24,311 nt of DNA. Origin: a virus. Its lineage: Duplodnaviria; Caudoviricetes. This document shows, one piece after another, positions 1-24,311 of this stretch. The translations under genes were made by a program, and so were the position numbers. The stretch spans positions 1 through 24,311 of the IMG/VR virus record IMGVR_UViG_3300031644_000019; one strand, 5' to 3'. The notes beneath the pieces are model-generated. The model made no database searches. It had not been told where the DNA came from and saw only the letters and a list, made by a program, of their open reading frames with translations. Every line of letters starts with the position of its first letter. The first letter of the stretch is position 1.

Positions 1-1
1 A

Positions 2-46
2 TTGGCAAAAAGCAGAGAAGAAATGAGAGAATTTTTTAAACGTTAA
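2..46 (+). CDS. 3' end of an upstream gene (partial; ...LAKSREEMREFFKR*)
   Basis: Open frame from the window edge to TAA at 44-46, followed by an intrinsic terminator. Confidence 0.5.
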   Translation: MAKSREEMREFFKR

Positions 47-75
47 CTTTCTTCCCAAAGTTAATTTTGTTTTCC

Positions 76-109
76 AAGAGGCACGTACTTAGTATTTGCC
101 TCTTTTTTT
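76..109 (+). terminator. Rho-independent terminator
   Basis: Stem AAGAGGCA (76-83) / TGCCTCTT (97-104) running into a T-tract. Confidence 0.8.
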
Positions 110-288
110 ATGCTTACTTTTTAAATCTATGCTTAGTTTATTTTTAGTTTATGCTTACTTTCTTTCTCTTAAGTACTATGGATAAAGAATATGTTATAAA
201 TGCTTTCTTTTTTCTATTTTTACAGGGAAATAAAAATATATAAATATATAAACTCTATAGAGAGAGTATGGTAAGAAAAAGTGAGCAT
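109..288. repeat. Iteron-like short repeats TATGCTTA(C/G)TTT in an AT-rich intergenic region
   Basis: Copies at 109-120, 128-139 and 150-161; degenerate copy at 199-210; inverted copy at 278-288 (reverse complement ATGCTCACTTT); palindrome CTCTATAGAG at 253-262. Confidence 0.6.
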
Positions 289-310
289 TTTAGTATCTAA
301 TAAAAAAGCT

Positions 311-318
311 TATATTTG
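311..318 (+). promoter_or_regulatory. Bacteroidota sigma-70-type -7 element (TATATTTG) upstream of groEL
   Basis: Matches TAnnTTTG; intergenic, 28 nt before the ATG. Confidence 0.7.
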
Positions 319-346
319 TACAATAATTTAATTTAATAAATACAAT

Positions 347-1918
347 ATGAATCCAAGGGAATTACATTTTGACAAAGAGGGAAGAGAAAAATTATTAGAG
401 GGCATTACTAAGATGTCCAAAACTGTAAAGAGTACATTAGGCCCATTAGGTAATACTGTAATGATGGAGTCTATGAATCACACAAGGGGAATGATTATCA
501 CCAAGGATGGTGTGACTGTTGCCAAGGAGATTGAGTTTGAAGATGCTGTAGAAAATTTAGCGGTAAAGATGATGAAGGAAGCTTCTGATAGAACTGCTAC
601 TTCAGCTGGTGATGGAACTACTACTGCGATAGTTTTGACTGAGGCCATTATAAAGGAAGGTATGCGACTGATAGATCGTGAGCCTAACATAAACACAAGT
701 CAATTGGCTCGTGATATAGTTAAGGTATCTGAAGGAATCATAAAGAGTTTAGATAAATCTTCAAAGAAAGTTTCTGGTAATACTTTACGTGACGTTGCTA
801 CTATCTCTACCAATAATGATAAGGATTTGGGTAAGATGATCGCTGATGCTTATAAGGATTTAGGAAAAGACGGTAAGTTAACTGTTGAGAATAGTAAGAC
901 GGAAGACACGTATTGTGACATTACTAAAGGAATTAAGATTGACAGAGGATATTCATCGAAGCTTTTTATAAATAACCACCGTAATGACGAGTGCATATTA
1001 GATGATGTGTATATTTTAATGACGGACATGGAGATAACTAACATTCTTCAGATTGAAAATGTGTTGAAGCCGATTATAAACGAGAATAAGAAGCTACTAG
1101 TAATTGGGAATTGTTCTTCAAATGTAACTAACACACTGGCTGCTAATGTAGTACAGAACAGCCTTAAGCTTTGTAATATTATGCCACCATCGTTTGGTTA
1201 TAAAACTAATGAGCTAATGGGTGATATTGCTTTGGCCACAGGTGCAAAGTATTTTAGTGAATCACAAGGAGACAACATAGGTATGTTGACCTTGCAGGAT
1301 TTGGGTCATGCGGATAAGATAGTAGTTGGGAAAAACGAGACCATTATAATCAAAGAAGGTGAGCGCACTGAGGATATTCAAGACAGAATAAAAGAACTTA
1401 AGATTCAGAAAGAGAATAACAGCAACAAAAACGAAAGAGATTTCATAGATGAACGTATTTCATTACTAACTGGTATGGTTGGTGTAATATATGTTGGTGC
1501 AAACTCAGATATTGAGCAAAAAGAAAAGTATGACAGGGTAGAAGACGCTGTTTGTGCTGTACGTTCTGCTATTGAGGAGGGTATATTACCAGGAGGTGGT
1601 ATCGCATTGCTTAGATGCGCGGAAGATTTGAGTGACGGACACGCGAGTGATGTGTTATATGGTGCGCTTATAGCTCCGATTGAACAGATTCTTATTAATG
1701 CAGGAGAGGATGTAAAGGATATAAGAGATAAAGTATGTTCTTGTTCTGATGTTCCTAAGAATTTTGGATATGATGTAAAAAATAGAGTGTATGGAGATAT
1801 GTACAAGATGGGTATTATAGATCCTGCCAAGGTTACGAAGAACGCGCTGAAGAATGCAGTGAGTGTAGCCACAACAATATTAAGTACAAACGCAATAGTA
1901 ACCATGAAAAGAAAATAA
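347..1918 (+). CDS. groEL: Phage-encoded group I chaperonin GroEL (Cpn60)
   Basis: Motifs TLGP, ITKDGVTVAKEI, GDGTTT (ATP-binding), DRGY, RVEDA..A..SAIEEGILPGGG and GIIDPAKV. 523 aa, no GGM tail. Confidence 0.97.
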   Translation: MNPRELHFDKEGREKLLEGITKMSKTVKSTLGPLGNTVMMESMNHTRGMIITKDGVTVAKEIEFEDAVENLAVKMMKEASDRTATSAGDGTTTAIVLTEAIIKEGMRLIDREPNINTSQLARDIVKVSEGIIKSLDKSSKKVSGNTLRDVATISTNNDKDLGKMIADAYKDLGKDGKLTVENSKTEDTYCDITKGIKIDRGYSSKLFINNHRNDECILDDVYILMTDMEITNILQIENVLKPIINENKKLLVIGNCSSNVTNTLAANVVQNSLKLCNIMPPSFGYKTNELMGDIALATGAKYFSESQGDNIGMLTLQDLGHADKIVVGKNETIIIKEGERTEDIQDRIKELKIQKENNSNKNERDFIDERISLLTGMVGVIYVGANSDIEQKEKYDRVEDAVCAVRSAIEEGILPGGGIALLRCAEDLSDGHASDVLYGALIAPIEQILINAGEDVKDIRDKVCSCSDVPKNFGYDVKNRVYGDMYKMGIIDPAKVTKNALKNAVSVATTILSTNAIVTMKRK

Positions 1919-2175
1919 TGAAAGCAATAGGGAAGTATATAGTTATAGAAGAGATTAAAGAACAGATAACAACTAACTCTGGAATTCTTTTAACGTCAGA
2001 TGACAGCGACCAATTAAGATATAAGAAAGGGTTAGTAGTTATCCCTGGTACAAGTGTCGACACTGTAAAAAAAGGTGATACTATTTATTATGATAAAAGA
2101 GCTGGGCATTCCATGATTTTAAATGAAAACATGGTTAGTATTATATCAGAAAATGATATTGTCGTAGTACTATAG
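1918..2175 (+). CDS. groES: Co-chaperonin GroES (Cpn10)
   Basis: 85 aa with mobile loop TNSGILL, VKKGDTIYY and C-terminal ISENDIVVVL. Coupled to groEL by a TAATG overlap. Confidence 0.9.
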   Translation: MKAIGKYIVIEEIKEQITTNSGILLTSDDSDQLRYKKGLVVIPGTSVDTVKKGDTIYYDKRAGHSMILNENMVSIISENDIVVVL

Positions 2176-2637
2176 TCCGTCTTTTATTTCTTGATTCATC
2201 TTTTTAATCATTTTACGGTAAACTTTATTACTGTATTCCGTTGATTTGTTAAAAATTGGGTTGTTTCTTCGGTCTTCGGAGATTACTTCTTCTTTATTTA
2301 ACTTTTTATAAATTGAAGCGCATACGCGCTTACCCTTAAAGCCGAGTTCGTAAAGAGTAGACTCTCTTCCTTTACGTTCTCGCCACTTTATTATCCACTC
2401 ATCTTTTAACATTTTATGAAATCTGTTCTTATCCCAGGACATTATCTCATTAAATTCTTCAAATTCAAATTTTGTGAACAGCCCTTCGCTATAAAGGAAG
2501 AGCATCATCTCAATGTCTGCTGTTCCTAGGCCGTATTTAGCTCTAGCCCACTGTTTTATAACCTTCCAATACTTTAAATAGTCTGCATTGGGTTCTTTTC
2601 TATCGTAGTTTTTACGAAATCTTGTCTTAAATTTCAT
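2170..2637 (-). CDS. Putative winged helix-turn-helix (MarR-like) DNA-binding protein
   Basis: GLGTADIEMMLFLY...RFHKMLKDEWIIKWR...LYELGFKGKR resembles a MarR wHTH with its wing (Y-x-L-x-x-K-G). Only credible minus-strand gene in the window. Confidence 0.6.
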   Translation of the reverse strand: MKFKTRFRKNYDRKEPNADYLKYWKVIKQWARAKYGLGTADIEMMLFLYSEGLFTKFEFEEFNEIMSWDKNRFHKMLKDEWIIKWRERKGRESTLYELGFKGKRVCASIYKKLNKEEVISEDRRNNPIFNKSTEYSNKVYRKMIKKMNQEIKDGL

Positions 2638-2650
2638 TGAATTAAATTTT

Positions 2651-2668
2651 TTATCTTTGCTAAGATAA
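2651..2668. promoter_or_regulatory. Palindromic divergent promoter / candidate operator TTATCTT-TGCT-AAGATAA
   Basis: Perfect 7-4-7 inverted repeat. Contains TATCTTTG (+, 2652-2659) and the near-consensus TATCTTAG (-, 2667-2660) within the 40-bp divergent gap. Confidence 0.65.
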
Positions 2669-2677
2669 CTTTTTTAT

Positions 2678-2989
2678 ATGGCATTAGGTAGAACAGCAAA
2701 ATATTATAGGGATAATCCTGAAGCAAGAAAGAAAAGACTTGCTTACCAGAAAAGATATAACGCTAGAAAAGCTCAGATAGCTCGAAGAGTTAGAAATAAC
2801 AGAGAGAATCATAAGTTTGGAACATATGGCAATTATGATGGAAAGGATGTTTCTCATAAAGGAAAAAGAATTGTTTTAGAAAAAGAATCTAAAAATAGAG
2901 CTAGTAAATCAAACACTCCTGGTGATAGAAGAGCTAGAGGAAAGAAGGGAAAAGGAAGAAAGAACAAAGGTAATACAGGGGGTAAATAA
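2678..2989 (+). CDS. Small basic protein with a degenerate HNH-like motif
   Basis: 103 aa, K/R-rich. DGKDVSHK...SKNRA resembles the GDGKDVDH...NR motif of small phage HNH proteins. Confidence 0.7.
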   Translation: MALGRTAKYYRDNPEARKKRLAYQKRYNARKAQIARRVRNNRENHKFGTYGNYDGKDVSHKGKRIVLEKESKNRASKSNTPGDRRARGKKGKGRKNKGNTGGK

Positions 2990-2991
2990 CA

Positions 2992-3144
2992 ATGGCAAAG
3001 AAAGGAAGAACAAAAGGAAACAAGATATGTCCATCAGGTATTGCATGGGCAAAAAAAACATTTGACAAGTACCCATCTGCGTATGCGAACATGGCTGCTA
3101 GTAAATACTGCAAAGATCCTAACTACGCAAAAAATAAAAAATAA
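2992..3144 (+). CDS. Small basic protein, 50 aa, YPSAYAN motif (not in ORF track)
   Basis: Hand translation: MAKKGRTKGNKICPSGIAWAKKTFDKYPSAYANMAASKYCKDPNYAKNKK*. Exactly fills the gap, with 2-nt spacers on both sides. Confidence 0.85.
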   Translation: MAKKGRTKGNKICPSGIAWAKKTFDKYPSAYANMAASKYCKDPNYAKNKK

Positions 3145-3146
3145 TT

Positions 3147-3446
3147 ATGAAAGACGTAAGAATATCATTGCCTTTGGCGCCAACTCAAATTAAGGATGAA
3201 AAACTACCTAAATTACGTATCGGAGAAGGTATGAAAGAAAGGTCTGTGGTAATGAGAGAAAGAGCGGCTAAAGTTAAGCATAAATCTAACATTGCCTTGG
3301 ATGAAGGAAGGATGAAAAAAGAGAAGCGTCTTTTAAATAGGTCTAAAAGAATCCAAAAGAGAAGCGACAAAGTAGAAAGAAAAGAAGCAAAATTCCGAAA
3401 CAAATTAGAAACAAGGAGAAGAAAAAAAATAATAAGAAATCAATAA
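3147..3446 (+). CDS. Small basic helical/coiled-coil protein
   Basis: 99 aa, K/R-rich; tiles with its neighbours. Confidence 0.75.
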   Translation: MKDVRISLPLAPTQIKDEKLPKLRIGEGMKERSVVMRERAAKVKHKSNIALDEGRMKKEKRLLNRSKRIQKRSDKVERKEAKFRNKLETRRRKKIIRNQ

Positions 3447-3448
3447 TT

Positions 3449-3568
3449 ATGAAAAAAAAATTCAAAACACACATGATGTGTAAAAAAGACAGGTGCATTA
3501 AGGTCAATTCTATGACAGAGCATTTTAAATTAAAAAAAGACGGATACACTCATAATAAGAAAAAATAA
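3449..3568 (+). CDS. Small basic protein, 39 aa, FKTHMM...H...GYTH motif (not in ORF track)
   Basis: MKKKFKTHMMCKKDRCIKVNSMTEHFKLKKDGYTHNKKK*; 2-nt spacers on both sides. Confidence 0.8.
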   Translation: MKKKFKTHMMCKKDRCIKVNSMTEHFKLKKDGYTHNKKK

Positions 3569-3570
3569 TT

Positions 3571-3654
3571 ATGGAAAAATTTATAGACTACTTACAACAT
3601 CAATGGAATAGACTAATGTATAAATTAACATTTAGAAATTATAAAAATAAATAG
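3571..3654 (+). CDS. Micro-protein, 27 aa, amphipathic helix (not in ORF track)
   Basis: MEKFIDYLQHQWNRLMYKLTFRNYKNK*; tiles exactly between its neighbours. Confidence 0.65.
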   Translation: MEKFIDYLQHQWNRLMYKLTFRNYKNK

Positions 3655-3656
3655 TC

Positions 3657-3974
3657 ATGCCAGGCACTATTAAAAAAAATAGAAAAAAGCATTTAAGAAA
3701 TCTTAGTAGAAATAGTTCAGGAAGAAATGCTACTGTAAGAATGGCAACATATACAGGTGGTGAAAATAATGATAAACATTATGCTGCACCAACTATTACA
3801 TTTAAAGGTAATGAAAAAGAAAAACCTCAAACTTTTAACCAAGCACTAGCGTCAGGTGAGGTTTATGAGTTTAGAAGTAAACGAAGAGCAGAAAGATTTG
3901 CTGCAGGGTCTTGGAAAAAAGGTAAGGCAAAAAGAGAGGCGATGAAACAATATAGAAAATCTAAAAAGAAATAA
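3657..3974 (+). CDS. Small basic hypothetical protein
   Basis: 105 aa with K/R-rich termini and FAAGSWK; tiles within the array. Confidence 0.8.
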   Translation: MPGTIKKNRKKHLRNLSRNSSGRNATVRMATYTGGENNDKHYAAPTITFKGNEKEKPQTFNQALASGEVYEFRSKRRAERFAAGSWKKGKAKREAMKQYRKSKKK

Positions 3975-3976
3975 TT

Positions 3977-4138
3977 ATGCCAACAGTAAAATATAGTTGT
4001 CCAGATACAGGTAAAACAATGAAGAAAAGTTTTCCTTACAATGCTATGGGTAAAGCTCAAGCACACACATTTGCAAAAACTATGGGTGGTTCTATGAAGA
4101 ATAATCCTACTACTAAAATGACTGAAGAAGGTTACTAA
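3977..4138 (+). CDS. Small protein, 53 aa, FPYNAMGKAQA motif (not in ORF track)
   Basis: MPTVKYSCPDTGKTMKKSFPYNAMGKAQAHTFAKTMGGSMKNNPTTKMTEEGY*; TAATG overlap with the next gene. Confidence 0.8.
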   Translation: MPTVKYSCPDTGKTMKKSFPYNAMGKAQAHTFAKTMGGSMKNNPTTKMTEEGY

Positions 4139-4386
4139 TGGGTGAGCTTAAAAAGTGGAGAGATGAGAAGTGGGTTCGTATAGGAACGGATGGTTCTATA
4201 AAAGGAGCTTGCGGTACTAGCAAAAATAAGAAGAATCCAGATAGGTGCCTACCATTAGCAAAGGCTAAGTCTTTGAGCAAAGCAGAAAGAGCTAAGACGG
4301 CTAAAAAAAAGAAGGCATCAGGAGGAAAGAAACAGTTTGTCTCAAACACAAAAAAAGCGAAAGTAACTAAAAAATATACTAAGTAA
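4138..4386 (+). CDS. Small basic protein (LKKWxxEKWV...CG...RCLP family)
   Basis: 82 aa; motif pattern recalled from viral proteins of unknown function; TAATG overlaps at both ends. Confidence 0.85.
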   Translation: MGELKKWRDEKWVRIGTDGSIKGACGTSKNKKNPDRCLPLAKAKSLSKAERAKTAKKKKASGGKKQFVSNTKKAKVTKKYTK

Positions 4387-4640
4387 TGGCAACACCAAGG
4401 AAAGGTAAAGCGAAAGTAAAAATTACTAAGTCAGGTAAAAAAGTAAGCTACGGTCAGGCTGGTAAAGCCAAAGGAGGAGGGCCAAGAGTAAAACCAGGTA
4501 CATCTAAGGGTGATAGTTATTGCGCTAGAAGCTTAGGAATAAAGAGGGGTTTATCTAGAAAAAAAGCAAACGACCCTAATACTCCTAACAATTTATCTCG
4601 AAAGAGATGGAAATGTTCAGGCGCTAAATCTAGAAAATAA
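4386..4640 (+). CDS. Small basic protein (SYCARS...DPN...RKRWKC family)
   Basis: 84 aa; KKVSYGQ, YCARS and WKC motifs recur in marine phage hypothetical proteins. Confidence 0.85.
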   Translation: MATPRKGKAKVKITKSGKKVSYGQAGKAKGGGPRVKPGTSKGDSYCARSLGIKRGLSRKKANDPNTPNNLSRKRWKCSGAKSRK

Positions 4641-4648
4641 AATATTAG

Positions 4649-4656
4649 TATATTTG
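4649..4656 (+). promoter_or_regulatory. Internal -7 promoter element TATATTTG
   Basis: TAnnTTTG in the 20-bp gap, only 4 nt before the ATG at 4661. Confidence 0.6.
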
Positions 4657-4660
4657 TATT

Positions 4661-4816
4661 ATGAGTAAATTCAATGAATTAGTTAAAAAGTTAATGTCTC
4701 AAGGAAAATCTGAGACAGCTGCGAAAAAAATTGCATACAGCATAGGTGCTAATAAGTATGGAAAAAAAGGAATGGCTAGGAAAGCAGCAGCAGGGGTAAG
4801 AAAATCAAGAAAATAA
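4661..4816 (+). CDS. Small basic protein, 51 aa (not in ORF track)
   Basis: MSKFNELVKKLMSQGKSETAAKKIAYSIGANKYGKKGMARKAAAGVRKSRK*. Confidence 0.8.
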   Translation: MSKFNELVKKLMSQGKSETAAKKIAYSIGANKYGKKGMARKAAAGVRKSRK

Positions 4817-4839
4817 TTATTAATAAGTAAATTTATATT

Positions 4840-5037
4840 ATGAAAAAGCAAGGTTACAATTCAAGACTTGATGAGTCTTTAGCAGCAAAAAACGGAAAAA
4901 AATCTCAATCTATGAAATCTCGTAGAGACGAATCAAAGGCAATGTCTAAAAAAGATTACGGACATGCTTATGGAGGAGATCATTCTATGAAGTATGAACA
5001 TCATTTAGGAAGCAATTCTAAAATATTTCAAAGATAA
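4840..5037 (+). CDS. Small basic protein (QGYNSRLDESL...RRDESK family)
   Basis: 65 aa with an internal (L/R)DES repeat and an A/T-rich leader. Confidence 0.8.
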   Translation: MKKQGYNSRLDESLAAKNGKKSQSMKSRRDESKAMSKKDYGHAYGGDHSMKYEHHLGSNSKIFQR

Positions 5038-5040
5038 ATA

Positions 5041-5199
5041 ATGAAATCAAAGGGATTTGGTGATACTGTGGAAAAATTCACAACCGCTACAGGGATTAAA
5101 AAAGCAGTAAATGCAGTTGCTAAAGCAACAGGCAAATCCTGTGGTTGTGGTAAAAGGAAAGATACTTTAAATAGAGTTTTTCCTTACGATAATAAATAA
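5041..5199 (+). CDS. Small protein, 52 aa, GFGDTVEK...CGC...LNRVFPY motif (not in ORF track)
   Basis: MKSKGFGDTVEKFTTATGIKKAVNAVAKATGKSCGCGKRKDTLNRVFPYDNK*; motif recalled from Bacteroidota phages. Confidence 0.85.
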   Translation: MKSKGFGDTVEKFTTATGIKKAVNAVAKATGKSCGCGKRKDTLNRVFPYDNK

Positions 5200-5217
5200 T
5201 AAGATAAAATAATAATA

Positions 5218-5820
5218 ATGGCAACACCAAACAATGAACAGTTTGTAGGATTTAATCCGTCAGTGGATTTAACTGAAAGAGCATCAAAATTAGTAAATAG
5301 TCAAAGGCAGATATATACCTACGAAGAAATGATGAGTGGAGCTGTTGGAGTCACTACATTAGAAGCAGGCACACAAGGACAGACTGCTGGAATAAGCAAG
5401 TTAGCCGCTACATATAACATTGGTGGAATAGAATATGATTCTTATAATTTAAAATGTATCGCATCTTTAACTCCTGAAGCTACAGCTTTTGTTATTGCTA
5501 TTGGTTCTATTGAGGTGGGAGCAGGTAATATATTTTTTATAAGCAATCGTTCTAACGTTGAGTCTGTAGACTTCCAAGGTTTTGGTGGGTATACAAACAA
5601 CCCATTAAACTTTGGAGCAATGGTTGATAATGCTCTTGATGTATCCAACCCTAACTTGGGACTTTTATATGTTAATCAATTAAACATACCAGATTTTCCT
5701 ATAGAGTTTAATGCAATGTACATTGTTGGAGCAAACCCAACAAATTTTGAATGCGATGCTTATATTGACATGGACTTTATTGTATCAAAAAATGAAACTG
5801 TAGAATTTACAATAGCTTAA
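5218..5820 (+). CDS. Hypothetical protein, acidic and beta-rich (possibly virion-associated)
   Basis: 200-aa ORF with an A-rich leader; composition shifts sharply from the basic array. Confidence 0.75.
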   Translation: MATPNNEQFVGFNPSVDLTERASKLVNSQRQIYTYEEMMSGAVGVTTLEAGTQGQTAGISKLAATYNIGGIEYDSYNLKCIASLTPEATAFVIAIGSIEVGAGNIFFISNRSNVESVDFQGFGGYTNNPLNFGAMVDNALDVSNPNLGLLYVNQLNIPDFPIEFNAMYIVGANPTNFECDAYIDMDFIVSKNETVEFTIA

Positions 5821-5824
5821 AAAA

Positions 5825-6241
5825 ATGGAAGAAACACTAATAAAAGTAACAGACGTTAAAGGAACAATCCTTAAACCAATAGAAGCAACCTTTAAGGTAG
5901 AATACAAATACGAAGGAGAAGCTGTAGCGGAAGAAGTATTGTCAGGAGATGTAAGAAGGGGAACGGTAAAAGGAGAAAAATTTCCTGTACCCGATGCAAC
6001 AAAAGATTTAGAATATTCAGAGGTTAAAATCGATGTTAAGGGGGGAGTCCAGAATCTAAACTACGCAAGTAAGACTCTTAAATTTTTTGGTAAGTTACCT
6101 CCATTGGGATTGGATACGGGTCTTCCATTTAAAGGTATAATACCTAAAACAAAAAAGGAAAAGCAAGGAGCTATGGCCGATAGAAGAGAAACTCTTCTTT
6201 CACAATTAAAAGAAAAATATCCACCACAAAAAACAAAATAA
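5825..6241 (+). CDS. Hypothetical protein
   Basis: 138-aa ORF tiling between its neighbours. Confidence 0.75.
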   Translation: MEETLIKVTDVKGTILKPIEATFKVEYKYEGEAVAEEVLSGDVRRGTVKGEKFPVPDATKDLEYSEVKIDVKGGVQNLNYASKTLKFFGKLPPLGLDTGLPFKGIIPKTKKEKQGAMADRRETLLSQLKEKYPPQKTK

Positions 6242-6243
6242 TA

Positions 6244-6510
6244 ATGGCATATCAAAAATTACAAACAAGTAGAGCTGCTTCAGTATCTCCCAGTGATACG
6301 GCAGACATACCAAGTATTTCTACTCAAAACGGAAGGGGCAACAACGGCTGCGTATTATACGTCGGAGTAGGAGGAGACTTATCTGTTTTAACTGCAGGCG
6401 GTGACAAGGTTTTATTTACAGGGTTTCCTACAGGAGGGTTTTTACCTGTACAAGTGGTGAGAGTTTTTGCAACGGATACAACGGCTGCTTCGATTTTAGC
6501 TCTTTGGTAA
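6244..6510 (+). CDS. Head-spike base protein (RcGTA Rcc01079-like)
   Basis: AASVSPSD...LYVGVGGDLSV...G..V.F...P.G..LPVQV.RV.ATDTTA..ILALW matches the recalled Rcc01079-family pattern. Confidence 0.75.
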   Translation: MAYQKLQTSRAASVSPSDTADIPSISTQNGRGNNGCVLYVGVGGDLSVLTAGGDKVLFTGFPTGGFLPVQVVRVFATDTTAASILALW

Positions 6511-6530
6511 TAACAAATTAATAAAAACAT

Positions 6531-6695
6531 ATGGGTCTTGCAATAGGTATAGGTAACGGTATATTGTTTACCAGTCAAAGGGGTGTTTCCAGTATAATTC
6601 CAAAGCTAATAATTGATATATGCGCTAGGGCTACTTACTGTGAGAACAAAACTTGTACCACAGCAATTTTAGAAGAAATTGAAAACATAACATAA
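6531..6695 (+). CDS. Small protein, 54 aa, putative spike anchor/adaptor (not in ORF track)
   Basis: MGLAIGIGNGILFTSQRGVSSIIPKLIIDICARATYCENKTCTTAILEEIENIT*; TAATG overlap with the fibre gene. Confidence 0.75.
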   Translation: MGLAIGIGNGILFTSQRGVSSIIPKLIIDICARATYCENKTCTTAILEEIENIT

Positions 6696-9064
6696 TGAGC
6701 AATTTATTAGATCAAGCATCGATAGTATTAACTCCCACCGCTTACGACAATGGTAAGGTGTTATGTGCAAAACCCACAGATGGATCGGGGGATTTTGACT
6801 TTTCAAGAAATTCTGCGGCTACAAGAGTAAACGCTCAAGGGTTAGTTGAAGATGTACAAATACTATCTAGTAATTTGGTGCAGAATGGTGATTTTAGTCA
6901 AACTGGAAGTGAAGAGGTAACAAACGGCTCTTTTGCTAATGGAAATGCGGATTGGACAATAGAGAACACTTGGACAATTGGCGAGGGTGTTGCAAATGGT
7001 AATGGAGCAAATGGCTCAACTGCTGAACTAAAACAAACATCAGTTAACACCATTGGCAAATCATATAAGGCAACTTTTAAAGTTTTAAATTATGTTAGTG
7101 GCTCTGTGGGTTTTTTTAGAGGGAGCGGTATTGGCGTTACTCCTAGAACCGCAGATGGTGTTTATACGGAATATTTTACGGCAACAAGCTCTGAGATTAG
7201 ATTTAGAGGAAGTAATTTCAATGGCTCAATAACAAATATTAGTGTTAAGGAAGTAGGGCAAAATTGGTTTAAAGATGCTAACTGGTCAATAGGTGATAAT
7301 GTTGCGACAAGTACTGGTGCAGGTAGGATGTTTCAATCAATATCCGCTCTAGAAGGTAACATAGGAACAAAAGTAAAAGTAAGTTTTAATATTACAGAAG
7401 TAACAAGTGGCGGTGTTAAAGTTGATTGTTATGGAGCGACATCTGCTGTTATAACAGAAGTAGGAACACACACTTTTACTGGAACAACCACAAACACATT
7501 AAACTTATACATTAATAATTCGGGCACTGGTAACTTAGTAGGTTCAATAACCAATATCTCAGTTATAGAAATTACAGATGATACTAACCTACCTAGAATA
7601 AATTACGAGGGTTTCAGTTTTCAAGATGCTTTAGGTAGTGAGTTGGTTTTAAATGGAGACTTCGCTACAAATAGCGATTGGAATTTAGGTGGCTCAGACA
7701 CCCCTATAATAGAAAACGGATTTTTAAAATTTGGTATATCAAATGGGACATATTCAAGGGCGAGACAAAATAATGCTTCTATCATTGGAAATTGCAAGGT
7801 TACTTATACAGTCGTAAATAGTAGTGCTTCTACATTGGCAATTAGAGAATATGCAGGAGGAAACAACGAGAGTGTTCCTGCAACAATAGGCACGCATACA
7901 ATTTATAAAAACTTTATTGCAAACGGAATTAGTTTTCAAGCAGGGGGTGTTGACGGTGGTATCTTAGAAATAGACAATATATCTGTACGAGAAGTTCTGG
8001 GACAAGAAGTAGTGCCAGATAGTGGCTGTGGAAACTGGTTGTGGGAACCTCAGTCAACAAATATAATAACTTATAGCGAGGATTTTACTAATAGTAGTTG
8101 GACAAAATTCAATTCAAGTATAACAAATGATAATACAAAGATACTAGGAATAAACGCACTTAAGATAGTGCCCGATAATAACCTTAAAGGTATTTTAAAA
8201 AGACCTGCTACAACCCCTCAAGATGGGCTTGTTTATAATAGGTCTGTATATATTAAATTCGGAGGCGAGAGATATGTTGTTTTATCTGCTCAAGATGCTT
8301 TGTCTTCTTCTAGAAGTGTAATTTTTGACTTTACAAATAAAGATTTTAGTTACCAAGGTGGCTCTGTATCAAACTTATTAGCTGCAGATATGGGGAATGA
8401 AATTTTTAGAATTTCTTTTAATTCAATTAGTAGCGGGTCTGTTATTGATGATTATTCTATTGGCTTCTCATCAGATGGAACTAGCACATCATCTTTTTTA
8501 GGTAATGGAGTGGATGGGGTTTACGCAACCGCTACACAAGTCGAGCAACAATCCTACGCAACATCTTACATACCCACAGATGGAACATCAGTAACACGAA
8601 ACCAAGATTTATGTACCAATGGAGGTAGTGCTGCATCTATAAATATTACAGAGGGTGTTTTATATGCAGAGATAGCAGCCTTGGCAAATGATGGTACAGT
8701 AAGATATTTAGGTTTAAGTGATGGAAGCACAAATAACAGAGTTATTATTTTATATTATAGCGCAACCAATAAGGTTAGAGCAATAGTTTCAAGTGGTGGT
8801 ACAAAGTACGTTGATGTAAATTATGAATTAACTAATATTTTAGACTTTCATAAGGTAGCAATTAAGTATAAATTAAATGACTTTGCTTTTTGGATTGATG
8901 GTGTTGAGGTTGCAACAGATACAAGTCTAAATGCACCTATAGTTTTAGATGATTTATCATTTTCTATAGGTGGAAGTAGCCCTTTCTTTGGCAAAACAAA
9001 AGCCGTAGCCGTTTGGAAAGAGACTTTAACAGACACAGAACTTGCAGAACTAACAACTATATAG
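6695..9064 (+). CDS. Head-spike / receptor-binding fibre with three CBM-like inserts and a C-terminal LamG/ConA-like domain
   Basis: Scaffold FSRNSAATRVNAQGL...LPRINY...WEPQSTN...ATSYIPT; three NG(D/S)F...NISVxE(V/I) modules; C-terminal HKVAIKY...FWIDGVEV...LTDTELAELT. Confidence 0.75.
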   Translation: MSNLLDQASIVLTPTAYDNGKVLCAKPTDGSGDFDFSRNSAATRVNAQGLVEDVQILSSNLVQNGDFSQTGSEEVTNGSFANGNADWTIENTWTIGEGVANGNGANGSTAELKQTSVNTIGKSYKATFKVLNYVSGSVGFFRGSGIGVTPRTADGVYTEYFTATSSEIRFRGSNFNGSITNISVKEVGQNWFKDANWSIGDNVATSTGAGRMFQSISALEGNIGTKVKVSFNITEVTSGGVKVDCYGATSAVITEVGTHTFTGTTTNTLNLYINNSGTGNLVGSITNISVIEITDDTNLPRINYEGFSFQDALGSELVLNGDFATNSDWNLGGSDTPIIENGFLKFGISNGTYSRARQNNASIIGNCKVTYTVVNSSASTLAIREYAGGNNESVPATIGTHTIYKNFIANGISFQAGGVDGGILEIDNISVREVLGQEVVPDSGCGNWLWEPQSTNIITYSEDFTNSSWTKFNSSITNDNTKILGINALKIVPDNNLKGILKRPATTPQDGLVYNRSVYIKFGGERYVVLSAQDALSSSRSVIFDFTNKDFSYQGGSVSNLLAADMGNEIFRISFNSISSGSVIDDYSIGFSSDGTSTSSFLGNGVDGVYATATQVEQQSYATSYIPTDGTSVTRNQDLCTNGGSAASINITEGVLYAEIAALANDGTVRYLGLSDGSTNNRVIILYYSATNKVRAIVSSGGTKYVDVNYELTNILDFHKVAIKYKLNDFAFWIDGVEVATDTSLNAPIVLDDLSFSIGGSSPFFGKTKAVAVWKETLTDTELAELTTI

Positions 9065-9066
9065 AT

Positions 9067-9453
9067 ATGATGCAAATATATAAAACGAATTTTCCAACAG
9101 AACAACAAGGGAAAGACTACCTTTTGAATTTAGGGGTAATATTAGAAGTAGAGGGAGAAATAGTCTTTGCTAAAAATACAGCAGCGGTTGTATATATCGG
9201 TAAGGTGGTAGAGATACCAGCTACATACGATGCAGATGGTAATATTTTAACTCCAGCGGTTTACTATGACGGCTATGCCATCGATGTAATGTCAAGTTCT
9301 GATTTGGATTTCGGAACATTTGAGGTGTTTCCTGCGGACAAAGCAGCGCATAGCTTCTATGGTTGGCCTAAAGAAGCAGAAGTACCGCCAATTAAAAAAA
9401 AAGACGAGAACGTAAAAAGCGTAGAAAACGCAGAAAACGTAAAAATAAAGTAA
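9067..9453 (+). CDS. Hypothetical fibre-associated protein
   Basis: Start moved from 9013 to the ATG at 9067 (or 9070), just after the fibre stop. Contains PATYDADGN and HSFYGW. Confidence 0.7.
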   Translation: MMQIYKTNFPTEQQGKDYLLNLGVILEVEGEIVFAKNTAAVVYIGKVVEIPATYDADGNILTPAVYYDGYAIDVMSSSDLDFGTFEVFPADKAAHSFYGWPKEAEVPPIKKKDENVKSVENAENVKIK

Positions 9454-9474
9454 AAGAATAAAAAAATCATATAC

Positions 9475-9558
9475 ATGAAATCAAACAATATATATATATA
9501 CCAAAATAATTCTTGGATGATTGATGTTCAAATGAATTACAAACCAAAGAATGTTTAA
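9475..9558 (+). CDS. Possible 27-aa micro-ORF
   Basis: MKSNNIYIYQNNSWMIDVQMNYKPKNV*; A-rich leader; fills the gap before the holin-like gene. Confidence 0.4.
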   Translation: MKSNNIYIYQNNSWMIDVQMNYKPKNV

Positions 9559-9562
9559 TAAA

Positions 9563-9718
9563 ATGACCATATCAGACTTGAAAATATACCTGCTTAACAG
9601 CATTACATTTGCTGTATCTTTCAGTAAAATAGAAGCGGTCTTAAAGTTAATATTACTAATAGGATCAATAGTATACACCGCACAAAGAATATACGTCAAC
9701 TATAAAAAAAATAAATGA
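9563..9718 (+). CDS. Small membrane protein, putative holin/antiholin, 51 aa (not in ORF track)
   Basis: MTISDLKIYLLNSITFAVSFSKIEAVLKLILLIGSIVYTAQRIYVNYKKNK*: hydrophobic helices, basic tail, ATGA overlap with the endolysin. Confidence 0.7.
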   Translation: MTISDLKIYLLNSITFAVSFSKIEAVLKLILLIGSIVYTAQRIYVNYKKNK

Positions 9719-10086
9719 GATACTTTACAACATCAGAATTTGACTCTCCAGACAAGCCAGGAAGCGGAAGCCTAATGAGTGAAACTATTATTGAGATGCT
9801 AGACGATGTCAGGGGTAAGTTTGGTAATCCTATTGTAATTAACAGTGGATATAGAACGGAAAAACATAATTCAAAAGTTGGAGGGAAACCTAAAACTGAA
9901 ACATCAAAGGGGTCAAGCCATATGTATGGACTTGCGGTTGATATAAAGTGCGATAACTCATCAGACAGATATCACTTGGTGTTTTTACTACAGGAAACAG
10001 GATTTCAAAGGATTGGAGTTGGTAATACATTTATTCATGTAGACATCGACTTTGATAAGTCTCAGGAAGTAATATGGACATACTAG
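9715..10086 (+). CDS. Endolysin, peptidase M15A (Zn D-Ala-D-Ala peptidase family)
   Basis: INSGYR...HN..VGG...SSHMYGLAVDI...FIHVD zinc-ligand motifs. Confidence 0.9.
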   Translation: MRYFTTSEFDSPDKPGSGSLMSETIIEMLDDVRGKFGNPIVINSGYRTEKHNSKVGGKPKTETSKGSSHMYGLAVDIKCDNSSDRYHLVFLLQETGFQRIGVGNTFIHVDIDFDKSQEVIWTY

Positions 10087-10087
10087 C

Positions 10088-10570
10088 ATGGAAGACAAGA
10101 AAAGAAAAAATAATGGAAAGGGTACTAACGTAGGCAACGCACTTCGTTGGCTAGTGAAGCAGGGTAAGAGCGTTTCTCCTGAACTTTTAGACCTTGCTGG
10201 TAACATAACAGGGATAAAGCAATTAAACTTATTAGGGACGGCTATACGAGGTGACAAGAATCTTAGTGAGCCAGACAAAAGTATTCTTCTTCAGGAAATG
10301 GAGAACGACATGATTGAAATGGTTGAGGTAACAAAGAGGCTTGCTATGGATAACGAGCATGCCGTTACAAGACTTATAAGGCCTGTAATGACAGGGTGCA
10401 TGTTTGTAATGTTTTTAGCCTGTGTATTCTTTGATGGAAATTTAGGTGAATTTACAATAGATAAGGCATACGTTCCTGTGATACAGTCACTCTTTGGTAC
10501 TATGACTATATTTTACTTTGGGAGCCGTGGCATCGAAAAAGTAATGAAAACCTTTAAAGATAAAAAATAG
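10088..10570 (+). CDS. Putative holin (GTA holin / 3TM-like)
   Basis: IRP followed by a TM helix, a second TM helix ending FYFGSRGIEK, basic C-terminus; adjacent to the endolysin. Confidence 0.7.
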   Translation: MEDKKRKNNGKGTNVGNALRWLVKQGKSVSPELLDLAGNITGIKQLNLLGTAIRGDKNLSEPDKSILLQEMENDMIEMVEVTKRLAMDNEHAVTRLIRPVMTGCMFVMFLACVFFDGNLGEFTIDKAYVPVIQSLFGTMTIFYFGSRGIEKVMKTFKDKK

Positions 10571-10578
10571 TATCTTTG
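10571..10578 (+). promoter_or_regulatory. -7 promoter element TATCTTTG upstream of the tail fibre
   Basis: TAnnTTTG immediately after the holin stop, 19 nt before the ATG. Confidence 0.65.
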
Positions 10579-10597
10579 TTATAATAAAAAAATAGCC

Positions 10598-12829
10598 ATG
10601 GCAAAAATTAGTACATACTCAGTAGTTAGTCCAAAAGGGGCAGATAAAATAATTATTAGTGACGCAGATGGAAGTCCTTCTAACGCAACTAAAAACGTTA
10701 CCGTTGAAGGACTACAGACCTTTATAAACGATGTTCCAGCACCAACACTTCAAGAGGTAACCACATCGGGTAACACTACAAACAAAACTATAACCACACA
10801 GGGAATAAAGTCTGAAGGTACGAGAGATGCAGACCTTGTTGTTAAGGTTGGAGACTATGACGGATCGCTTAACAAAACTAAATTAGAGGTTGATGTTGCT
10901 AATAAAAAAGTAACTGTAAATTCAGATATATTAAGTCTTAATAAACTTGCAGGCAATAGAACAGAAATAACATTTAACCCAACTGCTACTAGGTCAATAG
11001 CTATTCCAAATGCTTCGGGTACAATAGCACTAACATCAGATTTGCCAAGTGCAACGCCATGGAATCCAGACACAAACGGAATAAACTACCAGGCAGGTAA
11101 TGTAGGTATTGGTACTTCAAGTACAAGTGGTGACGCTTTAACTGTTGATGGTCAGATAAAATCAACATCTATTGAGACTGGTTCAATTTTGGTTGAAGGA
11201 AACGCGACTATTGATGATGCACTTTCAGCAGGAACTGTTACAGCAGGTTCTGTTACAGCATCAAGTGCTACAGTTACAGGAACTGTTGCGGCTACTACAT
11301 TAACAGGAAACCTAGTGGGTACGGTAGACACAACTACCACAGGAATAACACAGCCAAGTACAACAGACAACAATTTACTTGCTACTACAGCATTCGTTCA
11401 AGACTTATTGGGTGATATAGTAACAGGATTACAATTTCAAGAACTATGGAATGCGACAACAGACATTCCTGACCTTTCTACCGCTACTCCTAGTAACGGA
11501 GATTTTTGGATAGTAGAAGTAGCTGGTAATACAAACTTAAGTGGAATTACAAGTTGGGCCGTAGGTGATTGGGCTATATACATAGTACCAGCAGGTGGTG
11601 GTGCAGCGTTTTGGCAAAAAGTAGATAATACTACATCAATAGCAGGAAACGGTACAGGCAATCAGGTTGCAAAATGGAGTGGAGTAGGAGCTTCCACTAC
11701 ACTAACTAACAGTATTATAACATCAACCGCAACAGCAGTAGGTATAAATGTACTTGCCCCAACATCAGCACTAGAAGTTAGTGGAGAAATTGTAGGGACA
11801 TTACTTGATATACAATCAAATGCTTTAATTCAGGGAAATCTTCAGGTAGATCAAAACATCACAGTTGACGGGAATGTAGGAATAAATGTTAATAATCCAA
11901 CATCAGCACTAGAAGTTAATGGAGAAATTAAAGGAACATCGCTTGATATAGATGGTGGAGCTTTAATTCAAGCTAATTTAAATGTAGATCAAGATTTAAA
12001 TGTGGATGGTGTTACAACATTAGGTTCTGTAACAGCTTCAGGTACTTTAGGTGTTACTGGAAATGCAACATTTGGAAATGTAGATATTCAAAACACATTA
12101 ACTGTTGGGAATCCTGCTACATTTAGCTCAGAGGTTATTACGCCAGAATTACAGGTTGATAAAATACTTATTGAAATTCCAGGTAATACAATAAAAGTAA
12201 AAAACCCAGGGGTTGCTGACCAATTAGAAATTACAGGTGAAAGTGGTGTTGATGTTGTAAGTGGAGATGGATTAACATTAGAAGTTTCAGATGTTTTTGA
12301 TTTTAGGGGCTCGGCAGGAATAAATGTTTTTAATGGAAACGTATTAAGTGCTTCCCTGGATGTTAGTCAGATAACAACATCAAGAAATTTTCTGTTTCCT
12401 GATAACAATGGAACTATAGCGCTACTAAGTGATATCACACCAACAACTGGGCCTTCAGAATGGGTAGGTCAGATAATTCAGAACGGTACTTCTGTTCCAG
12501 TGATTGCAACCTCACAAACATCTACATTATTTGTAGGAGACCGAGTAACCACTCCTACCGCATTTAGGGATATAACATTTTCTAGAAATGCAGTGGGAAC
12601 TTATAGGCTTGCAGTAAATTGGACTCAAAGTACAGTTCCAACAGACGCAACTAAATTAGCTGTAATGTTTGGAGATAACGTGGCTAGAGTGTATACTTTT
12701 ACTCTTGGGTCAATAGCAGGAGTAAACTATAAAGAGTTCCTTTTTAGAACATACACCCCAGCAGGAGTTGAAGCAGATGACCAATTACTTGGTATAAACG
12801 GGGCTATGACAAGCGTAATTCTTTACTAA
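10598..12829 (+). CDS. Tail fibre / beta-repeat fibre protein
   Basis: T/G/V-rich; MAKISTY N-terminus, PTLQEVTTSGNTT, NVGIG repeats, DNNLLATTAFVQ fibre repeat and a WNA...GDFWIV...VGDWAIY...WQKVDN module. Confidence 0.75.
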   Translation: MAKISTYSVVSPKGADKIIISDADGSPSNATKNVTVEGLQTFINDVPAPTLQEVTTSGNTTNKTITTQGIKSEGTRDADLVVKVGDYDGSLNKTKLEVDVANKKVTVNSDILSLNKLAGNRTEITFNPTATRSIAIPNASGTIALTSDLPSATPWNPDTNGINYQAGNVGIGTSSTSGDALTVDGQIKSTSIETGSILVEGNATIDDALSAGTVTAGSVTASSATVTGTVAATTLTGNLVGTVDTTTTGITQPSTTDNNLLATTAFVQDLLGDIVTGLQFQELWNATTDIPDLSTATPSNGDFWIVEVAGNTNLSGITSWAVGDWAIYIVPAGGGAAFWQKVDNTTSIAGNGTGNQVAKWSGVGASTTLTNSIITSTATAVGINVLAPTSALEVSGEIVGTLLDIQSNALIQGNLQVDQNITVDGNVGINVNNPTSALEVNGEIKGTSLDIDGGALIQANLNVDQDLNVDGVTTLGSVTASGTLGVTGNATFGNVDIQNTLTVGNPATFSSEVITPELQVDKILIEIPGNTIKVKNPGVADQLEITGESGVDVVSGDGLTLEVSDVFDFRGSAGINVFNGNVLSASLDVSQITTSRNFLFPDNNGTIALLSDITPTTGPSEWVGQIIQNGTSVPVIATSQTSTLFVGDRVTTPTAFRDITFSRNAVGTYRLAVNWTQSTVPTDATKLAVMFGDNVARVYTFTLGSIAGVNYKEFLFRTYTPAGVEADDQLLGINGAMTSVILY
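11735..12010 (+). repeat. Tandem 138-bp (46-aa) duplication inside the fibre gene
   Basis: CCAACATCAGCACTAGAAGTTA identical at 11759 and 11897; protein (A/N)VGINV..PTSALEV.GEI.GT.LDI...ALIQ.NL.VDQ...VDG twice. Confidence 0.9.
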
Positions 12830-12850
12830 TAAATAGCAGTCTAACATTAC

Positions 12851-12885
12851 AAAGTACCTCTGTTTATTCGGGGGTATTTTTTTTT
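12851..12885 (+). terminator. Rho-independent terminator
   Basis: AAAGTACCTCTG / CGGGGGTATTTT stem (with G-U pairs) followed by a T-tract. Confidence 0.75.
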
Positions 12886-12888
12886 GCT

Positions 12889-12896
12889 TATATTTG
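12889..12896 (+). promoter_or_regulatory. -7 promoter element TATATTTG for the packaging operon
   Basis: TAnnTTTG directly after the terminator, 16 nt before the ATG at 12913. Confidence 0.7.
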
Positions 12897-12912
12897 TTGT
12901 AAATTAAATTAA

Positions 12913-13146
12913 ATGGAACAAATAAGAAAAATATCAATAGGCGCTGATTATAAATCAGGAGCCATGCATTATATTCTAAATCAAGAAATATTTGGTGGTA
13001 CACATGTAATTCATTTAATTAAAAAAAATGAATCAAAGCAATCACTAACTATTTTTATTGAAAACAAAAAGGGAGAAATATTTCTTTGGAAAGAATTTAA
13101 TTCTTCTATTCCTGTTTCAATTGAATATAATATATATTTTGAATGA
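12913..13146 (+). CDS. Conserved hypothetical phage protein (IRKISIGADYK...AMHY...WKEFN...SIEY)
   Basis: 77 aa, first gene of the packaging operon; ATGA overlap with the next gene. Confidence 0.85.
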   Translation: MEQIRKISIGADYKSGAMHYILNQEIFGGTHVIHLIKKNESKQSLTIFIENKKGEIFLWKEFNSSIPVSIEYNIYFE

Positions 13147-13706
13147 AATCACCTTTTTATTTTATAGTAAAACCTAAAGACAATAGGAGATACGATAACA
13201 CTAAAAAAATAGGTAATATAGATTTTATTACCAGTACATCAAAGGAAGACCATATCGCATCTAACCGATATGCAGTAGTGGTAGAAACTCCAATAAACTA
13301 CTCTGGTCCTATAGAAATAGGAGACATGCTTTTAGTTCATCATAATGTTTTTAAATATTATAATGATATGAAAGGAAAAGAAAAAAGTGGAAAAAGTTTT
13401 TTTAAAGATGATTTATTTTTTATAGATAACGATCAGTTTTTTATGTATAAACATAATGATGTTTGGAATGCACATTCTAAATATTGTATGATAAAACCAA
13501 TACCTAAAAAAAGTTATTATTTAAAAAGTCATGAAGAAGAAGAACCCTTAATGGGTTTAGTAAAGTATTCTAATAAATACTTAATCAGTAAGGGAATTAA
13601 TAAAGGCGACAAGATTTCTTTTAAACCAGAAAGTGAATATGAGTTTGTGGTAGATGGAGAAAAATTATACAGAATGTTTGACCATCAAATAACTTTATCT
13701 TTATAA
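13143..13706 (+). CDS. Tandem GroES-like (double Cpn10-domain) protein
   Basis: Two halves, each GroES-like: FIVKP...AVVVETP...IEIGDMLLV and CMIKP...GLVKY...INKGDKISF...EFVVDGEKLYRMFDHQI. Confidence 0.6.
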   Translation: MKSPFYFIVKPKDNRRYDNTKKIGNIDFITSTSKEDHIASNRYAVVVETPINYSGPIEIGDMLLVHHNVFKYYNDMKGKEKSGKSFFKDDLFFIDNDQFFMYKHNDVWNAHSKYCMIKPIPKKSYYLKSHEEEEPLMGLVKYSNKYLISKGINKGDKISFKPESEYEFVVDGEKLYRMFDHQITLSL

Positions 13707-13707
13707 T

Positions 13708-13983
13708 ATGGATGTAGATGAAATAAAATTAAGGATTATAAAAGCTGGTGAAAAAGCTGTTAATCAATTAATTAAAGTTGCAGAAGAACATATAATAAAA
13801 TATGGAGAAGATGATGAACTTGCTGCAGACAAATTAAAAAATGCTGCTGCTACAAAAAAATTAGCCATATTTGATGCTTTTGAAATACTTACAAGAATAG
13901 AAGCAGAAAAAAATATGATAGAAGGAAACACTACAAACCAAAAACAACCAACACAGGGATTTGCAGAACGAAGATCAAAATAG
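13708..13983 (+). CDS. Putative terminase small subunit
   Basis: 91-aa helical protein immediately upstream of and overlapping TerL (positional inference). Confidence 0.5.
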   Translation: MDVDEIKLRIIKAGEKAVNQLIKVAEEHIIKYGEDDELAADKLKNAAATKKLAIFDAFEILTRIEAEKNMIEGNTTNQKQPTQGFAERRSK

Positions 13984-16207
13984 TTTAATAAAGGAATTAA
14001 CTAATTTCTTACCTAAAACTGTTATAGTTAATAAAAACAAGGCTAAAGCTTGGGATTATGGTTATAATGAAAAATACGACTTTGTAGTTATTTCAAAAAC
14101 TGGAGAAATTCAAGACATTATAGAAATAAGCGGAATAAGAATAGCACTTCCAAAGCCACCTAAAAAAATACATTCAAGAAGTAAAAAGAAATCTGAACAA
14201 TATTGGGAGTCTTTTGAGTATCCGAAAAACTTACAAAAAATAAAATCTATATTCCAATGGCATGCAGCTCCTTCATCATTTAAGGACGAGTGGGTAGATT
14301 ATATTGAACAAGAATTTGATAGAAGAGAAGAAGGTTTTTGGTTCATGAATAATGGTGTTCCTACTTATATTACGGGTTCTCACTATATGTATATTCAATG
14401 GACAAAGATAGATATTGGTCTTCCAGATTATAGAGATGCAAATAAAGTTTTTTATTACCATTGGGAAGCTTGTAAGGCTGACAAAAGAAGTTTTGGGCAA
14501 GATTATTTAAAAATAAGACGTTCAGGATTTTCTTATATGGCTAGTGAAGAAGCTAGTAACATAGGGACAATAAGTAAAGATGCTAGGATAGGTATTTTGT
14601 CTAAGACAGGATCTGATGCTAAAAAAATGTTTACAGATAAAGTTGTTCCAATTGTAAATAATTACCCTTTCTTTTTTAAACCTGTGCAAGATGGTATGGA
14701 TAAGCCTAAGACAGAACTAGCGTTTAGAGTTCCTGCATCTAAGATTACAAAAAAGAACATGTATCAGGAGGATGAAAATACTGTAGAAGGCTTAGATACT
14801 TCTATTGACTGGAGAAACACAGGAGACAACAGCTATGATGGAGAAAAATTAAAACTACTTATTCATGATGAATCAAAAAAATGGGAAAAACCTAATAACA
14901 TACTAAACAATTGGAGGGTTACAAAAACGTGTTTGCGTTTAGGTAGTAAAGTTATTGGAAAATGTATGATGGGTTCTACTGCTAATGCATTAGAAAAAGG
15001 TGGAGATAATGGTAAGAAATTATATTTTGATTCTAAAGTTAATAACAGAAACCGTAATGGACAAACTAAGAGTGGTTTGTATAGTTTGTTTATTCCAATG
15101 GAATATAACATGGAAGGTTTTATAGATAGATATGGAATGCCTATATTTAAAACTCCAAAAAATCCAATAATGGGTATAGATGGAGAATACATAAAACAAG
15201 GCGCTGTTGATTATTGGGAGGCTGAAGTAGATAGCTTAAAGAATGACCCTGATGCATTAAATGAATTTTATAGGCAATTTCCTAGAACAGAATCACATGC
15301 TTTTAGAGATGAAAGCAAGCAGTCTTTATTTAATTTAACTAAAATATATCAACAAATAGATTACAATGATTCCTTAATAAAAGATAGATTTCTAACAAGA
15401 GGTTCTTTTTCTTGGAAAGATGGGATAAAAGATACTCAAGTTATATTTAGTCCTAATCAAAAGGGTAGATTTTTAATATCATGGACTCCAAATAAACAAC
15501 TACAAAATAATTACAATACAAGAAACGGCTTAAAATTACCAGGGAATGAACACATTGGTGCGTTTGGTTGTGATAGTTATGATATATCAGGTACTGTAGG
15601 AGGTGGAGCATCTAATGGAGCATTGCATGGACTAACAAAGTTTCACATGGATGAAGCTCCTGTTAATGAGTTTTTTTTAGAATATGTGGCTAGGCCTCAA
15701 ACGGCAGAAATGTTTTTTGAAGATGTGTTAATGGCTTGTGTTTTTTATGGAATGCCTATACTTATAGAAAATAACAAACCTAGATTGTTATATCATTTTA
15801 AGAATAGGGGTTATAGGAAATATAGTATCAATAGACCTGACAAACCATATAATAAACTTTCTATAACAGAAAAAGAATTAGGGGGTATGCCTAATAGTTC
15901 TGAAGATATAAAACAAGCACATGCAGCAGCAATAGAATCTTATATAGAAAAACATGTGGGATTTGATTTAGAAGAAAGTTATAGAGATCGTGATGTAATA
16001 GGTTCTATGTATTTTACTAGGACTTTAGAAGATTGGGCTAGATTTAATATTAATAATAGAACAAAATTTGATGCTTCAATTAGTTCTGGATTAGCTATAA
16101 TGGCTTGTCAAAAAACACTATACCAACCTTTAAAAACAAAATCAAAAATAAAACTTAACTTTGCTAAGTATGATAATAAAGGAAGTTATAGCCAAATTTT
16201 AAGATAA
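13961..16207 (+). CDS. terL: Terminase large subunit
   Basis: Walker A-like KIRRSGFS, Walker B LLIHDE, motif III GSTA, RNase H-like nuclease GCDSYD, IENN and FDASISSG. The called start is TTG. Confidence 0.9.
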   Translation: MQNEDQNSLIKELTNFLPKTVIVNKNKAKAWDYGYNEKYDFVVISKTGEIQDIIEISGIRIALPKPPKKIHSRSKKKSEQYWESFEYPKNLQKIKSIFQWHAAPSSFKDEWVDYIEQEFDRREEGFWFMNNGVPTYITGSHYMYIQWTKIDIGLPDYRDANKVFYYHWEACKADKRSFGQDYLKIRRSGFSYMASEEASNIGTISKDARIGILSKTGSDAKKMFTDKVVPIVNNYPFFFKPVQDGMDKPKTELAFRVPASKITKKNMYQEDENTVEGLDTSIDWRNTGDNSYDGEKLKLLIHDESKKWEKPNNILNNWRVTKTCLRLGSKVIGKCMMGSTANALEKGGDNGKKLYFDSKVNNRNRNGQTKSGLYSLFIPMEYNMEGFIDRYGMPIFKTPKNPIMGIDGEYIKQGAVDYWEAEVDSLKNDPDALNEFYRQFPRTESHAFRDESKQSLFNLTKIYQQIDYNDSLIKDRFLTRGSFSWKDGIKDTQVIFSPNQKGRFLISWTPNKQLQNNYNTRNGLKLPGNEHIGAFGCDSYDISGTVGGGASNGALHGLTKFHMDEAPVNEFFLEYVARPQTAEMFFEDVLMACVFYGMPILIENNKPRLLYHFKNRGYRKYSINRPDKPYNKLSITEKELGGMPNSSEDIKQAHAAAIESYIEKHVGFDLEESYRDRDVIGSMYFTRTLEDWARFNINNRTKFDASISSGLAIMACQKTLYQPLKTKSKIKLNFAKYDNKGSYSQILR

Positions 16208-18643
16208 ATGAAGGACGTAAAAATAAATATTAACTCTACAGGATTTCCAAGTCAATTTGTTTCTGATGCAGAAAAAGCATCACTTAATTTTGGATTACAA
16301 ATAGGACAGGCTATTCAATATGAATGGTTTAGAAAAGATGGTGGACAAAGTAGATTTTATAATCAATGGGCTGATTTTCATAGATTAAGACTTTATGCTA
16401 GAGGAGAGCAATCTATACAAAAATACAAGAACGAATTAGCTGTAGATGGAGATTTAAGTTACCTTAATTTAGACTGGACTCCAGTACCTATTATTCCAAA
16501 GTTTGTGGACATTGTAGTTAACGGTATGGCCGACAGGATTTTTACTGTAAATGCTTATGCTCAAGATGGAATGTCTTTAGATAAAAGAAGCAAGTATCAA
16601 GTTAGTTTAGAAAAAGATATGCTTGCTAAGGACATGGTAAATCAAATTGAAAAACAATTTGGTGTAAACCCATCTAACATGCCTCCTGATGAAATTCCAA
16701 GTACTTCAGAAGAGTTAGCGCTTCACATGCAAATGAAATATAAGCCATCTATAGAAATAGCTGAAGAAGAAGCTGTTAATACTGTATTGGCTGAAAACAG
16801 ATATAACGAAACTCAGAAAAGATTATACTACGATCAAACTGTTTTAGGAATACAAGTATGTAAAAATACTTTTCAACCCGGAGCCGGAATAAAAGTAGAG
16901 TATGCTGACCCTGCTAGTGTAGTGTATAGCTATACTGAAGATCCTAATTTTCAAGATTGTTTTTATTGGGGTGAAATTAAAACCCTTCCAATTATTGAAT
17001 TAATAAAAATTGATCCTAGCTTAACTAGGGTTGATATGGAAGAGATATCTAAATACAGCCAAAGTTGGTATGACTACAACAATACAGCTCAGTATTATAA
17101 TAATAGTTTATTTAGCAAAGACAGTGCAACTGTTATGTTTTTTAATTATAAAACAACTAAAACATTTACCTACAAAAAGAAAGTAAATGCAGCAGGAGCA
17201 GAAAGAGTAATTGAAAAAGATGATACTTTTAATCCTACAGAAGAAATGATGGAGGAAGGAAACTTTGAAAAAATTTCTAAAACCATTGATGTTTGGTATG
17301 AGGGAGTAATGGTTATGGGTACTAGTATTTTACTTAAATGGGAAATGTCAGAAAACATGGCAAGACCACAATCCGCATCTCAAGAAGTATATCCAGAATT
17401 TATAGCTTCTGCACCAAGAATGTATAAAGGAGCTTTAGAATCTTTGGTAAGACGTATGATTACATTTGCTGATTTAATTCAGATTACACACTTAAAATTA
17501 CAACAAGTAATATCTAGAGTTGTTCCAGATGGTGTATACATTGATGCTGATGGATTGAGTGAAGTAGATCTTGGAACAGGTCAGGCTTATAATCCTGAAG
17601 ATGCATTAAGGATGTTTTTCCAAACAGGTTCTGTTATTGGTAGAAGTTATACTCAAGATGGAGATTACAACCAAGCAAAAATCCCTATTCAACAACTTAA
17701 TAGTAATTCAGGTCAAGCAAAAATTCAAAGTCTTATAGGTAGTTATAATCATTATATGTCAATGCTTAGAGACGTAACTGGATTAAACGAAGCAAGAGAT
17801 GGGTCTACTCCAGATTCTTATGCTTTAGTTGGATTACAAAAACTAGCTGCTTTAAGTAGTAACACTGCAACAAGACATATATTAGATGCAAGTTTACAAA
17901 TGTCACAAAGATTGTGTACAGCATTATCTAGTAGAATTGCAGATATGCTTCAATATTCTCAATTTAAAGAAGAGTTTGTAAATCAAATAGGTAAGTTTAA
18001 TGTAGGTCTAATAGAAGAGATTAAGGATTTATATTTAAGTGATTTTGGAATATTTATAGAAATAATTCCAGATGAAGAAGAAAGAAAATTACTAGAGCAA
18101 AATATTCAAATGGCTCTTCAAAGAGATTCTATAAACTTAGAAGATGCAATTGATATTAGAGAAATAAGAAATATTAAATTGGCTAATCAAGTTTTAAAAT
18201 TAAAACGTAAAGCTAAACAAGATTTAGAACAGCAACAGAAAGCAGCAGTAGCTCAACAACAAGCTCAAATAAATCAGCAATCACAGCAGATGGCAGCTCA
18301 ATCAAAAATGCAACAATTCCAAATGGAAAGCCAAGCAGCCATACAACTAGAGAAAGCAAAAGCAGAATTTTCTGTTCAAAAAATGAAAGGTGAAGCTGCT
18401 ATAAAAGCTGAGTTAATGAATTTAGAATTTAACCTCAACATGAAACTAAAAGGAGTTGAAGTTGAAGGATTAAAAAGCAGAGAAATTCAAAGAGAGAGTG
18501 CTAAATCTAATAGAATATCTCAAGCAAATACAGAACAGTCTAAATTAATAGAGCAAAGGAAAAACAATTTACCTCCAGTCAGCTTTGAATCATCAGAAGA
18601 TAGCTTAGATGGTTTTGATTTAGCTGAATTTGAACCTAGGTGA
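16208..18643 (+). CDS. Portal protein
   Basis: 811 aa directly after TerL; PIIPKFVDIVVNG and TGLNEARDG; long Q-rich C-terminal coiled coil (P22-like barrel). Confidence 0.85.
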   Translation: MKDVKININSTGFPSQFVSDAEKASLNFGLQIGQAIQYEWFRKDGGQSRFYNQWADFHRLRLYARGEQSIQKYKNELAVDGDLSYLNLDWTPVPIIPKFVDIVVNGMADRIFTVNAYAQDGMSLDKRSKYQVSLEKDMLAKDMVNQIEKQFGVNPSNMPPDEIPSTSEELALHMQMKYKPSIEIAEEEAVNTVLAENRYNETQKRLYYDQTVLGIQVCKNTFQPGAGIKVEYADPASVVYSYTEDPNFQDCFYWGEIKTLPIIELIKIDPSLTRVDMEEISKYSQSWYDYNNTAQYYNNSLFSKDSATVMFFNYKTTKTFTYKKKVNAAGAERVIEKDDTFNPTEEMMEEGNFEKISKTIDVWYEGVMVMGTSILLKWEMSENMARPQSASQEVYPEFIASAPRMYKGALESLVRRMITFADLIQITHLKLQQVISRVVPDGVYIDADGLSEVDLGTGQAYNPEDALRMFFQTGSVIGRSYTQDGDYNQAKIPIQQLNSNSGQAKIQSLIGSYNHYMSMLRDVTGLNEARDGSTPDSYALVGLQKLAALSSNTATRHILDASLQMSQRLCTALSSRIADMLQYSQFKEEFVNQIGKFNVGLIEEIKDLYLSDFGIFIEIIPDEEERKLLEQNIQMALQRDSINLEDAIDIREIRNIKLANQVLKLKRKAKQDLEQQQKAAVAQQQAQINQQSQQMAAQSKMQQFQMESQAAIQLEKAKAEFSVQKMKGEAAIKAELMNLEFNLNMKLKGVEVEGLKSREIQRESAKSNRISQANTEQSKLIEQRKNNLPPVSFESSEDSLDGFDLAEFEPR

Positions 18644-18674
18644 TTTTATTAAAATTAAATTTAAATTATATATA

Positions 18675-18682
18675 TAACTTTG
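18675..18682 (+). promoter_or_regulatory. -7 promoter element TAACTTTG for scaffold-capsid
   Basis: TAnnTTTG 16 nt before the ATG at 18699. Confidence 0.7.
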
Positions 18683-18698
18683 TAAAAAATTAAATCAA

Positions 18699-19790
18699 AT
18701 GGAAATTAAAGTATCTGAAGTAAACCCTTTAGAACAAAAGTCAGTTCAAGAGGTAGAAAAAAATCTTTTAGACAAACATGAAAAAGAATTAATGTTTGGG
18801 CAGGTGGAATCTGAAAACTTGTCAGAGGTAAAAGAAGAAGAAAAAGAAGAAGTTTCTCCAACTATAAAGGATGAAGACGTTCTTTCATATATTAATAATA
18901 GATATAATAAAGACATATCTTCAGTAGATGATTTATTTTCTCAAAAAGAAATAAATGAAGAACTACCAGAGGATGTTTCTAAATATTTAAATTTTAAAAA
19001 AGAAACTGGTCGGGGTTTTAATGATTTTGTAAAAGCCAATAGGGATTACGATGATTTAAACGAAGACCAAGTGTTAGCAGAATATTATTCTTTAACAGAA
19101 ACTGATTTAGATAATGATGATATTCATTACCTAATTGAAGATAAGTTTTCATACGATGAAGACTTAGATGATGAAAAAGAAGTTAAAAAGAAAAATATAG
19201 CTAAAAAAAGAGAACTTTCTAAAGCTAAAAAGTATCTTAATGATTTTAAAGAAAAATACAGCGTTCCTCTTGAGTCAAGTGGGAAAGCTATTTCTGAAGA
19301 AAACAAAAAGGAACTTGAAGCTTACCAAAGTTATATTCAAGAATCTAAAACAGTTCAAGAAGCTAATCTTAAAAAGAATGAGTATTTTGAAAAAAGAACA
19401 AGTGAAGTTTTTAACTCTGAATTCAAAGGTTTTGAGTTCGAAATAGGAGATAAAAAAATAGGTTATTCTTATGGAGATGCACAGGAAATGAAAGCGAAAC
19501 AAATGGATCTGAATAATTTCATAGGTAAATACCTAGGAGATGACGGATTGATTAAAGACGCAAAAGGTTGGCATAAAGCAATTAGTGCTGCAATGGATCC
19601 TGACCGCTTTGCAAAGTATTTTTATGAGCAAGGTAAAGCCGATAGTGTAGGAGATATTTCTAAACAAAGTAAAAACATCAATATGAAGATGAGAGGTACT
19701 CCACAAGCAATAGGTGAAACAGGATTTAAAGCAAGACAAATTAATGACGCATCTGGAAAAGGTTTAAGAATAAGAAGTAAAAATAAATAA
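18699..19790 (+). CDS. Putative capsid scaffolding protein
   Basis: Very acidic, helical 363-aa protein between portal and MCP; FYEQGKAD near the C-terminus. Confidence 0.7.
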   Translation: MEIKVSEVNPLEQKSVQEVEKNLLDKHEKELMFGQVESENLSEVKEEEKEEVSPTIKDEDVLSYINNRYNKDISSVDDLFSQKEINEELPEDVSKYLNFKKETGRGFNDFVKANRDYDDLNEDQVLAEYYSLTETDLDNDDIHYLIEDKFSYDEDLDDEKEVKKKNIAKKRELSKAKKYLNDFKEKYSVPLESSGKAISEENKKELEAYQSYIQESKTVQEANLKKNEYFEKRTSEVFNSEFKGFEFEIGDKKIGYSYGDAQEMKAKQMDLNNFIGKYLGDDGLIKDAKGWHKAISAAMDPDRFAKYFYEQGKADSVGDISKQSKNINMKMRGTPQAIGETGFKARQINDASGKGLRIRSKNK

Positions 19791-19815
19791 ATAACAATTT
19801 TAAAAATTAAAAAAA

Positions 19816-21243
19816 ATGGCAGGATCAGTACAGAATGTTCCAGGGTTTGACTTACAGCCAAGCTCAGAACAAGTCTTATTACAGACAAATTACATTACTA
19901 ACTTTGATTTCTTGAATCAGTATCTTCCAGATACTTACGAAAAAGAATTTGAACGTTATGGAAACAGAACAGTAGCATCATTCTTAAGAATGGTAGGCGC
20001 TGAAATGCCTTCTAACTCAGACCTTATTAAATGGGCAGAGCAAGGAAGACTACACACGAAGTATACAAATGTAACTTCAGCAGGAGCAGCAGGAGTTGAT
20101 ACAGCAACGTTGACAATTGGAGATGCCTTAGTACCAGGTTCTGGTTCTATAGCTATTCGTGTTGGACAAACAATTATGTTATCTGATAGTACTGCGGCCT
20201 CAACTAATAGCAACAAGGCAATTGTAACAGCAGTAGATACTGCAGCAGGAACAATTGATGTAGCTTATTATGAAGCAGCAGGACAAACAATGGCAGCAGC
20301 AGTTGTATGTTCATTGTTTATTTATGGTTCAGAATTTCAAAAAGGTTCTATCGGAATGCAAGGTCAACTTGAAGCTGATGATTCTATATTTGAAAACTCT
20401 CCAATTATCATTAAAGACCGTTACGCAGTATCTGGTTCTGATATGGCTCAAATTGGATGGATTGAAGTAACTACAGAAAACGGTGCAACTGGATTCTTAT
20501 GGTACATGAAATCAGAACATGAAACTCGTTTACGTTTTGAGGACTACCTTGAAACATCAATGGTTGAAGCCGTACCAGCAGAAGCAGGTGGTGGAGCAGC
20601 AGCAATTGTAGAAGGAGTTGCATCTGGAGTAGGTAACAAAGGTTCAGAAGGTATGTTCTATGTTATTGAAAATAGAGGTAATGTTTGGGCAGGTGGAAAT
20701 CCTAATGCATTAGCAGATTTTGATGCAATTATTTCTCGTCTAGATAAGCAAGGTTCTATTGAAGAAAATGTTATTTTCTTAAACAGAGACTTTGGATTTG
20801 ATATAGATGATATGTTAGCACAACAAAACTCTTATGGAGCAGGTGGTACATCTTATGGTCTTTTTGACAATGACGAAGAGATGGCTTTAAATCTAGGATT
20901 TACAGGATTCCGTAGAGGTTATGATTTCTACAAAACAGACTGGAAATACCTAAACGACCCAACAATGCGTGGAGATATCGTAGGTGGAGCTGTTAATGGT
21001 GTTTTAGTACCAGCAGGTTCAACTACTGTATATGACCAAGTATTAGGAAAGAATGCAAAGCGTCCTTTCTTACATGTTCGTTACAGAGCTTCAGAAACTG
21101 AAGACAGACGTTATAAGACTTGGATTACAGGTTCTGCAGGTGGAGCAGCTACTTCTAGCTTAGATGCTATGGAAGTAAACTTCTTATCTGAAAGAGCTTT
21201 ATGTACTTTAGGTGCTAATAACTTCTTTATTTTCACAAACTAG
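19816..21243 (+). CDS. Major capsid protein (HK97 fold)
   Basis: 475 aa after the scaffold; QYLPD.YEKEFERYG, WAEQGRLH, GFRRGYDFYK; strong terminator follows. Confidence 0.85.
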   Translation: MAGSVQNVPGFDLQPSSEQVLLQTNYITNFDFLNQYLPDTYEKEFERYGNRTVASFLRMVGAEMPSNSDLIKWAEQGRLHTKYTNVTSAGAAGVDTATLTIGDALVPGSGSIAIRVGQTIMLSDSTAASTNSNKAIVTAVDTAAGTIDVAYYEAAGQTMAAAVVCSLFIYGSEFQKGSIGMQGQLEADDSIFENSPIIIKDRYAVSGSDMAQIGWIEVTTENGATGFLWYMKSEHETRLRFEDYLETSMVEAVPAEAGGGAAAIVEGVASGVGNKGSEGMFYVIENRGNVWAGGNPNALADFDAIISRLDKQGSIEENVIFLNRDFGFDIDDMLAQQNSYGAGGTSYGLFDNDEEMALNLGFTGFRRGYDFYKTDWKYLNDPTMRGDIVGGAVNGVLVPAGSTTVYDQVLGKNAKRPFLHVRYRASETEDRRYKTWITGSAGGAATSSLDAMEVNFLSERALCTLGANNFFIFTN

Positions 21244-21255
21244 AAGTAAATTATT

Positions 21256-21290
21256 AAAAGGGAGTGAAATTAAGTAGCTCCCTTTTTTTT
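21256..21290 (+). terminator. Rho-independent terminator after the MCP gene
   Basis: AAAAGGGAGT / GCTCCCTTTT stem and T-tract. Confidence 0.8.
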
Positions 21291-21319
21291 ATTATAAATT
21301 AAATTTAAATTCAATAAAA

Positions 21320-22069
21320 ATGGCAGTAAAAAAGAAACAAGTATTTGTAGATAAAATCTACAAATTAACACAAGACAAAGCACCTTTAAGCTATACTATT
21401 CCTTCAAGAAATTCAAAAAGAAAATCATTATTATGGTTTGATGAAGAAACTGGAGAAAATAAAGCATTGCGTTATGCAAAAAATACAAAAAGTGTTTTTG
21501 AAGATGAGCAAGATAAAAATGTTATTTTAGAGCCTATCGTCTTTGAAGATGGTATGTTGTTTGTTCCAAAACAAAATCAGATATTACAAAAATTCTTATC
21601 TTATCATCCATCAAACGGAAATATGTTTGAAGAAGTTGATAAAGAAAAAGATGCAAGTGTAGATGTAGAGTCTTTAGATTTGGCACTAGAGTCTCAATTA
21701 ATAGCAAAAGAACTAAGTATTGAAATGCTTGAAACTATTGCTAGAGTTGTAATAGGTTTAAGGATTGAAAATTTAACCTCTTCAGAATTAAAAAGAGATG
21801 TTAGGATGTTTGCAAAAAGATACCCTAATGACTTTATGGAGGCTATGAATGATCCTTTATTAAAGCTTCAAAACAAATGTGCTAATTATTTTAGTGAAAG
21901 TCTTTTAACACTTAAAAACAAAAAAGATGTTTATTACAATTTAAAAGGTAATAAAAATAAATTACTAACTGTTCCTTATGGAGAAGATCCATTATTTATA
22001 GTGGCGTCATTTTTACAGAGTGATGAAGGGTTAGAAGTTTTAAAGATATTAGAATCTAAAATGAAATAA
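21320..22069 (+). CDS. Conserved hypothetical protein following the MCP
   Basis: 249 aa; LRYA.N..S.F.DEQ, I.FEDG.L.VP, YHP.NG motifs. Confidence 0.8.
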   Translation: MAVKKKQVFVDKIYKLTQDKAPLSYTIPSRNSKRKSLLWFDEETGENKALRYAKNTKSVFEDEQDKNVILEPIVFEDGMLFVPKQNQILQKFLSYHPSNGNMFEEVDKEKDASVDVESLDLALESQLIAKELSIEMLETIARVVIGLRIENLTSSELKRDVRMFAKRYPNDFMEAMNDPLLKLQNKCANYFSESLLTLKNKKDVYYNLKGNKNKLLTVPYGEDPLFIVASFLQSDEGLEVLKILESKMK

Positions 22070-22090
22070 TATCTTACAATAATTATATAT

Positions 22091-22123
22091 AAAGAGGCTT
22101 CAAAATATGAAGCCTCTTTTTTT
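22091..22123 (+). terminator. Rho-independent terminator (possibly bidirectional)
   Basis: Perfect 12-bp stem AAAGAGGCTTCA / TGAAGCCTCTTT, 5-nt loop, T-tract. Confidence 0.9.
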
Positions 22124-22124
22124 G

Positions 22125-22132
22125 TATCTTTG
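22125..22132 (+). promoter_or_regulatory. -7 promoter element TATCTTTG for the tail operon
   Basis: TAnnTTTG abutting the terminator, 17 nt before the ATG at 22150. Confidence 0.7.
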
Positions 22133-22149
22133 TGAAAACGATTTTATAA

Positions 22150-23148
22150 ATGGCCTCGATAATAAACACAGTAAGAGCTACTGTTCTTTCAATTGCTAAT
22201 AAGAACAATTACGGGTATATAACTCCAAATGATTTTAATTTGTATGCAAAGCAAGCTCAATTAGATATATTTGAAGATTACTTTTATCAGTACAATAGTT
22301 GGATTGTAAAGCAAAATGCAAGAGTGTCTGGAAGTAATTATGCTAATATTGTAAAATCATTAGTTGAAGTTATAGATAGCTTTTCATCTACTAAAGGATT
22401 AATAAACACAGGAATCAATTTATTTGATTTGCCTGATGATTACTATTTGATAGATAAAGTAAACTACTATCCAAATATTACTACTACAGGAACTATTACT
22501 TTTGGTTCAATTGGAACAACTTTAATTGATTCGGCTGCAAATTTTCTAGGATTAGTAGGTGGTTCAATTCCTGTAAAACCAGGTATGTTAATAACAAACA
22601 CAAGCGCAGGAGGATTATATTCAGGAGCAAGTGCATTTGTCGTTAGTGTAGATAGCAATACTCAGTTAACAATATCAAGTAATGATTTTCTAACTGGAAG
22701 TTTTGGAGATACTTCTTATACTATATTAAACACAAAAGGTATTACAGAAGTAGAAAGAGTTTCTCAGAATAAAATATTTTATTTAAATTCCACACCACTC
22801 ACATCACCAGGTCTTTTATTTCCTGCGTATGTATTAGGTGGAGCTAATAATATAAACACGGGTAATACTATTACTGTTTATCCTGAATCTATTGTTAATG
22901 CAGGTACAGTTGTTTCTCAATATATTAGATACCCTAAAGATCCTAATTGGACATATGCTACATTAGCAGCAGGGGAGCCTCTGTTTGATGAGTCAGCAGC
23001 TGATTATCAAGACTTTGAATTACCTTTATCAGATCAAGTTAATATTATAAATAAAATATTACAATACGCAGGTATGTCTATAAGAGAAGTAACATTAACT
23101 CAGTTTGGTCAAGTACAGGATCAACTAGATGATAAACAACAATCATAA
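22150..23148 (+). CDS. Head-tail adaptor / tail ring protein
   Basis: NKNNYGYITPNDFN..A..AQ, LP.D.Y, YIRYP.DP.W and DFELP, as in crAss/phi38:1-type ring proteins; position after the head genes. Confidence 0.65.
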   Translation: MASIINTVRATVLSIANKNNYGYITPNDFNLYAKQAQLDIFEDYFYQYNSWIVKQNARVSGSNYANIVKSLVEVIDSFSSTKGLINTGINLFDLPDDYYLIDKVNYYPNITTTGTITFGSIGTTLIDSAANFLGLVGGSIPVKPGMLITNTSAGGLYSGASAFVVSVDSNTQLTISSNDFLTGSFGDTSYTILNTKGITEVERVSQNKIFYLNSTPLTSPGLLFPAYVLGGANNINTGNTITVYPESIVNAGTVVSQYIRYPKDPNWTYATLAAGEPLFDESAADYQDFELPLSDQVNIINKILQYAGMSIREVTLTQFGQVQDQLDDKQQS

Positions 23149-23151
23149 AAA

Positions 23152-24075
23152 ATGGCATATATAACAGATTATCAATACTACGAAAATGGAGGACTAAATC
23201 CTGAAGATGAAAATTGGGGGTCTTACCAATATGTATCTTTAAATGATATAGTAAATAATTTTATAGTTATGTATGTTGGAAACGACAAACTAATTAATAA
23301 TGTTGAAAGGTATAATATTTTATTTCATGCTAAAAGAGCTGTACAAGAGTTAAATTATGATTCTTTAAAAGAAATTAAAATTTTAGAATTACAAGTTTGT
23401 GACACATTAAGGTTTGTTTTACCTCCTGACTATGTAAATTGGGTTAGAATATCAATGTATAAAAATGGAACATTATTTCCATTAACTGAAAATATTCAAA
23501 CTAATTGGAGTAATGCATATCTACAAGATAATAATTGTAGAATTTTATTTGACCAAGATGGAAATATTTTAAAGCCTGAAAATTCTACTTTAGATATTGA
23601 CAGAATAACAGGAAGTAAAAAAAGTATATACTTAAACCAACAAAGCGCCTATAATGGACAGGAAGGTTATTTTTATAATGGCATATGGTACTTTGAATAT
23701 CCTGTTGGAGCAAGATATGGATTGAATACAGAAACAGCAAATGCTAATCCTACATTTAAAATAAATAAAAAAGGAGGTGTAATTAATTTTAGTTCTGATG
23801 TTTCAGGTGAGTTAATAGTTCTTGAATATGTATCTGATGGAATGGAGAATGGAGATGACTCTGAGATAAGTGTAAATAAATTATTTGAAGAGTTTATATA
23901 CTCTTACATGAAGTATGTAATACTCTCAAGTAAATACGGTATTCAAGAATACATCATAAACAGGTCTAGAAAAGAGAAATCAGCACTCCTAAGGAACGCA
24001 AAATTAAGATTGAGCAATATACACCCAGGAAGATTATTAATGAATCTAAGAGGTCAAAATAAGTGGATAAAATAG
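23152..24075 (+). CDS. Second tail ring / tubular structural protein
   Basis: AKRAVQEL.YD, LPPDYVNWVRIS and LEYVSDG, typical of ring-protein paralogues. Confidence 0.6.
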   Translation: MAYITDYQYYENGGLNPEDENWGSYQYVSLNDIVNNFIVMYVGNDKLINNVERYNILFHAKRAVQELNYDSLKEIKILELQVCDTLRFVLPPDYVNWVRISMYKNGTLFPLTENIQTNWSNAYLQDNNCRILFDQDGNILKPENSTLDIDRITGSKKSIYLNQQSAYNGQEGYFYNGIWYFEYPVGARYGLNTETANANPTFKINKKGGVINFSSDVSGELIVLEYVSDGMENGDDSEISVNKLFEEFIYSYMKYVILSSKYGIQEYIINRSRKEKSALLRNAKLRLSNIHPGRLLMNLRGQNKWIK

Positions 24076-24076
24076 T

Positions 24077-24311
24077 ATGGCTAAGATTCAAAAGAATTTC
24101 ATAAAAGGACGAATGAATAAAGGCGTTGATGAACGATTAGTTCCTCAAGGTGAATATGTTGATGCTTTAAATATACGATTAGGTTCTACTGAAGGAACTG
24201 AGATTGGAGCTGTAGAAAACTCAAAAGGAAATGAGCTACTAGTGCAGCTTAAGTTTGGTGGTCAAGCATTAAGTAGTAATGCTAGATGTATTGGAGCTTT
24301 TGAAGATGGTG
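24077..24311 (+). CDS. Tail stabilisation / muzzle protein (P22 gp10-like), 5' part, truncated by the window end (not in ORF track)
   Basis: Hand translation MAKIQKNFIKGRMNKGVDERLVPQGEYVDALNIRLGSTEGTEIGAVENSKGN..., open to the window end; F..G.MN...D....P.GEY.DA.N.R motif. Confidence 0.75.
   Translation, partial: MAKIQKNFIKGRMNKGVDERLVPQGEYVDALNIRLGSTEGTEIGAVENSKGNELLVQLKFGGQALSSNARCIGAFEDG

What the first reader, a model, noticed from the sequence alone, without database searches (positions are those of the whole stretch)
2678..5199. Array of 12 consecutive tiny, mostly highly basic proteins: candidate phage DNA-condensing / nucleic-acid-binding module
Seen: 2.5 kb is tiled almost without gaps by 12 same-strand ORFs of 103, 50, 99, 39, 27, 105, 53, 82, 84, 51, 65 and 52 aa. 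Six are below the ORF-track cutoff and were translated by hand. Most are Lys/Arg/Gly-rich with poly-basic tails and share no obvious similarity with each other. The array has its own promoter, an internal promoter (4649), and lies between the chaperonin and virion genes. Inference: a dedicated multi-gene system, for example protamine/histone-like internal virion proteins that neutralise packaged DNA, ejected proteins that shield the genome from host defences, or ribosome/RNA-binding takeover factors. I know of no described function for such an array.
Basis: partly seen in the sequence, partly recalled or inferred. Interest (0 to 1): 0.82.

Follow-up and report, generated by a model that had tools for sequence, protein, structure and literature searches.

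The report
Swappable basic mini-proteins for phage heads
A marine phage that likely infects Flavobacteria carries a row of twelve genes for tiny, positively charged proteins that are likely packed inside the virus head with the DNA, because relatives of three were reported in purified phage particles and other viruses encode the same pieces as one long chain with predicted head-protease cut sites between them.

Summary
The 12 ORFs exist as described (97.7% tiling; pI 9.6-11.4). Eleven have conserved relatives, and the ten testable ones show dN/dS of 0.06-0.36. The array is a cassette with a core (ORF1, 2, 8, 9, 11, 12) and accessory genes exchanged start codon to start codon, in a ~60-kb Pervagoviridae/Elemovirus-like phage. 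Its families belong to a pool shared by unrelated marine phages, usually beside head genes. ORF1's relative in Cellulophaga phage phi40:1 is annotated from virion MS/MS. ORF8- and ORF9-like modules lie inside cyanophage proteins detected in virions. In other viruses ORF2, 4, 8 and 9 are fused into polyproteins, with a T4-prohead-protease-type L/I-X-E motif just before most modules. Best reading (0.6): T4-internal-protein-like head cargo that binds and partly neutralises DNA, encoded here directly as the mature pieces. Full protamine-like condensation fails a charge budget; the loading route is unknown; no function is tested. ORF1 is a degenerate HNH and may instead help packaging. This scan has reported similar arrays on other DNA many times; my ten literature searches found no description.

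The parts
2170..2637 (-). Conserved 155-aa gene transcribed away from the array (phrog_17028, weak); used as anchor; homologues lie next to or two genes from ORF1 homologues in elemoA, Panino and phi38:1
2652..2659 (+). TAnnTTTG promoter-like box 18 nt before ORF1; box present in 25 of 27 relatives
2678..2989 (+). ORF1, 103 aa, phrog_6437; degenerate mini-HNH-like; homologue of MS/MS-annotated phi40:1 gp080; in 20 of 24 relatives
2992..3144 (+). ORF2, 50 aa, phrog_27331; two invariant Cys; always with ORF8 (21 both, 3 neither of 24)
3147..3446 (+). ORF3, 99 aa; accessory slot with three natural states (this gene, absent, or replaced by an unrelated 112-aa basic gene); no relatives found beyond strain variants
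3449..3568 (+). ORF4, 39 aa; accessory; module also found inside polyproteins
3571..3654 (+). ORF5, 27 aa; accessory; in 3 of 24 relatives, dN/dS 0.07 (one comparison)
3657..3974 (+). ORF6, 105 aa; accessory here (precise indel against L001) but a conserved family of 200 clusters elsewhere
3977..4138 (+). ORF7, 53 aa; in 8 of 24 relatives
4138..4386 (+). ORF8, 82 aa, phrog_23735; remote relative of the DUF5872 C-terminal half and of a T4-GC119 module; in 21 of 24 relatives
4386..4640 (+). ORF9, 84 aa; remote DUF6321 relative; fills an obligatory slot held in other relatives by a DUF5754-like gene (11 vs 13 of 24, never both, never neither)
4649..4656 (+). Internal TAnnTTTG box 4 nt before the ORF10 start (would give a leaderless mRNA; inferred)
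4661..4816 (+). ORF10, 51 aa; accessory; cluster of 9 members
4840..5037 (+). ORF11, 65 aa; in 17 of 24 relatives; module also in pelagiphage HTVC027P gp47
5041..5199 (+). ORF12, 52 aa; conserved CGC motif; in 24 of 24 relatives and in freshwater MW202828
6244..6510 (+). Conserved 88-aa gene (phrog_12296, tail fibre) that marks the downstream end of the cassette in relatives

Best explanation
The array is a gene cassette at the front of a virion-gene operon whose small basic products are likely carried inside the phage head, where they would bind and partly neutralise the packaged DNA, much as T4 internal proteins do. Shown: the genes are conserved, exchanged whole at start codons, and drawn from a pool that unrelated marine phages keep beside portal, terminase and capsid genes. 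Shown: other viruses encode the ORF2, 4, 8 and 9 modules fused in polyproteins, with acidic linkers that end in an L/I/V/M-X-E motif just before the module. Inferred: a T4-type prohead protease cuts those chains in the head and frees the modules, and this phage, with no protease gene between portal and capsid genes, encodes the freed pieces directly. Inferred and weakest: loading here is electrostatic, via the acidic scaffold (pI 4.9) and capsid protein (pI 4.5) or the DNA itself, since no targeting tag was found; and some members leave with the DNA on infection. The core supplies fixed functions (an ORF2+ORF8 pair and one obligatory ORF9-or-alternative slot); the accessory genes turn over between strains.
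For: Virion reports: phi40:1 gp080 is annotated 'structural protein ... experimental MS/MS'; ORF1 matches its phi38:1 twin at 41% over 66 aa and the ORF1 profile hits both at 5e-11 with 0 hits in a reversed database; it lies two genes from the anchor homologue. S-SM1 T4-GC119 was detected in purified virions with 13 counts (PMC3037559 Table S8 row); it carries DUF6321, to which ORF9 aligns at 97.8% probability, and a module to which ORF8 aligns at 95.7% (eight cross-controls all under 2%). S-CREM2 ORF137 (DUF6321) gave 4 peptides in CsCl virions (PMC10665884). Context: the nearest large same-strand gene is capsid (16), portal (15), terminase (8) or other head protein (1) in 40 of 55 ORF9 loci, over four capsid PHROG families. 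Polyproteins: 13 of 148 representatives carry two or more of the window's modules, 6 carry ORF2+8+9; P0346 is 87%, 57% and 54% identical to ORF2, 8 and 9. An [LIVM]xE site lies within -10..+4 of the projected module start in 81 of 103 ORF9, 6 of 9 ORF2, 6 of 6 ORF8 and 2 of 3 ORF4 modules against 0.23-0.31 background, with only 5 sites in 10,217 aa inside ORF9 modules; the residue two before the last Glu is L/I/V/M in 68 of 94 against 20 expected. T4 gp21 cuts after L/I-X-E (PMC9026906), and T4 IPs are basic, ~360 copies, DNA-binding, with 10-19-aa targeting leaders. Selection: median dN/dS 0.06-0.36 for ten ORFs, GroES control 0.14.
Against: No protein of this phage has been seen in a particle. 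Very basic proteins can co-purify on DNA or capsids, and the S-CREM2 authors raise co-purification for other proteins. T4-GC119 appears not detected in Syn9 (column order inferred). The S-TIM5 ORF9 homologue gp065 is not annotated as a virion protein although two neighbours are; elemoA gp62 and gp66 are 'hypothetical'. The cyanophage peptides are not mapped to the shared modules, and S-CREM2 ORF137 is acidic overall (pI 5.0). Cultured relatives manage with 1-2 members and freshwater MW202828 with 3, so the long array is not essential. The window's proteins have no leader or shared tag. The motif window and leader patterns were chosen after seeing the sequences, the representatives are related, cleavage is not shown, and I did not show that the polyprotein-bearing contigs encode a gp21. 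One predicted site falls inside the start of the S-SM1 DUF6321 domain. At 100 copies each the 12 proteins would offset only ~15% of the phosphates of a 60-kb genome.
Confidence: 0.6

Rival explanations
1. The proteins act in the infected cell during DNA packaging or maturation and are not true cargo; ORF1 would be an HNH-type terminase helper like HK97 gp74 (recalled), and the others DNA chaperones for the concatemer.
For: ORF1 aligns with small HNH_3 proteins at 88% probability and the nearest Pfam-bearing Atlas clusters are HNH; the model has a beta-hairpin plus helix at 56-75; D57 and N73 are kept in 75 of 76. Homologues directly follow the terminase small subunit in Syn5 and overlap it in S-CBP1 and DSL-LC07. 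Head-gene context fits this reading too.
Against: The putative catalytic His is kept in only 67 of 76 and the HNH loop is shortened. The phi40:1 homologue is annotated from virion MS/MS. Protease-type boundaries in the polyproteins fit release inside a prohead.
Confidence: 0.17
2. The main job is counter-defence: the proteins are packaged and ejected to block host nucleases or sensors, like T4 IPI against type IV restriction enzymes; DNA neutralisation is incidental.
For: Strain-level turnover in an otherwise near-identical cassette resembles the variable T4 IP genes; the small size would pass a portal; the ORF9 module is also fused to HD, NUDIX, GNAT and nucleotidyltransferase domains in larger proteins.
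Against: Core members are 66-74% identical across phages of Flavobacteria, roseobacters and vibrios and under strong purifying selection, unlike host-specific inhibitors. DNA mimics are usually acidic (recalled). No target is known.
Confidence: 0.14
3. They are RNA- or ribosome-binding host-takeover factors.
For: Size, Lys content and Cys pairs resemble small ribosomal proteins (composition; resemblance recalled). RNA-library contigs cover the array.
Against: No Pfam or NCBIfam family above cut-off for any of the 12; homologues sit beside head genes; virion reports.
Confidence: 0.05
4. The array is only a recombination hot spot that collects unrelated small genes; basic composition follows from A-rich DNA and there is no shared function.
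For: Genes swap at short shared start-codon junctions; acidic, tail-like genes are interspersed in many relatives; AT skew is high here.
Against: Low dN/dS; strict ORF2-ORF8 co-occurrence and the obligatory ORF9 slot, switched at least three times on the anchor tree; repeated fusion of the same modules in other viruses.
Confidence: 0.04

Closest known systems
Phage T4 internal proteins IPI, IPII, IPIII (PMC9026906, passages and section 2.5 read)
   Same: Small, basic, DNA-binding, dispensable, poorly conserved set; the fused homologues elsewhere show leader-like N-termini and L/I-X-E boundaries of the gp21 type.
   Different: No sequence similarity; the window's proteins have no targeting leader; no protease gene in the head module seen; families are shared across unrelated marine phage groups; up to 13 genes in one row.
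T4-GC119 / DUF6321-bearing proteins of T4-like cyanophages (S-SM1 SSM1_115, S-SM2_109, S-CREM2 ORF137)
   Same: Carry ORF9-like (97.8%) and ORF8-like (95.7%) modules, perhaps an ORF2-like one (20%); lie between terminase genes; two reported in virions.
   Different: One 490-708-aa chain rather than separate genes; ORF9 itself is below the Pfam cut-off.
Cellulophaga phage phi40:1/phi38:1 gp080 (Pervagoviridae)
   Same: Homologue of ORF1 near the anchor-gene homologue; phi40:1 record says MS/MS-based structural protein.
   Different: Stands alone, not in an array; function unassigned; I saw only the GenBank note, not the paper.
Pelagiphage HTVC027P gp44-gp52 and Roseobacter phage CRP-7 gp63-65 clusters
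   Same: Rows of small basic genes with homologues of ORF2, 8, 9, 11 (HTVC027P) or ORF8-like and ORF9 (CRP-7) just upstream of capsid or terminase genes.
   Different: Different hosts and phage groups; all annotated hypothetical; no virion data seen.
Small HNH terminase helpers such as HK97 gp74 (recalled)
   Same: ORF1 keeps a D-x-x-H ... N-R pattern and a hairpin-plus-helix; homologues follow the terminase small subunit in some cyanopodoviruses.
   Different: Loop shortened, His not invariant, no Pfam HNH hit, far from the terminase here.
Protamine-like core proteins of large eukaryotic DNA viruses (abstract of PMC6163548 seen)
   Same: Small, basic, proposed to sit on packaged DNA.
   Different: Lys- rather than Arg-dominated, core members have invariant Trp/Tyr/Cys cores, and feasible copy numbers give only partial neutralisation.

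Membership tests
T4-type internal head proteins (IPI-III) | Small and basic | tested here: met
   27-105 aa, pI 9.6-11.4
T4-type internal head proteins (IPI-III) | N-terminal capsid targeting leader ending in L/I-X-E | tested here: not met
   No window ORF matches the leader pattern; leader-like starts in 36 of 96 fused homologues and 0 of 52 small ones (patterns post hoc)
T4-type internal head proteins (IPI-III) | Processing by a gp21 prohead protease | tested here: inconclusive
   Only a scaffold gene lies between portal and capsid genes; PF03420 search empty but its control rang nowhere and the record is ~40% complete
T4-type internal head proteins (IPI-III) | Sequence similarity to T4 IPs | tested here: not met
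   No such family in Pfam, PHROGs or NCBIfam scans
T4-type internal head proteins (IPI-III) | Hundreds of copies inside the head, ejected on infection | not testable with these tools
   Only presence of homologues in virion proteomes
T4-type internal head proteins (IPI-III) | Variable gene content between close relatives | tested here: met
DUF6321 (PF19846), for ORF9 | Pfam score above gathering cut-off | tested here: not met
   No hit at E<=0.1
DUF6321 (PF19846), for ORF9 | Homology of the C-terminal Cys/Trp core to bona fide members | tested here: met
   hhalign 97.8% over 39 columns; ORF9 profile hits HTVC027P gp52 at 1e-8, a Pfam member; named Foldseek hits are DUF6321 proteins, E 0.4-1.6
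DUF5872 (PF19197), for ORF8 and ORF2 | Match to the family profile as two halves | tested here: inconclusive
   Window ORFs have no hit; ORF8 homologues HTVC027P gp50 and CRP-7 gp63 match positions 49-109 just under the cut-off; ORF2 as N-half not shown
HNH endonuclease, for ORF1 | Beta-beta-alpha metal finger topology | tested here: inconclusive
   Model has strands 56-61, 64-69 and helix 70-75 at pLDDT 62-73; fold searches gave no match
HNH endonuclease, for ORF1 | Invariant catalytic His and metal ligands | tested here: inconclusive
   D57 and N73 in 75 of 76, H60 in 67 of 76, Ser at the position before His
HNH endonuclease, for ORF1 | Nuclease activity | not testable with these tools
   Needs an assay
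Protamine-like condensing proteins | Arg-dominated low-complexity sequence (definition recalled) | tested here: not met
   Lys 20.5%, Arg 8.4%; conserved aromatic and Cys cores
Protamine-like condensing proteins | Enough charge to neutralise most of the genome | tested here: not met
   360 copies of each give 52% but 33 MDa of protein against 39 MDa of DNA; 100 copies give 14.5% (assumed 60 kb)
Phage-borne ribosomal proteins | Match to a ribosomal protein family | tested here: not met

The most novel reading that the evidence does not exclude
Marine viruses share an undescribed, ocean-wide 'virion chromatin' toolkit: a pool of small folded basic modules that every lineage must load into its head, delivered either as protease-cut polyproteins (T4-like and other large phages) or as separate mini-genes (protease-less podophages like this one), with interchangeable non-homologous slots and some families reaching algal giant viruses; it would set DNA packing, stability in seawater or protection after injection for some of the most abundant viruses on Earth.
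Probability: 0.3. Interest if true: 0.85.

Novelty: new variant of a known kind. Interest (0 to 1): 0.58.

Why it matters
Tailed phages are usually thought to pack nearly naked DNA with small ions and polyamines, T4's internal proteins being a known exception (recalled). These families are very common (2066 clusters for ORF9; about 2200 IMG/VR stretches), often fall below gene-calling limits, and are poorly seen by tryptic proteomics. If they are head cargo, a large block of marine viral 'dark matter' gets a place and a testable role, and cultured phages that carry them (phi38:1/phi40:1, elemoA, CRP-7, HTVC027P, S-SM1) make the test possible now. The polyprotein-versus-separate-gene contrast gives a sharp prediction of mature N-termini.

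Tried and rejected
Pfam, NCBIfam and PADLOC gave no hit above cut-off for any of the 12 ORFs. Fold searches of the ORF1 model found nothing (Foldseek PDB 0 matches; VIA best Z 2.5), nor did VIA for ORF9 (best Z 3.1); these absences show nothing about novelty. The sigma-70 scan was not informative (22 sites vs 16.7 +/- 4.7). No DNA repeat family beyond start-codon junctions. A shared capsid-loading tag, suggested by earlier scan notes, was looked for by eye in termini of 45 pool families and five scaffold tails: only basic tails, no motif. Homology between ORF9 and its slot alternative was not shown (0.4%; no hit). ORF2 versus the S11 pool family was not significant (0.2%). ORF3 has no usable Atlas hit and no exact record. 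P0292 (a TPR protein) was dropped from the representative set as an apparent false positive before the counts. Five of 29 anchor loci were left out of the presence table because they did not reach the downstream marker gene; 14 of 69 ORF9 loci had no large gene nearby and were not classified. Metatranscriptome contigs cover the array in several studies but cannot show strand, start or level; low cover over the opposite-strand anchor gene in 3 of 4 runs is only a weak hint that they are RNA. PMC13288928 (abstract, passages, section 6 part 1, supplement search) uses other gene numbers and gave nothing on gp080; PMC4819975 passages gave nothing. No elemo virion proteome was found. A complex prediction for ORF2 with ORF8 was not available, so their binding is open.
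Full report
Setting. The window is the whole held record (24,311 nt; CheckV estimate 40% complete). It encodes GroEL, GroES, an M15 peptidase, a second GroES-like protein, terminase, portal and capsid protein. The portal's best GenBank matches are an uncultured spring phage MW202828 (66%), Maribacter phage Panino (49%) and Flavobacterium elemo phages (45%); the capsid protein also matches Cellulophaga phi38:1/phi40:1 at 40%. It is therefore likely a ~60-kb podophage of marine Flavobacteriia (inference).

Observation. All twelve ORFs are present with the stated lengths, separated by -1 to 23 nt, covering 97.7% of the stretch against at most 41% in 1000 resamplings. They are Lys-rich and basic (net +174 over 810 aa) but not Gly-rich. 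No two of the ten alignable families resemble each other. A minus-strand gene lies between groES and the array. TAnnTTTG boxes (Bacteroidota -7 element, recalled) precede ORF1 and ORF10; the same box precedes groEL, the scaffold and other structural genes and is kept in 25 of 27 relatives, though the motif by itself is not enriched.

The genes are under selection. Against distinct homologues from 109 fetched loci, median dN/dS was 0.16 (ORF1), 0.07 (ORF2), 0.36 (ORF4, n=1), 0.07 (ORF5, n=1), 0.22 (ORF7), 0.06 (ORF8), 0.06 (ORF9), 0.27 (ORF10, n=1), 0.23 (ORF11) and 0.23 (ORF12); controls were GroES 0.14 and the 88-aa tail gene 0.28; saturated pairs were excluded. ORF6 had no homologue in those loci but has 200 clusters in the protein collection with a conserved core. 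ORF3 is the only one without relatives beyond strain variants. RNA-library contigs from several marine studies cover the array, which does not prove transcription.

A core-plus-accessory cassette. Of 29 loci fetched with the neighbouring gene, 24 span the array. ORF12 is in 24, ORF2 and ORF8 in 21 (both or neither), ORF1 in 20, ORF11 in 17, ORF9 in 11, ORF7 in 8, ORF5 in 3, ORF4 and ORF10 in 1, ORF3 and ORF6 in 0. These loci include near-duplicates (20 different anchors among 25 rows). The 13 loci without ORF9 all carry a different 96-aa basic gene (weak DUF5754 match) and none has both; the label changes at least three times on the anchor tree and one clade is rejected (AU p 0.011). Homology between the two was not shown, so this looks like an obligatory slot with two interchangeable occupants. 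Relatives carry other basic families and often acidic, tail-like genes inside the row. Against near-identical L001, ORF3 is replaced from start codon to the next junction and ORF6 is a clean indel between two starts sharing six bases; environmental contigs show ORF3 present, deleted at an 11-13-nt shared junction, or replaced. Exchange by short homology at translation-start junctions is the likely mechanism (inference).

A pool shared by unrelated phages. ORF9 has 2066 clusters and homologues in Roseobacter CRP-7 (70%), Vibrio phages (66-74%), pelagiphages and cyanophages. In 55 of 69 ORF9 loci with a large gene nearby, that gene is capsid, portal, terminase or another head protein in 40, unclassified in 11 and something else in 4. 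HTVC027P has its own row with homologues of ORF2, 8, 9 and 11. ORF1 homologues occur in elemo, Panino, phi38:1/phi40:1 and T7-like cyanophages. Cultured close relatives have only one or two members and MW202828 three. DUF5754 and DUF5872 are both listed for the algal giant virus CpV-BQ1 (PMC12085832, one table passage).

Virion evidence, all indirect. The phi40:1 record annotates gp080 from MS/MS (I did not read the underlying paper); it is an ORF1 homologue. S-SM1 T4-GC119 was detected in purified virions, 13 counts, but apparently not in Syn9 (PMC3037559, passages and supplement rows). It carries DUF6321 and modules that align with ORF9 (97.8%), ORF8 (95.7%) and weakly ORF2 (20%). S-CREM2 ORF137 has DUF6321 and four peptides in CsCl virions (PMC10665884, passages), but is acidic overall. 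Against: the S-TIM5 homologue is not annotated as a virion protein, and peptides are not mapped to the modules.

Polyprotein form. A profile search over 1.84 billion representatives gave 333 hits; 97 of the 149 new ones listed are longer than 125 aa. After dropping one TPR false positive, 13 of 148 carry two or more window modules and 6 carry ORF2, 8 and 9 together. Modules are joined by acidic linkers. An [LIVM]xE motif lies at the projected module start in 81 of 103 ORF9, 6 of 9 ORF2, 6 of 6 ORF8 (4 exactly at the start) and 2 of 3 ORF4 cases, background 0.23-0.31, and is nearly absent inside modules; the composition-matched control gave 68 of 94 against 20. T4 gp21 cuts after L/I-X-E (PMC9026906 section 2.5). 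Leader-like N-termini occur in 36 of 96 fused and 0 of 52 small proteins. The patterns were set after viewing the data, the sequences are related, and no protease gene was demonstrated on those contigs, so processing is a prediction. If right, the mature products there are the same free peptides that this phage encodes as genes.

ORF1. It aligns with small HNH_3 proteins (88%), the nearest Pfam-bearing Atlas clusters are HNH, and the model has a hairpin plus helix (mean pLDDT 72). The loop is shortened and His60 is kept in 67 of 76. Homologues follow the terminase small subunit in Syn5. It is best called a degenerate HNH-derived DNA binder; a packaging-helper role is the main rival.

Mechanism and odds. 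Most likely (0.6): made with virion genes, loaded into the prohead, bound to the genome as partial counter-charge, some possibly ejected. A charge budget rules out full neutralisation: 100 copies of each offset about 15% of phosphates. Loading is unexplained, as no tag was found; electrostatic capture by the acidic scaffold and capsid protein is a guess. Rivals: packaging helpers in the cell (0.17), counter-defence first (0.14), RNA or ribosome takeover (0.05), mere hot spot (0.04).

Novelty. It works like T4 internal proteins but fails membership (no leader, no homology). Ten full-text searches (listings seen) found no description of such arrays; subscription papers and bioRxiv supplements were not searchable, and older virion proteomes (phi40:1, S-TIM5, Syn5, P-SSP7) may hold more. 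Earlier notes of this scan describe similar arrays on other DNA and supplied the T4-GC119, DUF5872 and S-CREM2 leads, which I checked. Verdict: real, conserved, functionally untested; new variant of a known kind; interest 0.58.

Noticed in passing
window 347-2175 and 13143-13706: Phage GroEL and GroES plus a second, 187-aa GroES-like protein (phrog_13932) before the terminase; also seen in elemoA and Panino.
   Followed up: no
window 2170-2637 (-): Conserved 155-aa gene that stays next to ORF1 homologues in elemoA, Panino and phi38:1 although orientation differs; looks like a winged helix by eye (unverified); possible regulator of the late operon.
   Followed up: partly
window 4649-4663: Promoter-like box only 4 nt before the ORF10 start, suggesting a leaderless mRNA; one RNA contig begins at 4661 and another ends at 4663, but contigs cannot show starts and the loose letters look like adapters.
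   Followed up: partly
window 5218-6241: Two further accessory genes (200 aa acidic, 138 aa pI 9.2) absent from L001 and skipped by one environmental contig at a 7-nt shared junction; no family hits.
   Followed up: partly
P0259, P0274, P0287, P0332, P0344, P0361: The ORF9 module is fused to HD, portal-like, NUDIX, nucleotidyltransferase or GNAT domains in larger proteins; it might act as a portable DNA-binding or head-loading module.
   Followed up: no
L118:1591-1932 (phi40:1 gp069): A second basic protein (phi38:1 twin: 113 aa, pI 10.9) annotated from MS/MS, lying among tRNA genes and unrelated to the array families.
   Followed up: no
L125, L156, L162, L184: Genes next to the polyproteins often begin with the same leader-like N-terminus, hinting at a block of head-targeted cargo genes in these uncultured viruses.
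   Followed up: no
L007-L012, L014, L015, L021-L028: A pair of acidic genes (49-54 aa Cys/Glu-rich and 193-258 aa) is inserted between ORF1 and ORF2 homologues in 16-18 relatives.
   Followed up: no
L030:9094-10019 (MW202828): In this freshwater relative the first slots hold a longer HNH gene and another unrelated gene, followed by only three basic genes.
   Followed up: partly
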